This document shows positions 1 through 64,000 of a DNA stretch of 64,000 nucleotides, in pieces (the first letter of the stretch is position 1; every line of letters starts with the position of its first letter). This DNA comes from Candidatus Atabeyarchaeum deiterrae. Lineage in GTDB: Archaea > Asgardarchaeota > Atabeyarchaeia > Atabeyarchaeales > Atabeyarchaeaceae. The position numbers were made by a program, and so were the translations under genes. The notes under the pieces were generated by a model. The model did not search any database, was not told the DNA's origin, and worked only from the letters and a program-made list of their open reading frames with translations. The DNA lies in assembly GCA_037310415.1 (NCBI GenBank), contig CP147780.1, forward strand, positions 672,001 to 736,000, written 5' to 3'.

Positions 1-633
1 AATCATTGAAAGCTTCTCAACTAACTCAGGCAGATAAGGATAGAGTGTCGGTTCTCCTTGTCCATCAATATGCAACTCGATGGATTGCGATCCCTTGAAT
101 TCGCATAATTTCCTTATCTCATCGACCATGTATCCAGGTTCGACAATGAAATCAGTCAAGCGGGTCTTCGAGTGTAATCCACTGTCGACGGAGCAGAAAG
201 GACAGTCGAGGACACACCCGGTTATTGGTCTAACCTGAATTAGGTTTGTTCCTCTATCGATTATCCCAAAATCAATCCGTCCTATCAAGGGGATCCCAGA
301 AGAGTCTGTCACATAGATGAGTCTGTTTCCAGTGATCCGATTCCTGAGCGTGCCGGGCAAATGTGCTGAGATGAAGTTGCTCGCAATGTCAACTAGTTTC
401 TGATCATCTACCCTATCACCGGAGGATGTATCAAGAATGAGCATCAATTCTCCGTCTTTAACTATAATATCAGCTCTTGATGTGTCACTTGTTAAACCCC
501 TTCTCATAAGGTTCCTCAGCCGAGCTAACGGTAACTCGCCAGCAATGATTCTGTGAAGATAGATAGTGATTATTCCACCATTGATTTCTGCTTCAATCGG
601 AAAGAGTTGAGACAAGTTGATTTCTCTTCTCAT
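1..633 (-). CDS. Radical SAM protein (archaeal COG2100-like), runs off the window start
   Basis: Not in the ORF track. ATG at 633; manual translation gives IQVRPITGCVLDCPFCSVD (CxxxCxxC motif) in frame. Confidence 0.85.
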   Translation of the reverse strand, partial: MRREINLSQLFPIEAEINGGIITIYLHRIIAGELPLARLRNLMRRGLTSDTSRADIIVKDGELMLILDTSSGDRVDDQKLVDIASNFISAHLPGTLRNRITGNRLIYVTDSSGIPLIGRIDFGIIDRGTNLIQVRPITGCVLDCPFCSVDSGLHSKTRLTDFIVEPGYMVDEIRKLCEFKGSQSIELHIDGQGEPTLYPYLPELVEKLSMI

Positions 634-808
634 TGAACTTCATCTTTCTCTGTCCAACAGATTTATAACAGGTCTTGAGATCCGATTCCATTGAAGAACC
701 ATACGGACTTGTCACATGAACACTAGTTCTACTGCGTGTTACTAACTTTTTGCTGTACGGGCGCAGCTGATAAACATGGTTATGTGCTGACTACCATTTA
801 ACCCTACA

Positions 809-1786
809 GTGAAGACCAAAATCAATGAGATTAGTTGTGCAGGCGGTCCGAAATTGAATAAATGCTCAAAGTGCGGTAGGAACGCTGTCACATTCAGGCC
901 CTACTCTGGTGAGTACTTATGTAAAGTATGCTTCACTGGATCAGTTGAAGATAAGGTTAGGAGAGCGATTACAGTCAACAGAATGCTGAAGGAAGATGAC
1001 AGAATAGCAGTAGGGCTCTCAGGTGGCAAGGACAGTGTGGTCTTACTACACATCATGAAGCAGATCGAAGAGAAATTTCCTAATTCACGACTCATGGCTC
1101 TTACGGTTGACGAGGGAATATCAGGTTATCGTGAAGAGAGTATAGCTGTAGCAAAGAGAAATGCATTGTTGCACGATATACCCCATTCTATATTCTCTTT
1201 TAAGGATCTTTTCGGCTACACAATCGATGAGATTATGCAAAATGGACGAGTGAAAAACTCGGGCGCTAGCGCATGTTCTTTTTGTGGGTCACTCAGGAGA
1301 AGGGCATTGAACCAGATGGCCAGAGAGCTCGGAGCCACAAAGCTAGCCGTTGGGCATAATTTGGATGATGAGTCTCAAAGCATACTCCTGAACGTGCTAC
1401 GGCCAGACATTCATCGCTTGGCTAAGTTGGTTCCGGCTACAAGTTCCGAATGTAAGAACTTCGTACCTCGAATTAAACCACTTCGGGCGATTCCTGAGCG
1501 GGAAACTGTTCTATATGCATATTACAAAGGAATAGAGTTCCACTCACAAGAATGCCCATACTCGTTTAATGTGCTCAGAGGCGACATTGAATCGATTTTG
1601 AACACTCTTGAAGCCAGGAACCCAGGAGTAAAATACGGTATACTCAGATTCTTGGAGGACTTAGCCCCCCTTCTCGAAAACTATAGACGAGATATCGATT
1701 TTACTCAATGTGAGTATTGTGGTGAGCCTTCTTCGGACACTCTCTGCAATGTGTGCAAACTCTTATCACACTTAGCTCAGAAATGA
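809..1786 (+). CDS. ttuA: tRNA 2-thiouridine synthesis protein (TtuA/Ncs6/TtcA family)
   Basis: PP-loop SGGKDS, CxxC motifs (ACSFCG, N- and C-terminal Zn fingers), GHNLDD, RIKPL. The true start may be slightly downstream. Confidence 0.88.
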   Translation: MKTKINEISCAGGPKLNKCSKCGRNAVTFRPYSGEYLCKVCFTGSVEDKVRRAITVNRMLKEDDRIAVGLSGGKDSVVLLHIMKQIEEKFPNSRLMALTVDEGISGYREESIAVAKRNALLHDIPHSIFSFKDLFGYTIDEIMQNGRVKNSGASACSFCGSLRRRALNQMARELGATKLAVGHNLDDESQSILLNVLRPDIHRLAKLVPATSSECKNFVPRIKPLRAIPERETVLYAYYKGIEFHSQECPYSFNVLRGDIESILNTLEARNPGVKYGILRFLEDLAPLLENYRRDIDFTQCEYCGEPSSDTLCNVCKLLSHLAQK

Positions 1787-1802
1787 GTAGTGAACATGGA
1801 AA

Positions 1803-2152
1803 GGGTTATGAACCCCGACTCTCGACATCCTTTACGCTCACCAGTACCCTTCTCTAGGGAATCCACCCCGTGAATCCGAAAGCGCACCCGGTCAAACTTA
1901 CGACTGCTGCCTCCCGGCTCTCGTCGGATTTGTCTACAACGGTCTTCTCCATCTCCCCTACAGGAGATGTTCGACCACCAGATGCCCTCCGGGGCGAGGC
2001 TTCATGTCCCTCGGAAAAGGCTGTATGAACGCTTGGAATGCCTCAAGCCGGCATTCGGCCCGCCGTATAGGGCGTTTGCGGTACAGGGGAGTTCTAGCCT
2101 ATGGCTGGGGATCAGTCTAGGTCCCTAGCCCCCCGCCTAGGCTCATAACCCC
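1803..2152 (-). ncRNA. ffs: Signal recognition particle (7S) RNA, with predicted 31-nt BHB intron
   Basis: Paired termini GGGTTATGAGCC/GGTTCATAACCC. Alu domain CTAGGC-GGGGGG...TCCCCTGTA...GCCGAA. Helix 6 CATCTCCT-GTAG-GGGAGATG. Helix 8 GAC-GAGA-GCC-GGGA-GGC-AGCA-GTC. TATA element about 25 nt upstream. Confidence 0.93.
2092..2122 (-). other. Predicted BHB (tRNA-type) intron within SRP RNA helix-3 loop
   Basis: GGGGGG[CTAG]GG^A-CCTA...TAGG[CTAG]AA^C-TCCCCT: 4-bp central helix, two 3-nt bulges, both flanking helices paired. Confidence 0.8.
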
Positions 2153-2163
2153 AATGTGGATAC

Positions 2164-2182
2164 CGAAAAATTAAATATAAAG
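2164..2182. promoter_or_regulatory. Shared/bidirectional BRE-TATA element for SRP RNA and tRNA-Ser
   Basis: CGAAAAATTAAATATAAAG between the divergent RNA genes; reads TTTATATTTA on the minus strand about 20-30 nt from the SRP 5' end. Confidence 0.65.
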
Positions 2183-2254
2183 ATTTCCTGATGTGGAGAT
2201 TAGGTGGTTTTTGGGCACCAACTGTGTTTGATGTCCTGATCCATGCGTATGCGT

Positions 2255-2396
2255 GCCGGGGTGTCCTAGAGAGACGAATTCGACCAGTCTCAGGGAACCT
2301 GGTAGGGAGCAGACAAAACCACTCTTGGTAATGGCTCATGCCTGCTAAGTCTGTGCCCGAAAGGGCGCGTGGGTTCAAATCCCACCCCCGGCGCCA
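2255..2396 (+). tRNA. tRNA-Ser(GCT), two introns (2270-2297 at 15/16; 2313-2339 at 29/30), CCA encoded
   Basis: Acceptor GCCGGGG/CCCCGGC, G73, long variable arm GCCC-GAAA-GGGC, T arm GTGGG-TTCAAAT-CCCAC, loop CT-GCT-AA. BHBs [TCCT]AG^A../[AGGG]AA^C and [GAGC]AG^A../[GCTC]AT^G. Confidence 0.92.
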
Positions 2397-2539
2397 AACT
2401 ATTAATGAGATTCTGGGGGATGAGTAGTACCTGTTGGGTGGGCTGAAAGCGGCGAGTAGTCAGATAGAGGTTCGGTGTCTGGCAAATTCCTCTTCCAAAT
2501 GCCATCTAGCTGGGAATCTGATCTCACATTCGAAACACC

Positions 2540-2980
2540 GTGTCGGGGGCAATCATTGTGGGGTACGAATTCCTTGAACACACTGCTGACGTTATGGTTG
2601 AAGCGCACGGGGGATCCCTTGAGGAAGCATTCTGCTTTGCTGCCAAAGCCATGTTCGATACGATGGTTGACTTGTCGAAAGTTGTGCCGAAATCAAGTGT
2701 GAATGTTGAGGTTTCGGCAAGTGACGTCGAAGGTTTGTTGTACTTGTGGCTCGAGGAACTGCTTTTCAGGTTTGATGTCGAGAGGATGGTTTTCTCAGAA
2801 TTCAGATTCCAATTCATCGAGAAAGAAGATGCCCTGATCGGTAGGGGAATTGCAGAGGGTGAGCCTTACGACCCTAAGAAGCATTTGGGGAAAACCGAGG
2901 TAAAAGCAGTAACATACGAAGAAATGCTGATAGTTAAGAGCGATAGGGGTTTCAAGGTTAGGTTCATTCTCGATATATGA
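2540..2980 (+). CDS. Archease (RtcB RNA ligase cofactor)
   Basis: YEFLEHTADV, EVKAVTY and C-terminal FILDI signature motifs. Confidence 0.95.
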   Translation: MSGAIIVGYEFLEHTADVMVEAHGGSLEEAFCFAAKAMFDTMVDLSKVVPKSSVNVEVSASDVEGLLYLWLEELLFRFDVERMVFSEFRFQFIEKEDALIGRGIAEGEPYDPKKHLGKTEVKAVTYEEMLIVKSDRGFKVRFILDI

Positions 2981-3192
2981 TAGATCGATCGGTTCCTTTA
3001 TCAATTGTCGATTAATCGCCAACTGTTAGGGATTTGCCGAAGTATGATCCCTTCAAGACATAACACTTTTATTTGATCAGCAATAGGAGTAGTAGTTCAA
3101 ATCCCGGCATCATTGATGACTGTTCTTAGAATGATATGCATTGTCCATGACAACAGGTCTTTATGAGTTAGGTCCATTGAGGACGATCAAAG

Positions 3193-4083
3193 ATGACTTC
3201 GTTTAACTTCGACCCCGTCAGCATTCTAATTGGTTTACTAGTTGTTGGTGGTTTCGGTGTTTTTTCAATGAAAGTAAAAGCGGTCAACTTCTCTGGTTTA
3301 ATAGCAGGTCTAGTAGTAGGGCTTTCAGTCTGGGTCTTCGGGGGCTGGTATTGGTTTGTTTTGATCCTGACATTTCACTTGGTCACCGCTCAGTTCACAC
3401 ATTTCAAGTATGAATTCAAGAGGAAACTCGGTGTCGCGGAAGGGAAGCATGGAGCAAGGGCGTGGGGAAATGTTTTTGCTAACGGAGGAATCCCAGCAGT
3501 CTTCGCCATTTTCGAGAGAATATACCCGATTTACTTGACTGGAAGCGCAGACATATTCTTCGCCGCTTTCATAGGAGCGATATCTACCACAACCGCAGAC
3601 ACACTTGCCACCGAAATCGGGTTGCTTTATCCAAGAGAGCCCAGACTCATCACCAATCTCAAGACAAAAGTTGTACCCGGAACATCTGGAGGCATATCAC
3701 CTCTTGGTGAAGCAGCTATAATCGGAGGCGGCCTTTTGATAGGGTCCGTGGCTTGGCTTCTCGCTATTACGACGAGACTGATACCAAGTGAAGGCATTCT
3801 CGGTTTTGGTCCAAACCTGCTTATCATATGTGTCGTGTCGGCCTTCTTTGGAAGCACCATTGACAGTTTTCTTGGCGCAACTCTGCAGGGATCGTACAAG
3901 TGTAAGGCATGCCACAAGATAACAGAGCATAGAGTTCACTGCGACGAGCCAGCAGAGCTTATGAGAGGTAGCAGATTACTCGGAAACAACTGGGTTAACT
4001 TCATTTCATCCCTTTCAGGTGCCGTTGTAGCAATCCTCATGTTTTACTTCAGCATACAGTTCCCTCTAGTTCGAACGATTTAG
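3193..4083 (+). CDS. DUF92/TMEM19-family membrane protein
   Basis: Multi-TM; NVFANGG, ADTLATEIG, GTSGGIS, DSFLGATLQ, inserted CxxC..HC, NNWVN. Confidence 0.88.
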   Translation: MTSFNFDPVSILIGLLVVGGFGVFSMKVKAVNFSGLIAGLVVGLSVWVFGGWYWFVLILTFHLVTAQFTHFKYEFKRKLGVAEGKHGARAWGNVFANGGIPAVFAIFERIYPIYLTGSADIFFAAFIGAISTTTADTLATEIGLLYPREPRLITNLKTKVVPGTSGGISPLGEAAIIGGGLLIGSVAWLLAITTRLIPSEGILGFGPNLLIICVVSAFFGSTIDSFLGATLQGSYKCKACHKITEHRVHCDEPAELMRGSRLLGNNWVNFISSLSGAVVAILMFYFSIQFPLVRTI

Positions 4084-4101
4084 GAATCGTTGGCGAGGGT
4101 C

Positions 4102-4338
4102 TTACTTCTTCGAAGCATAGTAGCTGTCAATAAACTCTCCATAGACATCTACCTGCTCGGTGAGTTTGCCGACAGCAAGCTTGCTGTTTATTCCACAGTT
4201 ACCACATCTGACTGAAGCTTCATGGTGACTCTTGTCTATCATTATCTTGACTGATTTGTTTCCGCATGAGGGACACGTAAAAAGCACCGGCACTCTTCTT
4301 GGAATTCTTTTGATAACCTTCCTGCGTCTTCTGCCCAT
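4102..4338 (-). CDS. elf1: Transcription elongation factor Elf1 homolog
   Basis: MGRRRRK basic N-terminus, FTCPSCG..CGNCG zinc ribbon, VDVYGEFID. Confidence 0.9.
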   Translation of the reverse strand: MGRRRRKVIKRIPRRVPVLFTCPSCGNKSVKIMIDKSHHEASVRCGNCGINSKLAVGKLTEQVDVYGEFIDSYYASKK

Positions 4339-4423
4339 CTCAAACACAACCATATCTTCGTACGCCGTTCTAAAAGTAACTCATGGTCGGCTTAGCTCAG
4401 TTTTCGTCATAACAATGTCCCTT

Positions 4424-6193
4424 CTAGATAATAAACTCGTTTCTGATGTGTTCAAGCAGTGACCTTGCTTCAATTCTGGGGTCGGGTTTAACTATTCTGA
4501 TAACTCTGAGTTCACTCCTGTTCAACTTCTGATTCAGAGAGCACCTCCCTACCAGGATCACGTCTGTGCCGAGAACATTTGAGAGCATTGATGCATTTTC
4601 TTTTGTGTTGCCTTCTATGCCAGAAAGCAGCTCATCAGCTCTCATGTCCAGCAGTTCTTCGCCAATCTTTCCTGACAACGTGCATTTTACTATAGCGGTT
4701 CCATCATCAAGGGTTAGGCTGTATAGAACTCTTGGCATGGGGGTATCGATGCTGCCATGTTCTATGCAGAGCCATTTTTCTTCTTTCTTGTCAACTTTTC
4801 TGAAGCATTTCGGACATGCCATATAGACTAGAGGTCTATCTTGGACTTTCGTGATCAACCCTCTGATTTCAGCGACCTCCCCATCCTTCAGTTCGACTAT
4901 CTTCTTCCTATGGACTCTGTTATCTCTGTCTTCTACCCGTGCGAGATCATATCTTAATCCACGATCTGCCAACGCGATCCTTTCTATGCCGTTCTTGACA
5001 GTGACCAAATTCGAATCTCTGATATGTACTTCTACCTCAGCGTTTATTCCACGTCTTATGTTTCCTTCTCTGATTGCGATGCTGTCACCTTTTCTCAGCT
5101 CTCTAAGATTCTCAGCATCTTCGTCCCATGCCACAACTCTAATCGATGAAGTGTTGTCAGCCAGAATGAATGAGAGTATCTTACCTTTCACACCATTACT
5201 GCGGGTGAACTCTCTAAGAAGAGGCTCATCAGCTATCAAACCCTCTAGGGCAACACCTCGTGTTCTCCGCTCACTTTCAATAATTCCCTTGGCTTTCTCG
5301 ATTCCAGTCGTACCGACCACAGCAGTTACTGAAGGGACCATTTTGACAGCTGATGATGCGTTGATATGGATTTCGATTCCACCATTTCTATTTAAGCGTG
5401 CTTGTCCCGAGCGAATCTCCATAATGTCCCCTATTCTAGCATTTTCCACAAGAGATGTTTTGTCATCCCAGAAGACCACCCGCGCACTGGCTCCAGTCTC
5501 ATCTCCTATGATCAGGCTTGACAGCCGGACTTCCCTTCCTTCCTTGGTTCGCACGGATCTCGTACCGAAAACTCTCTGAACAAGCCCTTTAACATTAACT
5601 TCTCTCATTTCAGGTCTCAGTTCGTTGACTTTCATACTCCTCGCCAAGTCTGGAGGAAAGTCACTTTCCCTAGTATCATGAGGGTTGATTTCTATTCGTC
5701 CTCTTCTACCAACATGCAGTTCAATCTTTTCCCCTAAGTCCTCTTTTACATAGCCATCATGGATTCTGACGATACTGCCCTCGTTGACATTGTTAGTTTG
5801 AACGAAACTGGTCGCTTCGCCCCATAATACGGTCTTCGCTTCTCCACTCTTGTCGGCGATGACTAGGTCTGTTACAAATCCCTTGTTGCCGTTTCTGTCA
5901 GTGTACTCCCTTACAGGATTGACTCTCATGACCCTGCCAGTGATTGTGACATTACTCATTCCCGTAACAAGATCGCCAATCGTGAGACTGAGATCCTCAT
6001 CATCAAGATCTGGATAGATCTCTACGCCGAGCTCCTTTGCAACTAGATCGGCGGCTCCTTCATCACTTATCATCCAACTGAGTGTGCTTTTCTTCTTGTC
6101 AATCAGCTCGAAGACTTGTTTTCTGGATAACCCTTTTTCCTCAACTATTCTACTCACTATTTCGTCAAGCGCCACTCTTGGTAGTCTATTCAT
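4424..6193 (-). CDS. rpa: Replication protein A, large subunit (multi-OB-fold, C-terminal Zn finger)
   Basis: Repeated OB-fold motifs (IADKSGEAKTVLWG, IGDETGASARVVFWD, LADNTSSIRVVAWD, LDDGT); CPKC..CIEH. Confidence 0.88.
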   Translation of the reverse strand: MNRLPRVALDEIVSRIVEEKGLSRKQVFELIDKKKSTLSWMISDEGAADLVAKELGVEIYPDLDDEDLSLTIGDLVTGMSNVTITGRVMRVNPVREYTDRNGNKGFVTDLVIADKSGEAKTVLWGEATSFVQTNNVNEGSIVRIHDGYVKEDLGEKIELHVGRRGRIEINPHDTRESDFPPDLARSMKVNELRPEMREVNVKGLVQRVFGTRSVRTKEGREVRLSSLIIGDETGASARVVFWDDKTSLVENARIGDIMEIRSGQARLNRNGGIEIHINASSAVKMVPSVTAVVGTTGIEKAKGIIESERRTRGVALEGLIADEPLLREFTRSNGVKGKILSFILADNTSSIRVVAWDEDAENLRELRKGDSIAIREGNIRRGINAEVEVHIRDSNLVTVKNGIERIALADRGLRYDLARVEDRDNRVHRKKIVELKDGEVAEIRGLITKVQDRPLVYMACPKCFRKVDKKEEKWLCIEHGSIDTPMPRVLYSLTLDDGTAIVKCTLSGKIGEELLDMRADELLSGIEGNTKENASMLSNVLGTDVILVGRCSLNQKLNRSELRVIRIVKPDPRIEARSLLEHIRNEFII

Positions 6194-6640
6194 TCTTCGT
6201 TAGCCTCGTGAACTCACTAATATTGATATTACAGATGCAGAGTCTTAAAGCTCTCTAATTGCTTCTGAAACTGGGCGGAGTCCGAAGCAAAAAAGGAAAT
6301 AGCCCCCTGCTTCAGTGAACGCATTCACTCATTCTATTGCTTTCCTTCCCAGAACTTCGGTATATATTCCTAGATCTGTTCTAAGAAATGGATTGACTGT
6401 CTTGTCGTGTTCCTGCTTCATATCCCTTATAAACTAAGCAATCTGGCTACGGGATTCCGTCGCCTTGGCCATGAGGTCTTCAATCAATTGCGGCCAGCGA
6501 CGTAGGCTTTGACTTCGAGGAATGCTTCTATTACTAAGCTTTTCTAACTATCCTTCAAGACCATATGACGGAGCACCCAATGTATGTTCTCATCGGGTGA
6601 TAGAGTGCACGCGGAGAGGTGAAAGGGTTTCTCAGAAGAA

Positions 6641-6754
6641 TTAGACAACTGATTTTTCCTCTTCTCCGAATATCTGATACGCGAGAATGAACACGACAGC
6701 CACACCGATCAAAACCCACAGGATCGTGAGGAGCGTGTCAAAGGCTGCTGCCAC
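6641..6754 (-). CDS. Small single-pass membrane protein (37 aa)
   Basis: Below the ORF-track cutoff: MAAAFDTLLTILWVLIGVAVVFILAYQIFGEEEKSVV. GTG start, upstream AGGAGATGA SD-like motif, AT-rich promoter-like segment near 6805-6815. Confidence 0.6.
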   Translation of the reverse strand: MAAAFDTLLTILWVLIGVAVVFILAYQIFGEEEKSVV

Positions 6755-6840
6755 TATTCATCATCTCCTGTTTGGCTCTCGACCTACGTGAAGTAAGAAT
6801 GGGTATTTATTATTTCTCTCTTTTGTAGGGCTCTCCTGTT

Positions 6841-7170
6841 CTAGGGGTCCTGTCTCGCGACTCTTCGCAATCCCCTCATGAAGGTCAGATATCGGCTGTC
6901 ATCCAAGGGTTCCAACTCATATGTGTGCAACGCCTCAGCTATCGTCTTGGCTAAGAGATGGTAACAGCAAAGGAACTTTCTTCTTATAATCACGTTGAGG
7001 TAGAAGTCATCACAAGTGCAGTAAAAGTCATCTATTACAAAGTAATTCATTTTCTTACCTTTTACAGTCCAAGCTTCGCGCCCGCTTGGACCAAAAACAT
7101 GCTTGATGACACTTCCTTCTATGGCAGCCCTGATTCCTTTCCAGAATCGTTCTCCGTATCTCGCGGACAT
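6841..7170 (-). CDS. SWIM zinc-finger protein
   Basis: WTVKG..Y.V..YCTCDDF..CYHLLA (CxC-xn-CxH). Confidence 0.8.
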   Translation of the reverse strand: MSARYGERFWKGIRAAIEGSVIKHVFGPSGREAWTVKGKKMNYFVIDDFYCTCDDFYLNVIIRRKFLCCYHLLAKTIAEALHTYELEPLDDSRYLTFMRGLRRVARQDP

Positions 7171-7292
7171 ACCTCTTAGCTCACTGCCTGAAACCTGTCC
7201 ACTCTTCTTAATCTTGGCTAGACTTTGGTCGTCTCTAAGCAGACTGAATCCCCTCGCTTGCTAAAGATCGATGTCTCAAATATGATAGTATG

Positions 7293-7457
7293 TGGGCGAG
7301 GCCGGATTTGAACCGGCGACCTCAGGTTGCTATCGATCCATTGCGAGCAATCTCCTGCTCCCACTCTGCGGCAACATCCCATATGATGCATGTTGCTTAG
7401 GCAGGAATCATGGCCAGCCTAGGGATTCTCTTGAACTCCTATCTAGACTACCCGCCC
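7293..7457 (-). tRNA. tRNA-Pro(TGG), three introns (7417-7440 D-loop; 7364-7398 at 33/34; 7321-7351 at 45/46)
   Basis: Acceptor GGGCGGG/CTCGCCC, A73. Anticodon stem CCTGC/GCAGG, spliced loop CT-TGG-GA. T arm GCCGG-TTCAAAT-CCGGC. Three BHB-like junctions. Confidence 0.85.
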
Positions 7458-7620
7458 ATTCCTCTTTTGCCTTGGACAAGCACCTTCATTCTCAATCATT
7501 AACCCTGTTTCTTCTTAATTCTCTTTTTATGCAGACATGGCACCTGAGAGACTGGCAGAGGCTGAATATAGGGTCTTTAAATATATATGTAACTCTTTTA
7601 TCCCAAGAGAAGGAAAGATT

Positions 7621-7713
7621 GCCGCCGTAGCTCAGTCGGTCAGAGCGCCAGCCTTGTAATGCACCAGACATGACAGTTGGTGGTCGCGAGTTCGACTCTC
7701 GCCGGCGGCTCCA
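7621..7713 (+). tRNA. tRNA-Thr(TGT), canonical 37/38 intron (7659-7674), CCA encoded
   Basis: GCCGCCG/CGGCGGC acceptor, GCTC/GAGC D stem, loop CT-TGT-A^..^A, TTCGACT T loop; TTTAAATATATAT upstream. Confidence 0.95.
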
Positions 7714-7719
7714 AAATTA

Positions 7720-8943
7720 CTACTCCTGCTTGGTTCTCTTAACGGCTCGGTAAAGGGCTTCGAGCCCAGGTAGCTTCTGTCCAGCTAGCATTGCCATAGT
7801 AGCTCCCCCGCCGGTGCTAACGTAACCCATCGACTTATCGAGATTTTCTTCCTTGGCTAAGACAGCCAAATGTCCTCCTCCGATAACGGAGAAACCCTTT
7901 GACTGTGCTATCGCCTCTAGGATCTCTTGCGTTCCCTTAGAAAAGTTTCTATTTTCAAAGACTCCGGCCGGTCCATTTGCAAGAATTGTCTTTGCCTTCG
8001 CTATTATGTCCACGTATTCCTTAATGGTGTTTTCTCCTATGTCCATCACAGTAGCATCCTTGGGCATTCTGTCAACTCGAACTTCAACTCGTTTTTGCTC
8101 GATGGCTACGGCAACATCCTTGGGGAGCATTATTATATCCCTGTACTTCTCTAATAGGTCCTTAGCTTGTTTCTTGAGCGATTCGAAATCCTTCAGATTT
8201 CCCCTGCTGCTCTCGCCAAGGCTTACACCCGACGCTTCGAGAAAAACGATGGCCATAAGCCCTGCCAGGAGAACCTTGTCAACCTTTTTCCTCTCCAGTA
8301 TGCTGGATAGAATCTTGATCTTGTCTGACACCTTTGCTCCTCCCAGTACCACAACACTTGGTCTATCAGGTTCATAGAGCACTCTGTTGAGCGCCTTTAG
8401 TTCCCTTTCCATCGATCTACCCGCAGCAGAAGGTAGAACCTCAGGGAATCCGACCATTGAGGCTTGGGCACGGTGTGCCGCTGGATAAGCGTCATTCACA
8501 AACAAATCAAAGAGAGGTGAGAGTCTCTTGACGAGATGAGTCTTGGCGAATAGCTCTGGTGTCCCTTCCATGATTTCTTCGGAGAGAAATCTGGCGTTGT
8601 CCAGCAGAAGTACATCGCCGTTCTTGAGTTTTTGAATGGCCTCTAGGGCTGTTGGTCCTATAATATCCTCGACGAATTTCAATCGATTTCCCAAATACTT
8701 CTTTAATGCTTGTGCATGAGATTTCATTGATGTAAAATCGGCTTCTCCGGGTCTACCTTGATGTGACAGAATGGCAACTCTGGCCTTTTCTAGATCTTTC
8801 AACGTGTCGAGGATGGCTACTATCCTTGAATCGTCTAATATCTGATCCGTTCCGGGTTTCATTGGCGAATTTATGTCAACCCTTACGAGGACTTTTTTTG
8901 AATCGACTTCCACGTCATCCAAAGTCAAGAATTTCAAACTCAT
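7720..8943 (-). CDS. pgk: Phosphoglycerate kinase
   Basis: VRVDINSP, SHQGRP, LGGAKVSD, NGPAGVFE, VSTGGGA. Confidence 0.97.
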   Translation of the reverse strand: MSLKFLTLDDVEVDSKKVLVRVDINSPMKPGTDQILDDSRIVAILDTLKDLEKARVAILSHQGRPGEADFTSMKSHAQALKKYLGNRLKFVEDIIGPTALEAIQKLKNGDVLLLDNARFLSEEIMEGTPELFAKTHLVKRLSPLFDLFVNDAYPAAHRAQASMVGFPEVLPSAAGRSMERELKALNRVLYEPDRPSVVVLGGAKVSDKIKILSSILERKKVDKVLLAGLMAIVFLEASGVSLGESSRGNLKDFESLKKQAKDLLEKYRDIIMLPKDVAVAIEQKRVEVRVDRMPKDATVMDIGENTIKEYVDIIAKAKTILANGPAGVFENRNFSKGTQEILEAIAQSKGFSVIGGGHLAVLAKEENLDKSMGYVSTGGGATMAMLAGQKLPGLEALYRAVKRTKQE

Positions 8944-9046
8944 ACTGCTATCCCTCCTAGCTCTGATTTACAAATAGTCAGCTTAAAAGCTTTCTACTTT
9001 CTGTGGATTGAGGATCGTTGAGACAATTCGTGATGCGGATCCGCAT

Positions 9047-9613
9047 TCAAGAGTTTTGGTCAGCAAGTTGCCAGTTGGAAGAGAGCTGAAGTTGGTGCTT
9101 AACTTCTTCGATCGTTTTTCTCATGTTTTCCCAATGCCCACCGACCCAGTAAATCTTGCCACAGTTCTTGCAGACCCAAAACTCTTTGTTTTCTTCTATA
9201 ACCTTTGATGGAATCTTACCAACAATCTTGCTCTTGTCGGTGGCCCCTTCTATTTCTCCATTGCAGAGCGGGCACCTGGACAATGTTGGATCAAGATTCA
9301 TTTCAAGTTCGTAAACCGTGACCAAATGCGCAAGTCGTTTAACAAGGGTGTCGGGTCTAAGAAGAAGTGAGACAATGCCCTTCTTCAGAGCTTTCTTATG
9401 GAGACTCTGGTCACATGTTAGCAACACTCGATTCTCGCTCCTTGACTGCTCAATTAGGTCCTCGTCATCAAGATCTTTTGAATAGTGAGTATCATAGCCC
9501 AGAAGACGGAGCCAACGTGCCAAGTCACCCAACATTTGATCAACAAGAAAGCTGGGAGCGACCCGTTTTTCCATGTCAAAACGCCTTGTTAATAGCTTGA
9601 CTCCGTTTTTCAC
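9047..9613 (-). CDS. Mut7-C RNase domain protein (DUF82)
   Basis: FLVDQMLGDLARWLRLLGYD, SRCPLCNG, CKNCGKIYWVGGH. Confidence 0.9.
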   Translation of the reverse strand: MKNGVKLLTRRFDMEKRVAPSFLVDQMLGDLARWLRLLGYDTHYSKDLDDEDLIEQSRSENRVLLTCDQSLHKKALKKGIVSLLLRPDTLVKRLAHLVTVYELEMNLDPTLSRCPLCNGEIEGATDKSKIVGKIPSKVIEENKEFWVCKNCGKIYWVGGHWENMRKTIEEVKHQLQLSSNWQLADQNS

Positions 9614-10959
9614 GGCGCTAAAGGTACTGCAACGTGCTTTACTATTCTCCCGCTTCCAGGTTTACCAATGATTTCGCCATCTTGCATTACTGGAATTCCA
9701 TTTACGATGGTTAAAACTGGAATTCCTTTTACCAGTCGCCCCTCGAAAGGCGTGTACTTCGCCTTAGAGTGAAATGACTGCGCGTCTATCGTTTTCTCCT
9801 TTGCCAGGTCTACCAGTGTGAGATCTGCGTTATAGCCTTCTGAGATCTTCCCTATATTCTTCAAGTTGAAGGATCTTGAGGGGTTCTCTGACATTGTCTG
9901 AACAATTCTCTTCAGAGTTATTCTTCCTTTTGTCATCTCTGTAAGGATAAGTGAAAGCATCGTTTCAAGACCAGGGATTCCAGACGGCGCATCGGCGAAT
10001 CCTTCGTCTTTTTCTACGTTTGCATGTGGGGCGTGATCGCTCGCAATTATGTCGATGGCTCCACTCGTAAGTCCTCGCATCAGACTATCGCAGTCCCTCT
10101 TTGTTCTGAGCGGTGGAACCATTTTTGCATACGACCCGAAGTGATAAAGCTCTTCATCCGATAGAAGAAGATGATGGGGTGTTACTTCAGTGGTCAATGG
10201 GACTTGTCTGCCTTTTTCACCGTTTATTATATTGAGCGCCATTTCCGTACTCAGATGACAAATGTGAATGTGAACGCTGGACTCTCTAGCCGCCTTAGCG
10301 CACATCGACACAGCGTCGACTTCAAGCTGTGGGGCATGTGATGAGACGAAATGCCGTATTTCGCCGTCGAGGTTGCTTGGTTCTCTTTTCTCTCTCTGCT
10401 CGTGTTGGAACTCGGCATGTATTGCCACTAGACAGTCGCTGGATTTCATTAATCTCAGTGATCTTGTTAGCATCGGCTCCTTTCTGAAGGAATCATACTG
10501 TGGATCATTCAGGTAGAGTTTGAACCCTACGGCTCCCTCCTCCATTATTTTACTTGCTTCATTTGGTTCCAGCGGGAACGCTCCAAAGAAGCCCACGTTG
10601 GAGTATATCATGTTGGAGGCCTTGCTAATTTTTTCCCTCAGCCTTTCCGCATTTGTTGTTGGCGGAAATGTATTAGGCATATCTAGTACCGTTGTAACGC
10701 CGCCGATCACGGCTGCCTCCGTACCAGATGAGAAATCCTCTTTGTAGGAGAGATTCATGTCTCTGAGATGAACGTGAACATCGACCACTCCTGGAAGCAT
10801 CAGCATCTTTCGGGAGTCTATTGTTGTGTCCGATGGGGGAAGGTTAGGGTCCTTGGCTATTCGCACTATCTTTCCTTTGTCGACGGCAACGCCTGCTTCG
10901 ACTATGCCATTCTCAAGGAAGATCTTTGAATTTACAATCTTCAATTCGACTCTTCTCAT
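9610..10959 (-). CDS. pyrC: Dihydroorotase (cyclic amidohydrolase family)
   Basis: DVHVHLR, DMPNT, TPHHL, PPLR, ASDHAPH. Confidence 0.85.
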   Translation of the reverse strand: MRRVELKIVNSKIFLENGIVEAGVAVDKGKIVRIAKDPNLPPSDTTIDSRKMLMLPGVVDVHVHLRDMNLSYKEDFSSGTEAAVIGGVTTVLDMPNTFPPTTNAERLREKISKASNMIYSNVGFFGAFPLEPNEASKIMEEGAVGFKLYLNDPQYDSFRKEPMLTRSLRLMKSSDCLVAIHAEFQHEQREKREPSNLDGEIRHFVSSHAPQLEVDAVSMCAKAARESSVHIHICHLSTEMALNIINGEKGRQVPLTTEVTPHHLLLSDEELYHFGSYAKMVPPLRTKRDCDSLMRGLTSGAIDIIASDHAPHANVEKDEGFADAPSGIPGLETMLSLILTEMTKGRITLKRIVQTMSENPSRSFNLKNIGKISEGYNADLTLVDLAKEKTIDAQSFHSKAKYTPFEGRLVKGIPVLTIVNGIPVMQDGEIIGKPGSGRIVKHVAVPLAP

Positions 10960-10993
10960 GTGAGGCCTTCCGCGAAGAACGAGTTCAGTATGA

Positions 10994-11797
10994 CTAGACT
11001 TCTAATCTATTGGAGACCAACTGAGTCAGATTTGTTTTTGTGATTACGCCTACCAGTCTATTGTTATAGTCCAAGACTGGTAATCCCTTTAATCGTTCCT
11101 CAATCATCAGCTTGGCTGCGTCTTTGATCTTTGAATCGGGTTTGCAGAACGGGGGAGTTGACCTCATTGCGCTACTCACAGTACCCTGCCGGATTTGTCT
11201 GTCTACGTGTTTTCCGTCAGTCTTGTCCACTATATTGAACATGGCTAAAGCTATTAATCCATCCGTAATCAACCCGACCAACTTTCCTCCATCGATTACT
11301 GGGAGTAGGTTCAGATTCTTCTCGAGAAGAAGTCTCCCAACATTCACTAGCCGCGTATTTGGAGATGTTGTTGTTGGATTCTTTGTCATGACTTGGCCTA
11401 CATAGATGTTATCGACCTTAAGACATAGTTTCAGCATTCTCGTCTTGGTTATGATCCCCACGAACCGGTCTTCTTTTGTTATGACAGGTAAGCAGCTTAC
11501 ATTATGGGCCACCATTTCCTTGGCTGCCTCTGTAACGTCTGCTTCCTGTGATATTGTCATCGGATTGGAGGTCATTATGCTTGAGACTCGGATGCTGGAT
11601 GATGAGAGTCCAGTTGCCCTTCCGGAAGATAGTTTTGCCACTATATCTCTTTCGGTAATAATGCCAACTAAGACACCCTTGTCCAAGACTGGGAGACGAG
11701 ATATTCTGTTTTTTCTCATCAAGTCTATGGCAAATGAGACCGACTGGTCCTTATCGATCACTATAGGGTTCTGAATCATCAACTTTTTGACTAACAT
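10994..11797 (-). CDS. CBS-domain protein (4 CBS repeats)
   Basis: Four LPV....GII/LI/VI-T repeats. Confidence 0.9.
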   Translation of the reverse strand: MLVKKLMIQNPIVIDKDQSVSFAIDLMRKNRISRLPVLDKGVLVGIITERDIVAKLSSGRATGLSSSSIRVSSIMTSNPMTISQEADVTEAAKEMVAHNVSCLPVITKEDRFVGIITKTRMLKLCLKVDNIYVGQVMTKNPTTTSPNTRLVNVGRLLLEKNLNLLPVIDGGKLVGLITDGLIALAMFNIVDKTDGKHVDRQIRQGTVSSAMRSTPPFCKPDSKIKDAAKLMIEERLKGLPVLDYNNRLVGVITKTNLTQLVSNRLEV

Positions 11798-11937
11798 CTT
11801 GTGTCTCCCTCCTCCTCATCGATGAGTTCATTATTCCCTCAAGTAGATTGATATCGGTTTTCTTATTTAAGACTGACATATGACAAGAGATTGCCCGGTC
11901 CTGTGAGTTCCGCTTGGTTGACAGATTAATGGATTGG

Positions 11938-13935
11938 TTAGTTTGTTATGCGAGATCCTCCAGAAGGCAATAATAGGAGGAACTCATCCAATGGAATTTT
12001 CTGAAGTCGTTGCCTTGCTTCTGGTTCAACTAGTCTAAGTAGTCTTTCTTTAATATCATGAGCCAGCTTCGACCTAGATTCCTCCCCCGGTGTCAATTCG
12101 ATCTTGACGTTAGCCCTCTTAGCTACGGAAGATGGAGGGCCTGCTACTACTACAGCATACCCATCTTCATCGATTACACCTATTGAAATCTTTAGCTGTA
12201 TCCCCTTCGCATAGGTTCGCTCTCCTCTGACCATGAATGAACCCTTTTCTAAGTACTCTCCTGAAGGAGGGGAGAGAGAGACTTGTTCACCCTTAACCCA
12301 ATATGCCTCGCCTGCCACAGTCCCAAGTTTCCACAGCTTGCTATATGAGACCGAGAATTGGCAGGCTTCGGCAAGGGTAGTCTCTGGAACGTCCTTTCCC
12401 TCAGATTTGACAATGACAACGGGTGCGCCATGAACATCAGCGTGCACAAATATGTCGTTAGGTTCCATCCTTTTCTTAACGATAATTTCATTGGTCTTTG
12501 CATCACGTCCTCCTATTATCAAGAAGTCGTCTGAGGACACAAACCACCTGTATCGTTCATACCAATTCTTGGCGCGTTTCTTTCTGAGAGTTTCTTCAGT
12601 GACCGATGCCTCTTGTCTCTGTTGTTGCTTTAACTTCATCTGGGCATTCTGTAGCGCTACCTCAGCACCCTTCCTCTTGGATCCCGCTTTTTTTGCGGTC
12701 TCGTAGAACCTTGAAGCGTTTTCCGTGGCGGGCAGACGTATGTCGAGGGTGATCCTCTCGCTATTGAGTTCTAATGTCAGGGTTCCTTCCTTTTCATTAA
12801 GAGAGTCAATACTGTTTAATGATCCGCTCCCTTCTTCTCTTGCTTTTCTGACCCTTTCTTTTATTTCTTGCCACGCTATTCCCTTTCTTCTATCTGTTGT
12901 TATTGTATAGAGTATTTCTTCGACGAGTCGTAAGTTTGAATAGACTAGGTCACCAAGCCTCCTGCTTTTCTTCTCGAGCTCCTCAGATTCCAAGATCTTC
13001 TTTTTCTGTTCATTAATGGTAATCTCAATTTCTCCGATTTCTTTGGTGTATTCGCTTGTGCTCAGATCTTTTCCAGCAGCGACTTCGACTGTGCTAAAGA
13101 ATTCGTCTAGCGCATCGTTGTAGGTTTCGGTTTTCTTAATTGGCAAGCCCTCAAATACCTTCAACTGGAATGGAGCCGTTGACAGAGGTCTGCCTTGCTG
13201 GTCGAACACTATTTGGTGATCATATGGACCCTTTGCAAGCTTGCTTACCATAAGCCTTATCGCTTCAAGTACTTTTGTTGTTTCTCCTCTGGTGAGCTGC
13301 CTAGATTTTAGGCCTTTTTCTATGCTTGCCAATGCGCACATCTCTTCAGCATAAATCGGATCCATGTTGAGTTTGCTTGCTAGCGTCTCAGCAAGACCAC
13401 CAGATGAGGAACTAAGTATTGATGCTATCTCATCCTCGGTTAGATTCATCAAGTCGGTTCCTCTAAGTGGTGGCGGGGCGAATTGCTCCTTCGGCTTGAT
13501 AGATCGATCTTTCATTATTCTGTAGTGCCTTGCCTGAACTATTCTATTCTCTTGGTCACAGAGAATCAGGTTGCCTTCACCAAACAATTCGACTACGAGT
13601 GTGAATTTCTCCGAGTGAAGACTGATCGTTATTATTACGATCCTGTCAAGATCATGTTGGGCAAGATTCTCGATGTGAGCGTTTCTGATATGCTTTCTGA
13701 GCGCGGCACAGAAGTTGGTTGGGGTTTTTGGCATGACCTTCTCATATTGAGTCAAATGTACTCTGCGTCCCGGTTCGACTAAGAGTGTCTTCTCCCCTGA
13801 TCTGGTATTTAGTTTAAATAGGAAAACCTCTTTAATCTGGTAGATGTTGCTGATCCATCCATCTGTAACAAATTGGTTTATTTCGTTTAGCAAAACAGCT
13901 ATATCGAAGTTAGACATAGAACGCTTTGATCTCAT
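11938..13935 (-). CDS. rqcH: Ribosome quality-control protein Rqc2/NEMF (NFACT family)
   Basis: MSNFDI, DRIV, ELFGEGN, WYERYRWF, GGRDA..NE, HADVHGAP, SGEYL.KGSF. Confidence 0.93.
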   Translation of the reverse strand: MRSKRSMSNFDIAVLLNEINQFVTDGWISNIYQIKEVFLFKLNTRSGEKTLLVEPGRRVHLTQYEKVMPKTPTNFCAALRKHIRNAHIENLAQHDLDRIVIITISLHSEKFTLVVELFGEGNLILCDQENRIVQARHYRIMKDRSIKPKEQFAPPPLRGTDLMNLTEDEIASILSSSSGGLAETLASKLNMDPIYAEEMCALASIEKGLKSRQLTRGETTKVLEAIRLMVSKLAKGPYDHQIVFDQQGRPLSTAPFQLKVFEGLPIKKTETYNDALDEFFSTVEVAAGKDLSTSEYTKEIGEIEITINEQKKKILESEELEKKSRRLGDLVYSNLRLVEEILYTITTDRRKGIAWQEIKERVRKAREEGSGSLNSIDSLNEKEGTLTLELNSERITLDIRLPATENASRFYETAKKAGSKRKGAEVALQNAQMKLKQQQRQEASVTEETLRKKRAKNWYERYRWFVSSDDFLIIGGRDAKTNEIIVKKRMEPNDIFVHADVHGAPVVIVKSEGKDVPETTLAEACQFSVSYSKLWKLGTVAGEAYWVKGEQVSLSPPSGEYLEKGSFMVRGERTYAKGIQLKISIGVIDEDGYAVVVAGPPSSVAKRANVKIELTPGEESRSKLAHDIKERLLRLVEPEARQRLQKIPLDEFLLLLPSGGSRITN

Positions 13936-13971
13936 ATTGTGACTATACTCCTTCAGGAGAGCATTCTTGAC

Positions 13972-14250
13972 ATGAACAATGAAGACAAGCTTTACTGGTT
14001 GAAAGCAATATTCGCGCTGATTGCAGCCCTAGTTTGCTCGTCGACCCCTATTCTTCTGGGTAAATGGGGTATTATCGCGAGTCTGTTGATATACTTAGCT
14101 ACGTACCCCGTTGGCGTCTACGTGTTGAAGGTTGAACCATCAAAAGTGGGGGGATGGAAAAGAATGCTATACTCTGGATTGATTACTTATCTCTTCATTT
14201 TCACGGCAATATGGGGCACCGTATTTACTTTGATGTACCCTTGGAGCTAA
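13972..14250 (+). CDS. EMC6/Rab5IP-like small 3-TM membrane protein
   Basis: Three hydrophobic helices; WKRMLYSGLITYLFIFTAIWGTVFTL resembles the EMC6/Rab5IP C-terminal pattern (recalled, not searched). AGGAG upstream of ATG 13972. Confidence 0.65.
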   Translation: MNNEDKLYWLKAIFALIAALVCSSTPILLGKWGIIASLLIYLATYPVGVYVLKVEPSKVGGWKRMLYSGLITYLFIFTAIWGTVFTLMYPWS

Positions 14251-14306
14251 ACGAAACGTTGTGAAACTTCGATTCCTGCAATCGATCACGAAAAACTTAA
14301 TAGTCT

Positions 14307-14337
14307 AAATAACAAAATGAGTTATCTGTTGTTATTT
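14307..14337. promoter_or_regulatory. Inverted repeat, candidate operator upstream of Lrp gene
   Basis: AAATAACAA-N13-TTGTTATTT directly downstream of a BRE/TATA-like GAAAAACTTAATA. Confidence 0.45.
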
Positions 14338-14369
14338 TCCCAAAACAAGAGGGCGAAGGGTGAAGAAGA

Positions 14370-14924
14370 GTGGAATTGGACGAGTTAGACAAAAAGATTA
14401 TAGCAATACTTCAAGAAGATTCCCGTGTTCCGTTCACAAAGATCTCAGATATCCTCAAGGTTCCTGATACTACAGTCCACTTTAGGGTAAGGAAGCTAAG
14501 AGAAAACAATGTTATCAAGGCCTTTACCGTTCTGATACCTTCCTCAAGTCTAGGTTACGAAACCTTTGCTCTTGTTCGGATCAGCGTTGGAGGGCACATA
14601 ATTCCCAGCATAAGCATAAAGCGAGCTGAGGAGATAACTAGTTCGCTGCGCAGCAACTCCAATATACGTATGCTGGCTTCTGGCGAGGGCGGGACGTCAA
14701 TCTATGCACTAGTTGTTGCCCGAAACAATTTTGAGCTCGATAGAATTCTCTCAAGACTTCGAAGTGACCCTGATGTACTCGATCTGAACGTGTGGAGGAT
14801 ATCAAAGCTGATCAAAGGAGAAGAGCTAGTAAGCCCTCCAACTGAGGGTTTCAAAGAGGTTCTTGATAGAAGCTCTGCAGTAGGCGAAACAAAGGCTCAA
14901 GAAGAGGTTGTTAAAGCGGTATAA
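14370..14924 (+). CDS. Lrp/AsnC family transcriptional regulator
   Basis: LDELDKKIIAILQEDSR..TVHFRVRKL HTH plus RAM domain. Confidence 0.92.
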   Translation: MELDELDKKIIAILQEDSRVPFTKISDILKVPDTTVHFRVRKLRENNVIKAFTVLIPSSSLGYETFALVRISVGGHIIPSISIKRAEEITSSLRSNSNIRMLASGEGGTSIYALVVARNNFELDRILSRLRSDPDVLDLNVWRISKLIKGEELVSPPTEGFKEVLDRSSAVGETKAQEEVVKAV

Positions 14925-14952
14925 GGAACAATAGTGACTGAGAGGAAGGAGA

Positions 14953-15684
14953 TTGTCCGCGCCACGTGTGAACACCGGAATACCTGGACTTGATAGCATA
15001 CTGCATGGAGGGTTCATAGAAGGAACAAACATACTCGTTCTCGGTGGGACAGGAACGGGGAAGACGATATTTTGCATGCAGTATCTGTATAACGGCGCAA
15101 CCCTATACAATGAGCACGGAGTCTTCGTCACGTTTGAAGAGAGACCGAAGGAGCTAAGGCTGGAAGCCAAGCAATTCAACTGGGATCTCAGGAAACTTGA
15201 AGAAGAGAATAAACTCGTCATAATCGATGCGGCGTCAAGCAAGGCGGGAATTCCATCTGACGAAGAGTATGCGATTCGTCGCGAGCTTGACATGAATATT
15301 CTTGCACAGGAGATTTACCGTGCGACGAGGAAGGTTGACGCTCAGAGGGTCGCAATTGATTCCCTTTCCGCTATAGGAATCAAGTTTGATGACGCAACGT
15401 CGGTGAGAACGGCCATTTACAAATTATCAAGCCTCCTAAGAGAACTTAACGTTACCTCCATAATGACTAGCGAGATGACGCATGAATCTGGGCAGTTGTC
15501 TAGGTTCGGAGTTGAAGAATACATCGCTCAAGGAGTTGTGGTGCTCTACCTCAGAGAAGAAGACGGGGAGTTGAGAAGATCACTCGTGGCCCAGAAGCTC
15601 AGAGCAAGTTCACACTCGCTAAGAAGGTATCCATTCGAGGTAAGTTCCAGAGGAATCACTGTGATGCCTGGAGGAGGACTCTGA
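14953..15684 (+). CDS. KaiC/RadA-paralog (RecA superfamily) ATPase
   Basis: TGIPGLD, GGTGTGKT, VTFEE, AIDSLS, KLRASSH. Confidence 0.9.
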   Translation: MSAPRVNTGIPGLDSILHGGFIEGTNILVLGGTGTGKTIFCMQYLYNGATLYNEHGVFVTFEERPKELRLEAKQFNWDLRKLEEENKLVIIDAASSKAGIPSDEEYAIRRELDMNILAQEIYRATRKVDAQRVAIDSLSAIGIKFDDATSVRTAIYKLSSLLRELNVTSIMTSEMTHESGQLSRFGVEEYIAQGVVVLYLREEDGELRRSLVAQKLRASSHSLRRYPFEVSSRGITVMPGGGL

Positions 15685-15692
15685 GAGTGCTT

Positions 15693-16355
15693 CTAGATCA
15701 CGGAAGTAGGTTTTCCCGTTCTAAGTAGGGTTTCCTCGTCCTTGAGTATTCCACGCCTGAGGTATTCCTTGAGTCCTGGTGTTAAGAGCGGCTTTTTCCT
15801 CACTGCGGGATAAGCGAAGGGGAGGCAATTAGCATAGCGCTTACTGATAGTTATCTCGATCCCTAGTCTTATGGGTATATCAGTGATGGGTTTGCCTGAT
15901 GCTACCCGTAAAGCAACGAATACAGCACCATCTACAGAGAATTGATGTGGTCCCAGGTTGCGGCTTAACCAGTCTGGAAGTTTTTCTGTCAAATCATGTC
16001 TCGTTCTCCCTCTGGGTGGATGATCCCCCAGAATACCTCCCACTAAGAGGCTCGTATCATTGGCGAAATCCCCTGGAGACAATGGCGTCGGAGATTGTGG
16101 ATCAAGAATAATCATACCCCCCTTCGTGCTTCTCTTCAGGTCGACTATGCTCTTGTGGGAAACCTTTCCTATTGTACTCAACTTCTTTGCCTCATTCGCT
16201 TTCTTGACATTCGTGAAAAGCAGATTTTCATAGCCAGCTATCTTTGAGATGTGACTGTACTCTAGCCAAATCCATTTTCCGAGGATCGGCTCGAGGTGCT
16301 CTATTACTATGCAAACCTTCCTAGCATGCCTCTTAACATCGTGCAGAAGGTTCAT
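15693..16355 (-). CDS. Sfm1-like SPOUT methyltransferase (DUF431)
   Basis: IEHLE..W..LEY, GGILGDHPPRGRT, LGPHQFSVDGAV. Start moved to ATG 16355, downstream of a TATA at about 16425. Confidence 0.85.
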   Translation of the reverse strand: MNLLHDVKRHARKVCIVIEHLEPILGKWIWLEYSHISKIAGYENLLFTNVKKANEAKKLSTIGKVSHKSIVDLKRSTKGGMIILDPQSPTPLSPGDFANDTSLLVGGILGDHPPRGRTRHDLTEKLPDWLSRNLGPHQFSVDGAVFVALRVASGKPITDIPIRLGIEITISKRYANCLPFAYPAVRKKPLLTPGLKEYLRRGILKDEETLLRTGKPTSVI

Positions 16356-16486
16356 CGCCAAATCGTCCCTTCTATGTGATCTGGGGTTTTGGGTTTTCAA
16401 TTGAGAACCAGAGGTTTGCCATAATTTATAAGTCTGAGTAAGGGTTGATCTGATAAATAACACTATTCTTGGAAGGGTGAACTGAA

Positions 16487-17374
16487 ATGGACTACTCGAA
16501 ATCGATCGAAGAGACAGGTCTAAAACTAATTTCTTTGGCAGTCACCGAACTTCCAAAGGATGTTCATAGCAAGTTGAAGAAAGCTTACGAAGAGGAGCAA
16601 AGCGAGATAGGGAGAACGCAGCTAAAGACTATCTTGGAGAACATTGAGTTAGCAGAGAAGTTGAAGTTGCCTATGTGTCAAGACACTGGGATCATCTCAT
16701 TCTATGTTAGAGCTGGACACGGGTTTCAGGGAATTAGCTTCGTAGAAGACGCGCTGACAAAGGCCCTTCGACGTGCGACCAATGAGATCCCTTTACGCCC
16801 CAATGTTGTTCATCCACTTAGCCGTGCGAATTCTGGAGACAATACTGGTCTAAGGGTTCCACATATCGAATGGGAAATGGACAAGAACATTGACTTCTTA
16901 GAGGTTACAGTTTTTCCAAAAGGAGCCGGGAGCGAGAACATGTGCTCCTTTAAGATGCTAAGGCCAGGAGAAGGCGTACTGGGTGTCAAGAAATTCGTCA
17001 TCGATACTGTTGTTGAAGCTGGAGGTCAGCCGTGTCCCCCGATTATCGTGGGTGTCGGAATAGGTGGAACGGCTGATGTTGTAATGAGCCTTGCAAAGAG
17101 ATCCTTGACTAGTCCGCTGGATGAGACTAATCCGGATACAGAAATCGCTTCGCTCGAGAAGGAGCTTTATGGATTGTTAAACCAGACAGGAATCGGCCCC
17201 CAAGGTCTGGGTGGGAAGTATACGACACTAGCGGTCAAGATACTTCATTCCTACTGCCATACAGCTTCCTTGCCTGTAGCCTGTGCGATCCAGTGCTGGG
17301 CAGCTAGGAAAGCATCAGCCAGACTGAGTAATGACGGTACCGTAAGTTATCTTACGCACAGTGTTTTGAGGTGA
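16487..17374 (+). CDS. fumA: Class I fumarate hydratase, alpha subunit
   Basis: PMCQDTG, PKGAGSEN, PCPP..VGVGIGGT, CHTASLP, QCWA. Confidence 0.9.
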   Translation: MDYSKSIEETGLKLISLAVTELPKDVHSKLKKAYEEEQSEIGRTQLKTILENIELAEKLKLPMCQDTGIISFYVRAGHGFQGISFVEDALTKALRRATNEIPLRPNVVHPLSRANSGDNTGLRVPHIEWEMDKNIDFLEVTVFPKGAGSENMCSFKMLRPGEGVLGVKKFVIDTVVEAGGQPCPPIIVGVGIGGTADVVMSLAKRSLTSPLDETNPDTEIASLEKELYGLLNQTGIGPQGLGGKYTTLAVKILHSYCHTASLPVACAIQCWAARKASARLSNDGTVSYLTHSVLR

Positions 17375-17378
17375 TCTC

Positions 17379-17987
17379 ATGGCGATCTTTGAGTTGAAAA
17401 CACCAATTTCAAGAGACGATGTGAAGAAACTGAATGTTGGTGATAATGTGTATTTGTCGGGAACGCTCGTGACGGCGCGAGACCAAGCCCATAGGCGTGC
17501 TCTACAATATGATAAAGAAGGAAAACAACTACCCTTGTCCCTGCAAGGATTAGCTCTTTACCACTGTGGTCCGATAGTTGCTGAGAAGAAAGGCGAGAGA
17601 GTTGTCATAGCAGCGGGCCCGACCACTAGCACCAGAATGGATCAATTTGAAGACCAGTTCATCCAGAAGTTTGGGATCAGGATCATAGTGGGCAAAGGGG
17701 GAATGGGTGAAAAAACCGTCAAAGCATGCGAAAAATTCGGAGCGGTTTACTGCTCTTTCACTGGTGGAGCAGCGCTAATCGCAAAGCAGGGGATCAAGAA
17801 GGTAAAGGGTGTAGAATGGTCAGATCTCGGCATGGCTGAGGCAATGTGGATCTTCGAGGTGGATAGGTTCGGACCAGTTGTCGTCACAATAGATGCAAAA
17901 GGTAACAGCCTACATGACCAAGTTGCCCGCGAGGTCCACAAAAATGTCCTGGCAATATATGAAAAACTCGGATTAAAGAGTTCATGA
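17379..17987 (+). CDS. fumB: Class I fumarate hydratase, beta subunit
   Basis: TARDQAH, YHCGP, GPTTSTRM, GKGGM, LGMAEA. Confidence 0.9.
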   Translation: MAIFELKTPISRDDVKKLNVGDNVYLSGTLVTARDQAHRRALQYDKEGKQLPLSLQGLALYHCGPIVAEKKGERVVIAAGPTTSTRMDQFEDQFIQKFGIRIIVGKGGMGEKTVKACEKFGAVYCSFTGGAALIAKQGIKKVKGVEWSDLGMAEAMWIFEVDRFGPVVVTIDAKGNSLHDQVAREVHKNVLAIYEKLGLKSS

Positions 17988-18046
17988 CTGCATTAAGTGG
18001 AGGAAAAGTCCTTTTCTAACTCGGCAAGTGACTGAGAATACGGTAT

Positions 18047-19765
18047 TTGCTGGGAAGGCGGTTAGTTTTGGCAGAGGGTTATGAGGTTATCGACACAGAT
18101 GTTTTGGTCGTTGGCGCAGGAGGCGCAGGATGCAGAGCCGCTATTGAGGCTACGAACTATAATGTTTCGGTGACTCTGCTTAGCAAGGAACTTTTTGGTA
18201 AAGCTCATACTATCATGGCAGAAGGCGGCTACAATGCAGCTCTTGGCAATGTTGACAGAGAGGATAACTGCGACGTTCATTTCAAAGATACCGTGGAAGG
18301 CGGTGCCTATCTGAACAATCAGAACCTCGTGGAAATACTGGTTAAGGATTCCATTGAGCGCGTGTTTGACTTAGAGAATTTCGGAGGTTTGTTTGATAGA
18401 ACTGCTGAAGGCAAGATTGCTCAAAGACTCTTCGGGAAACAGACCTACCGACGGACATGCTATGCGAGTGACAGAACCGGTCATGAAATGATGGTAACTT
18501 TGGCAGAGGAGGTTAGAAGAAGAGACATCAGAATTATGGACGAGATTTTCGTTTCTCGTTTGCTGATGAGCGACGGAGAGGTCGCGGGCGCTTCGGCCAT
18601 CAATATTAAAGATGGGCGATTCATCGTCTTTAGATCGAAAGCATTAATCTTGGCGACAGGAGGCACTGGGAGGATCTACTCTATAACCACCAATGCAATG
18701 CAGGACACCGGTGATGGGTACGCAATCAGCTTCGACTGCGGAGCTCAACTAGTTGATATGGAGCAATTCCAGTTCCATCCAACAGGCGTGGTATTCCCTG
18801 AGTCTGCTCGAGGAATCTTGGTTACTGAAGCGGTCAGAGGCGAGGGCGGGGTTTTGTATAATTCGATTGAAGATCGTTTCATGAGAAATTACAATCCGAA
18901 ACTCATGGAGGTTGCCGGAAGAGATGAAGTAGCAAGAAGCATTGCAAGTGAGATTCTTGGGGGAAGAGGAACCACTCATAATGGTGTGTATCTTGACGTA
19001 TCCCACCTTCCCTCGATTTTGATAGAAGAGAAGCTCTCGTCAATGCTGGAACTGTTTCTCAGAATCGGCGTTGACATACGAAATGAACCTATGGAAGTGA
19101 GTCCAACAGCACACCACTTGATGGGGGGGCTAAAAATCAACGAAAGGGCTGAGACCACTGTCAAGAGACTTTTCGCCGCCGGAGAGGTTACTGGAGGCGT
19201 TCATGGAGGGAACAGACTCGGCGGAAATGCCCTCGCGGACACCCAAGTGTTTGGAAAGATAGCAGGAGAGAACGCTGCATTGCTTGCCAAGTCTCTATCA
19301 CAGAGTCCCATTCCAAGCCGATCGCAAATCGACCAAGCATACAAGGAGGTCCATTCTCCTATAGATAGAAGAGAGGGTGGAAGTTCAATAGAGCTTAGAA
19401 AGAGGCTACAGAAACTTATGTGGGACAAAGTAGGTATATATCGGACAGGAGATGCGCTCAAGGCAGCTCTCAACGAAATCATGAAGATGAGAAACGAAGC
19501 AATGAACACGGCCACTCGGGACAAGAAGCTCTCGTACAATAAAGAGTGGATGGAATCGCTCGAGGTGGCAAACATGTTGCTAACGTCGGAAATGGTGACT
19601 AGAGCAGCGCTAATGCGGGAGGAAAGTCGCGGAGCGCACTACAGAAGAGACTTCAACAGAACGGATAACAAGTGGCTGGCTAACATCCATATTGCCAAAG
19701 AAGGGAATGGAATGAAGCTCTGGGTTGAGCCAATAGTAGTCACGAAACTGAAGCCTCCAGTATGA
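18047..19765 (+). CDS. tfrA: Fumarate reductase flavoprotein, TfrA/SdhA-like
   Basis: GAGGAG, AHTIMAEGG, QFHPTG, TEAVRGEGG, HHLMGG, HGGNRLGGN, ESRGAH. Confidence 0.85.
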   Translation: MLGRRLVLAEGYEVIDTDVLVVGAGGAGCRAAIEATNYNVSVTLLSKELFGKAHTIMAEGGYNAALGNVDREDNCDVHFKDTVEGGAYLNNQNLVEILVKDSIERVFDLENFGGLFDRTAEGKIAQRLFGKQTYRRTCYASDRTGHEMMVTLAEEVRRRDIRIMDEIFVSRLLMSDGEVAGASAINIKDGRFIVFRSKALILATGGTGRIYSITTNAMQDTGDGYAISFDCGAQLVDMEQFQFHPTGVVFPESARGILVTEAVRGEGGVLYNSIEDRFMRNYNPKLMEVAGRDEVARSIASEILGGRGTTHNGVYLDVSHLPSILIEEKLSSMLELFLRIGVDIRNEPMEVSPTAHHLMGGLKINERAETTVKRLFAAGEVTGGVHGGNRLGGNALADTQVFGKIAGENAALLAKSLSQSPIPSRSQIDQAYKEVHSPIDRREGGSSIELRKRLQKLMWDKVGIYRTGDALKAALNEIMKMRNEAMNTATRDKKLSYNKEWMESLEVANMLLTSEMVTRAALMREESRGAHYRRDFNRTDNKWLANIHIAKEGNGMKLWVEPIVVTKLKPPV

Positions 19766-19973
19766 GATCTTCAGATCCAACTCAGAATTCATCATACAGA
19801 ACCTGCAGAGTCTGCCATCTTATATTGAGCGATATATCATAAAGAAATAGTAAAAGTTGATTTACCGATTTGCAGTATTTCCTGGATCGAGTCAGTTCAG
19901 CCTGATCGAAGAGAAAGCTTGATGACACAATGACTGTGAAGCCAGTTCCTACTAATCCTATTTGGTGGTCAAA

Positions 19974-21530
19974 ATGAGCACTGAGTCGTTTGAATTGAAG
20001 TTATTCCGTTATGATCACGCTAAAGACGACGCTGCAAGATATCAGACCTATAGAGTTCCGTACTCTGATGGGATGACTGTGTTAGATGCCTTGGATTACG
20101 TATATGATAACCTTGATCCAACACTAGCGTACAGAAAGTCATGCAGGCAGGGATCATGTGGATCGTGTGCAGTGCTAGTCGATACAAAACCATGCGCAGC
20201 TTGTCGTACTCTTGTGAAAAGGGGCAGGAGTATAACTGTTTCGCCGCTGTTGCATTTCGATGTAATAAAGGATCTCGTAACAGACATTAGTCGAGGAACC
20301 AGGAAACTGATGAGAGTCAGACCTTTTGTGGAGAGAACATCCTCGCCCGGAAGACCTGAAGTGATCAAGAGGAGCGACATTGAGCCGATAAAAGATCTGA
20401 GGAAGTGCATTGAGTGCTGGTCATGTATAAGCGCATGCCCTGCCATTTCGGAAGCTTGGCAGGAATTCGCTGGTCCTCTACCAATGAGACAATTGGCGAG
20501 GCTCAAGCTTGATCCTCGAGATATGGAAGATCGCGTCAAGATGGCCATCGCTGATGGGTTATACGATTGTACTACATGCAAGGCTTGTGTGGAGGCTTGC
20601 CCAAAGGAGATAGATATCCCGGCAAAAGCTATTGAGAAGTTGAGGTCATTCGCTGTAGAGCAGGGACTTGGTCCACTTCCAGGTCACATGGACTTTGTCC
20701 GATTGGTCGACGAAACGGGAAGATCAGTTGCAAAGAAGGGCATTTCTTTGCTTGAACAGGTTCCCGAGGTCATAAAAGTGCGCGACCCCGTCGACAGAGT
20801 CGCATTTTTCACAGGGTGTTTGATTGACTTCAGAATGCAGGACACTGGCAAAGCTTTGATCAACACTCTCGTCACAAATAACGTTGAAGTATGTGTGCCA
20901 AAGAACCAAGTATGCTGTGGATCTCCCGCATTGAGGACAGGCTCCGTTGGAGTTGCAAGAAAACGAATCATTCAAAACACGGAGTTATTTGAGAAACTAG
21001 GTGTAGAGAAGGTTGTCGTTGGATGCTCCGGCTGCGGTCTAACTCTCAAGACCAACTTCAACGAGATTCTCGAGGATGAAATAGGCAGAAAAGCAGGATT
21101 CAGAGCGTATGACATCAATGAATACTTGGTGAAGGAAATAGGATTGGAGAACATGGTCAGACCAAGCAAGAAACTGAATCTGCGCTTGACATACCATGAC
21201 CCATGCCACTTGTGCCGAGGTCAAGGAATCAGGCAAGAGCCGAGATCATTACTCAAGATGATCCCTGGCGTTGAGTTTGTCGAGATGAAAGATGCGGATA
21301 GGTGCTGTGGTAGTGGCGGAGGAGTTAGGGCTGGCAAGAGACAACTTTCAATGGCCATAGCCAGGAGAAAGGCGGAATTGGTTAGTCAAGCAAACGCAGA
21401 TTATTGTGTGACCTCTTGTCCATTCTGTACTATCCAGATTCAAGAGATCCTCCAAGCCTTGGGCATTGGAACAAAAGTCGCTAATGTTGTAGACATACTT
21501 GAAAGATCATACGGAAAGAAGGTAGTGTGA
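19974..21530 (+). CDS. tfrB: Thiol:fumarate reductase subunit B-like (SdhB Fe-S domain fused to HdrD-type CCG domains)
   Basis: SCRQGSCGSC (2Fe-2S), CIECWSCISACP and CTTCKACVEACP, then FTGC..CCG..CSGC and YHDPCH..CCG..CPFC. Confidence 0.85.
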   Translation: MSTESFELKLFRYDHAKDDAARYQTYRVPYSDGMTVLDALDYVYDNLDPTLAYRKSCRQGSCGSCAVLVDTKPCAACRTLVKRGRSITVSPLLHFDVIKDLVTDISRGTRKLMRVRPFVERTSSPGRPEVIKRSDIEPIKDLRKCIECWSCISACPAISEAWQEFAGPLPMRQLARLKLDPRDMEDRVKMAIADGLYDCTTCKACVEACPKEIDIPAKAIEKLRSFAVEQGLGPLPGHMDFVRLVDETGRSVAKKGISLLEQVPEVIKVRDPVDRVAFFTGCLIDFRMQDTGKALINTLVTNNVEVCVPKNQVCCGSPALRTGSVGVARKRIIQNTELFEKLGVEKVVVGCSGCGLTLKTNFNEILEDEIGRKAGFRAYDINEYLVKEIGLENMVRPSKKLNLRLTYHDPCHLCRGQGIRQEPRSLLKMIPGVEFVEMKDADRCCGSGGGVRAGKRQLSMAIARRKAELVSQANADYCVTSCPFCTIQIQEILQALGIGTKVANVVDILERSYGKKVV

Positions 21531-21691
21531 AGTTCTCTTAGGGCTAAGGTTGTTACCAACGGGACGTTCGTTTTGTGAAATGAAGCGTCTGGTCGCTCGA
21601 TTTTTACTCGGTCTGGGGTCATTTAAATATGGTGAACAGTGACTTTCAGTTGTAAAAGAATGTTCTTCGATTTTCCCGTCGGGGTAAGATC

Positions 21692-22750
21692 TTGTATCAT
21701 GTCAGGCGAATGATAGGCAACCCAGCATTATCCAAGTATTCGATTCGAGCTGCAATCGTTTTTCTTCTATTATGTCTCGCAAGTCTAGTCTGTTTCAGCA
21801 ATCTGCATCTGGCTATTCTGGTTCTAGTATGTACATTGTCTGCGGTGCGCTTACTGTACGGTGAGCAACCCAATATCAAGGCTTACACGTTGCGGAGCAA
21901 TGGTAGGAGTCTAACCTTTTCCGATGATAAAAGGCAAAGGTTCATAGCGCTTTCAATTGTTGAAGCGAAATCGAGCAGAGTCATGGAAACAGGGGTCAAC
22001 AATTCAGAAGAAGCTCCCTCCAAGATTGTCAGAGCGACTAAGATATTCGCAGAACATGTTGGAGCTTTCAGCATCGAGGTCAAAGTCAGAGCTGGATCTA
22101 TTAGATACCTAGCAGTTGCTGATGCAAAAACCGTGGCAGAAGCATGTCAAAAATCAGAAACTTCTGCTGAAAGACTATTAAGAGTAGTTAGAGAGATGCA
22201 TGGAGTGAACTCTCGGGCAGGAATCTTGGAAGGAGAATATCTCAGAGACACCTTCATGAGCATCGTTGGGGGGGATTTTGGAACCCTTAAAGGTGTGGGT
22301 AACGTCGTTCTCCGAGAAGGCGAATCCAGGAATGGAGCCTCTGGATTTGCCCTACTTACTGCCATCGACGGATCGATTGGGACAATAGGGCTGGATAGAC
22401 TGTCTTCGATAGTACAGGATTTACAGGGGGAGGTGACCTATGTAATCAACATGAAAGTGCATAAGACCTATGATGAGAATGTCTTGATTGAAGGAGCCGA
22501 GCATGGTCAAATCTGGGTGATTTCATCATATTTCATGGTTGACGGAAGAAGTGTTGATAAAATCAACCAGGATGCCTTCAAACTTAGGAGCAGCGTAGAA
22601 AGTTTAACACGCGGAGGCACGCTAAGAGTTGAACGAGGTGCATTTGCTATCCAGAAGATTGGGAGTATTCTTGTCAGATCATCAGTTGGCAAGAAACTGC
22701 GTCTGTCAAACAACCAGTTGATTGCCCACATTCAGACAATGTTAAGTTGA
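21692..22750 (+). CDS. Hypothetical protein with N-terminal TM hairpin
   Basis: 352-aa ORF, two adjacent hydrophobic segments, no recognised motif; TTTAAATA upstream. Confidence 0.65.
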   Translation: MYHVRRMIGNPALSKYSIRAAIVFLLLCLASLVCFSNLHLAILVLVCTLSAVRLLYGEQPNIKAYTLRSNGRSLTFSDDKRQRFIALSIVEAKSSRVMETGVNNSEEAPSKIVRATKIFAEHVGAFSIEVKVRAGSIRYLAVADAKTVAEACQKSETSAERLLRVVREMHGVNSRAGILEGEYLRDTFMSIVGGDFGTLKGVGNVVLREGESRNGASGFALLTAIDGSIGTIGLDRLSSIVQDLQGEVTYVINMKVHKTYDENVLIEGAEHGQIWVISSYFMVDGRSVDKINQDAFKLRSSVESLTRGGTLRVERGAFAIQKIGSILVRSSVGKKLRLSNNQLIAHIQTMLS

Positions 22751-22867
22751 TTGGAAGAAGTTATGTAACGTCCATGATTGTGTTCTCCAAGTCGACGAGA
22801 ATGATAAATCCAAGACATTTGCAGATGAAAAGTATGTTCACATTAGGATCTAATTGGTCTGATAGTC

Positions 22868-23701
22868 TTGGTATTCGGAAGGAACTTGAATCCATGTAAC
22901 GAGGTTCAATACGACTTGCGATCAATCGAACCTGTTGAGATGGTCAGTAACCCCTCTACGGGTGCAGCAAAACGAATTATTATAGAAGCCCTAGAGAAAG
23001 GCAAAGCAATAGTAGCGGTAGGATCGTGTGAGATAGTCTATAAAGGCCGAGCTTCATCGACTCTTGGTCCTGGAGAACGAATAGTCATAGTAACCGAAGA
23101 CAAAGCTTTGATCATTCATCGGTCTTATGGTTATCGCCCGGTCAACTGGCAGCCTACGGGTTGCAAGTTCAGAGTTGAGGAATCCGCTGATGGCAAACTG
23201 GTCGTCACCGCAATAAGGATGAACCCTCTCGAGTCGATTAAGATGTCTTTCGACAAGTTCTACGCAATAAGCACACTCGTTCTTCTCGATAATAGCGAGC
23301 TATGTCTTTACGCTTCAGAGTTGGACATGAAGAAGGCAATTCTTTACAGACCGAGCTTGATCGAGGATGGTTTCACACCGATAACCTCCGAAAAGGTGAC
23401 CGCAACGGGATTTGTGGACATATTCGGCAAGGACAAGGAAGGAAATTATGTAATCGTGGAAATCAAGAGGGGTCGAGCAACAAAGAAAGCTGTACTTCAA
23501 CTGGCAAGATACATTGAGACGCCCAGAAAGGGAAATCCTAGTATTAGAGGCATACTCGTGGCAGACGGCATTACCAAAGATGCTCAGAGAAGCATTGTTT
23601 CGCTGAATCTGGAATTCAAGAGACTCAATCCGAAGAAATGCTCGGAAATCTTGCAGGAACTGGAAAGAACCAAAGATAAAGAGATCACGAGCTATTTCTG
23701 A
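22868..23701 (+). CDS. nucS: Mismatch endonuclease NucS/EndoMS
   Basis: YKGRASS, PVNWQP, VDIFGKD..VEIKR, QLARY; C-terminal PIP-like EITSYF. Confidence 0.95.
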   Translation: MVFGRNLNPCNEVQYDLRSIEPVEMVSNPSTGAAKRIIIEALEKGKAIVAVGSCEIVYKGRASSTLGPGERIVIVTEDKALIIHRSYGYRPVNWQPTGCKFRVEESADGKLVVTAIRMNPLESIKMSFDKFYAISTLVLLDNSELCLYASELDMKKAILYRPSLIEDGFTPITSEKVTATGFVDIFGKDKEGNYVIVEIKRGRATKKAVLQLARYIETPRKGNPSIRGILVADGITKDAQRSIVSLNLEFKRLNPKKCSEILQELERTKDKEITSYF

Positions 23702-23737
23702 TCAGACCCATCATGATCGACAGGTGAGAGGAGACTC

Positions 23738-24307
23738 ATGAACGAAGAAGAATCACTAAACAAGAAGCGCCAGATCATGAAACTCTATGACTCGTCGGCA
23801 AGAATATACAACAGAAGATACAACATGATTCAATCCAGAAAATACAAGTTCGTAGAGAAGCTTCTCGAAGGAAAAGAAATCATACTTGATGTGGGATGTG
23901 GAACGGGCTTGCTCTCTTCGTTCTTGGATGAAAAAGCCAGTCTGCTCATTGGAGTTGATATTTCGGTAAATATGCTAAAAGTAGCGCAAGGTAACCCAAA
24001 AAGAAGGCTTATCAGAGAAGATCTGATAAGAGCTGATGCTGACTGGCTACCATTTCGCGACAACGTTTTTGAGAAGGTGATCTCTGTGACGGTCCTTCAG
24101 AATATGCCTGAGCCAAGGGTAACGATCAAAGACATTGCTCGCGTCACGGTGGCAGGAGGCGAAATCGCCGTAACTTCTCTCAGGAAGAAGCATGACCTAG
24201 CCAACCTTCTAGCAATCATTCTGATAAGTGCTCCTGAGTTGAAGGTGACAACGGAATGGGATGATGATGATGAGGATGCTGGTGCTATCCTAACTAAACT
24301 TATTTAA
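23738..24307 (+). CDS. Class I SAM-dependent methyltransferase
   Basis: ILDVGCGTG, GVDIS, ADADWLPF. Confidence 0.9.
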   Translation: MNEEESLNKKRQIMKLYDSSARIYNRRYNMIQSRKYKFVEKLLEGKEIILDVGCGTGLLSSFLDEKASLLIGVDISVNMLKVAQGNPKRRLIREDLIRADADWLPFRDNVFEKVISVTVLQNMPEPRVTIKDIARVTVAGGEIAVTSLRKKHDLANLLAIILISAPELKVTTEWDDDDEDAGAILTKLI

Positions 24308-24394
24308 AGGAATCCACGTATTTTACTACAAGTAATGTTCTAAAGAGGTTTGCAAGTAGCGAAAAGAAGAAGCGATTCTCTGGAGATGGAATCT

Positions 24395-24652
24395 ATGACC
24401 GAAAGACAGCCTTTGAAACTTCTCCTTCGCTCGATAAACAACACTGTACTTGTAAAATTGAAGGATGGTCGAGAATACAAGGGAAGACTGATCGAGATGG
24501 ATAATTATATGAACTTGGTTCTAAGTGGAGCGGAGGAAATCGAGAATAATGAGCATGTCGCTAGATTTGGTGAAGTCTTCATAAGAGGCAACAACATTCT
24601 CTTCATAAAACCAGACGTAACGGCCTCGGCAAGCGAAGCTGAAGAGAAGTAG
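24395..24652 (+). CDS. Sm-like (LSm/SmAP) protein
   Basis: Sm1 VLVKLKDG..YKGRL..MDNYMNLVL; Sm2 FIRGNNI. Confidence 0.95.
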   Translation: MTERQPLKLLLRSINNTVLVKLKDGREYKGRLIEMDNYMNLVLSGAEEIENNEHVARFGEVFIRGNNILFIKPDVTASASEAEEK

Positions 24653-24854
24653 AACTGTGGAATCTTCGAAGGACAGAATGGAGATATTGAGAAGGTTAAT
24701 GTGAGAATCTGCCAGACATGGATACCTGCGCTATCTGTTTGATGGCAGTAGTACATGTTCACCGTTTTCTCCCTTAGAGTTCTAAGGACAACTCAAACAT
24801 GTATTCTGCTCATGTTTCGGCCTTGATTTCTCTGATTAGACAGGGGCTTGTCAC

Positions 24855-25295
24855 ATGAGGAAAGTGCGCCTTTCTGAAAGCGACAAAATTGAGAAGATGT
24901 CAAACATCTTCATGGAGCTTTTCAGTTTTTCTTCAGAAGGCGTTCCCATTTTGGTCGAAGGACGGAAAGACGAGGATGCCCTCAAAGAGCTGGGAGTTAA
25001 GGGAAGAATCATCAGAATAAGAAGACAGAGAAAGAAGTTGTTCGAACTCGCTGAGGAGCTATCACCATATAAGAAAGTAGTGGTTCTTGCCGATTTTGAC
25101 AAGGAGGGAGAGGCACTGGCAAGAGAGATCTCCCGTTACCTTCAATTGTGGGGCGTCCAGACAATCATGAGGGATAAAATTAGAAACGCCATAAGTTGGG
25201 CTACGAGAGAAATCGAAGGGGTAAAAAAGATTGGAGGACTTCAAGAAAAGTTAAATAACAAGCAATTCATAGTAGACGTGAAGCAGGTGAAGTAA
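24855..25295 (+). CDS. Small stand-alone TOPRIM-domain protein
   Basis: ILVEGRKD, LADFDKEG. Confidence 0.88.
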   Translation: MRKVRLSESDKIEKMSNIFMELFSFSSEGVPILVEGRKDEDALKELGVKGRIIRIRRQRKKLFELAEELSPYKKVVVLADFDKEGEALAREISRYLQLWGVQTIMRDKIRNAISWATREIEGVKKIGGLQEKLNNKQFIVDVKQVK

Positions 25296-25399
25296 GGTTT
25301 TCCTGTCTCTCGAGAATTCACTTGAATAGGGGAGACAAGAGCACAATGTGCTTAACCTTAATTTCCGTGCATCATATTTACAAGGAGTTGAAATAACCA

Positions 25400-26590
25400 A
25401 TGACGGAGGATCATGAGGAATATACCACAACAAAATACGTTATCAGAGCAAAGTTTGAAGTAGACGGGGTAGTTGAGAAACCCGACGTTGTAGGTGCAGT
25501 CTTTGGACAGACTGAGGGATTGCTCGGAGATGAGCTTGACCTTCGGGAACTGCAGAAGACTGGTCGCATTGGAAGAATAGTCGTCAATGTTAGTGCACAG
25601 GGTGGGAAGTCAAGCGGAGTGATAATAATACCTTCAAGCATTGACAAGGTTGAGACAGCAATTCTAGCTTCTTCGCTTGAGACAATTGATAGGGTGGGGC
25701 CTTGCAGTGCAAGATTCTGGGTTGACCGGGTAGAAGATGTGAGAGAACTCAAAAGGAGAAGGATAACGAAGAGAGCCTCTGAAATCCTACGCGAATGGGA
25801 AGACAAGACAGCCCCCGAAAGCAAAGAAATAACTGAATTGGTAATGGATTCTATCAGAAGTGGTGATATAACCAAGTACGGCTCAGAAGAGCTACCTGCC
25901 GGTCCCTCAATAGATGACTCGGACACAATAATAGTACTCGAGGGAAGGGCGGATGTCCAGAATCTTCTGAGATATGGCTTCAAGAATGTCATCGCTGTTG
26001 AAGGAACGAAGGTTCCGCAAACGATCATCGACTTAAGTCGAAAGAAAACTGTAATTGCGTTTCTCGACGGTGATCGCGGCGGGGATCTGATACTGAAGGA
26101 ACTGATGCAGGTTGCAGACATAGACTACGTTACTCGCGCCCCGGTAGGAAAAGACACTGAAGAGCTGACAAGAAAGGAGATAGTGAAAGCATTAAGAAAC
26201 AAGGTTCCGGCTGAGCAGGCAACTGCAGTTGTTGAGAAGACCCAAGAGAAAAACAAGGATACCCGTTCCACTGAGGTAAGAGAGAAAAAAGAGAAGGGCT
26301 CCAACCACCCAGGTCAGCTCTCAAAATACGTACAGTCGATCGACGGAACTCTGAAAGCCATAACCCTCAACGACAAACTTGAGCTGGTTCAGGAGACATC
26401 AGTGGGAGAGCTGACAGATGTCATACCGACACTTGAAGGGATTCGCGCAATAGTATTTGACGGAGTCATTACCCAGCGTCTGGTTGACTTGGCAAGCGAA
26501 AAGGGCATTGAATACCTCATCGGGGCGAGAAGGGGTAACATTACAAAACAACCAGTGAACATGCTGATTAAGACCTTCAAGGAAGTCTGA
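25400..26590 (+). CDS. dnaG: Archaeal DnaG (exosome-associated, primase-like)
   Basis: VEKPDVVGAVFGQTEGLLG, EGRADV, FLDGDRGG, DGVITQRL. Confidence 0.96.
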   Translation: MTEDHEEYTTTKYVIRAKFEVDGVVEKPDVVGAVFGQTEGLLGDELDLRELQKTGRIGRIVVNVSAQGGKSSGVIIIPSSIDKVETAILASSLETIDRVGPCSARFWVDRVEDVRELKRRRITKRASEILREWEDKTAPESKEITELVMDSIRSGDITKYGSEELPAGPSIDDSDTIIVLEGRADVQNLLRYGFKNVIAVEGTKVPQTIIDLSRKKTVIAFLDGDRGGDLILKELMQVADIDYVTRAPVGKDTEELTRKEIVKALRNKVPAEQATAVVEKTQEKNKDTRSTEVREKKEKGSNHPGQLSKYVQSIDGTLKAITLNDKLELVQETSVGELTDVIPTLEGIRAIVFDGVITQRLVDLASEKGIEYLIGARRGNITKQPVNMLIKTFKEV

Positions 26591-26769
26591 TCATCCCGGA
26601 TTTCAGTCCATCACACAGACAGTTGCCGCTACGGCGCGCCATTGGTCGATCGCTGCATTAAGTGATGTATTTGCTCTCGGTGTGGGTATCATAGCGAACT
26701 CCACTCTCAGACCCTCTGCAATCTTATCAACCTCATGTCAATAAGATCCCAGACGTCGTACTAATCAGT

Positions 26770-26991
26770 TCACTTTTTCTTTTCTTTGGAAACCCACCAA
26801 TCTAAGTACTCTTTTTGCCTTTTGTTTTTCTCTTCCTTCTCCTCGTCGAAGCCGCCGTAAATCTGATTCATGAGTTTCTCACGGGCTTCATCAATCTCCT
26901 CACGCATCCAAGTGGCACCGCATCTAGTGCAAACATATGAGCGACGATTTCTATCATACTTCAATTCGCCAGCACATTCGGGACAATTCAT
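26770..26991 (-). CDS. Small Zn-ribbon protein
   Basis: MNCPECAG..YVCTRCG, charged helix, EYLDWW; GAGGAG SD. Confidence 0.8.
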   Translation of the reverse strand: MNCPECAGELKYDRNRRSYVCTRCGATWMREEIDEAREKLMNQIYGGFDEEKEEKNKRQKEYLDWWVSKEKKK

Positions 26992-27242
26992 TGCGAGTTA
27001 CTCCTCAAATATCGATTAGCGCAAGACTTTCTAGACTCTTTTACAAGAGGCTGACACAATTTCACTACTACCTGATAACTATTAATGGACAGAGTTGATT
27101 ATTAAACTTGATTGAATGAATTCACAAACAGCACGTGCGAATATATGCGAGATCGGTTTCTTGTTAGGCGATTAAGAATTTCAAGGAGTACTCAGCGTGC
27201 AGACAGCATACCATGTCTTGTGGTTACACCAGATGTTTTTGG

Positions 27243-28355
27243 CTAGCTAACTGGCTTCCATAGTAATCCTGATTCATCTGCACACTTGTAAGCTTCTTCC
27301 AGTTCTTCTCGTGCAGGTCGCCTGTTTATCTCAGCATAATTCCTGTCGCTAAGAACAAGGTATTCTGGTCTATATTGCCCCATGATATTGACGAGAGCTT
27401 TTGGTATGTTTCTGGAGATCCACGTTAAGATGGGCTTGGTGCAGCACTCGACGTGCCCAGGCATCACTAAGTGACGAACGATCATTTCTCCACCGCCACG
27501 ATCGTAAACGGTCCTGTGGTTTCTCGACACAACCCGCCAATAGTTGGAGACTTGCGAGTATTTCAGAGCGCAGCTGTCTTTGTACCATTTGAGGTCGGGT
27601 AACCAAAAATCGATTGCGTCTAAGAGTAGTTCAGTGGACTCATTTGACATGTAGAAATTCGAGTTCCACAGTTGACATATGTCAACTTCAAGATACTTCA
27701 TTGATTCCAAGATGTTATGAATATTTGGCGTTGGCGAACCGCCGACCCAGTTAACGTTGTAAGCTCCTTCGCCTCTGAGAGTGGATACCATTCTTGACAA
27801 CTGAACTGGAGTAACCACGCGACCATTTTCTGAATTGCCTGAAATGTCTGAGTTCTGACAGAAAACGCATGGACCGAAGTTGCAGCCGGCGAAGAATATC
27901 GTGCCAGAAGGAACTAGGACACTCTCTTCACCCATATGAAGGAAGAAGGTCGACACGGCAGACTCACTACCGAGTCTGCAGTGCCCTTTCTCCCCTTTCA
28001 GTCTGTTTGCTCCACATCTCCGCTCGCACAAATGGCAATTCTGCAGTATTCTTCTGGAGAGCTCAATCTTCAAATCTAGATAAGTTGAAGAAGAAGGAGT
28101 CTCTAGATCCTTAAGACTCGTTTTGCCATTATCAAGGTCCATTAAGGTTTTGTTAAAAAGAGAAGATGCCTTGCCATGTTCGTCCCACAACTCTTCGTCA
28201 GAAGAGTGGAATGAAACAGCTACAGGTATCAACTTGGCTACCTTGGATTTTGGCAGGAGAATTCCTTTAAGGATTCCATAGTACCTTGAAAGTCTAGATC
28301 TGATCACTCTGTTATTCCACACTTCCACGGAATCGGGGCGAACTATCTTCCACAT
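27243..28355 (-). CDS. Radical SAM protein, PflX-like
   Basis: CHLCERRC, HMGEE..LVPSGTIFF.GCNFGPCVFCQN, VGGSPTP, RHLVMPG. Start placed at MWKIVRPD. Confidence 0.85.
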   Translation of the reverse strand: MWKIVRPDSVEVWNNRVIRSRLSRYYGILKGILLPKSKVAKLIPVAVSFHSSDEELWDEHGKASSLFNKTLMDLDNGKTSLKDLETPSSSTYLDLKIELSRRILQNCHLCERRCGANRLKGEKGHCRLGSESAVSTFFLHMGEESVLVPSGTIFFAGCNFGPCVFCQNSDISGNSENGRVVTPVQLSRMVSTLRGEGAYNVNWVGGSPTPNIHNILESMKYLEVDICQLWNSNFYMSNESTELLLDAIDFWLPDLKWYKDSCALKYSQVSNYWRVVSRNHRTVYDRGGGEMIVRHLVMPGHVECCTKPILTWISRNIPKALVNIMGQYRPEYLVLSDRNYAEINRRPAREELEEAYKCADESGLLWKPVS

Positions 28356-28472
28356 ATTTACGATACACCGCGACGCCGTATTGGGAGATGAGCGTATGCC
28401 GCCGGCTGTATTGCTCGTGAATAGATCTCGAGATAATATGGTACTATGTAGGAGCACAGTTTAAGAGCTTGT

Positions 28473-29564
28473 TTGTTTGGGTCAGTTCATTTGATGCGAT
28501 CAGGATTGATGCCGAAGATGGATGGTCAACAGAGTAAACTTGTATTCTTGTTGCTAGGGAATTACTCCACATTGCCCTATTCAGAGTGTATAAGCGTACT
28601 GGAGAGTAACAAGATCGGCTTCAAGGAAATCAAGAGACTTGACCAAGTTCTGATCCTTTCTGCGCCGGCGCAGGCTTCTCAAGTTGTTGTCAGACAGGCG
28701 GGAATGGTCAGACGAAGTTGCATCTTGTTAGCCGAGTCCCCCAGCCTTCCGCACAGCTTATTCCAGGCTGTGGACAGTGTGGATTTGAACCAGATTCTGA
28801 GACCAGAAACTTCTTTCGCCGTGAGAGTCAAAGGCGTGAAGGATTCATCAAAAGGTCTTAACATAAGTGAGCTAGAGAGGGAAATCGGAGGCAGGATAAA
28901 ACGGAGAAACAAGTGGACTCATGTTGACCTAGATAATCCGGATGTCCTTTTCTACGTCCTGATGACGGATAATAGAGCGCTTTTCTGCTTGAACATGTGT
29001 GAAGCTGAAGAGAAGGGGTTTACCCAGCGCAGACCATCATTTAGGCCATTTTTCCATCCTAGCTCAATGCATCCACGCCTAGCTAGGGCTATGGTGAATT
29101 TGTCTGGAGCAAAGTTCGGTAGCAGATTTGCCGACCCGTTATGCGGCTCAGGCGGGATTTTGATGGAAGCTGGAGTGATAGGATGCCATATAGTTGGAAT
29201 AGACATAGATCTCCGAATGGCAAAAGGTTCGAAGAAAAACTTGGATGCATTTGGGTTGCCTTTGACTAACATCTGTGTTGGCGACGCTCGACATATGCCG
29301 ATCATGGAAATTGACGCAGTGGCGACAGATCCGCCTTACGGGAGATCCTCTTCGACTAAAGGTGATCAAACTTCCAAATTGGTAGAAGAGTTTCTAAGAG
29401 AGATCACTTGGTTGCTCAGAGCAGGTAGCAAAGTGTGTCTTGCAACTCCCTCCTCCGTCGATATTGATGCACTCGTCCCACGTGAGCTCACACTAACCGA
29501 AAAGTACTCATTGAGAGTTCACAGGAGTCTTACCAGAATCATGGCTCTATTTGTAAGAAAGTGA
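28473..29564 (+). CDS. trm11: tRNA (guanine-10-N2) methyltransferase, THUMP plus MTase
   Basis: THUMP domain (FAVRV..VDLDNPD), RPFFHP..ARAMVNL, DPLCGSGG, DPPYG, VHRSLTR. Confidence 0.9.
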   Translation: MFGSVHLMRSGLMPKMDGQQSKLVFLLLGNYSTLPYSECISVLESNKIGFKEIKRLDQVLILSAPAQASQVVVRQAGMVRRSCILLAESPSLPHSLFQAVDSVDLNQILRPETSFAVRVKGVKDSSKGLNISELEREIGGRIKRRNKWTHVDLDNPDVLFYVLMTDNRALFCLNMCEAEEKGFTQRRPSFRPFFHPSSMHPRLARAMVNLSGAKFGSRFADPLCGSGGILMEAGVIGCHIVGIDIDLRMAKGSKKNLDAFGLPLTNICVGDARHMPIMEIDAVATDPPYGRSSSTKGDQTSKLVEEFLREITWLLRAGSKVCLATPSSVDIDALVPRELTLTEKYSLRVHRSLTRIMALFVRK

Positions 29565-29575
29565 TTTCTCGAGAG

Positions 29576-30499
29576 CTATGGCGCCCTGCCAGGGAGAACT
29601 TGGATTTCGGTCAGGTCTGCTGCAATGATTGTGTTCATGAAGATCCTCTGAGCTTGTTCCAGCAGAATTCTAGTGTCCTTGTACCTGTTTGAAATATGTG
29701 TTAAGACAAGAAGTCTAGCGTTTGCCTCCCTAGCCGTCTGTGCCGCTTGGCTAGCTGTGGAATGTCCATACTCCATGGCCTTTTCTGATAGACTGTCGTC
29801 ATATGTTGAGTCATGTATCAGGACGTCGGCGTCTGAACTGAGAGATACTAGATCCTTGCTCGGTCTTGTGTCTCCCGAGTATACTATTTTTCTTCCTCTG
29901 CGTCTGGGTCCGAGAACCATTTCAGAGGAAATGATAATTCCATTTTTCTGCTTTACGGACCCGCCGAGTTGAAGCCTCTTCCATAGAGGTCCCTCTGGAA
30001 CTCCAAGTCGTTTCGCTTTTTCGGGAAAAAACTCTCCAGGTCTGGATTTCTCCTGGAATGAGTAGCCAAACGAAGGGATATTATCGTGGTCTGTCTTGCA
30101 GACTTGAACCATGTATTGTTCGTTCTCAAGTATCTTCCCTTGTTCAAGAATCTCGTAGATAGTAACCTCAAAGCTAAGTCCGAATTGAAGTGTTTCTCTA
30201 AGAGCCTCGATGAATCTCTTGATTCCGGGAGGACCAAATATCTGCATTGGCTTGCTCCTTCTGGAGAGGGAGAGGGTTTGAAGTAACCCACCTAGACCCA
30301 AGACATGATCCCCATGAAGATGTGTGATGAATATCTTCGACAGCTTTCCATATCTTGTTTTGGAGAAGGCAAGTTGTCGTTGTGTTCCTTCCCCACAGTC
30401 AAAGAATAGTAACTCACCACCAAGCTTCAAGACTATTGAAGGAGATCCTCTTTCCACGGTAGGCACACTTCCGCCAGTTCCAAGAAAGAGAATTCTCAA
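29576..30499 (-). CDS. rnz: Ribonuclease Z
   Basis: FLGTGG..P, DCGEGTQ, THLHGDH, GP exosite, SGDT, HST, THIS.RY. TTG start after GGAGG. Confidence 0.96.
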   Translation of the reverse strand: MRILFLGTGGSVPTVERGSPSIVLKLGGELLFFDCGEGTQRQLAFSKTRYGKLSKIFITHLHGDHVLGLGGLLQTLSLSRRSKPMQIFGPPGIKRFIEALRETLQFGLSFEVTIYEILEQGKILENEQYMVQVCKTDHDNIPSFGYSFQEKSRPGEFFPEKAKRLGVPEGPLWKRLQLGGSVKQKNGIIISSEMVLGPRRRGRKIVYSGDTRPSKDLVSLSSDADVLIHDSTYDDSLSEKAMEYGHSTASQAAQTAREANARLLVLTHISNRYKDTRILLEQAQRIFMNTIIAADLTEIQVLPGRAP

Positions 30500-30549
30500 G
30501 GCAATTCCTCCCCAGTTGCAGGAGTCCTTCCGCAAAGAGATTGTCTCGT

Positions 30550-30939
30550 TTACAATGAGATATAGTCAATCACTGATTTCACGTCATCCGACTCTATTTC
30601 GACTGTTATTGGCCCCAGAGGAGATTCGTTTTTTGTTTCACAGAAGTGAGCAACTCCCATAAAGGCAGCTTGTTTATTGAGATAGAACCTCATTCTATTC
30701 TCTTCAACCACGGACTTAGATAATGCCTGTCTGACGAAACTGGAAATACCCTGATCTTTTAGATGTCTCTTTATCTGCGACAAAGAATCCAGACCTTCGG
30801 AGACTCCCACGAAGTACTTCACTCCCTCCTCGATTTTCTCGCTGAAATTCAGTCCGAAAATTATGTTAGACAGTGCTCTTCTAACTTTCTCGGGATTTTC
30901 AGTCGGATAGACTGGAACCTCAACCTGTACTCTAATCAT
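30550..30939 (-). CDS. DUF54/UPF0201 RNA-binding-fold protein
   Basis: VYPTENPEKV, LNKQAAF, SPLGPI. Confidence 0.88.
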   Translation of the reverse strand: MIRVQVEVPVYPTENPEKVRRALSNIIFGLNFSEKIEEGVKYFVGVSEGLDSLSQIKRHLKDQGISSFVRQALSKSVVEENRMRFYLNKQAAFMGVAHFCETKNESPLGPITVEIESDDVKSVIDYISL

Positions 30940-31495
30940 CTGCAGCCACCTTTAGTAGTGTTCTTCTCATGTTCTCTCTGAATTCTGACTGGGACCCTTC
31001 ATTGGATACAACGACGTCGGCAAGCGCGATTACTTCCCCAATGCCGATATCAAGCTCGAGTCTGTCTCGATTGTAAGAATCCTTCCAAGTGTCTGGATCA
31101 TCTGTCCTTCGCCGTTCCTTCAGTCTATCATAGCGGGTCTTCGGAGATGAATGAACTGCAATGACATTCATATTAGGAAACTCTCTGCGGAAAACCTTGA
31201 CTTCATCTAAGCTCCTGAGGCCGTCGACAACTACGATCTTTCTCGAGCGAAATGAGCGGATCAGAGGGATACATCTCTCGGCCACAACATTTTTCCCATG
31301 TTTTTCCCTCAGGCAAACCATCATTGACCTGAGAGTCTCAGGCCCAATAGCTTGGCCTGAACCAGCTACCTCCTGTCTAATGATGTCACCCATGACAACC
31401 ACTGGTATGCCCATGGATCTTGCGACATCAGCCGCATCCGATTTTCCGGAACCAGGCATGCCAACAATTCCGATGACTTTCATTAATCCCATCAT
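30932..31495 (-). CDS. Nucleotide-kinase-fold protein (dephospho-CoA kinase-like, UPF0200)
   Basis: GMPGSGKS, MGDIIR, DGLRS..E, RDRLEL..GIG. Confidence 0.85.
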   Translation of the reverse strand: MMGLMKVIGIVGMPGSGKSDAADVARSMGIPVVVMGDIIRQEVAGSGQAIGPETLRSMMVCLREKHGKNVVAERCIPLIRSFRSRKIVVVDGLRSLDEVKVFRREFPNMNVIAVHSSPKTRYDRLKERRRTDDPDTWKDSYNRDRLELDIGIGEVIALADVVVSNEGSQSEFRENMRRTLLKVAADD

Positions 31496-31567
31496 TCTCC
31501 GGAGAACGAAGTTAAGTTTACGTTTAGCCTGCTGATCGTGGGAAGGTGTCAGCGGTCATCTTCCCAA

Positions 31568-32698
31568 TTAGGTGAACAAATGCGAGGGTGCCGCACGATT
31601 TGGAGTCTTCCTCATCTTGTCAAGGGATTCACTGAGAAGATCATTATCTATGACCTTTGCATCTCGAAGCATAGCAAGGTGGAGGGCGCTCTTGATCAGT
31701 TTCTCTTTAATATCGCGCCCAGACATGCCATCTAGTTCGAAAGCGAACTTCTGGAGGTCTGCTTTCATCGGAAGAGGTAACCTGCTGGCATACTGATTAA
31801 GCATTCTTATTCGTTCCTCTAGTGTAGGTAACTTGAATTCTATTTCCTCCTCAAATCTGCTCCGAACTGCAACGTCAAGAAACATCGGGGCGTTGGTCGC
31901 GCCTATTGTCACTACACCGGTGTTTGGTCTCAGTCCATCCATTTCGGCGAGGAATGCATTCACAACTTCCGAGACGTCTCCCCTTATCGACTGATACTTC
32001 CTGTCAAGACCAATAGCGTCCAATTCATCAATGAATATTATTGAGGGCGCAGAGTTTGAAGCTTCCGCATAAAGATCGTGGACTCTCTTGGCACCTTCCC
32101 CAACGAATGTGCCAATGAGTTCAGTTGCTTTGGATAGGTAGATCGGAACACTACTTTCGTTTGCTAGTGCCAATGCAGTCATGGTTTTTCCTGTTCCAGG
32201 CGGGCCGTAGAAGAGGATGTTTCGTGGACCCCAGTCTCCAAATTTCTCCGGAGACTCAAGATATTTCTGTATTATCTCACATTTCTCCTTTGCCGTTTCG
32301 TTGCCAATTATGTCGCCGAATGTGACATTCGTCTTTAGGTTCAAGGTGCTTCTCTGTGTGTTCTCCAGTACGATTTTAGTTGTTGAGGTTATGCATGTAT
32401 CTTCAGGTACAACATCGACAACTTCAAAAGCGAAATTAGGGAAAGTCTCTTGGTCGAAGAGGAATTCGCCCTTCTTTATTCTCTGCCCGCGCCATTGATC
32501 TGCGGCATATGCTTGGAAAAGGAGAGGATTGTCGGTTGTTATCCTGAGGGGCTTATCATCACCTGGTGTGCGTAAAGGGAAGCCTGCCGCGCGAAGCACA
32601 ACCATTTCAGCAGGAACTAGGACAGATTCATCTCTCTCAATTTCCTCAACGATTGACTCATCGTGATCAACTGAAATCCTCTTACTTCGCTTGGGCAT
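31568..32698 (-). CDS. Archaeal AAA+ ATPase (COG1223-like)
   Basis: YA.DQW.G N-domain; GPPGTGKT, FIDELD, ATN, SRFEEEIEF. Confidence 0.9.
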   Translation of the reverse strand: MPKRSKRISVDHDESIVEEIERDESVLVPAEMVVLRAAGFPLRTPGDDKPLRITTDNPLLFQAYAADQWRGQRIKKGEFLFDQETFPNFAFEVVDVVPEDTCITSTTKIVLENTQRSTLNLKTNVTFGDIIGNETAKEKCEIIQKYLESPEKFGDWGPRNILFYGPPGTGKTMTALALANESSVPIYLSKATELIGTFVGEGAKRVHDLYAEASNSAPSIIFIDELDAIGLDRKYQSIRGDVSEVVNAFLAEMDGLRPNTGVVTIGATNAPMFLDVAVRSRFEEEIEFKLPTLEERIRMLNQYASRLPLPMKADLQKFAFELDGMSGRDIKEKLIKSALHLAMLRDAKVIDNDLLSESLDKMRKTPNRAAPSHLFT

Positions 32699-32918
32699 GT
32701 TACTTGCTTCACCTAAGTCTTCTATATCATACGTGACCGAGAAGGAGAAATGAACTCACAGTGTGTGGTTTTCAGGTAACCGATTAAATAAACACATATA
32801 TTAAACATTTTGTCTACTCACTTAGTGTAGTATTTCTCCCTGCGTTCACGTCATGTTTTAGGGGAGCTTGTACCAGATAAAAATCTTTGGTCAAATCGCA
32901 TAGGAGAAGAGAGAAGAG

Positions 32919-33482
32919 TTGGACAGCGTAAGGGCGTTCATAGCAGTAGAGCTGGATCCTCGACTCCTTCCCAAGGTTATCGAACTGCAAAGAGAAATCT
33001 TGTCTGTGGGCGCAGACGTCAAGGCAGTTGAACCTGAGAACATCCATTTCACATTGAAGTTTCTCGGGGAGGTGCAGCAACCAACAATAAACAAAGTCAC
33101 TGACTCTATGAATAAACTTGATTTCAATTCATTCGTGATCGACGTGTCGGGGGTGGGATGCTTTCCGACTATCGGCAACCCCCGTGTAATATGGATTGGT
33201 GTTTCTACCGGACTAAACGATTTTTCCCGGATTGCAAAGCAACTGGACAATTACCTGAGTGAAATCGGGTTCAAATCGGAGGGTGAGCGATTTACGGCCC
33301 ACTTGACCATCGGACGCGTCAGGAGTGGACTTAACAAGGCGGCCTTGGTCAAGAAGGTCGGCGACATGCTGAACGCTGAGGTTGGAAGAATGACCGTGGG
33401 TGCTGTTAAGCTCAAGAAGAGCGTTCTGACTCCTAGAGGACCGATTTACTCAACCCTACACGAGGTTAAGGCAGAGGAATGA
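32919..33482 (+). CDS. thpR: RNA 2',3'-cyclic phosphodiesterase (2H family)
   Basis: RAFIAV, HFTLKFLG, HLTIGR, S.LTP.GPIY. Confidence 0.95.
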   Translation: MDSVRAFIAVELDPRLLPKVIELQREILSVGADVKAVEPENIHFTLKFLGEVQQPTINKVTDSMNKLDFNSFVIDVSGVGCFPTIGNPRVIWIGVSTGLNDFSRIAKQLDNYLSEIGFKSEGERFTAHLTIGRVRSGLNKAALVKKVGDMLNAEVGRMTVGAVKLKKSVLTPRGPIYSTLHEVKAEE

Positions 33483-33504
33483 TGCTGAATGGATCAGGAT
33501 CTAA

Positions 33505-34920
33505 ATGACACCAAAGGTTGAAGAAGTCTGTAAAGAGATACTGGGGAGAATAAAACCAACTGAAGATGAGAAGAGACGTGTCTCGAGCGTGGTGTCTAAG
33601 GTCATCGATGAACTCACTAAAATGATCAAGAGCTTGGGAATCGACGCCATGGCAGAGCTTCAAGGATCTATAGCTCATAAGACTTGGGTATCTAATGAGC
33701 GAGATATTGACATCTTCATTCTGTTCTCGACCAACTACGCTTTAGATGAAATCAAGAGGGTTGGGTTAGAACTCGGTAAAGAAGTATCACATGGGAAATG
33801 GAGAGAGCGGTATGCCGAGCACCCATTTATAGAAGCAACCATTGACGATTACAGAGTGGACATAGTGCCGTGCTACAAGATTTCAGAATACTCAGAGCGA
33901 ATAACAGCAGTTGATAGAACACCGCTTCATACTGAATACCTTTCCGAACGAATCGGGGAAAAGAACAAGGACGAGATCATACTATTGAAGTCGTTCATGA
34001 AGGGCATTGGTGTTTATGGCGCTGAACTGAAAGTAAGGGGCTTTTCAGGGTATCTGTGTGAGCTGCTAACTCTGTATTACGGGTCGTTTGAGGGAGTTCT
34101 GAGAGGCGCATTGCGATGGAAAACACAGGAAGTGATCGACATTGCTGAACACTACGCAGAGGAGGAAACCGTGGTGACTGTCTTCAAAGAGCCACTCATA
34201 ATCATCGATCCTGTCGACCCCACCAGAAATGTGGCAGCAGCCGTCTCGTCTGATCGGATCGCCGATCTCAAAGCCGCAGCCAGAGCCTTCATTCAGGATC
34301 CGTCTCCAAGATTCTTTAGACCGCCAGAGGTAATGCCCCTTTCAACAAAAGAAATCGAACGTCTAATAGTGACAAGAAAGACGGATACATTGTTCATCCA
34401 GTTTCCTTGCCACAAGATATCGCCTGACATATTGTGGGGTGAGTTAGGAAAATCGGCGAAGACACTCAAGAGAATAATGGAGCTACATGACTTCACAGTA
34501 ATAGGCTATGACGCATGGTCAGATGAAGACTCAGTTGCTGTCATAGTTCTCGAACTCACATCAGTTAATCTCCCATCGATCGCGATTCATGAAGGACCAT
34601 TCGCAGGGCACCCAAGCCAGGAGAGATTCCTTGAAAAGCACCTCCGTAACGTGAGAAAAGTAGCAGGACCTTGGATTAAGGATGGAAAATGGCAAGTGGA
34701 ACTAGAAAGAGAACATGCTAATGCTAAGCATCTCATTGAAACGAAACTAACTGGAGAAAACCTTTCCGAGTTAGGTCTTTCAAGAGACATAGCTGAGTGG
34801 ATAAAAGAAGGAATCAAAGTAACCCTTAATGAAGAAATACTACCTCTCTATTCATCAAATGCAGCATTCCGAAGATTTTTGACGAAGTACTACACAAAGC
34901 GACCAGATTGGCTCTTTTAG
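33505..34920 (+). CDS. cca: CCA-adding enzyme (class I)
   Basis: GS.A..TW...DIDIF, YAEHP, DIVPCY, AVDRTPLH, GFSGYLCELL, DPVD..RNVAAA. Confidence 0.97.
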   Translation: MTPKVEEVCKEILGRIKPTEDEKRRVSSVVSKVIDELTKMIKSLGIDAMAELQGSIAHKTWVSNERDIDIFILFSTNYALDEIKRVGLELGKEVSHGKWRERYAEHPFIEATIDDYRVDIVPCYKISEYSERITAVDRTPLHTEYLSERIGEKNKDEIILLKSFMKGIGVYGAELKVRGFSGYLCELLTLYYGSFEGVLRGALRWKTQEVIDIAEHYAEEETVVTVFKEPLIIIDPVDPTRNVAAAVSSDRIADLKAAARAFIQDPSPRFFRPPEVMPLSTKEIERLIVTRKTDTLFIQFPCHKISPDILWGELGKSAKTLKRIMELHDFTVIGYDAWSDEDSVAVIVLELTSVNLPSIAIHEGPFAGHPSQERFLEKHLRNVRKVAGPWIKDGKWQVELEREHANAKHLIETKLTGENLSELGLSRDIAEWIKEGIKVTLNEEILPLYSSNAAFRRFLTKYYTKRPDWLF

Positions 34921-34942
34921 AAAGTATGAGGAGAGTACCATT

Positions 34943-36112
34943 CTATACTCGACTCAAAGCAAGGGCACCCTTCGGGCAGACTTCAATGCAGATTAGACAT
35001 CGGACACAGTGCTGATTGCCTATTATGGGGATTCCACGTTGAAGCTTAATGTTATTCATCTTACAGGCTTTGACACACACGCCACATTCATCGCAATCCC
35101 CAGTGAGAAGAATCGAACCGACCTTAGTCGTTCTCAAATCTTTCTCGACTGAATGCAGAGGCTGAACACCTGGACCAAACAGTTGCTTTACTAGCGGGTG
35201 AACCAAAGGATTCAGAAATTTCGAGGTCCAGATCGGATTCAAAACGCGGAACACTCTGCTGAGAAAACTCTGGTGCAACAAGATGGGGCGGATTGAATCC
35301 CCAGTCACAGTAATATCTAGTGCTTCGCCAAGCCCTCTTTCATAAGCTAGTTTGGTTAGCTGGACATCCAAGGGATCCAAACCAGCGATCCTCTCGGCGA
35401 CAGAGTCCACCGCTACAATGTCTCTTCCAGCAATTAACATGTCGAGCTTTACTGGCTTTCCCTCTGTGGGTCCATAGTAAGGACCAGAGGGGCGAACCGA
35501 CTCAGACCCTATAGTCCCGTCGACAAGACCAAACGCGACTTTTTCCTTAAAGACCTGAAGGAGATCGACAACAGGCTCATGCAAGCCAAGCACATGAATT
35601 CTGGTCCGCTGATCCTGCCAAGTCAATCCTTTCAGGTTCTTGATGCACAGAGTCATGCCAGTAAAGAAATGTGGCTTGAAGACAGGTACTGATACTATCT
35701 TATCGACAGTCAAAGCCGTCTTAGCCACTTTCACCTTGTTCAGAACCTTTGCGCCAGGAATATGAATAGTCACAGCATCATCCTTGGAGAAATCGACAAA
35801 CTCGCCGCCAGCGCGAGCCACTCCTTCTCTAATACCCACTGCGCGATAAGTTTCCTCGGGATCCCATCCAGAAATCGGTAGATCACCTACAAGCGGCTTC
35901 CCTCCAGCCTCCTTAACCAATTTGATCAGGGAAGACACAACATTCACATTCGTAACTAGCCCACTGCCAGAGGGCTTAGCACAGCTCATATTCGGTTTGA
36001 TCAATACCCTTTCGCCAGAGCTGATTCCGATCCCGCCGGCAAGATCAACTACTCTACGAACTGACTTGTCTATTCCATCAGTTGTCCGAACTGTTGCAAC
36101 CAAAGAAGCCAT
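34943..36112 (-). CDS. DUF362-domain Fe-S protein with C-terminal 2x[4Fe-4S] ferredoxin
   Basis: VLIKPN, K.H...T..IKNL.G, GP..G, VAVD; CDECGVCVKAC and CVRCLICIEVCP. Start at ATG after GGAGG. Confidence 0.87.
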   Translation of the reverse strand: MASLVATVRTTDGIDKSVRRVVDLAGGIGISSGERVLIKPNMSCAKPSGSGLVTNVNVVSSLIKLVKEAGGKPLVGDLPISGWDPEETYRAVGIREGVARAGGEFVDFSKDDAVTIHIPGAKVLNKVKVAKTALTVDKIVSVPVFKPHFFTGMTLCIKNLKGLTWQDQRTRIHVLGLHEPVVDLLQVFKEKVAFGLVDGTIGSESVRPSGPYYGPTEGKPVKLDMLIAGRDIVAVDSVAERIAGLDPLDVQLTKLAYERGLGEALDITVTGDSIRPILLHQSFLSRVFRVLNPIWTSKFLNPLVHPLVKQLFGPGVQPLHSVEKDLRTTKVGSILLTGDCDECGVCVKACKMNNIKLQRGIPIIGNQHCVRCLICIEVCPKGALALSRV

Positions 36113-36342
36113 AACAGGAGCCTCCCAATTGGACTCTAACGACGCAAGGCTACAACTCAATCTGAATATCAGCAGAGCATTTAGGATGTCAAATATCATT
36201 ACACTTGGTATTAAACTCCTACTGTTGCATTGAATACATTAAGGCATTAAAAAGACTCAAGTGAGCGTGTTTTTGGTAAGATTCGACTCGAGGAATAAAT
36301 TAAATAAGGAAATCGAGAAATCTTAGAAAAGTAGTCATGTTG

Positions 36343-36469
36343 GGGGCCGTCGTCCAGTTTGGTCAGGATGCCTGCCTGGGGTGAAATGAAGTCCCAGAGC
36401 GCAGGTGCATAAGACGAGCCAAGAACTCGATTAGCCTAATCGCCGGTTCAAATCCGGCCGGTCCCACCA
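36343..36469 (+). tRNA. tRNA-Pro(GGG), two introns (36382-36399 at 37/38; about 36409-36439 in the variable region), CCA encoded
   Basis: GGGGCCG/CGGTCCC acceptor, CCTGC/GCAGG stem, CT-GGG-G^..^C. BHBs [CTGG]GG^T/[CCAG]AG^C and [AGGT]GC^A/[GCCT]AA^T. Confidence 0.9.
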
Positions 36470-36506
36470 CTTATTGATTCATCCATTCTCGCAGAGCTGC
36501 TTTGTG

Positions 36507-37718
36507 ATGAGGAAGAAGGACCGCTTATTCTATTACGCGGATGACGACGAGATCAAGAAAGCTGATACTGCAGATATCTATCTATTTAGAACGAAGGAAA
36601 TTCTTGAGCGAAGGGAATTAGCACAGAGAAAGGTTGTTGTCGAGGTGAGTACTAGGAGACTCCCTGGGGGAATACCTTGGGGAATATTATGTGGTGCCGG
36701 CGAGGTTGCCAGACTTCTTGAAGGTCTCCCCATCAACGTCTATTGTATGCGGGAAGGAACCTTGTTTCACGCTAGGGGCTACCATGGGATCAGAGCTCCC
36801 GTAATGGTGGTTGAGGGTGAGTTCTCAAAGTTCGTATTATACGACACCTCTATACTGGACTTGGTTTGCCAATCTTCGGGCATTGCCACGAGAACTGCTA
36901 GGTTGCGCAAGATCATAGGGCGGGACAAGTCTCTCCTGAGCTTTGGGATAAGGAGGATGCATCCAGCTATTGCTCCACTTATAGACTATGCTGTCTACAT
37001 AGGAACTGCGGATGGGGTGAGTGGCGTTGCTGGAGCAAGACTAATCGGAATCGAACCATCTGGGACCATACCCCATACTCTGATTCTCTTGTTCTACGAT
37101 GCTTTTGGTAGTCAAGTTGAAGCTTGGAAAGCTTTCGATGAAATCATGCCGCCTGATGTTCCAAGGGTTGCACTTTGCGATACTTTGTATGACGAAAAGA
37201 TTGAGTCCTTAATGGCAGCTGAGGCTCTTGGGAAACGACTATCGATGGTTCGGCTAGATACAATAGGGAGCCGTAGGGGGAATATGCCTGATATTGTCAG
37301 GGAGGTACGTCGCGAACTAGACATAAGAGGACACAACCATGTCAAAATAATGGTTTCAGGGGGGTTGAACGAGGAGTCTGTCAAGGAACTAGCTGGTCTT
37401 GCAGACGGTTTCGGCATTGGGACCCACATAAGTAACTCACCTACGGTAGACTTTTCCTTTGACATCGTGGAGATTGAAGGCAAACCTACTGCTAAGCGCG
37501 GAAAAGTTTCGGGAAAGAAACAGGTGTTTAGATGCATGGTTTGCTACGTCGATCTAGCTGCTTCCTTCCAAGAAACACCGACATGTCCGATATGTGAAGG
37601 GAAAATGGAGCCGTGGTTAATGCCCTTGATAAAAGACGGAAAGATCGTAAGTAAGTCATCAAGTCTGCTGGATACACAGAGATACGTATTCAAGCAACTG
37701 GAAAAAGCTGCCCTGTAG
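36507..37718 (+). CDS. pncB: Nicotinate phosphoribosyltransferase
   Basis: SFGIRRMHP, GTIPH, VRLDT.GSRRG, VSGGL, AKRGK. Confidence 0.92.
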   Translation: MRKKDRLFYYADDDEIKKADTADIYLFRTKEILERRELAQRKVVVEVSTRRLPGGIPWGILCGAGEVARLLEGLPINVYCMREGTLFHARGYHGIRAPVMVVEGEFSKFVLYDTSILDLVCQSSGIATRTARLRKIIGRDKSLLSFGIRRMHPAIAPLIDYAVYIGTADGVSGVAGARLIGIEPSGTIPHTLILLFYDAFGSQVEAWKAFDEIMPPDVPRVALCDTLYDEKIESLMAAEALGKRLSMVRLDTIGSRRGNMPDIVREVRRELDIRGHNHVKIMVSGGLNEESVKELAGLADGFGIGTHISNSPTVDFSFDIVEIEGKPTAKRGKVSGKKQVFRCMVCYVDLAASFQETPTCPICEGKMEPWLMPLIKDGKIVSKSSSLLDTQRYVFKQLEKAAL

Positions 37719-37753
37719 GCGTCGTCTTTTCTTAGACTGTGACAGGGAACTGG

Positions 37754-38839
37754 TTATGACAAGTTCCAGTAGTTCGACTGGATTCTCTTGACTTCTCTTA
37801 TCAATCTTTCAACGTAGTCTTTAACCCGTTCGTCAGAGTTCGGTTGCGGATCTTTCACGTCGATATTGACTCGGCTCATTTGGGAAAGGACGCTTAAGAT
37901 GCACCTCGGTAGTGCTTCGAGGCTATAGCCGCCCTCCAGTGTAACGATGAGTTTTCCTCCTGATAGTTCGTCTGCTAGTTGGATGGCAGTTCTCACTATC
38001 TCTCCATAAGTCGCGGCCGTCAGTGACAGGGACGATATTGGATCCAAATTATGCCCATCGAAGCCATTTGAGACTAGTATTATCTGGGGCTTGTATTGTC
38101 GGGCTATTGGGACAGCTATTTCTCGTAAAACCTTGAGGTACGATTCGTGCCCTGTTAGCGGTGGTAGAGGCACGTTGACTTTGTATCCCTCTCCTTCTCC
38201 TTCCCCCACTTCATCTTGAAAACCTGTTCCAGGATACAGTGTTCTGCCGTCTTGGTGGAGGCTGATGTACAAAACATATCTCTTGTCGTAGAAAATATCC
38301 TGTGTTCCGTTTCCATGGTGGCAATCACAGTCCAAAATCAATATTCTGTCATACTTCTTCTCTTGGTGCAACTGCTCGGCTAAGATCGCAATATTGTTGA
38401 AGAAGCAGAACCCCCGTGCTAGGGTTGCGTTTGCGTGATGCCCTGGAGGTCTGATCATTGCGTATGCATTCTTAGCGTCTCCATTGATCACCTTTTCTCC
38501 AGCTAAGAGAATGCCTTCGACCGCGAGCAACGCAGCTTCATATGTCCCTGGGGATGCTGGTGTGTCTGGATCCGCATACGCACTAGTGGTTGAGATCTTC
38601 TTCACAAACTCCATGTGAGATCTTGGGTGGATTCTCAAGATTGCTTTTTCGGAATCACCCATTGATGGCTGGAAAACCTTCATATTTTTCTCCTGTTTTG
38701 ATAGGTCACTCTCTTGAATTGCTTTCATCATGACTTCGAGACGGCGTCGCGTCTCGGGATGACCAGATCCCGTATCGTGATTCAGATACTTTGGGTGGTA
38801 GATTAGAGCAGTGATAGTCTTCTGAGACATGACAATCAT
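37754..38839 (-). CDS. Histone deacetylase/AcuC-family deacetylase
   Basis: HPE..RL, RPPGHHA, GFCFFNN, DCHHGNGTQ, LEGGY. Confidence 0.93.
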   Translation of the reverse strand: MIVMSQKTITALIYHPKYLNHDTGSGHPETRRRLEVMMKAIQESDLSKQEKNMKVFQPSMGDSEKAILRIHPRSHMEFVKKISTTSAYADPDTPASPGTYEAALLAVEGILLAGEKVINGDAKNAYAMIRPPGHHANATLARGFCFFNNIAILAEQLHQEKKYDRILILDCDCHHGNGTQDIFYDKRYVLYISLHQDGRTLYPGTGFQDEVGEGEGEGYKVNVPLPPLTGHESYLKVLREIAVPIARQYKPQIILVSNGFDGHNLDPISSLSLTAATYGEIVRTAIQLADELSGGKLIVTLEGGYSLEALPRCILSVLSQMSRVNIDVKDPQPNSDERVKDYVERLIREVKRIQSNYWNLS

Positions 38840-38881
38840 CTTGAGTGACTTATTGATCTGATAACTAATTGTCTAGCGGTT

Positions 38882-40249
38882 TCAGACTAGTCCCCTTCGT
38901 CTTCTTTCCTCAACAGTCAGTTTGACCGCCCTATCTATAATCTCCCTAGTCTTGCCTAAGTATTTCTGTGGATCGAGAGCATCTGTGATTTCGGCTTCTG
39001 TCACATGGGCTCTCACAAGATTGTTCTCAACGAGTAATCGCCTGAACGGTTTTCTAGTTTTCATTGATTCCATTGCAATTTGTCTCACGAGTTCATGTGC
39101 TTCTTGCCGTCCCATCCCCTTTTTTGCTACTAGGAGCATGATACTCTCGGACATTATTAGTCCCTCTCCCAGCTCCAAATTTCTCTTCATATTCTCAGGC
39201 ATAATACTAAGACCTCTGAGTACACTTGTCATCGTGCTTAGTGTTTCGTCAAGCAATATGCATGCCTGTGGAATAGTGAATCTCTCATTGGCTGAATTCG
39301 TCAAATCACGTTCGTGCCAAAGGGAGATATTCTCAAATGCGACAACAACGAGCGAGCGCATAAGTCTAGCCAAACTGCATATTCGCTCAGACTTCATTGG
39401 ATTCACTTTTGCTGGCATCGTCGAGGACCCCACCTGCTTGTCAATCCTGAACGGTTCGATCAGTTCCCGTATTTCAGTTCTCTGCAAGTTTCGAATCTCG
39501 GTAGCGAATTTCTCAAGAGAAGCTGCTATTAGAGCTAAGAGAGAGATGAACTCGGCATGACGATCTCTTTGTACTATTTGAGTCGAGACTTCGACTGGAT
39601 TTAGTCCGAGTTCATTCATCACGACATCTTGGATTTCAAGCATCTTCGGTCCCAAGCCTGCGCCCGTCCCTACTGCCCCGGACATCTTGCCAACAAGTAT
39701 CCTCTTTCTGCACTCATTAAGCCTCTCAACATGCCTTGAGATTTCTCTAAGCCATACGGCGAATTTCAAACCAAGCGTGATTGGAGTTGCATGAACCCCA
39801 TGTGTTCTTCCAGCCATCACTTGGTCTCTGTATTTCTTACAGAGATCCAGTAAGACTGCTTCAAGCTCGTTCACCTTCTGTTGAATGATATCGAGGGCCT
39901 CGCGAATCTGCAGTGCCAAGGCAGTATCCTCAATATCGTAGCTCGTCGCACCGAAGTGGACCCACTTTCCACTATCCCCGCACACTTCGGCAAGAGCTTC
40001 CACCATTGCCATGAGATCATGTTCAATTTCTTTTTCAATCACTTTAACCCGGTCGATTTTGACAAAATTTGTGGAAGCTTTGGCTGTGATGTCTGCTGCG
40101 GCGTCAGAAGGTATGTTCCCGACCGAAGCATTGGCTCTTGCCAAGACAGCCTCGACTAGAAGCCACTTCTGAAGTCTGTTTTCCTCCCTGAATATCCGAC
40201 GCATCTCTTCCGAGCCATATCTCCCGGAATCTATTGGGCAAATAGCCAA
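38882..40249 (-). CDS. purB: Adenylosuccinate lyase
   Basis: HFGATSYD, GRTHG, GSSTMPAKVNP, HERDLTNS. Confidence 0.96.
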   Translation of the reverse strand: MAICPIDSGRYGSEEMRRIFREENRLQKWLLVEAVLARANASVGNIPSDAAADITAKASTNFVKIDRVKVIEKEIEHDLMAMVEALAEVCGDSGKWVHFGATSYDIEDTALALQIREALDIIQQKVNELEAVLLDLCKKYRDQVMAGRTHGVHATPITLGLKFAVWLREISRHVERLNECRKRILVGKMSGAVGTGAGLGPKMLEIQDVVMNELGLNPVEVSTQIVQRDRHAEFISLLALIAASLEKFATEIRNLQRTEIRELIEPFRIDKQVGSSTMPAKVNPMKSERICSLARLMRSLVVVAFENISLWHERDLTNSANERFTIPQACILLDETLSTMTSVLRGLSIMPENMKRNLELGEGLIMSESIMLLVAKKGMGRQEAHELVRQIAMESMKTRKPFRRLLVENNLVRAHVTEAEITDALDPQKYLGKTREIIDRAVKLTVEERRRRGLV

Positions 40250-40359
40250 CAGTTCTCACCTCAAAGGCCAAGTCCAAGTTCGTTTGTTTCAAACAGTGAA
40301 TTGCAGGGTTGTCTTTCTCAGGTACACGTTCTCTCTATGGGCTCGAGTTGTCTAAAACT

Positions 40360-42600
40360 TTACTCTTCAGCACCTAGATCCTCCAGTGTTAGTACTTCCT
40401 GTTTGGATTCCGTGGTCTTTCTTGTCTTGAGTAGATTCCAGTCCGTCTGCTCGAGCGTGGCACCCACCTGTTCGTAGACACTTCTTGCAACATCAGGTCC
40501 AATAGTCGGTATTGACAGAAGTTGAGATGGTTTTGAAGCTCTCAGGTGCCTCAACGTCTTGAGACCCGCATTGTAAAGCATCCTCGCCCTTACTCTGCCA
40601 ATACCTTTAAGTCTGACAAGCTCAAGTAGCTCCTCTTTTACTCCTTCGGTCACGCGATCCCTCACGTCACTCACGAGTGGTATTATATCTTTGCAGTTAA
40701 GTAGTTTAGCGATTTCGTGGGTTGCATAAAGAAGCCAGTCTGCCGATTCAACATATCTGAATATGTCGCCTGAACCAACATCAAACTTTTCAATAATAGT
40801 CTCTTCTGGGAATTCTTCCATCCATGAAAGGAGGAGACGAGTTGTCTTGACCTCTGAAAGGAAACTCTCATACTCGGCTGGTGCGCTCCACGGATCTGGA
40901 ACCTCAACCAAGAACTCATTAAGAGATTCGTCTACGAAGGTTTCTATTTCCTTGTAGTCTCTTCTTCTGAGGTAGGTTGGCTCCATGTCTGGAGTATGAC
41001 ATATCATGCTGATCATGCCCAAGACCGTCTTTCTTCGGTTGTTTTGTATGCCGTCTCTTATGATGACTGCCGACTTTGGGTCTACATAAAGTTCTGAGAC
41101 TCTGTCTCCGAATGGTGTTGCACTCAATTTGCTTCGCTTCACTTCTTTGATCATATTCTCTGAGACTAAGTACTCCAAGACAGTCTCGATGATGCCTTCG
41201 ATGTCCTTCGGATCATATTGGTATCCATAGAAAGTCCTGCTAAGGAACTTCATGATCTCATCCGCGTTGTTCGCAAGGTTCATAGCAATCGAAGAGAGTA
41301 TGTGTGACCTAAGTGCTGATTCTTTTCCGAGCTTCGACCATATCTTCTCAGGCTCACCATTTATGTAAGTATCTAGTAGTGTTGTTTTTTCTTCTCCTCC
41401 TCTGGAAATGAGAATGGCTTCTCCCAGTTTGTCATACTTCGGTCTACCTGCTCTGCCGGCCATCTGTTTGTACTCTAGGACAGGTATTGGATAGTATCCG
41501 AGTCCCGTCTCGTATCTCCTGTAACTATCCAGTATAACCATTCTTGCTGGCAAGTTTACTCCAGCTGCTAGCGTTGGAGTGGCGCAAACGATCTTTATCT
41601 TGTTCTCCCTGAACCCGTTTTCTATGACTCTGCGTTCTTGATATCTCAGGCCTGCGTGGTGGAAGGCTACACTCTTTGTCACTAGCTCTGAGAGCCTCTC
41701 AGTAACCTTGGTCACTTCACCTGTTTTCAGAATCATACTTGAGATCTCTTTGAGTCCTCTTCTCTCAGCACTGGAGGCAAGTGAAGGGATGAGTTTCGCT
41801 ATCCTCGTGGCGAGATTCATCGTTTTCTTTCGGGTATCAGTGAATATGAGTACTTGTCCTCCCTCTTTCACCACACTGGAAGCCAAGTCCACAACTGGAA
41901 CCCCTAACGTTCTTTTGATCTCTCTGATCTCGCCGTCCCCAAAATAGATCAACCCCGAATCTGAGTCGTACACTCCCTCTTTCAGCTTGACTGGTCTCCA
42001 ATCACTAGTCACAAGTTTGGCAGTCAGCCACTTGGCGAGTTCGTCCGCATTACTTATTGTGGCACTCAAGGCGAGGATCTGGGCCTTAGGATTCAACTGC
42101 ATCAGTCTTGCCAAAACAACCTCAAGAGTCGGTCCTCTTTCATGATCATTTATTAAATGTATCTCATCAGCGATGATCGCTGTCAAGTTGCCTATCCATT
42201 TCGCGCGGTGTCTAATTAATGAATCGACCTTTTCGGTTGTTGCTATTATCAGATCACGATCTTCAAGCCACTGATCTGTATTATCCAAGTCACCCGTCGA
42301 CAGAGCCACTCGGACTCCAATCTTCTCATACTTCCTGAATTCATTATACTTCTCGTCTGCCAGTGCCTTAAGCGGAACAAGGTAGACAGCCTTACCTGCC
42401 TTCTCGATTATTGACTTGACCATGCTTAGCTCCGCCATCAGAGTTTTGCCTGATGCTGTAGGGACAGCCAACACTAGGTTCCTGCCTTCAAGAACCCCCT
42501 TATTGACGGCTTCTTCTTGAGGCGGGTACAGGTTGAGGTAGCGTTCCCTCTCCAAGATGGTCTTGACTGGATCCGGAATTAACAGATCTTTGATCTTCAA
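40360..42600 (-). CDS. hel308: Ski2-like DNA helicase Hel308/Hjm
   Basis: PTASGKT, DEIH, SAT, HHAGL, QMAGRAGRP, HhH IGRVRAR. Confidence 0.95.
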   Translation of the reverse strand: MKIKDLLIPDPVKTILERERYLNLYPPQEEAVNKGVLEGRNLVLAVPTASGKTLMAELSMVKSIIEKAGKAVYLVPLKALADEKYNEFRKYEKIGVRVALSTGDLDNTDQWLEDRDLIIATTEKVDSLIRHRAKWIGNLTAIIADEIHLINDHERGPTLEVVLARLMQLNPKAQILALSATISNADELAKWLTAKLVTSDWRPVKLKEGVYDSDSGLIYFGDGEIREIKRTLGVPVVDLASSVVKEGGQVLIFTDTRKKTMNLATRIAKLIPSLASSAERRGLKEISSMILKTGEVTKVTERLSELVTKSVAFHHAGLRYQERRVIENGFRENKIKIVCATPTLAAGVNLPARMVILDSYRRYETGLGYYPIPVLEYKQMAGRAGRPKYDKLGEAILISRGGEEKTTLLDTYINGEPEKIWSKLGKESALRSHILSSIAMNLANNADEIMKFLSRTFYGYQYDPKDIEGIIETVLEYLVSENMIKEVKRSKLSATPFGDRVSELYVDPKSAVIIRDGIQNNRRKTVLGMISMICHTPDMEPTYLRRRDYKEIETFVDESLNEFLVEVPDPWSAPAEYESFLSEVKTTRLLLSWMEEFPEETIIEKFDVGSGDIFRYVESADWLLYATHEIAKLLNCKDIIPLVSDVRDRVTEGVKEELLELVRLKGIGRVRARMLYNAGLKTLRHLRASKPSQLLSIPTIGPDVARSVYEQVGATLEQTDWNLLKTRKTTESKQEVLTLEDLGAEE

Positions 42601-42633
42601 GAATAGGTTAAACCTCTGAAAGCATTTGTTTTC

Positions 42634-44742
42634 CTATGCTTTCTTGACATGCCCTTGCTTCGGTTCAAAGAGCATGCCATCTCTCTTCAGTTGGTCGATG
42701 GTCCTCCTCGTGTATTCCTTTTCCACTCCCTGTGCTGCAGCGGCTTCAACTACCTTCTCTACTTGAACCATTCCTTCCTTGTCCTCTTTTGCAAATTCCG
42801 TCACAAGCTTCAGTACCAAGTCGATTCTGTCGCGTTGGGACTTACTGCTTCCCACCATGATCGTGTCTATGTCTTGTCTGCCAGTCTCTCTGTCTATCCC
42901 AACTTGCTTCAGGGATGTTTTCATCAGGCGGATTACAGCCTCAACATTCTCAATGGTTATCTCCTTTTTCAATCCCATCTTCGCTCTGGCCTCTGCCAGC
43001 CTCACGAGGGCTTCCAACTGTCTTGCAGTTATCGGAACTGGAGACTCAGGATTCTCCCCCATTGCACGAGTCTCCAAATAGAATTCCTGTATCTTTTTCG
43101 CAGCTTCAGTTGTTAGAACTGGTGCCATATTTCTCTTGGCATAACTAATGTACTTTCTTAATAGCTGAGGAGGAACAGGTGCCTCAGTACCAACTCCCTT
43201 TGATGAATGCAACGAAAGCACATGCTCGGCCATCTTCTTATCTCTCTCAGACTCAGGCTTGTCCGTGATTACAAAAATCAGGTCAAATCTGGAGAGAACA
43301 GTGACCGGGAGCGTAATATTCTCAGCAGGATTCTTAAATGCGTTATACCGCCCAAACGCCGGATTAGCTGCTGCAAGAATAGCTGTTCTCGCATTAAGGG
43401 TGGCAACTATCCCAGCCTTGGCAATCGAGATTGTCTGTTGTTCCATCGCCTGATGTATGGCTACTCTATCCTGAGGATTCATCTTGTCAAATTCATCAAC
43501 ACAGGCTACCCCACGATCAGCTAGTACAAGCGCCCCAGCCTCTAGCGTCATGTCACCTGTATCGGCATCTCTGAGTACGGCAGCTGTCAGACCCGCTGCA
43601 CTGGAACCTTTTCCAGAAGTATAGAGGCCCCTAGGTGCGATCTCTGCTGTGTATAGAAGTAACTGGGACTTTGCAGTTCCCGGATCACCCACAAGAAGTA
43701 CGTTTATCTCTCCTCGGATCCTGACGCCATCTGGAAGGGTTTTCGCCACTCCTCCAAAAAGGGCAAGAGCGATAGCCTCTTTGATGTCTTCCAGACCATA
43801 GATTGAAGGGGCTATTGATTTTACTATCTTTTGATAAACCCAGTCATCCTTGGCGAGGTCAAGTATTGTCTGTTCTTCTTCAGGCGATATTTCAACCCTC
43901 TCACTTTCCTTGTCTTTGGTATCAACATAGTTTGTATCCATGTAAGTTCTGAAGGTGGTAAGACGGCCTCTCTTTGGTGCAAAGTCTTGAATCGACATCA
44001 ACACACCAATCAAAGCAACACGATCGCCTGGCCTGGCAGTGTCAACTAGATCCTCCTTCACTATGGCATCTGTAGATCTCGGCATCTGACCAGGCGGGAG
44101 TTCCTCTGGCATCTCTTGGATTCTTATCTTCTGCCAGTCAACAAACTTGGAGTCTTCAGCCAGCAGTGTAAAAGAGCCTTCGCGCTTGCAATTTGGATTA
44201 CTGCACTTGAGTGGCGGAGTGAACCTACCTTCAACTTGTGGGATTTCATCGGTTTTCTGACCACAGCCACATTGAAAGACACCAACCACAAGTTGAGGCT
44301 TAACTTCGCTGACTCTTGTGACAATGCCGTCGACCATGATGAGTTTGCCAATGTGGTTCGCTCTGATCAAGCGGAGTTTTACCTTACTGTCCAAGTTCTT
44401 TAGCCGAGCCTTGAACTCCGCCCCTTTCTCGATTACCTGAAGAACATAGTCGTGATCTTCGAGGTCAACAACGTCCTTGATCGCATCGGAGGCGTACTTT
44501 AGCCACTCAGGTCTATCAATAAGTTGCTTAGCGAGTTGAGGATCGTACCTAAGAAGCTCATTAAAATCGATAACAATAAACCTTTCTCCAGTTAGTGGCA
44601 GTCGCTGGATCATCTCACGATACTTGAGTGACCCAGATTCAGCACGATATGACTTGAAGAACGTCAAGTACCTTTGGTAGACATCAATTTCTTCGTCCGT
44701 TCTTATCGTGGCGCTTTGATTAGTCATTCTTGAGGTTGTCAC
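42634..44742 (-). CDS. mcm: Replicative helicase MCM (no intein)
   Basis: GDPGTAKS, VDEFDKM, AMEQQ, SRFD, ITARQLE. Confidence 0.98.
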   Translation of the reverse strand: MTTSRMTNQSATIRTDEEIDVYQRYLTFFKSYRAESGSLKYREMIQRLPLTGERFIVIDFNELLRYDPQLAKQLIDRPEWLKYASDAIKDVVDLEDHDYVLQVIEKGAEFKARLKNLDSKVKLRLIRANHIGKLIMVDGIVTRVSEVKPQLVVGVFQCGCGQKTDEIPQVEGRFTPPLKCSNPNCKREGSFTLLAEDSKFVDWQKIRIQEMPEELPPGQMPRSTDAIVKEDLVDTARPGDRVALIGVLMSIQDFAPKRGRLTTFRTYMDTNYVDTKDKESERVEISPEEEQTILDLAKDDWVYQKIVKSIAPSIYGLEDIKEAIALALFGGVAKTLPDGVRIRGEINVLLVGDPGTAKSQLLLYTAEIAPRGLYTSGKGSSAAGLTAAVLRDADTGDMTLEAGALVLADRGVACVDEFDKMNPQDRVAIHQAMEQQTISIAKAGIVATLNARTAILAAANPAFGRYNAFKNPAENITLPVTVLSRFDLIFVITDKPESERDKKMAEHVLSLHSSKGVGTEAPVPPQLLRKYISYAKRNMAPVLTTEAAKKIQEFYLETRAMGENPESPVPITARQLEALVRLAEARAKMGLKKEITIENVEAVIRLMKTSLKQVGIDRETGRQDIDTIMVGSSKSQRDRIDLVLKLVTEFAKEDKEGMVQVEKVVEAAAAQGVEKEYTRRTIDQLKRDGMLFEPKQGHVKKA

Positions 44743-44743
44743 C

Positions 44744-45310
44744 TCATTTCCCTAGAATGCCTCTCTCCCAGCTTCTCAACAACGCCGTGAGACGATGGTG
44801 TAGCCACCCTTCCTCGCTTGGCATCAGGTTCGTGATAGCGGGAACGTCATTGCCTCTCAGCGATATTTTCACTATCTTGGATAATCGGACAGATACGATG
44901 TCCCGCAGAAGCGTTTCAAATTGAGCAAGCTCCCTAACGTTGTCAAGACTACGCGTTTCTTTCTTGGCCCTCTCATGAAGTGAGTTTAGGAGTTCCTTCG
45001 CCAGAAAATAGAAATCCTCCGGCAATTTCTGGAGCTGGGTCTCTCTTTGTTCCTTCCAGAGGATCTTCTGAAAATCCTCATAGCTCAACTTAGAACTCTC
45101 TCTAGCTATAGCCATATTAGCTTTGATTAACGCCTCGGCTGCCCATAGAGGCAAAGTGACATCTTGGCCCTTAGGGATCGAGGCGAGATCTCTTCCTGCA
45201 ATGACAAGATCATCTAGGGGCTTTGTGATTGTGACTTTAACTTGTTTGTTATTTCTTTCAAATTCAAATAGCGTAGGGTTGAATTCGAGATCATCCACGT
45301 AAAACACCAT
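44744..45310 (-). CDS. GINS subunit (Gins23/Psf2-like)
   Basis: B-domain LPLWAAEAL followed by A-domain LQKLPEDFY..R..KI; directly upstream of mcm. Confidence 0.85.
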   Translation of the reverse strand: MVFYVDDLEFNPTLFEFERNNKQVKVTITKPLDDLVIAGRDLASIPKGQDVTLPLWAAEALIKANMAIARESSKLSYEDFQKILWKEQRETQLQKLPEDFYFLAKELLNSLHERAKKETRSLDNVRELAQFETLLRDIVSVRLSKIVKISLRGNDVPAITNLMPSEEGWLHHRLTALLRSWERGILGK

Positions 45311-45676
45311 CCTCCTAGAAGATGAGGAATGCTCTTAAATCTTCCATTTTTCCGGGAAATGATCCTGAATGAGTTACTGCCTACAATTTCCACGTTGTTC
45401 AACTTATCGGTGGTGTGCAAACGATCATCCTAGAACTGATTGATAAGCCAGATCAGCGAATGGGTTTTCTCCAAAGTAAGTTTGGTGAATCTCTTGCTAC
45501 CATGAGTTGACGAATGTGAAAGAAAAAAGTCTATAAGATGAAGGTGGTCTACCTTGATTATCTGTGTTGATGATTTACTCCCTGAGTTGTTCCGCTTTTC
45601 GTTTGTCTGCGGACAATAATGTGAATTGTCCCAGTGGCGATTGAAGTTCTTCTGATAATGAGAAGAGGCTGATATA

Positions 45677-46381
45677 ATGAAGAATGGGAATCGCATAATC
45701 GCGGGCTCTTCAACAAGATTAGTGGCGCTAGCAGCTATCATGACTGCGGTTGTCACTGCGGCCACATTCAGTCTCAGAATACCAATACCGGCAACCCAGG
45801 GTTACTTTAACGTTGGAGACTCAATGATTTTCGTGTCAGCGCTTTTGTTTGGTCCTTTAATAGGTGCGTTCTCTGGTGGTGTCGGGTCAATGTTGTCTGA
45901 TATTCTTGCCACTGCACCTTGGTATGCCCCTGGCACTTTGGTCATTAAGGGTCTCGAGGGATTCGTCATCGGATTCCTTTTTCAACGGATCAGATCGGAC
46001 AAGTCGAAAAAATCGGGTAGAGAGAAGTATCTAGCAACTGGATTGATGCTCGCATTTCTCGCTGTGGTAGTTCTCATGGGTCTTTATCTGGGTACCTCGC
46101 AAGATCCTATCATATGGATGGTTGTCTCAGTCGTTCCAACCCTACCAGTGATTGGCATTGTCTACCATTATCGACATGACACTCGTGCAATTGTATGCAC
46201 CCTATTGATGCTTCTAGGTGGAGCAATAATGGTCACTGGTTATTATCTCTATGAATTCTTCGCATTGGGATATGGAATAGGTGCCATAGTAGAAGTGCCT
46301 CTGAATATAGTTCAAGCCTTGGCGAGTGTCATGATTGCTCTGCCCGTATACCTTGGAGTGAGCAGGGCAATATCCGTCTGA
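45677..46381 (+). CDS. ECF transporter S component
   Basis: IPIPATQGYFNVGD, LFGP..GA..GGVGS..SD, IKGLEG; multi-TM. Confidence 0.9.
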   Translation: MKNGNRIIAGSSTRLVALAAIMTAVVTAATFSLRIPIPATQGYFNVGDSMIFVSALLFGPLIGAFSGGVGSMLSDILATAPWYAPGTLVIKGLEGFVIGFLFQRIRSDKSKKSGREKYLATGLMLAFLAVVVLMGLYLGTSQDPIIWMVVSVVPTLPVIGIVYHYRHDTRAIVCTLLMLLGGAIMVTGYYLYEFFALGYGIGAIVEVPLNIVQALASVMIALPVYLGVSRAISV

Positions 46382-46500
46382 ACAATTTCAGTCTCGTAGT
46401 GTCAGGCGCTTCTTTCAGCGCTCAGGCATCGCGAGTTGGCTCGTTGAGATAGCTTTTATATCTGCGTCAATCTGTTTTCGTTTTGCTATTGTGAGCATGA

Positions 46501-47277
46501 TTGGATGTTGATAGAGGGATCCATTTGCATTACATAGTCATGATGGGGACTGCTGGATGCGGAAAATCCACTCTGACAAACGCTTTGGAATCCTACATGA
46601 AACACCATGAACTAGACGTCATAACGGTGAACCTTGATCCAGCCGCCCATAGACTACCTTATACGCCCGACGTTGACATCAGAGACTACGTGGACGTTGA
46701 TGAGGTGATGAATCAACTTGGTCTGGGACCAAACGGAGCCCTAATAGCTGCAGTTGACATGGTCGCAGGGCAAATAGACAAAATCAAAGGCGAGATAGAA
46801 GAATTCAAGGCAGACTATGGCATCATCGATACCCCAGGTCAGGTGGAACTGTTCGCCTATCGTTCCACAGGTCCACTGATTGTGTCCGCCCTCGAAGGGA
46901 AAACCACAGTAAATCTGCATTTACTTGATCCAAATCTAGTTAGAAACTCAAATGGCTTCGTTTCTCTGAGCTTGCTCGGGCTTTCCCTACAGTACAGATT
47001 TAGGGCAGCCCAATTCACCCTGCTCGCCAAAAGCGACCTACTTTCGGAAGAAGAAGTCAATCGGATCATTGGTTGGTCAACTGATCCTTTTGGACTCTAT
47101 GAAGATGTGGACACGGTCGGAAAAGGGGTTACTGGAGACTTGAACAGAATGATCTGTGAGTTGCTTGAGAGAATCGGTTCTCAGAGCGAAATAATACCAG
47201 TCTCTGCTGAGACCAGTGACGGACTGGATCGACTTTACGCAGAACTCGAAAGAATATGGGTAGAGGATAACTTTTAG
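46501..47277 (+). CDS. GPN-loop GTPase
   Basis: GTAGCGKS, NLDPA, GLGPNGAL, DTPGQVE. Confidence 0.95.
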   Translation: MDVDRGIHLHYIVMMGTAGCGKSTLTNALESYMKHHELDVITVNLDPAAHRLPYTPDVDIRDYVDVDEVMNQLGLGPNGALIAAVDMVAGQIDKIKGEIEEFKADYGIIDTPGQVELFAYRSTGPLIVSALEGKTTVNLHLLDPNLVRNSNGFVSLSLLGLSLQYRFRAAQFTLLAKSDLLSEEEVNRIIGWSTDPFGLYEDVDTVGKGVTGDLNRMICELLERIGSQSEIIPVSAETSDGLDRLYAELERIWVEDNF

Positions 47278-47432
47278 GGTTGCTTTTGGCTGCCTTGGAC
47301 ATTACAGACAAGTCTCACCTCCAATGATCTTTAATTCTCCACTGAAAATCCTTATAAATAAGGGATTTCAACTCTTAAAGCGAGTCTTCGGTAAGCACTT
47401 CATACTTCTCTGTTGGTTCTTGGTGATGCATT

Positions 47433-48185
47433 GTGGGCGATAGTAGTGTTGACAGAATAATCAAGGGTGCCTTATCAATTGGAAGGAATTTCTTGCTGGA
47501 GCCGGAGTCGAAGGAAGTTGTCGGCCTTTACGGCATGCCTGTGACCAGGTTCAAGGTGGTTAAGTCAGCTGAGGAAGCAGTGAAATTCGCTACTGAGATA
47601 GGATATCCAGTCGTAGTCAAGATAGTTTCGCCCGACGTTCTCCACAAGAGTGATGTAGGAGCAGTTAAGATCAATCTGAAGAATGCGGAAGAGGTTAAAT
47701 CGGCTTTTGAAGAGATTTCCAAGAACGTTAAGAAGTTTAAGAGCAACGCAAAAATCACTGGGTATATTGTCGAGCAGCTTGCTCCACAAGGTCATGAGGT
47801 CATAGTCGGAATGGCTAAGGATCCACAATTTGGTCCTGCGTTGATGTTCGGACTGGGAGGAATCTTTGTTGAGGTCTTGAAGGATGTATCATTTCGTATT
47901 GCTCCACTCACGGAATATGATGCGCGTGAAATGGTGCAGGAAATAAAAGGATACCCCATATTAACGGGTATCCGAGGTCAGAAACCAGCTGATGTTGACT
48001 CAATTGTAGACATAATCCTCAGAGTTTCAAAACTTGTTACTGAACACCCTGAGATCGAGCAACTGGATCTTAATCCTGTTTTCGTCTACTCAAAGGGGTC
48101 GAAGATCGTAGATGCTAGGATAATCCTGTCACCTGATAGCAAAAACGACGAACGAAGATCGGGCTCTGGAGGAGTGAAGGATTAG
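47433..48185 (+). CDS. acdB: ADP-forming acyl-CoA synthetase beta subunit (ATP-grasp)
   Basis: GYPVVVKIVSPD..HKSDVG, DPQFGP..MFGLGG, LDLNP, VDARI. Confidence 0.9.
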   Translation: MGDSSVDRIIKGALSIGRNFLLEPESKEVVGLYGMPVTRFKVVKSAEEAVKFATEIGYPVVVKIVSPDVLHKSDVGAVKINLKNAEEVKSAFEEISKNVKKFKSNAKITGYIVEQLAPQGHEVIVGMAKDPQFGPALMFGLGGIFVEVLKDVSFRIAPLTEYDAREMVQEIKGYPILTGIRGQKPADVDSIVDIILRVSKLVTEHPEIEQLDLNPVFVYSKGSKIVDARIILSPDSKNDERRSGSGGVKD

Positions 48186-48195
48186 CAGTTTCAGG

Positions 48196-48411
48196 ATGTC
48201 TGAAGCCATTGGCAAGGATGTGTATACTCTAACTGGAAAGCAGGTTGGACGGCTAACTGACCTCCTAATCGATGTTGACTCGAGGTTGGTTTCAGCGGTT
48301 GAAATGAGGGTTAGGAGAAAGAACGGCGGCTTTGAAAGTGAGCGAGTGCTTGTTCCTTACGATATGATTGTTGCACTTGATGACATAGTTCTCGTTGGCG
48401 GCAAGAGGTAA
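48196..48411 (+). CDS. Single PRC-barrel protein
   Basis: IGKDVYTLTGKQVGRLTDLLID..VPY..I.A..DIVLV. Confidence 0.85.
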   Translation: MSEAIGKDVYTLTGKQVGRLTDLLIDVDSRLVSAVEMRVRRKNGGFESERVLVPYDMIVALDDIVLVGGKR

Positions 48412-48472
48412 TGCCAGTCCTATTTCTTGAATTCAGATGCAGTGCCTGATGAACATCCAAGGTGTCTATGCG

Positions 48473-49372
48473 ATGTCTGAGGTTCTCAACAACAAGGTTG
48501 GCCAAGATTTACCTAGGTTGTATGATCAGATGAGGGATCTCAGAAATCAGGTTGAAGACCATTACCAAAAGGCATTAGAGTGGAAAGCGAAAAGAGACGA
48601 GCTGAATAGGACAATAAGTCAGCTTGCTCCCAAATTGAAGGAAGAACGCGAACAACGGAATCATGTGAATGAGAAAGTTGCCGAGCTTAAGGTCATGAGG
48701 CAAGGTTTTGGCAAAGAACTTGAAGAAGCAGAGAATGTAACTAATGGGCTTCTTAAACAAAGGAATGAGTTGGTTCAGTCTCTTGAGGATAACCCAGATC
48801 TTCTTAGAGAGAGGATCAAGAAGCTTGAGTGGTTCCTTCAGACCAATGTACTTAGTATCAGCAAGGAGAACGAGATCGTAAAGGAGATCTCTGGGCTTGA
48901 GAAGAAGTTGATTAAGACAAAAGCGATCGATGGTCTCGACAATAAACTTAACCAAGTTACAGACAGGGTTAGAGCCATCCGTGGAAAAATAAATGAATAC
49001 AAGAACCAGATGATGGAACAGGTCAATCTATCTCAGAACCATCATACGGTGGTTATTGACTTGGCGAAACAGATTGCTGTCATGAAAGGGGAAGCTGACA
49101 ATGCGCATGAGAAGTATCTTGAGGAGTTTGGTCTTGCAAGCCAATCGTTCTCCGACTTGAGGAAGATTCGTGAAAGGATCCGAGAAATAAGCGAAAAAGC
49201 TTATTCCGAGAAGTTCAAGAAGAAAGATGATAGGGTCAGAGATATAGAACAAAGGATGGAGTCTGTAGCTAATCAGGCATTTGAGAAAGTCAAGAAGGGC
49301 AGCAAGATCACAATGGACGAGTTATCCGCTCTTGTTGACAAGGGATTCTTCAAAGAGGAGACTCGGAATTAG
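48473..49372 (+). CDS. Archaeal coiled-coil protein (COG1340-like)
   Basis: Long heptad pattern; KRDELN, LEW..QT..LS...E, EA...H, K.KKG.KIT..EL. Confidence 0.8.
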   Translation: MSEVLNNKVGQDLPRLYDQMRDLRNQVEDHYQKALEWKAKRDELNRTISQLAPKLKEEREQRNHVNEKVAELKVMRQGFGKELEEAENVTNGLLKQRNELVQSLEDNPDLLRERIKKLEWFLQTNVLSISKENEIVKEISGLEKKLIKTKAIDGLDNKLNQVTDRVRAIRGKINEYKNQMMEQVNLSQNHHTVVIDLAKQIAVMKGEADNAHEKYLEEFGLASQSFSDLRKIRERIREISEKAYSEKFKKKDDRVRDIEQRMESVANQAFEKVKKGSKITMDELSALVDKGFFKEETRN

Positions 49373-49407
49373 CATTTTGCCCTTTTCCATAGAAGCTTCT
49401 TGGGGTC

Positions 49408-49815
49408 TCACTTTCTTGAGAGATCGAGGAGTACGACTATGTCAGCCGCATTCTCCAGAGCTTCGTTCGATTTCTCAGGTGTTCGCAAGAGTATGGTTTC
49501 TTTTCCCAATTCCTTAGCCTTGATAAGTGCTGGTAAGATGTTCGGATTTGTTGTGAGAAAGACCACTGAATCCAGTTTTTTGTTGAATGCCATTTCAGTT
49601 GCTTCAAGGGCAACCTGAACATCCACTTCTCCAGGCACAACTATCGGGCTATAACCTTGATGTGTCACCAGTTTCACATTTTCCTCTTGCGAGTTTTGCT
49701 GGTTGAGGATCACTTTTGCGACTTTTGTTACCCCCAAGTCCTCAAGAAGGTTCTTCACCTTGTTTACCATGGCACCGTACTCTTTAACGCCGAGGGTGGA
49801 ACCATCGATTATCAA
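49408..49815 (-). CDS. NYN-domain protein (TIGR00288-like); real start may be upstream at about 49881
   Basis: IDG, VDV.VALEA, LP.L.KAKELGK, L.NAAD; the frame stays open to 49884. Confidence 0.8.
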   Translation of the reverse strand: MIIDGSTLGVKEYGAMVNKVKNLLEDLGVTKVAKVILNQQNSQEENVKLVTHQGYSPIVVPGEVDVQVALEATEMAFNKKLDSVVFLTTNPNILPALIKAKELGKETILLRTPEKSNEALENAADIVVLLDLSRK

Positions 49816-49902
49816 TCCTATTCTTTTCCCTCTTCTTCTGAATCTTAGGAGCCTCGCAAGTCTTCCGATTTTGCTAACTAAGTTCTACCTCCTCTGTCGG
49901 TT

Positions 49903-50757
49903 CTATGCGCCGAATCTTCTTTCCCTTTGCTGATATGATCTTATTGCCCTGAGAAGATCTATTCTTCTGAAAGCTGGCCAATAGACATCGCAGAAGTAGA
50001 GTTCAGAGTAGGCTGCTTGCCAGAGAAGGAATCCAGAAAGTCTTTCCTCTCCTGATGTCCGTACAATCAGATCTGGATCAGGCAAGCCTGCCGTGTAAAG
50101 GTGGCTCTCTACGAGCTGTTCATCGATTTGCTCGGCCTTTAGTTCGCCGGCCACTATTCTAGCGGCTATCTTCTTGAAGGCGTCGACTATCTCTGTTCTT
50201 CCGCCGTAGCTGATGGCGATGTTCAAGAAGTGTCTGTCGTATTTCTCTGTTGCTCGCTCTATTTGTCTGATAGGGTTTATTATGCTCTTAGGAAGCAAAG
50301 ATAACCGCCCTATTGCCCTTACCCTTACTTTGTACTTGTGAATAAGAGGATCTTCAATTATCTCGGTGAACCTAGTTTTGATTATTGAGAAGATTTCGTT
50401 GACTTCCTTTCGCGATCTTCCGAAGTTCTCAGTTGAGAAAGCGTACAAAGTAACGACCTTTATTCCTGCCTCGAAAGACCAAAGCAGGAATTCCTTTACC
50501 TTGTCGGCGCCGAGTCGGTGACCTAGCCATGGCTGAAGGCCCATGCTTCGGGCAAACCTTCTATTTCCGTCAAGTATGATCCCCACATGTTTAGGGCCGT
50601 TTCTAAGGTCGACTTGTCTCCATAGGAACCATTCATACAGCCTATAAATTGGCGCTAGAGCTCTCAATTCCTTCAATTCAGCGTCTCCCTTTGTATCCCT
50701 TATGGCATCACGTGGTGGGGTGGAACCATTGTCATCTTCATAAGGACTACTTTCCAC
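49903..50757 (-). CDS. uppS: cis-prenyltransferase (polyprenyl diphosphate synthase)
   Basis: HVGIILDGNRR, YAFSTENF, YGGR.EI, RTSGEERLSGFLLWQ. Confidence 0.96.
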   Translation of the reverse strand: MESSPYEDDNGSTPPRDAIRDTKGDAELKELRALAPIYRLYEWFLWRQVDLRNGPKHVGIILDGNRRFARSMGLQPWLGHRLGADKVKEFLLWSFEAGIKVVTLYAFSTENFGRSRKEVNEIFSIIKTRFTEIIEDPLIHKYKVRVRAIGRLSLLPKSIINPIRQIERATEKYDRHFLNIAISYGGRTEIVDAFKKIAARIVAGELKAEQIDEQLVESHLYTAGLPDPDLIVRTSGEERLSGFLLWQAAYSELYFCDVYWPAFRRIDLLRAIRSYQQRERRFGA

Positions 50758-50822
50758 TTATATTATGTTTCTCATCCTTCGACCAACAGCCAAAAGTCAG
50801 TATCTATCATCGAGGGAGATCA

Positions 50823-51221
50823 TCATATTAGCTCAGCTATTCTGTCAGCTGATCTCTTCATATCAAGAAACACAAGCCCTAGTTTGACGTCTTTTCTTGC
50901 AGAGATCGTGAGTACTGCGTTTGATCCTGCTCCCATGGCTATGATGTACCCTTCCTTCCCTTTGACAAAGATCTGTTCTATTTCTCCCTTACCGAGTTCT
51001 GAGGATGCACGTTCGCCAAGAGAGAGCATGGCCGCTGTCATTGCGGCTATCTTCGTTTCGTCGACATCTGCTGGCAGGGCCGAGGCTATTGGCAATCCCT
51101 CAATGCTCACTATTATCGCCGCTTCAATCTCAGAGACGGATGCCTCAAGATCCTTGAGTACCTGTTCAAGCGTTCCAGCTTTTGCTCCAGAAGCCGTTTC
51201 CAAGTCCTTACTCGCCCTCAT
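50823..51221 (-). CDS. Roadblock/LC7 (MglB-superfamily) protein
   Basis: IVSIEGLPIAS, IAAMTAAMLSLG, KLGLVF. Confidence 0.92.
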   Translation of the reverse strand: MRASKDLETASGAKAGTLEQVLKDLEASVSEIEAAIIVSIEGLPIASALPADVDETKIAAMTAAMLSLGERASSELGKGEIEQIFVKGKEGYIIAMGAGSNAVLTISARKDVKLGLVFLDMKRSADRIAELI

Positions 51222-51296
51222 CAGCGATTCGTTATGGAACAGAAGTCTGCGAACGGATAGGTTGCTGTTCCAGCATATAGTGGCTATCGCGGTGTA

Positions 51297-51875
51297 CTAA
51301 ACTGATGGAAGTGAACCCTTATAAAGTCTCTTGAGGAGAACATCCCTTGCAATCGCCTGGAATGCTCTGCGCACACCTGTTCCCTTTGTGGCTATCGTTT
51401 CAAATATCGGTACATCTTTTATTCCCAGAGAATCGATGATCGCCTTTCGGTCCATCGCACCAGGCTCATCTCTCTTATTAAGCATAACGACCAGTGGTAT
51501 GTTGCTATTCAAGTTGTTGCCAAGCATCTGCTTCAGTTCATTAAGACTTTCAACATTCTCATTAGACTGGGACGCAAGTGAATCCGCTACAAATATAATT
51601 CCATCTGTTCCTTGGATCACAATCCTTCTCTGATGTCTATGTCTTCTCTGACCTGCAACCGTGAAAACATCAAAAATAACCTTACCACTTGCAGAAAGTG
51701 GGGTATAGTCAAAATAGAGGGTTCTTCCAGTAGGATCCTCTACTGAAGTGAATCCTCCTTTGGCAAGTCCTTCAATGTTATCGTATATCCATCTAAGTGC
51801 TGTTGTTTTCCCCGAGAGTGTTGGCCCCCAGAAGACAATCTTGAAATGCATTCTTCCCTCTGCATCTTTGTTCAC
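51297..51875 (-). CDS. mglA: MglA-like small GTPase
   Basis: G1 GPTLSGKTT, G2 RTLYFD, G3 TVAGQ (no Asp, MglA type), G4 NKRD, G5 TIAT. Confidence 0.88.
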   Translation of the reverse strand: MNKDAEGRMHFKIVFWGPTLSGKTTALRWIYDNIEGLAKGGFTSVEDPTGRTLYFDYTPLSASGKVIFDVFTVAGQRRHRHQRRIVIQGTDGIIFVADSLASQSNENVESLNELKQMLGNNLNSNIPLVVMLNKRDEPGAMDRKAIIDSLGIKDVPIFETIATKGTGVRRAFQAIARDVLLKRLYKGSLPSV

Positions 51876-51899
51876 TGGAGATCGACCTTCTATATGCGT

Positions 51900-52367
51900 T
51901 TACTGCGGGAACTTCTCCAATTCATTGAGAGCTGCTTTCAGCTCATCTTCTTCGGATTTCCCTGTCCCTGGAGGTGCTGCTCGTGACTCCAAAAACTCAC
52001 TAAGGGTTTTCTGAAGCTCGTCTGAGGATTTCTTCACGACTAGTCTAATCATTCCCATGTTTATGCTAGGGTCAGTGATGACGCAGAGAACACCCTTTCC
52101 ACAACTGGCAGCAAAAATCTTGCCGCTCTCAAATTCCGAAGTCACTATCTTTAGGTCGCCAATTTCCAGACTCTTTCCCTGTTCCTCGCTAGCGCAAAAC
52201 ACAGCGCTGGCTATGGCACCTATACCGTCTACGTCCACGGGTTGATATGAGAACTTGGACACGTGAGCGATTGTCAACCCAGTCTTGTCGACCAGTATGA
52301 CTTTCTTGATACCGGGCTCACTTCTTATGACATTGCTTAGTATTTTGTCAAAGGCCTTAACGTCCAT
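51900..52367 (-). CDS. mglB: MglB-like roadblock protein with C-terminal helix
   Basis: ILVDKTGL, GAIASA, NMGMIRL, then a linker and an acidic helix; directly upstream of the GTPase. Confidence 0.8.
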   Translation of the reverse strand: MDVKAFDKILSNVIRSEPGIKKVILVDKTGLTIAHVSKFSYQPVDVDGIGAIASAVFCASEEQGKSLEIGDLKIVTSEFESGKIFAASCGKGVLCVITDPSINMGMIRLVVKKSSDELQKTLSEFLESRAAPPGTGKSEEDELKAALNELEKFPQ

Positions 52368-52514
52368 TTTTTCCTTCCTCCAAAACTGATAGGATTCATG
52401 TCTTAGATTGCACGCAACATTGAGATAACAATCCTAATCGTTCAATAGTAATGAGAATTTGTACTCCATGATCTTTCTTAGACATGTGTCAAATAGCTAA
52501 TGCAAATCGATACG

Positions 52515-52811
52515 TTACTTCTTCTTTTCGCGAAGAACTATTAGAACACACTCCTCCTCAGGTGCGACTAGAACCTCCTTGTTCTCAATATCGATCGTGA
52601 GGAATTTGAGCGGACCTTCGTCTATCTCCTTTACGACTGATTTTACCTTACCTACCAGCGAACCTATGAGTGCCGCGATTTTTTCCGTTCTTTCGGGATC
52701 CATCGTCGAGTTTATTGGCAATCCTTCACTACTTACTACAATTACTCCTTTCACACCTTCGTGCTTCGATAGAGACTCAAGCGTCTTCTGGAACATTTTA
52801 TCTCCGAGCAT
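52515..52811 (-). CDS. Dynein light chain roadblock-type (DYNLRB-like) protein
   Basis: TL..L....GV.G.IVV..EG.PI.STMD, L.FL.I, E..VAP, LIV pattern shared with eukaryotic DYNLRB (recalled sequence). Confidence 0.85.
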   Translation of the reverse strand: MLGDKMFQKTLESLSKHEGVKGVIVVSSEGLPINSTMDPERTEKIAALIGSLVGKVKSVVKEIDEGPLKFLTIDIENKEVLVAPEEECVLIVLREKKK

Positions 52812-53086
52812 CTACGATCATCTTCTCTGTGTGAAGTTCGCAATTATCTTTCTTTTCTTCCAAATATAATTACGCCGATTGTTATTAAAATATATCTGAA
52901 TCAATCTCAAGATTTGTGCAAAGCCTGCGTAAGTAATGCGAGATTGTGGGTGACTTGGGCGTATCGACATGTTAACAGTCTTAAATGGGTCAATTGGTGA
53001 TATAAACACAGGCGAGTTCATGTAAGAAACTGTTCTCGATACAATCGCAGATTCCAGCGGAATCCAAAGTAGAGAGCTGATGAGAA

Positions 53087-53554
53087 ATGAAGGATGAGCG
53101 AACTGGGTTTGATAAAATGCTCAGATATATATGGAAGTGGGAGGTCGACAAGATAAATGATCATCTTCCTAAGAAAACTGTACCATTGAGTGAGCTTTTA
53201 GGCGATGGACATCTGGCTATTCAAGCAAGGGACGGAACGAGTTTATGGATAGACCAAGAAGAAGTGACGAGGATAGCTGATTTGGTTCCTACTGGACTGC
53301 ACAGCAAACTGTATCTTCCACTCATACTGATCAGACGAATAGATCTTGGAGAAGGTGTGTTTAGCATTGGCGGAGGCAAATTAGAAGGATTCCTTGTTGC
53401 AAGGATCTTGGGAACGACTCAAGAGCCCTTCACTAACTATGAATGCGCTGATATACCACCCTATATCTATCGTCCCCAAGTTCAAGAATTAAGAAGAAGA
53501 CTCAGAAGTCTAAGCGTGATCGGTTTCGGAGGCCACGACCAAGAAAACCACTAG
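53087..53554 (+). CDS. DUF61-family protein
   Basis: INDHLPKK..L.ELL, RDG, LPLIL, Y.Y.P....LRR.L. Confidence 0.75.
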   Translation: MKDERTGFDKMLRYIWKWEVDKINDHLPKKTVPLSELLGDGHLAIQARDGTSLWIDQEEVTRIADLVPTGLHSKLYLPLILIRRIDLGEGVFSIGGGKLEGFLVARILGTTQEPFTNYECADIPPYIYRPQVQELRRRLRSLSVIGFGGHDQENH

Positions 53555-53762
53555 CAGCTCACAACCTTCAAACCTCGAAATAGATTTCGTTTCTTCGGCA
53601 GTCAAACTGAAGAATCACAATCCGAGATAACTTAGAAGACTTAAATAACAATGATTCCACATTGTAGCCCAAACAGCAATCAGCGTTTTCCTTAAATCAA
53701 GGTGTGAGAATATAGTTCATATCAGACTCGGGCAAACCTAATCAATGAAATTGTGATGAGAA

Positions 53763-54743
53763 ATGCTAAGCGAACGGTCCGATGCGGTTCTTCGTATTGT
53801 GAGTCTCCTTAAGGAGGTTGGCTTCAAGACATCAGATATCTATAACTCCAGGAAAGCCTGCTTTGATCTGGTTGCAAGAAAAGAGGATCTTATACTACTT
53901 GTCAAGGCACTCACAAACCTCGATGGTTTCCAAGAAGAGCAAGCTTTTCAACTCAAGTTGCTCTGTTTTGTTTTGTCAGCATCACCAATACTGGTGGGGG
54001 AAAGGACACGCAAAGACAAGGTTGAGGATGACGTGTTGTATGAAAGGTATGGCTTGCCAGCTGTTAGTTTCAGCACATTGAGGCAAGCATTACTTCATGG
54101 CGTATTCCCAGTCATCTACGCCAAGAGAGGGGGATTCTTCGTTCACCTTAATGGTGACAAGATCAGGTACGAGAGAGAAAGAGAGTCATTCTCGCTTGGT
54201 TCTCTGGCCCAGAATCTCGGAGTTTCAAGACGAGCAATATACGAGTATGAGCGAAACGAGATGGACAGCACTCTGGAAACGGCAATCAAACTTGAGAAGT
54301 TGTTCGGGAATCCTGTAGCATCTCCGCTCAATATACTCTCATGGAAAGTCGAACACGAAGCCATTGAAGACGGCAATACTGCAGAGTCACTGGATGATGA
54401 ACTGGAAGAGACGGTTGGTCAAGTCCTATCAGATCTGGGTCTCAAGGTTGTCTGGTCCAAGAGAACTCCTTTTGACGCTCTAACATACAGAGAGGAATTG
54501 AGTGATCTGATGGTAACAGGCGTTGGGCATGCCTCTGAGAGAAAAGTCGAAAGCAGAATACAAGCAGTTGGAAGCTTTTCTGGTATAGTGAGATCGCTCG
54601 CTATGTTCGTGTTAGATCGCCCTCATTCAATTATCAGCAAAGGAGTTCCCGTCATGAGTAAGGATGAACTTGAGTCTATGGACGACGCTTCACAACTTCT
54701 AAGAACGATCAGCATGAGAATGCATGGGAAACGCGACAATTGA
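53763..54743 (+). CDS. Archaeal HTH transcriptional regulator (COG1395-like)
   Basis: CFDLVAR, V.Y.RYG.P, RGGFFV, XRE-type HTH LA..LGVSRRAIYEYE, PFDA. Confidence 0.88.
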   Translation: MLSERSDAVLRIVSLLKEVGFKTSDIYNSRKACFDLVARKEDLILLVKALTNLDGFQEEQAFQLKLLCFVLSASPILVGERTRKDKVEDDVLYERYGLPAVSFSTLRQALLHGVFPVIYAKRGGFFVHLNGDKIRYERERESFSLGSLAQNLGVSRRAIYEYERNEMDSTLETAIKLEKLFGNPVASPLNILSWKVEHEAIEDGNTAESLDDELEETVGQVLSDLGLKVVWSKRTPFDALTYREELSDLMVTGVGHASERKVESRIQAVGSFSGIVRSLAMFVLDRPHSIISKGVPVMSKDELESMDDASQLLRTISMRMHGKRDN

Positions 54744-56001
54744 GTTCAATTTTGAAGACACATTTTCAGGAAGCTGCTTGCCGGAAATGTCCGATCTACC
54801 TCTCAGGGAACTAGAAGATGCCGTTGCCACTTCTCTAAGTTGGTACAATGAAGGGAAAGTCCTTTTCCTGGCCCCTGTTCGAAAGACAGTCGTGTCATCG
54901 TCCGATGCCGTCTTCTATAATCCTCGAATGGAGTTTCAGCGTGATGTTTCCATTTGTGTTACCCTCACTTATAGCAAGATGATGGAAAGGGAAATGGATC
55001 TGTGCGAACCGTTGGCAAGTTGTGGCGTGAGGGCGATTAGGTGGGCTTGCGAGGTTCCTGGAATAAGACATATCGTCGCAGGAGACGTAAATCAGAAAGC
55101 TGTCCTCCTTGCCAACATTAATGCTTGCTTGAACAATGTCTTGGGCAAAGTGGAGTTCTTTAGAGCCGATGCAAGGTTCCTTTTGGACACTAATTCTTCA
55201 TTTGGGCAAAGATTCGATGTTGTAGATATAGATCCGTTTGGATCTCCAGTAAACTTCATTGATCCTGCGATAAAAGCCTTGAAAAAAGAGGGAGGTCTGC
55301 TCTGCCTTACAGCAACAGACATGCAGCCTCTTTGTGGAATTCACCAAGATGCGTGTTTACGGAAATACGGAGGAAGATCCCTGCGCACCGAATACTGTCA
55401 TGAGATTGCAGTCAGACTAGTGATAGGTGCTGCAGCATGGATTGCAGCAAGACACAACACACGCACGAGTGTTCTGTTCTCCCATAGCTCTGATCATTAT
55501 GTGAGAGCATATCTTTCAATAAAGAAGAATGCTATTGACGCTGACAAGAGCATCATGGAGATCGGGTGTATTCTCCATTGTTTTAATTGCGGCAATAGAA
55601 AAACCACGCGGAGCATAGTCATATCCACAACCGATCTCAACTGTGAGTTGTGCGGATCGAAGATGAGAATAGCAGGACCACTTTGGTGCGGAGACCTTTG
55701 GGGCAAAGAGTTCGTTCATGCAGCCAAAACCGTCGCCGAGAAACTGGAGTACACATTTGGTCAAAGAAGAATGATGAAGATGCTGGACACGATCTTATCC
55801 GAGTCGAATGGGCCTATCACTTACTATGATTTACACTACCTCTCAGAGGCGGAAGGGACAAGCTCTCCATCAACTTCAAGGATGGTTCAACTTCTTCGAG
55901 AAAACGGGTTCTTTGCGTCGCCGACCCACTTCAGAGGAACAGGAGTTCGTACCTCAGCAGACATAAAGACTATCAGATCGCTGATGAAACAGCTAGAATA
56001 G
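54724..56001 (+). CDS. trm1: tRNA (guanine-26-N2) dimethyltransferase
   Basis: VFYNPRM..RD, DIDPFGSP, TATD, HE..VR, GPLW.G, THF...G.RT.A. Confidence 0.95.
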   Translation: MGNATIEFNFEDTFSGSCLPEMSDLPLRELEDAVATSLSWYNEGKVLFLAPVRKTVVSSSDAVFYNPRMEFQRDVSICVTLTYSKMMEREMDLCEPLASCGVRAIRWACEVPGIRHIVAGDVNQKAVLLANINACLNNVLGKVEFFRADARFLLDTNSSFGQRFDVVDIDPFGSPVNFIDPAIKALKKEGGLLCLTATDMQPLCGIHQDACLRKYGGRSLRTEYCHEIAVRLVIGAAAWIAARHNTRTSVLFSHSSDHYVRAYLSIKKNAIDADKSIMEIGCILHCFNCGNRKTTRSIVISTTDLNCELCGSKMRIAGPLWCGDLWGKEFVHAAKTVAEKLEYTFGQRRMMKMLDTILSESNGPITYYDLHYLSEAEGTSSPSTSRMVQLLRENGFFASPTHFRGTGVRTSADIKTIRSLMKQLE

Positions 56002-56014
56002 CGAAAGAAAACCA

Positions 56015-56476
56015 TTAGTTCTGTGCTTGAACAACACCCTTACCTATGAAGGATCTGAGCCACTCAGAGAGCGGTGGGCACGAACTTGGGGATACAACAT
56101 TGCCTACACTACATATTCTGACATCAGTGCAAAAGAAGCAAGGGCAGTCCATATCTTCCCATCTTATGGAGGCAAGCCTATCGACTGGGACCATGATCCT
56201 GAATGTCCACTTTCCGCCATAGAGCTCTCTCGTTTTTCTTATCAGGCTATGCTCTTCAAGCTCAGAAATCAATTTCAGTCCTTTTCGGTTATTGATTCCA
56301 AGCTTCTTGAGCAAATCGATCTGTAGAACTCCTTTCTCACCTGCTCCCTTGATCAACTCTATTGCTTTCAGTTCGATATTCGAACTCTCAGCCGCATTAG
56401 TGACCGTCAGAGACTTGCGTTCCCTCTTCGCCGTAGGTTGCGCGCTTTTCAACTGCGATCGACTCGGCTCTCTCAA
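56015..56476 (-). CDS. Winged-helix plus Fe-S protein, TFE-beta/RPC34(C39)-like
   Basis: GVLQ..L.K.L winged helix; C-terminal CPCFFC.....C......SP..C..L.EW. Confidence 0.8.
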   Translation of the reverse strand: MREPSRSQLKSAQPTAKRERKSLTVTNAAESSNIELKAIELIKGAGEKGVLQIDLLKKLGINNRKGLKLISELEEHSLIRKTRELYGGKWTFRIMVPVDRLASIRWEDMDCPCFFCTDVRICSVGNVVSPSSCPPLSEWLRSFIGKGVVQAQN

Positions 56477-56679
56477 TAGCCTGAACCTCCACAGAATTCG
56501 CCTTTCTCATCATCCACGTCTGCAAACCTGCACCGCGTAAGTAGAATTCACGGATAACATCGATCACATAATCCGAACATCAACGGGTGATTTCGACGCA
56601 ATGTTATCTAAACTATAATGTATTGACGGCAATAAATAACTTATGTTGTTATGATCAGATTGAGCATTTGTTGTTTTTT

Positions 56680-56792
56680 GAAACTTTAGCTGAAATGATA
56701 ATTGGCAGATGATGAGTCAGTCAATGGCATGATTCTCGTCTGAGGCTACCGCTTTTCCACATCTGGTCTGACTGTTCAGCTAGGAAAGTTTC
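56680..56792 (+). ncRNA. Candidate C/D-box sRNA
   Basis: ATGATGA (56709-15), CTGA (56740-43), CTGA (56768-71), terminal stem GGCAG/CTGTT, outer stem GAAACTTTAGCTGAA/TTCAGCTA-GG-AAAGTTTC. Confidence 0.5.
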
Positions 56793-56908
56793 TTGTGTTC
56801 CCATTCGATCCTCCCAACGTTTCTAAAACGAAGCTGAATTGATGACCACAAAGTTAATAAAGTGTCTGGATTTGTCTAATTTAAACCTCCACTCTCGGTG
56901 GTGACTTC

Positions 56909-57214
56909 TTGATCAGGCTAGGAAAGCTACATCATATTTCTTCTAGTAGAAACTTAATTGTCCGAGCCGAAGTCATACCGCCTCTTGGAGCTACAGTTCT
57001 TACCGATGATTCCAGAAAGATTGGTCGAATCAGTGACGTCTTTGGTCCGAAGAATACACCGTTTGTTTCAGTGAGACCATTTTCTGACGAGAGATCTCTG
57101 CAGAGCCTAATTGGGAGGATTATTTTCTATGCAAAAGAGGGGGAACGGGCAGGGGGACGCGGAAGTAGTGGACTAAGATCTATTAGGGCAAAGAGAGGAG
57201 GCCGGGTGTCTTGA
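56909..57214 (+). CDS. gar1: H/ACA RNP protein Gar1
   Basis: LG..H, IG.I.DVFGP...P.VSV; RG-rich tail; upstream of tfb. Confidence 0.9.
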
Positions 57215-58161
57215 ATAATAGTAGGGAAATTCTAGAAAAAGAAAGCAAGGATAGACTGTCATCTGAATATGCGATTCAATGCACTGAGTGTGGGAATACA
57301 AAGTTCATAAGAGACTATGAAAGAGCAGAATTGACATGTTTGAACTGTGGTTTGGTCGTCAAAGATCGTATGATCGATACGGGTCCAGAATGGAGAGCTT
57401 TCGACCATGAGCAGCGTGAGAAAAGGGCGAGGGCGGGGACTCCCACAACTTATACAATTCATGATAAGGGTCTCTCCACAATGATTGACTGGAGAAACCG
57501 CGATAGTTTTGGGAAGGATTTGGCTCCCAGGAAGAGGGCTCAAATATACCGGCTAAGGAAATGGCAAAGAAGAATCAGAGTTTCCGATGCCATGGAACGG
57601 AACCTTGCATTCGCTCTCTCCGAGCTTGACCGAATGGCATCACATTTGGGGCTTCCTCGGAATGTGAGGGAAGCTTCAGCCGTGATCTATAGGAGAGCAG
57701 TTGAGCAGAAATTGATTCGAGGTAGATCAATTGAGGGAGTTGCTGCTGCGGCGCTCTACGCTGCGTGTCGGCAGTGCAGAGTTCCTCGAACCCTAGATGA
57801 GATAACCGAGGTATCTCGAGTAAGCAAGAAAGAAACTGGGAGAAGCTACAGGTTTATAGCCAGAGAGCTAAGCATAACGATTCCACCTACCAACCCTGTT
57901 GACTATATTCCCAGATTTGCAAGCCAGTTGAGCTTGTCTGGAGAAGTTCAATCCAAGGCAGTTGAGATACTAAAACATGCGAGTATCAAGGGACTAACAT
58001 CTGGTCGCGGTCCTACGGGTGTCGCCGCCGCTGCGATCTACATAGCAAGTGTAGCTCTCAATGAGAGAAGGACTCAACGCGATGTAGCTGAGGTTGCTAG
58101 GGTTACGGAAGTCACAGTAAGAAATAGATACAAGGAGCTCGTGGAAAAACTTAGCTTGTAG
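57211..58161 (+). CDS. tfb: Transcription initiation factor IIB
   Basis: Zn ribbon, [40 protein letters not shown]. Confidence 0.98.
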
Positions 58162-58200
58162 ATGGTTATTTCATCTGAAATTCTTCCCTAGCATTCATTT

Positions 58201-58587
58201 TTATTTCTTTTTTGTTAATCTTGCGTTTATCACGCCATGCTGCCCTGGGCGACTTGTGACTGTGGCTTCGCCAAGCTCAGTTCTGATTACTGCGCCTTTT
58301 GAAATGATCCCACGCCGTTCGTAATCGATGCTGGCGGGGTTCTTGACAACTTGCAGTATTTTCGCTCTTCTCGTTACGTTGCTCCTTTGATCGGTGACAT
58401 TTGCGAAGTCACCTTGGAGCAGCTTAGTCTTCTTGTTGCCGCCCATTCCTGTTTTCAGCTCCGTTTTCTCCTCAGAAAGTTTGGTCTCAGCTGGCTCGCC
58501 ACCAGATTCGTATGCCCTCTTTCCTCTTCTGAGTTTTATTGCCCCTCCTGTGTAACTTCGCCCAGCGCGACCTTGCCATTTACCCAA
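58201..58587 (-). CDS. rps8e: 30S ribosomal protein S8e
   Basis: KR.YE.G, R..II.KGA.I.T..G.A.VTSRPGQ.G.INA. Confidence 0.97.
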   Translation of the reverse strand: MGKWQGRAGRSYTGGAIKLRRGKRAYESGGEPAETKLSEEKTELKTGMGGNKKTKLLQGDFANVTDQRSNVTRRAKILQVVKNPASIDYERRGIISKGAVIRTELGEATVTSRPGQHGVINARLTKKK

Positions 58588-58775
58588 TTTACATTCACCT
58601 CAATACAAGCGAAACCTCGCTCAAACGCGTAGAAGGACGAGATCTCCTGCTGTTTTGATCCGCTTTGGAGTCAAACTCTATATTCGGTTAAAATATATAA
58701 GTTTCGGAGGAATCATGAGTCATATCAATGCGAGTTACCCATTGCGCCATTTGAACTGCGGGTGGACTATGAACC

Positions 58776-59072
58776 ATGAAGAAATCGACGGGAGTAATGT
58801 TGTGGCCAAATTACTTTGACTCAACCAAGAAAAGGAGAGAGGGTAGGAGAATCAAGCGTGACCTAGCGGTAGAGAGACCGACAATCGAGGAGTTAGCAAA
58901 GGCTGCAGAAAAGCTAGGTATACCCTATCAGGTTGACAAATCAGCTGCCTATCCAGGATCATGGTGGGAAAGGAGCGGTAGAATGTTTGTAGGAAAGGCT
59001 TTGTCTAAAGGAAGGATCATACTTTCAATAGCCAAGAACCTAAGGAACATGCGGGCAAAAACCAGTTCATGA
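58776..59072 (+). CDS. srp19: Signal recognition particle protein SRP19
   Basis: WP.YFD....R.EGRR, AV..P, YP..W....GR. Confidence 0.95.
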   Translation: MKKSTGVMLWPNYFDSTKKRREGRRIKRDLAVERPTIEELAKAAEKLGIPYQVDKSAAYPGSWWERSGRMFVGKALSKGRIILSIAKNLRNMRAKTSS

Positions 59073-59092
59073 ACTCTGGAAATGCCTGTTCC

Positions 59093-59689
59093 TTATGAAT
59101 CAGTTCCTTCTCCTTGGTTGGATCCCACCGCGCCATAATCCGTGAGAGCCCGTTGATCTTCGTCCTTGTCAGCTTGTTTTACTAGTTTTCGATGCAACTG
59201 TAACTTCAGTTTCTTGGGATCTTCATCGAACCCAAAATACTCTGCGAATACCCTCGTGGTGGTGATCGCGACGGTCTTTCCGCTTGGTTCCTTTTTGATG
59301 AATCCCAGTTGATCAAGTCTGTGTATATGTTCATATGAATGGGATCCTCTGATATCGATTACTTCGGATCGCCTAATCGGCTGTCTGATAGCTATTAGCG
59401 CTAGGGTCTTGAGTTCCCCCAAGCCGAGCAAGCCTCCAGGTGATAAACGGGCAACCTTTGTTGAATACTCGGGTTTCAATTGCAGAGCATATCTACCCTT
59501 GGAAACCTCCACTATTTCAAGGGCACCAGATCTGCTCCGATATTCGTCAATAAGTTCGTTCAGAAGAGATTCGGTCTCTGGTATTCCCTCAGCTTTGGAG
59601 ATCTTCTCAAGATCTTCGAGTGCTACTGCTCTGCCTGCTGCGTACAATGCCGCTTCGATGAGTTTCTTCTTGTTGAAAGGCGAACTCAT
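59093..59689 (-). CDS. scpB: Segregation and condensation protein B (kite)
   Basis: IEAALY, TLA.IA..QP, IRG, TT..F.EYFG. Confidence 0.93.
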   Translation of the reverse strand: MSSPFNKKKLIEAALYAAGRAVALEDLEKISKAEGIPETESLLNELIDEYRSRSGALEIVEVSKGRYALQLKPEYSTKVARLSPGGLLGLGELKTLALIAIRQPIRRSEVIDIRGSHSYEHIHRLDQLGFIKKEPSGKTVAITTTRVFAEYFGFDEDPKKLKLQLHRKLVKQADKDEDQRALTDYGAVGSNQGEGTDS

Positions 59690-60387
59690 TTCCTGTTCTC
59701 TCCGTCAAGCAGAGTGATGAATATCTCTCCAAATTCCTCTTCCTGCCACAAGACTATCCTGCCGCGATTAGCAATGTGGAGGCAACTCAATAGGATTTTA
59801 ACAACTTCCTTAGGCGTTCTCTCATGGAGGAGTTGGGAGAACTTCACTATCGGCTTGGCCAAGGTCAGATTCAGGATTCTTTGAAGTGTCTCATTGATGC
59901 TTTTTTCAACGTTTACCATGTCAGGTTCAAGCTCGAAGACTAACGGTGCGATAAACAATCCTTGGTTTTCTGGTCTTTTCATATTGCTCCTGGATTCTCC
60001 TTGGAGAAGAACTCGTTCCAATGCCACCAGCAACTCATCCAAGGTAACCTTCCTTGAAGTCAGGCGAAGGGGCATCTCAAGAGGCGGAAGAACTAGCTCT
60101 TTCTCTTCCTCGGTTAACTCTGGGCTAGTATTAAGCGCTAGGAGTTGCTGTGTTTTGAGTCTGAGTATTATTGATGCAGACAGAAGTGCGCGACCTGAGA
60201 CTCTGAAATCAATCACACCGAGTTCATACATCTTCTGCAGGAATGAGGAGACCAAGTATGCTATGTCTATATCCCAAGGCGAAAGCTTGCTAGCTTTCAA
60301 TGAGTCAAGCAGAAATGACCAAGGGGGCTGCAGCCAAAATGGAGTGTTTGCTTCGCTCAGGGATTCCCACCTCGTCTCCATCGTCAT
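59686..60387 (-). CDS. scpA: Segregation and condensation protein A (kleisin)
   Basis: PWDIDI, SGR..L.ASI.LRLK, R.VTL.EL, L.Q...FG.I. Confidence 0.92.
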   Translation of the reverse strand: MTMETRWESLSEANTPFWLQPPWSFLLDSLKASKLSPWDIDIAYLVSSFLQKMYELGVIDFRVSGRALLSASIILRLKTQQLLALNTSPELTEEEKELVLPPLEMPLRLTSRKVTLDELLVALERVLLQGESRSNMKRPENQGLFIAPLVFELEPDMVNVEKSINETLQRILNLTLAKPIVKFSQLLHERTPKEVVKILLSCLHIANRGRIVLWQEEEFGEIFITLLDGENRK

Positions 60388-63300
60388 GATGCAGGTGTTT
60401 TCATCATTTCTCCAATATCCGCGGAAACGATATTTGAGACTCCGGTCTCAGCATTCCTAGAGACACCTACAAGAGAATCGGCTCTGGTCATTAGAGCCTG
60501 TTTGAGAGTAACAACTATGAATTGAGAGTTTTTTGACAATTCCTTGAGAAGATCTGCCACCCTGACTGCATTGACTTCGTCAAGAAAAGCATCGATCTCG
60601 TCCATTACGTAGAACGGAGCTGGCTGATGCTTCTGGATTGCGAACGTCAAAGCCAACGCTGTTAGTGATTTTTCTCCCCCTGATAAGGCCTCGATGTTTG
60701 CCACCTCCATGTTTGTTGTTCTCACTTTAATGGCGATTCCACCCAACAGTGGCTGATCAGTGTTTTCAAGAACGAGTTCTGCCCGGATAGTTGGAGATAG
60801 GTAGTTGAATATCTCTCTGAAGTTGTTTGATATATCATTGAACGTATCTGTGAAGATTTTCAGCTTCTCTCGCTCGATTTTCTCCATGAATTCGAGAATA
60901 GACTTTTTCTCATCCTGCACTTTATCTCGTTTTGAAATTATCTCATCATAGTTCCCTTTTACAGTGTCATGTTGTTCTATCGCTTTCATATTGACATGTC
61001 CTAATGCTGCTTGCTCTTCCTTGAATCTGCGCACTTTCTCGATGGTCTCTCTCTCATTGAGCTCTCTGTTGGACAATGACTGAAACTCAGGATACTCTTG
61101 TATTCTCTTTTCTGCAGAGGAGATTTCAGATTCTAGACTTTCTTTCCTGATGTTGAAGCCATTTATATCCATTTTTATTTGATTGGTCCGTTCTTTGATT
61201 GCATTGAGATTCTTGGAGGAGTCCCGTAACGCAGTTCTGTTCTCATTTAGTTTCTTCTTGAGTGAATCAACTTCTTCCTTCGTTTTGTCTCGTTGACTCG
61301 TAACGCTCTTGAGCTCTTCATTCAGCACATTCAACTTGGTTTGTTTGCTATCAAGATCTGATTGGAGTGAAGGAATAGCGCTCGTAATCTCGTCAATAAG
61401 CTTTTTTGTCTCTTCGCCTTGGGGAGTGAGCTGGTCGATTTTCGTGGTGCTTTGGGCTATTGAGATTTCAACTTTTCTCAGTTCACCATTCAGTTGAGTT
61501 AGTTCCTTTTCTTTCTCCTTCAACATGTCTCCGATTTTGGAGGCCTCAGACGTGTCAAGCAATGCTCTTAGTTTTTTCTCTTGGGATGAGATGGCTGACA
61601 GATTGTCTTCGAGTTTTCTGATGGTCTCGCTCGGTTCGGCTGAGTCCTTGATGACCTCCTCAAGTCTTTTGTTCTTTGAGTTCAGTTCGGTCTGGGCGTT
61701 TTGGGCTATTTGGTCAAGTTCCTTGGTTCTGTTGCTTTTCTCAGTTAGCTTTACTGCCGCTACCTCAAGCTTCTTCTCATCTATGTTGATGCTTTCCCTT
61801 AGGTCCAACGTTGTTTTTGTCAGGGTCCTAATCTTGTCATAGAGCGTCTTTCTAGTTGCCTCAAGTCCCTTCAACTCTTCCTCAAGTCTGATTAGGCTCG
61901 ATTTCTCATCTGCTTGTTTTCCTTTCCTGTAGAATCCCCCTGTTATTAGACCCGCGGGTTCTACGACATCCCCCTCCAATGTGACCCTACGTAGGTCTGA
62001 GTTCTTGAGTGAACGAGCTACAGCTAGATCCTTCACTAGCAAAGTATTCCCGAAGACGTAGTCAATTGCTGCTTCATATTCTTTGTTGAATTTGATTAGA
62101 TCGCTAATAAGGCCCATAACTCCTTCTGATTTCGGATACTTGGTAGGAATTCTGGCTTTTAGAGCGTCAAGCGGGAGAAAGGACGCTCTGCCGGTTTTCG
62201 CCTTTTTTAGGTACTCTATTAACCTTGCTGCGTCGTCTTCCGACTTTGTCACAACATAAGTAAGTCGAAAACCTGCGGAAGCTTCGACAGCGGTTGAGTA
62301 CTCGTCTGGAACTTCTATTAGATCACCAATTGTGCCGCAAATTCCTTCGTAACTCTTCTGATCCTTTAGCTTGAGGATGTCCTTTATAGCAGCTCTTCTC
62401 CCATGCGACATGAACATTCTGGTTTCTCTGATGGCATCCATCTTTGCTCTGATCCGTATCAACTCGTCTCGAATTCTCTTGATGATGGCGTCAGTCTCTT
62501 CTAACTGTTTCCGTACGGATGAAAGCTCCTGTTCATCGCGTACAAGCTCAGCTTTGGAATCAGACAAGTGGTCAATTGATGCCACTTGTTCATTCTTCAG
62601 AGTTACCATGTCGTTCTTGGCAATGGAGCTATTCTTGTTTGACTCTTCTTTGGTCTGGCGCAGTCTCGTGATTTCCTGCCCGAGGTACGTCTTTTCCTTT
62701 TCGAGAAGCTGCTGTCTCGCTATGTTTTGAGATAGCTCTGACTTCAATTCGTTGATATTTGCCACTATCTCCTCAAGTTGCTTTCTCTTCTTGCCGAATT
62801 CGCCATCGAGCTCTGAGATCTGTCCAGTGAAAAGTTTGACAGTCGCAGTCGTGTCCTCGATCCCCTTCAGCAATACCTTCCTTCTATCTTCAAAGGTCTT
62901 TATGTCGTTCGAGGTGTTCTCCACGGCTTTCTTGATATTAATCGATTTCTCTTGCAAGGACTTCAGTCTGCTTAAGTTGGATTCAACCTTCTCCTGAACA
63001 TAGTTTGAGGCATTCTCATTTTCGGAGATTTGCTGTCTAGACTCAAGGATCCGTGATTGGATTCCATCAAGTTCAGATTCTCGGCTCACTACTGCTGGTT
63101 CGATTTCGTTGGTTCTGTTAGACAGATCTTCGTGGTTCTTTGCCGCAGTCTCTTCCTCTAATTTCAGTTTGCCTAACTGGGCGTTCTTTGCGTCTAGACT
63201 CTTCAGAGCCTCCTGGAGATTAGTTTTTGCCCTAGTCAATTCAGCATGTATCAGCGATGCCTGCAGATTCTTGATCTCGTTGTCTGCTTGCTGCCATCGT

Positions 63301-63950
63301 ACTGCATCTTCCTTTTCTTTCTCCAGACGGTCGAGTTCGTCCTTTGCCATTTTGACTTTGTCGTTGATCCTTTGGAGGTTCTGGTTGACCTCTTCAAGCT
63401 CCTTCAGTGCTCTCTCCTTTTTCTCATCATAAGTTGCAATTCCAGCTATCTTTTCTATCAATTCTTTGCGTTCTTCTGGGCTTAACCTTATAATGCGAGC
63501 TAACTCACCTTGAGGTACTATGTTGTATCCTTCGGGGTCTATCCCTACCATACTTAGAATGTCAAGCAGTTCAGTTCTGGTCGTCAGGCGACCATTTAGA
63601 CGGTAAGCTCCGTGGCCCTGGCGATCAACCTGCCGCGACATCACAAGGTCGTCAGAATCGATTGGAATCTTCCTGTCAGAGTTGTCGAAGTGAAGAGTAA
63701 CGCGAGAATAGTCGGCTGGCTTCTCTGTGGATGATGACGCAGGATTATAGATGAGATCAGAGAAGGATCCTGCCCTTACAAACTTTGCACTTAGGATGCC
63801 GAGTGTGAAACAGATTGCATCAAGGACGTTGCTCTTACCGCTACCGTTAGCTCCAACGACGGCCGTAAGCCCTTTAGAGAATCTTAGGCTCACGGTTTTC
63901 CTTCCGAAGGATTTGAACCCTCTTAGGACGATTTTTCTCAAGTACACCAA
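60384..63950 (-). CDS. smc: Chromosome partition protein SMC
   Basis: GFKSFG, GANGSGKSN, coiled coils, hinge GR.SFLPL, LSGGEK, DEID. Confidence 0.98.
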   Translation of the reverse strand: MVYLRKIVLRGFKSFGRKTVSLRFSKGLTAVVGANGSGKSNVLDAICFTLGILSAKFVRAGSFSDLIYNPASSSTEKPADYSRVTLHFDNSDRKIPIDSDDLVMSRQVDRQGHGAYRLNGRLTTRTELLDILSMVGIDPEGYNIVPQGELARIIRLSPEERKELIEKIAGIATYDEKKERALKELEEVNQNLQRINDKVKMAKDELDRLEKEKEDAVRWQQADNEIKNLQASLIHAELTRAKTNLQEALKSLDAKNAQLGKLKLEEETAAKNHEDLSNRTNEIEPAVVSRESELDGIQSRILESRQQISENENASNYVQEKVESNLSRLKSLQEKSINIKKAVENTSNDIKTFEDRRKVLLKGIEDTTATVKLFTGQISELDGEFGKKRKQLEEIVANINELKSELSQNIARQQLLEKEKTYLGQEITRLRQTKEESNKNSSIAKNDMVTLKNEQVASIDHLSDSKAELVRDEQELSSVRKQLEETDAIIKRIRDELIRIRAKMDAIRETRMFMSHGRRAAIKDILKLKDQKSYEGICGTIGDLIEVPDEYSTAVEASAGFRLTYVVTKSEDDAARLIEYLKKAKTGRASFLPLDALKARIPTKYPKSEGVMGLISDLIKFNKEYEAAIDYVFGNTLLVKDLAVARSLKNSDLRRVTLEGDVVEPAGLITGGFYRKGKQADEKSSLIRLEEELKGLEATRKTLYDKIRTLTKTTLDLRESINIDEKKLEVAAVKLTEKSNRTKELDQIAQNAQTELNSKNKRLEEVIKDSAEPSETIRKLEDNLSAISSQEKKLRALLDTSEASKIGDMLKEKEKELTQLNGELRKVEISIAQSTTKIDQLTPQGEETKKLIDEITSAIPSLQSDLDSKQTKLNVLNEELKSVTSQRDKTKEEVDSLKKKLNENRTALRDSSKNLNAIKERTNQIKMDINGFNIRKESLESEISSAEKRIQEYPEFQSLSNRELNERETIEKVRRFKEEQAALGHVNMKAIEQHDTVKGNYDEIISKRDKVQDEKKSILEFMEKIEREKLKIFTDTFNDISNNFREIFNYLSPTIRAELVLENTDQPLLGGIAIKVRTTNMEVANIEALSGGEKSLTALALTFAIQKHQPAPFYVMDEIDAFLDEVNAVRVADLLKELSKNSQFIVVTLKQALMTRADSLVGVSRNAETGVSNIVSADIGEMMKTPAS

Positions 63951-64000
63951 GGGAACCTCACCGCTCGCAAATGTAAGAGCTAATGTCCGTTTTGTGTACC

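Follow-up and report, generated by a model that had tools for sequence, protein, structure and literature searches.

Does the SRP RNA of Atabeyarchaeia-2, an Asgard archaeon from a wetland, carry an intron of the type that is removed from precursor tRNAs, or does the additional sequence in its Alu domain belong to the mature molecule? The question is raised by a gene close to the start of the window, that is, the whole stretch of 64,000 nt of contig CP147780.1 (positions 672,001 to 736,000) that was analysed here. In this gene, the apical loop of helix 3 is interrupted by 31 nt. Taken together, the evidence makes it highly likely that these 31 nt are a genuine, spliced intron of the BHB type, in which two bulges flank a short central helix.

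The gene was identified with the Rfam model RF01857, which matches the minus strand at 2148-1806 with a score of 131.3 bits (gathering cut-off of 96.5) and is covered in full (model positions 1-317). The model aligns in order and the BHB motif is internal, so that the gene order is collinear and not permuted. Approximately 32 nt remain unplaced in the helix-3 apical loop of the Alu domain, in agreement with the 31-nt interruption described by an initial annotation made from the sequence alone, and the score of 131 bits compares with 160-190 bits for intron-less relatives. The terminal helix continues for three pairs beyond the Rfam span (GGG 2151-2149 with CCC 1805-1803), and the gene is therefore assigned to approximately 2151-1803. 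It is the only copy of the SRP RNA in the Atabeyarchaeia-2 genome, which is complete in a single contig of 2,756,679 bp. The features of the gene are as follows.

1803..2151, minus strand: SRP (7S) RNA gene, from the RF01857 match at 1806-2148 and the terminal-helix extension; approximately 349 nt unspliced
2123..2151, minus strand: proposed exon 1, comprising the RNA 5' end, the 5' strands of helices 2 and 3 and the loop bases CUAGGG
2092..2122, minus strand: proposed intron of 31 nt, with 5' end ACCUAG and 3' end GCUAGAA; unaligned by Rfam and bounded by the BHB
1803..2091, minus strand: proposed exon 2, comprising the last loop base C2091, the 3' strand of helix 3, helix 4, helix 5 and the S domain
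2068..2073, minus strand: helix-4 loop GCCCUA, partner of UAGGGC in the spliced helix-3 loop
2174..2181, minus strand: TATA-like element TTTATATT, with its centre approximately 26 nt before G2151, the proposed 5' end; assigned from sequence only

The spacing rule applied to the TATA-like element is that of archaeal promoters in general. Removal of the 31 nt would reduce the RNA from approximately 349-350 nt to approximately 318-319 nt (343 to 312 nt within the Rfam span); the shortening from 350 to 319 nt given by the initial annotation thus holds when the additional terminal pairs are counted.

A complete hBHBh' motif is found at the interruption, and its elements, each of which had been named in that annotation and is located where it was placed, form a canonical structure in the helix-3 loop. 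They are listed below with the tRNA gene of the window that serves as a reference for the cut sites.

2085..2134, minus strand: complete BHB motif (hBHBh'), from direct sequence reading and a strict BHB scan
2134-2129 with 2090-2085, minus strand: outer helix, GGGGGG with UCCCCU; 6 bp, of which four are G-C and two are G-U
2128-2125 with 2097-2094, minus strand: central helix, CUAG with CUAG; 4 bp, all Watson-Crick
2124-2122 and 2093-2091, minus strand: bulges GGA and AAC; 3 nt each, on opposite strands and 4 bp apart
2121-2118 with 2101-2098, minus strand: inner helix, CCUA with UAGG; 4 bp, enclosing a 16-nt loop
7621..7710, plus strand: tRNA-Thr(UGU), Rfam-confirmed, with a 16-nt intron at the canonical 37/38 site

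The motif meets the definition of hBHBh', with two 3-nt bulges around a 4-bp helix and with flanking helices that each exceed the required minimum of 2 bp. In the thermodynamic centroid fold, the central and inner helices are recovered; the minimum free energy of the BHB region is not lower than that of shuffled sequence (z = 0.13), a comparison that is uninformative. The strict scan covered both strands of the window, with helices of 4+4+4 bp, introns of 12-120 nt and dinucleotide shuffles as control. It detected no enrichment of strict BHBs in the window, with 19 observed and approximately 22 in the shuffles, and the significance of the motif is therefore positional. In particular, it encloses precisely the stretch left unaligned by the family model, for which the chance rate at one fixed site and length is approximately 1e-6 to 1e-4.

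The cut sites were inferred by the rule, already used in the initial annotation, that cleavage follows the second base of each bulge, which places them between 2123 and 2122 and between 2092 and 2091. This rule is consistent with the tRNA-Thr gene at 7621-7710, the exon boundary of which (37/38) is known independently from tRNA structure. The BHB of this tRNA is itself relaxed, with a central helix CUUG/CAUG that contains a U-U mismatch and with a weak inner helix, and is compatible with an endonuclease of broad specificity. When the intron and the whole BHB of the SRP RNA were searched against the genome with blastn-short, only chance 10-12-mers were returned, with no trace of recent copying from a tRNA intron.

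Removal of 2122-2092 leaves GGGGGG-CUAGGGC-UCCCCU. The resulting loop, CUAGGGC, is identical to the helix-3 loop of intron-less Asgard SRP RNAs (for example, those of genomes G011, G026, G085 and G146), and its bases UAGGGC, which become contiguous only once the 31 nt are removed, are exactly complementary to the helix-4 loop GCCCUA at 2073-2068. Covariation between these two loops is seen in at least 12 other Asgard families or genera, with the pairs UAGGGG/CCCCUA, UAGGCC/GGUCUA, UAGCCG/CGGCUA and UUGCCG/CGGCAA, as well as UUGGGC/GCUCAA, UCGGGG/CCCCGA, UAGCCU/AGGCUA and UAGGCA/UGCCUA. Because both loops covary, the Alu loop-loop pairing is real in the phylum. Both the product loop and the pairing proposed from this sequence alone are therefore supported by the relatives. 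A sequence profile was built with nhmmer from 50 intron-less Asgard SRP RNAs. Against it, the SRP RNA of this genome scores 103.9 bits with the intron and 122.8 bits without, and the gain is 18-19 bits in each of the three Atabeyarchaeia genomes. Exon 1 already contains five of the six pairing bases (UAGGG); any block of the Alu fold in the precursor, which remains an inference, would therefore stem from the CUAG/CUAG helix in which they are held.

A different feature of this region is present in the Asgard families f7, f10, f18 and f19, in which helices 3 and 4 are separated by an additional hairpin of 15-25 nt instead of the usual UGUAAC turn. The hairpin varies in sequence while its stem remains paired (loci L014, L015, L013, L023, L026 and L045-L049, read in the first ~70 nt of each SRP RNA). 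No BHB bulges were seen in these hairpins, and they have the appearance of a genuine additional helix, not of an intron.

The three Atabeyarchaeia genomes compared here, those of Atabeyarchaeia-2 (G000), Atabeyarchaeia-1 (G001, CP147779.1) and the LC30 MAG (G002), all have an insertion at the same site of the SRP RNA, with lengths of 31, 30 and 30 nt, respectively. The exons that flank it are identical across approximately 20 nt upstream and 60 nt downstream, exon 1 of G001 and G002 being the same as that of G000 from position 9 to the intron. The bulges and the CUAG/CUAG central helix are likewise identical in all three. The interior of the intron has diverged, with approximately half of its positions different and one indel. 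The inner helix is nevertheless still paired (CCUA/UAGG compared with CUCA/UGGG), with a compensatory change in one pair (U-A to C-G) and a one-sided change in another (C-G to U-G), and measures 4 bp in G000 and 6 bp in both G001 and G002. All 42 of the 42 pair cells of the BHB in the three genomes are standard pairs. The survey of relatives proposed in the initial annotation thus yields an intron in all three genomes of the class with its BHB geometry kept; the covariation that it also proposed to examine is statistically weak, and with three related genomes does not reach significance (156 of 500 shuffles were equally good).

A second group with an insertion at this place was identified in the wider survey of 151 Asgard genomes. 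Seventeen sequences of family f12, the Hermodarchaeota, were examined closely, and all 17 contain 31 nt in the same helix-3 loop. They can be read with a central helix GGCU/GGCU(C) that has G-U ends, bulges AGA and AAG, and an inner helix AGCCC/GGGCU. The predicted cuts, between CUAG and A at the 5' side and between AA and GGC at the 3' side, would again give the product loop CUAGGGC, and removal of the insertion increases the profile score by 19 bits. The two groups therefore agree in the loop, the length of 31 nt and the predicted product, whereas the splice site lies 2 nt further upstream in the Hermodarchaeota and the sequences are unrelated. The 3' bulge of the Hermodarchaeota is, moreover, slightly irregular, being effectively 4 nt or else followed by a G-G mismatch.

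Two sequence variants, read in the first 90 nt of the SRP RNA, are consistent with the Hermodarchaeota splice junction as placed here. In G109 (locus L040) exon 2 begins with A, and the resulting UAGAGC is perfectly complementary to the loop 4 sequence GCUCUA. In G117 (locus L042) loop 3 has U in place of C and loop 4 has A in place of G, a matching pair of changes, and GGU pairs with ACUCUA. An alternative register for the Hermodarchaeota, with a central helix CUAG/CUGG, was rejected, as its 11-nt product loop is unfit for pairing with loop 4. Whether the introns of the Atabeyarchaeia and the Hermodarchaeota have a shared or a separate origin is not resolved by the SRP RNA tree, which is weak.

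Parts of this SRP RNA are found in metatranscriptomes of three runs from three studies (wetland, sediment and mine drainage), and contigs of four runs were aligned to 1760-2200 of the window. Contigs from RNA libraries cover 1854-2099, on the exon 2 side. The X1 contig matches the window at 100% identity over 1889-2069, and the X3 contig does so over 1909-2069. These two contigs (depth of 366 for X1), which come from different studies, both end at 2069 in the helix-4 loop GCCCUA without a loose end; the shared stop may reflect a branch point of the assembly, a modified base at which reverse transcription halts, or coincidence.

The contigs that bear on splicing were compared with the junction expected from the BHB cuts.

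Expected spliced junction, the exon join predicted by the BHB cuts: GGGGGGCUAGGG joined to CUCCCCUG

Two contigs lack the 31 nt. The X2 contig, from an RT-PCR RNA-Seq library of sediment, is identical to the window at 167 of 170 positions (98%) over 1930-2099, and past 2099 it runs into CCCCGCCTAGGCTCA, which is the plus-strand sequence of 2131-2145 in exon 1, with exactly 31 nt absent. The X6 contig has the same 31-nt gap, with the loose end CCCCGCCTAG. It carries 21 of the 23 differences that separate the LC30 genome from that of Atabeyarchaeia-2 and is therefore attributed to a second Atabeyarchaeia lineage, the genome of which has the intron. The hexamer CTAGCC occurs at both 2094-2099 and 2125-2130. 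The alignments are therefore as expected for a contig without exactly 31 nt, and the position of the junction is ambiguous by 2 nt.

This evidence consists of two assembled contigs, with depths of 2.7 and 33, and not of reads, and the joints were seen as loose ends that were not scored. The letters at 2093-2092, which would be GG in the BHB product and AA after a repeat-mediated event, are not shown in the contig output; GG is favoured only by the three mismatches of X2, all of which are near the ends of the piece. The exact cuts are accordingly inferred to within 2 nt. The X6 run is labelled 'RNA? (probably DNA)', although its contig begins with an Illumina adapter and has a length of only 290 nt; if it is DNA, it would instead show an intron-less allele. 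No contig of the four runs covers 2100-2130, so that the precursor is unseen, and this gap was not counted as evidence. A search for the joined form in JGI metagenomes (241 million records) gave three chance GC-rich matches and no SRP gene, which is only a weak negative, as the set may lack records close to this genome. On the transcript check that the initial annotation had suggested, two contigs from RNA-labelled libraries lack the 31 nt, but they are not reads, one of them is possibly DNA, and the junction retains its 2-nt ambiguity.

Splicing at the BHB has to be weighed against other explanations of these data. The locus might be a decaying, non-functional copy of the SRP RNA in which the BHB is a chance match, given that approximately 20 strict BHBs per window arise by chance. 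This can be set aside almost entirely, since the complete genome has no other SRP RNA gene, conservation of the exons is strong, the motif is present in three genomes, and the locus is covered by contigs in four runs, three of which are RNA-Seq libraries, with a depth of up to 419 in X1. The 31 nt might instead be a lineage-specific expansion hairpin that is kept in the mature RNA, with DNA or intron-less strains as the source of the gapped contigs. Expansion segments, too, look like a conserved hairpin whose interior varies, several Asgard families have the additional non-BHB hairpin between helices 3 and 4, X6 is perhaps a DNA library, and no precursor has been seen. However, an expansion hairpin offers no reason for two 3-nt bulges exactly 4 bp apart, or for a split in the six bases that pair with loop 4. 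Intron-less strains are disfavoured by the presence of the insertion in all three genomes of the class and by the failure to find a DNA contig of the joined form in the JGI metagenomes. The X2 library, moreover, is an RT-PCR RNA-Seq library, and its contig is 98% identical to this genome. We consider a retained hairpin improbable.

It is more improbable still that the 31 nt are removed, but at positions other than those of the BHB. Excision between the CUAG repeats would leave the loop CUAGAAC and so forfeit two of the six pairs with GCCCUA, a pairing that the relatives retain. Another nuclease, or reverse-transcriptase template switching at the 6-nt repeat, would be further routes; direct repeats are a known source of reverse-transcription artefacts, and the junction cannot be placed uniquely in the contig alignments because CTAGCC is present on either side. 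On the other hand, the same event is recorded in two studies and in two lineages with different intron interiors, and the three mismatches of X2 are unlisted and so lie near the ends, which fits GG at 2093-2092. The residual doubt about the spliced BHB intron rests mostly on a retained hairpin together with intron-less strains, and on excision at other positions.

The enzymes required for such splicing are encoded in the genome, although their action on the SRP RNA is inferred. There are two EndA paralogues, each of a single domain, at genome positions 215557-215811 (minus strand) and 625628-625888 (plus strand), within longer ORFs. One is an ORF of 238 aa with the Tyr/His/Lys-type motifs of a catalytic subunit, and the other, of 198 aa, appears from its sequence to be without the His. 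The pair fits the heterotetrameric alpha/beta type, and the endonuclease is probably of this two-subunit form, as predicted from the two ORFs. Heterotetrameric alpha/beta EndA accepts relaxed BHBs (PMC4731332, PMC5829648); the motif in the SRP RNA is a canonical one. The ligase RtcB is also encoded, together with a single gene for its activator, archease (PF01951, 151 bits; genome positions 674564-674977, corresponding to 2564-2977 of the window). Given the intron and the contigs that lack exactly its 31 nt, the SRP RNA very probably needs the tRNA-splicing enzymes, an inference made without an enzyme assay.

In the proposed pathway, a precursor would be transcribed from approximately 2151 to approximately 1803 on the minus strand. 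The CUAG of exon 1 would pair with the CUAG at the 3' end of the intron to form the 4-bp central helix, flanked by the bulges GGA and AAC, with helix 3 on the outside. The tRNA splicing endonuclease would cut between 2123 and 2122 and between 2092 and 2091, after the second base of each bulge, and RtcB with archease would then join the exons, the intron presumably being circularised. The mature RNA of approximately 319 nt would present the loop CUAGGGC, the bases UAGGGC of which would pair with the helix-4 loop GCCCUA.

The archease gene lies 400 nt from the SRP RNA gene, on the 3' side of an intron-bearing tRNA-Ser gene.

2255..2396, plus strand: putative tRNA-Ser(GCU) with encoded CCA, divergent from the SRP RNA gene; approximately 142 nt, by sequence reading
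2558..2980, plus strand: archease gene, 140 aa, 3' of tRNA-Ser; PF01951

From its length of approximately 142 nt, the tRNA-Ser(GCU) gene is taken to bear introns of approximately 55-60 nt in total, and as read here it would be another substrate of the same splicing system. It was missed by ARAGORN, and by Rfam at the gathering score. ARAGORN found no tRNA in the window, not even the one confirmed by Rfam, and is unsuited to the intron-bearing genes of this genome. The SRP, tRNA-Ser and archease arrangement is kept in both G001 and G002. In the Hermodarchaeota, a tRNA-Ser gene immediately precedes the SRP RNA gene, but here the two are in tandem and not divergent, and no archease gene was found beside the SRP gene in these loci. 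Linkage of 7S RNA and tRNA-Ser is said to be old in archaea, having reportedly been described in Methanothermus fervidus by Haas et al. in 1990.

SRP RNA is found in all organisms and is required for protein targeting. If it is spliced as proposed here, these Asgard archaea would rely on the RtcB ligase and the tRNA splicing endonuclease for the targeting of their proteins. There are also practical consequences, as intron-bearing SRP genes score low in covariance-model annotation, and analyses of Asgard SRP RNAs that rely on size or on the loops would be misled. A more far-reaching idea, which we regard as unlikely, is that the helix-3 apical loop is a repeatedly used or selected intron site: unrelated 31-nt BHB introns of the Atabeyarchaeia and the Hermodarchaeota occur 2 nt apart in one 7-nt loop and are absent from the families that group with them in the weak tree. 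On this view the intron may have a function. By pairing with the CUAG of loop 3, it would keep loops 3 and 4 from pairing before cleavage and ligation. The tRNA-splicing machinery, with the archease gene adjoining, would then serve as a checkpoint or folding aid of SRP assembly in the closest archaeal relatives of eukaryotes.

What is new here is the host: the intron itself is of the standard archaeal kind, and no published example in this RNA came to light. The initial annotation knew of no linear SRP RNA with an internal spliced intron. This fits the searchable full-text literature, in which no BHB intron inside a collinear SRP RNA gene was found, subscription journals being mostly outside its reach. 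BHB introns are reportedly present in rRNA genes and in the cbf5 mRNA of Crenarchaeota, in work attributed to Watanabe (in 2002) and Yokobori (in 2009). Those introns resemble the present one as non-tRNA substrates of the same endonuclease and ligase pathway, but their host molecules are other than SRP RNA.

Within the same genomes, introns have been described in 92-95% of the tRNA genes of these Atabeyarchaeia, many of them at non-canonical sites (Valentin-Alvarado et al. 2024, PMC11291895), a picture that the present case extends to a non-tRNA housekeeping RNA. The pre-tRNA introns of Atabeyarchaeia and Freyarchaeia (PMC11291895; bioRxiv 10.64898/2026.10.13.758758) share with the SRP RNA intron the 3-nt bulges, the 4-bp helix, the size range, the presumed enzymes and the genome, and differ in that the host is a tRNA. 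Both of these reports treat tRNA genes only and leave SRP RNA unmentioned.

The closest comparison is with the circularly permuted SRP RNA of Thermoproteus tenax and T. uzoniensis (Plagens et al. 2015, eLife, PMC4731332). There too, maturation of the SRP RNA needs cleavage of a BHB by the tRNA splicing endonuclease, followed by ligation (PMC4731332). In Thermoproteus, however, the gene is permuted, the BHB is formed by leader and trailer near a loop of the S domain, and the product is circular (PMC4731332), whereas the gene of Atabeyarchaeia-2 is collinear, its 31-nt intron is internal to the Alu helix-3 loop, and its product should be linear. The lineages are also different, with Thermoproteus belonging to the Thermoproteota and the present case to the Asgard archaea. 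The authors of the Thermoproteus study speculate on an ancestor with 'simple BHB introns' (PMC4731332), and a simple BHB intron of this kind is the state seen in Atabeyarchaeia-2.
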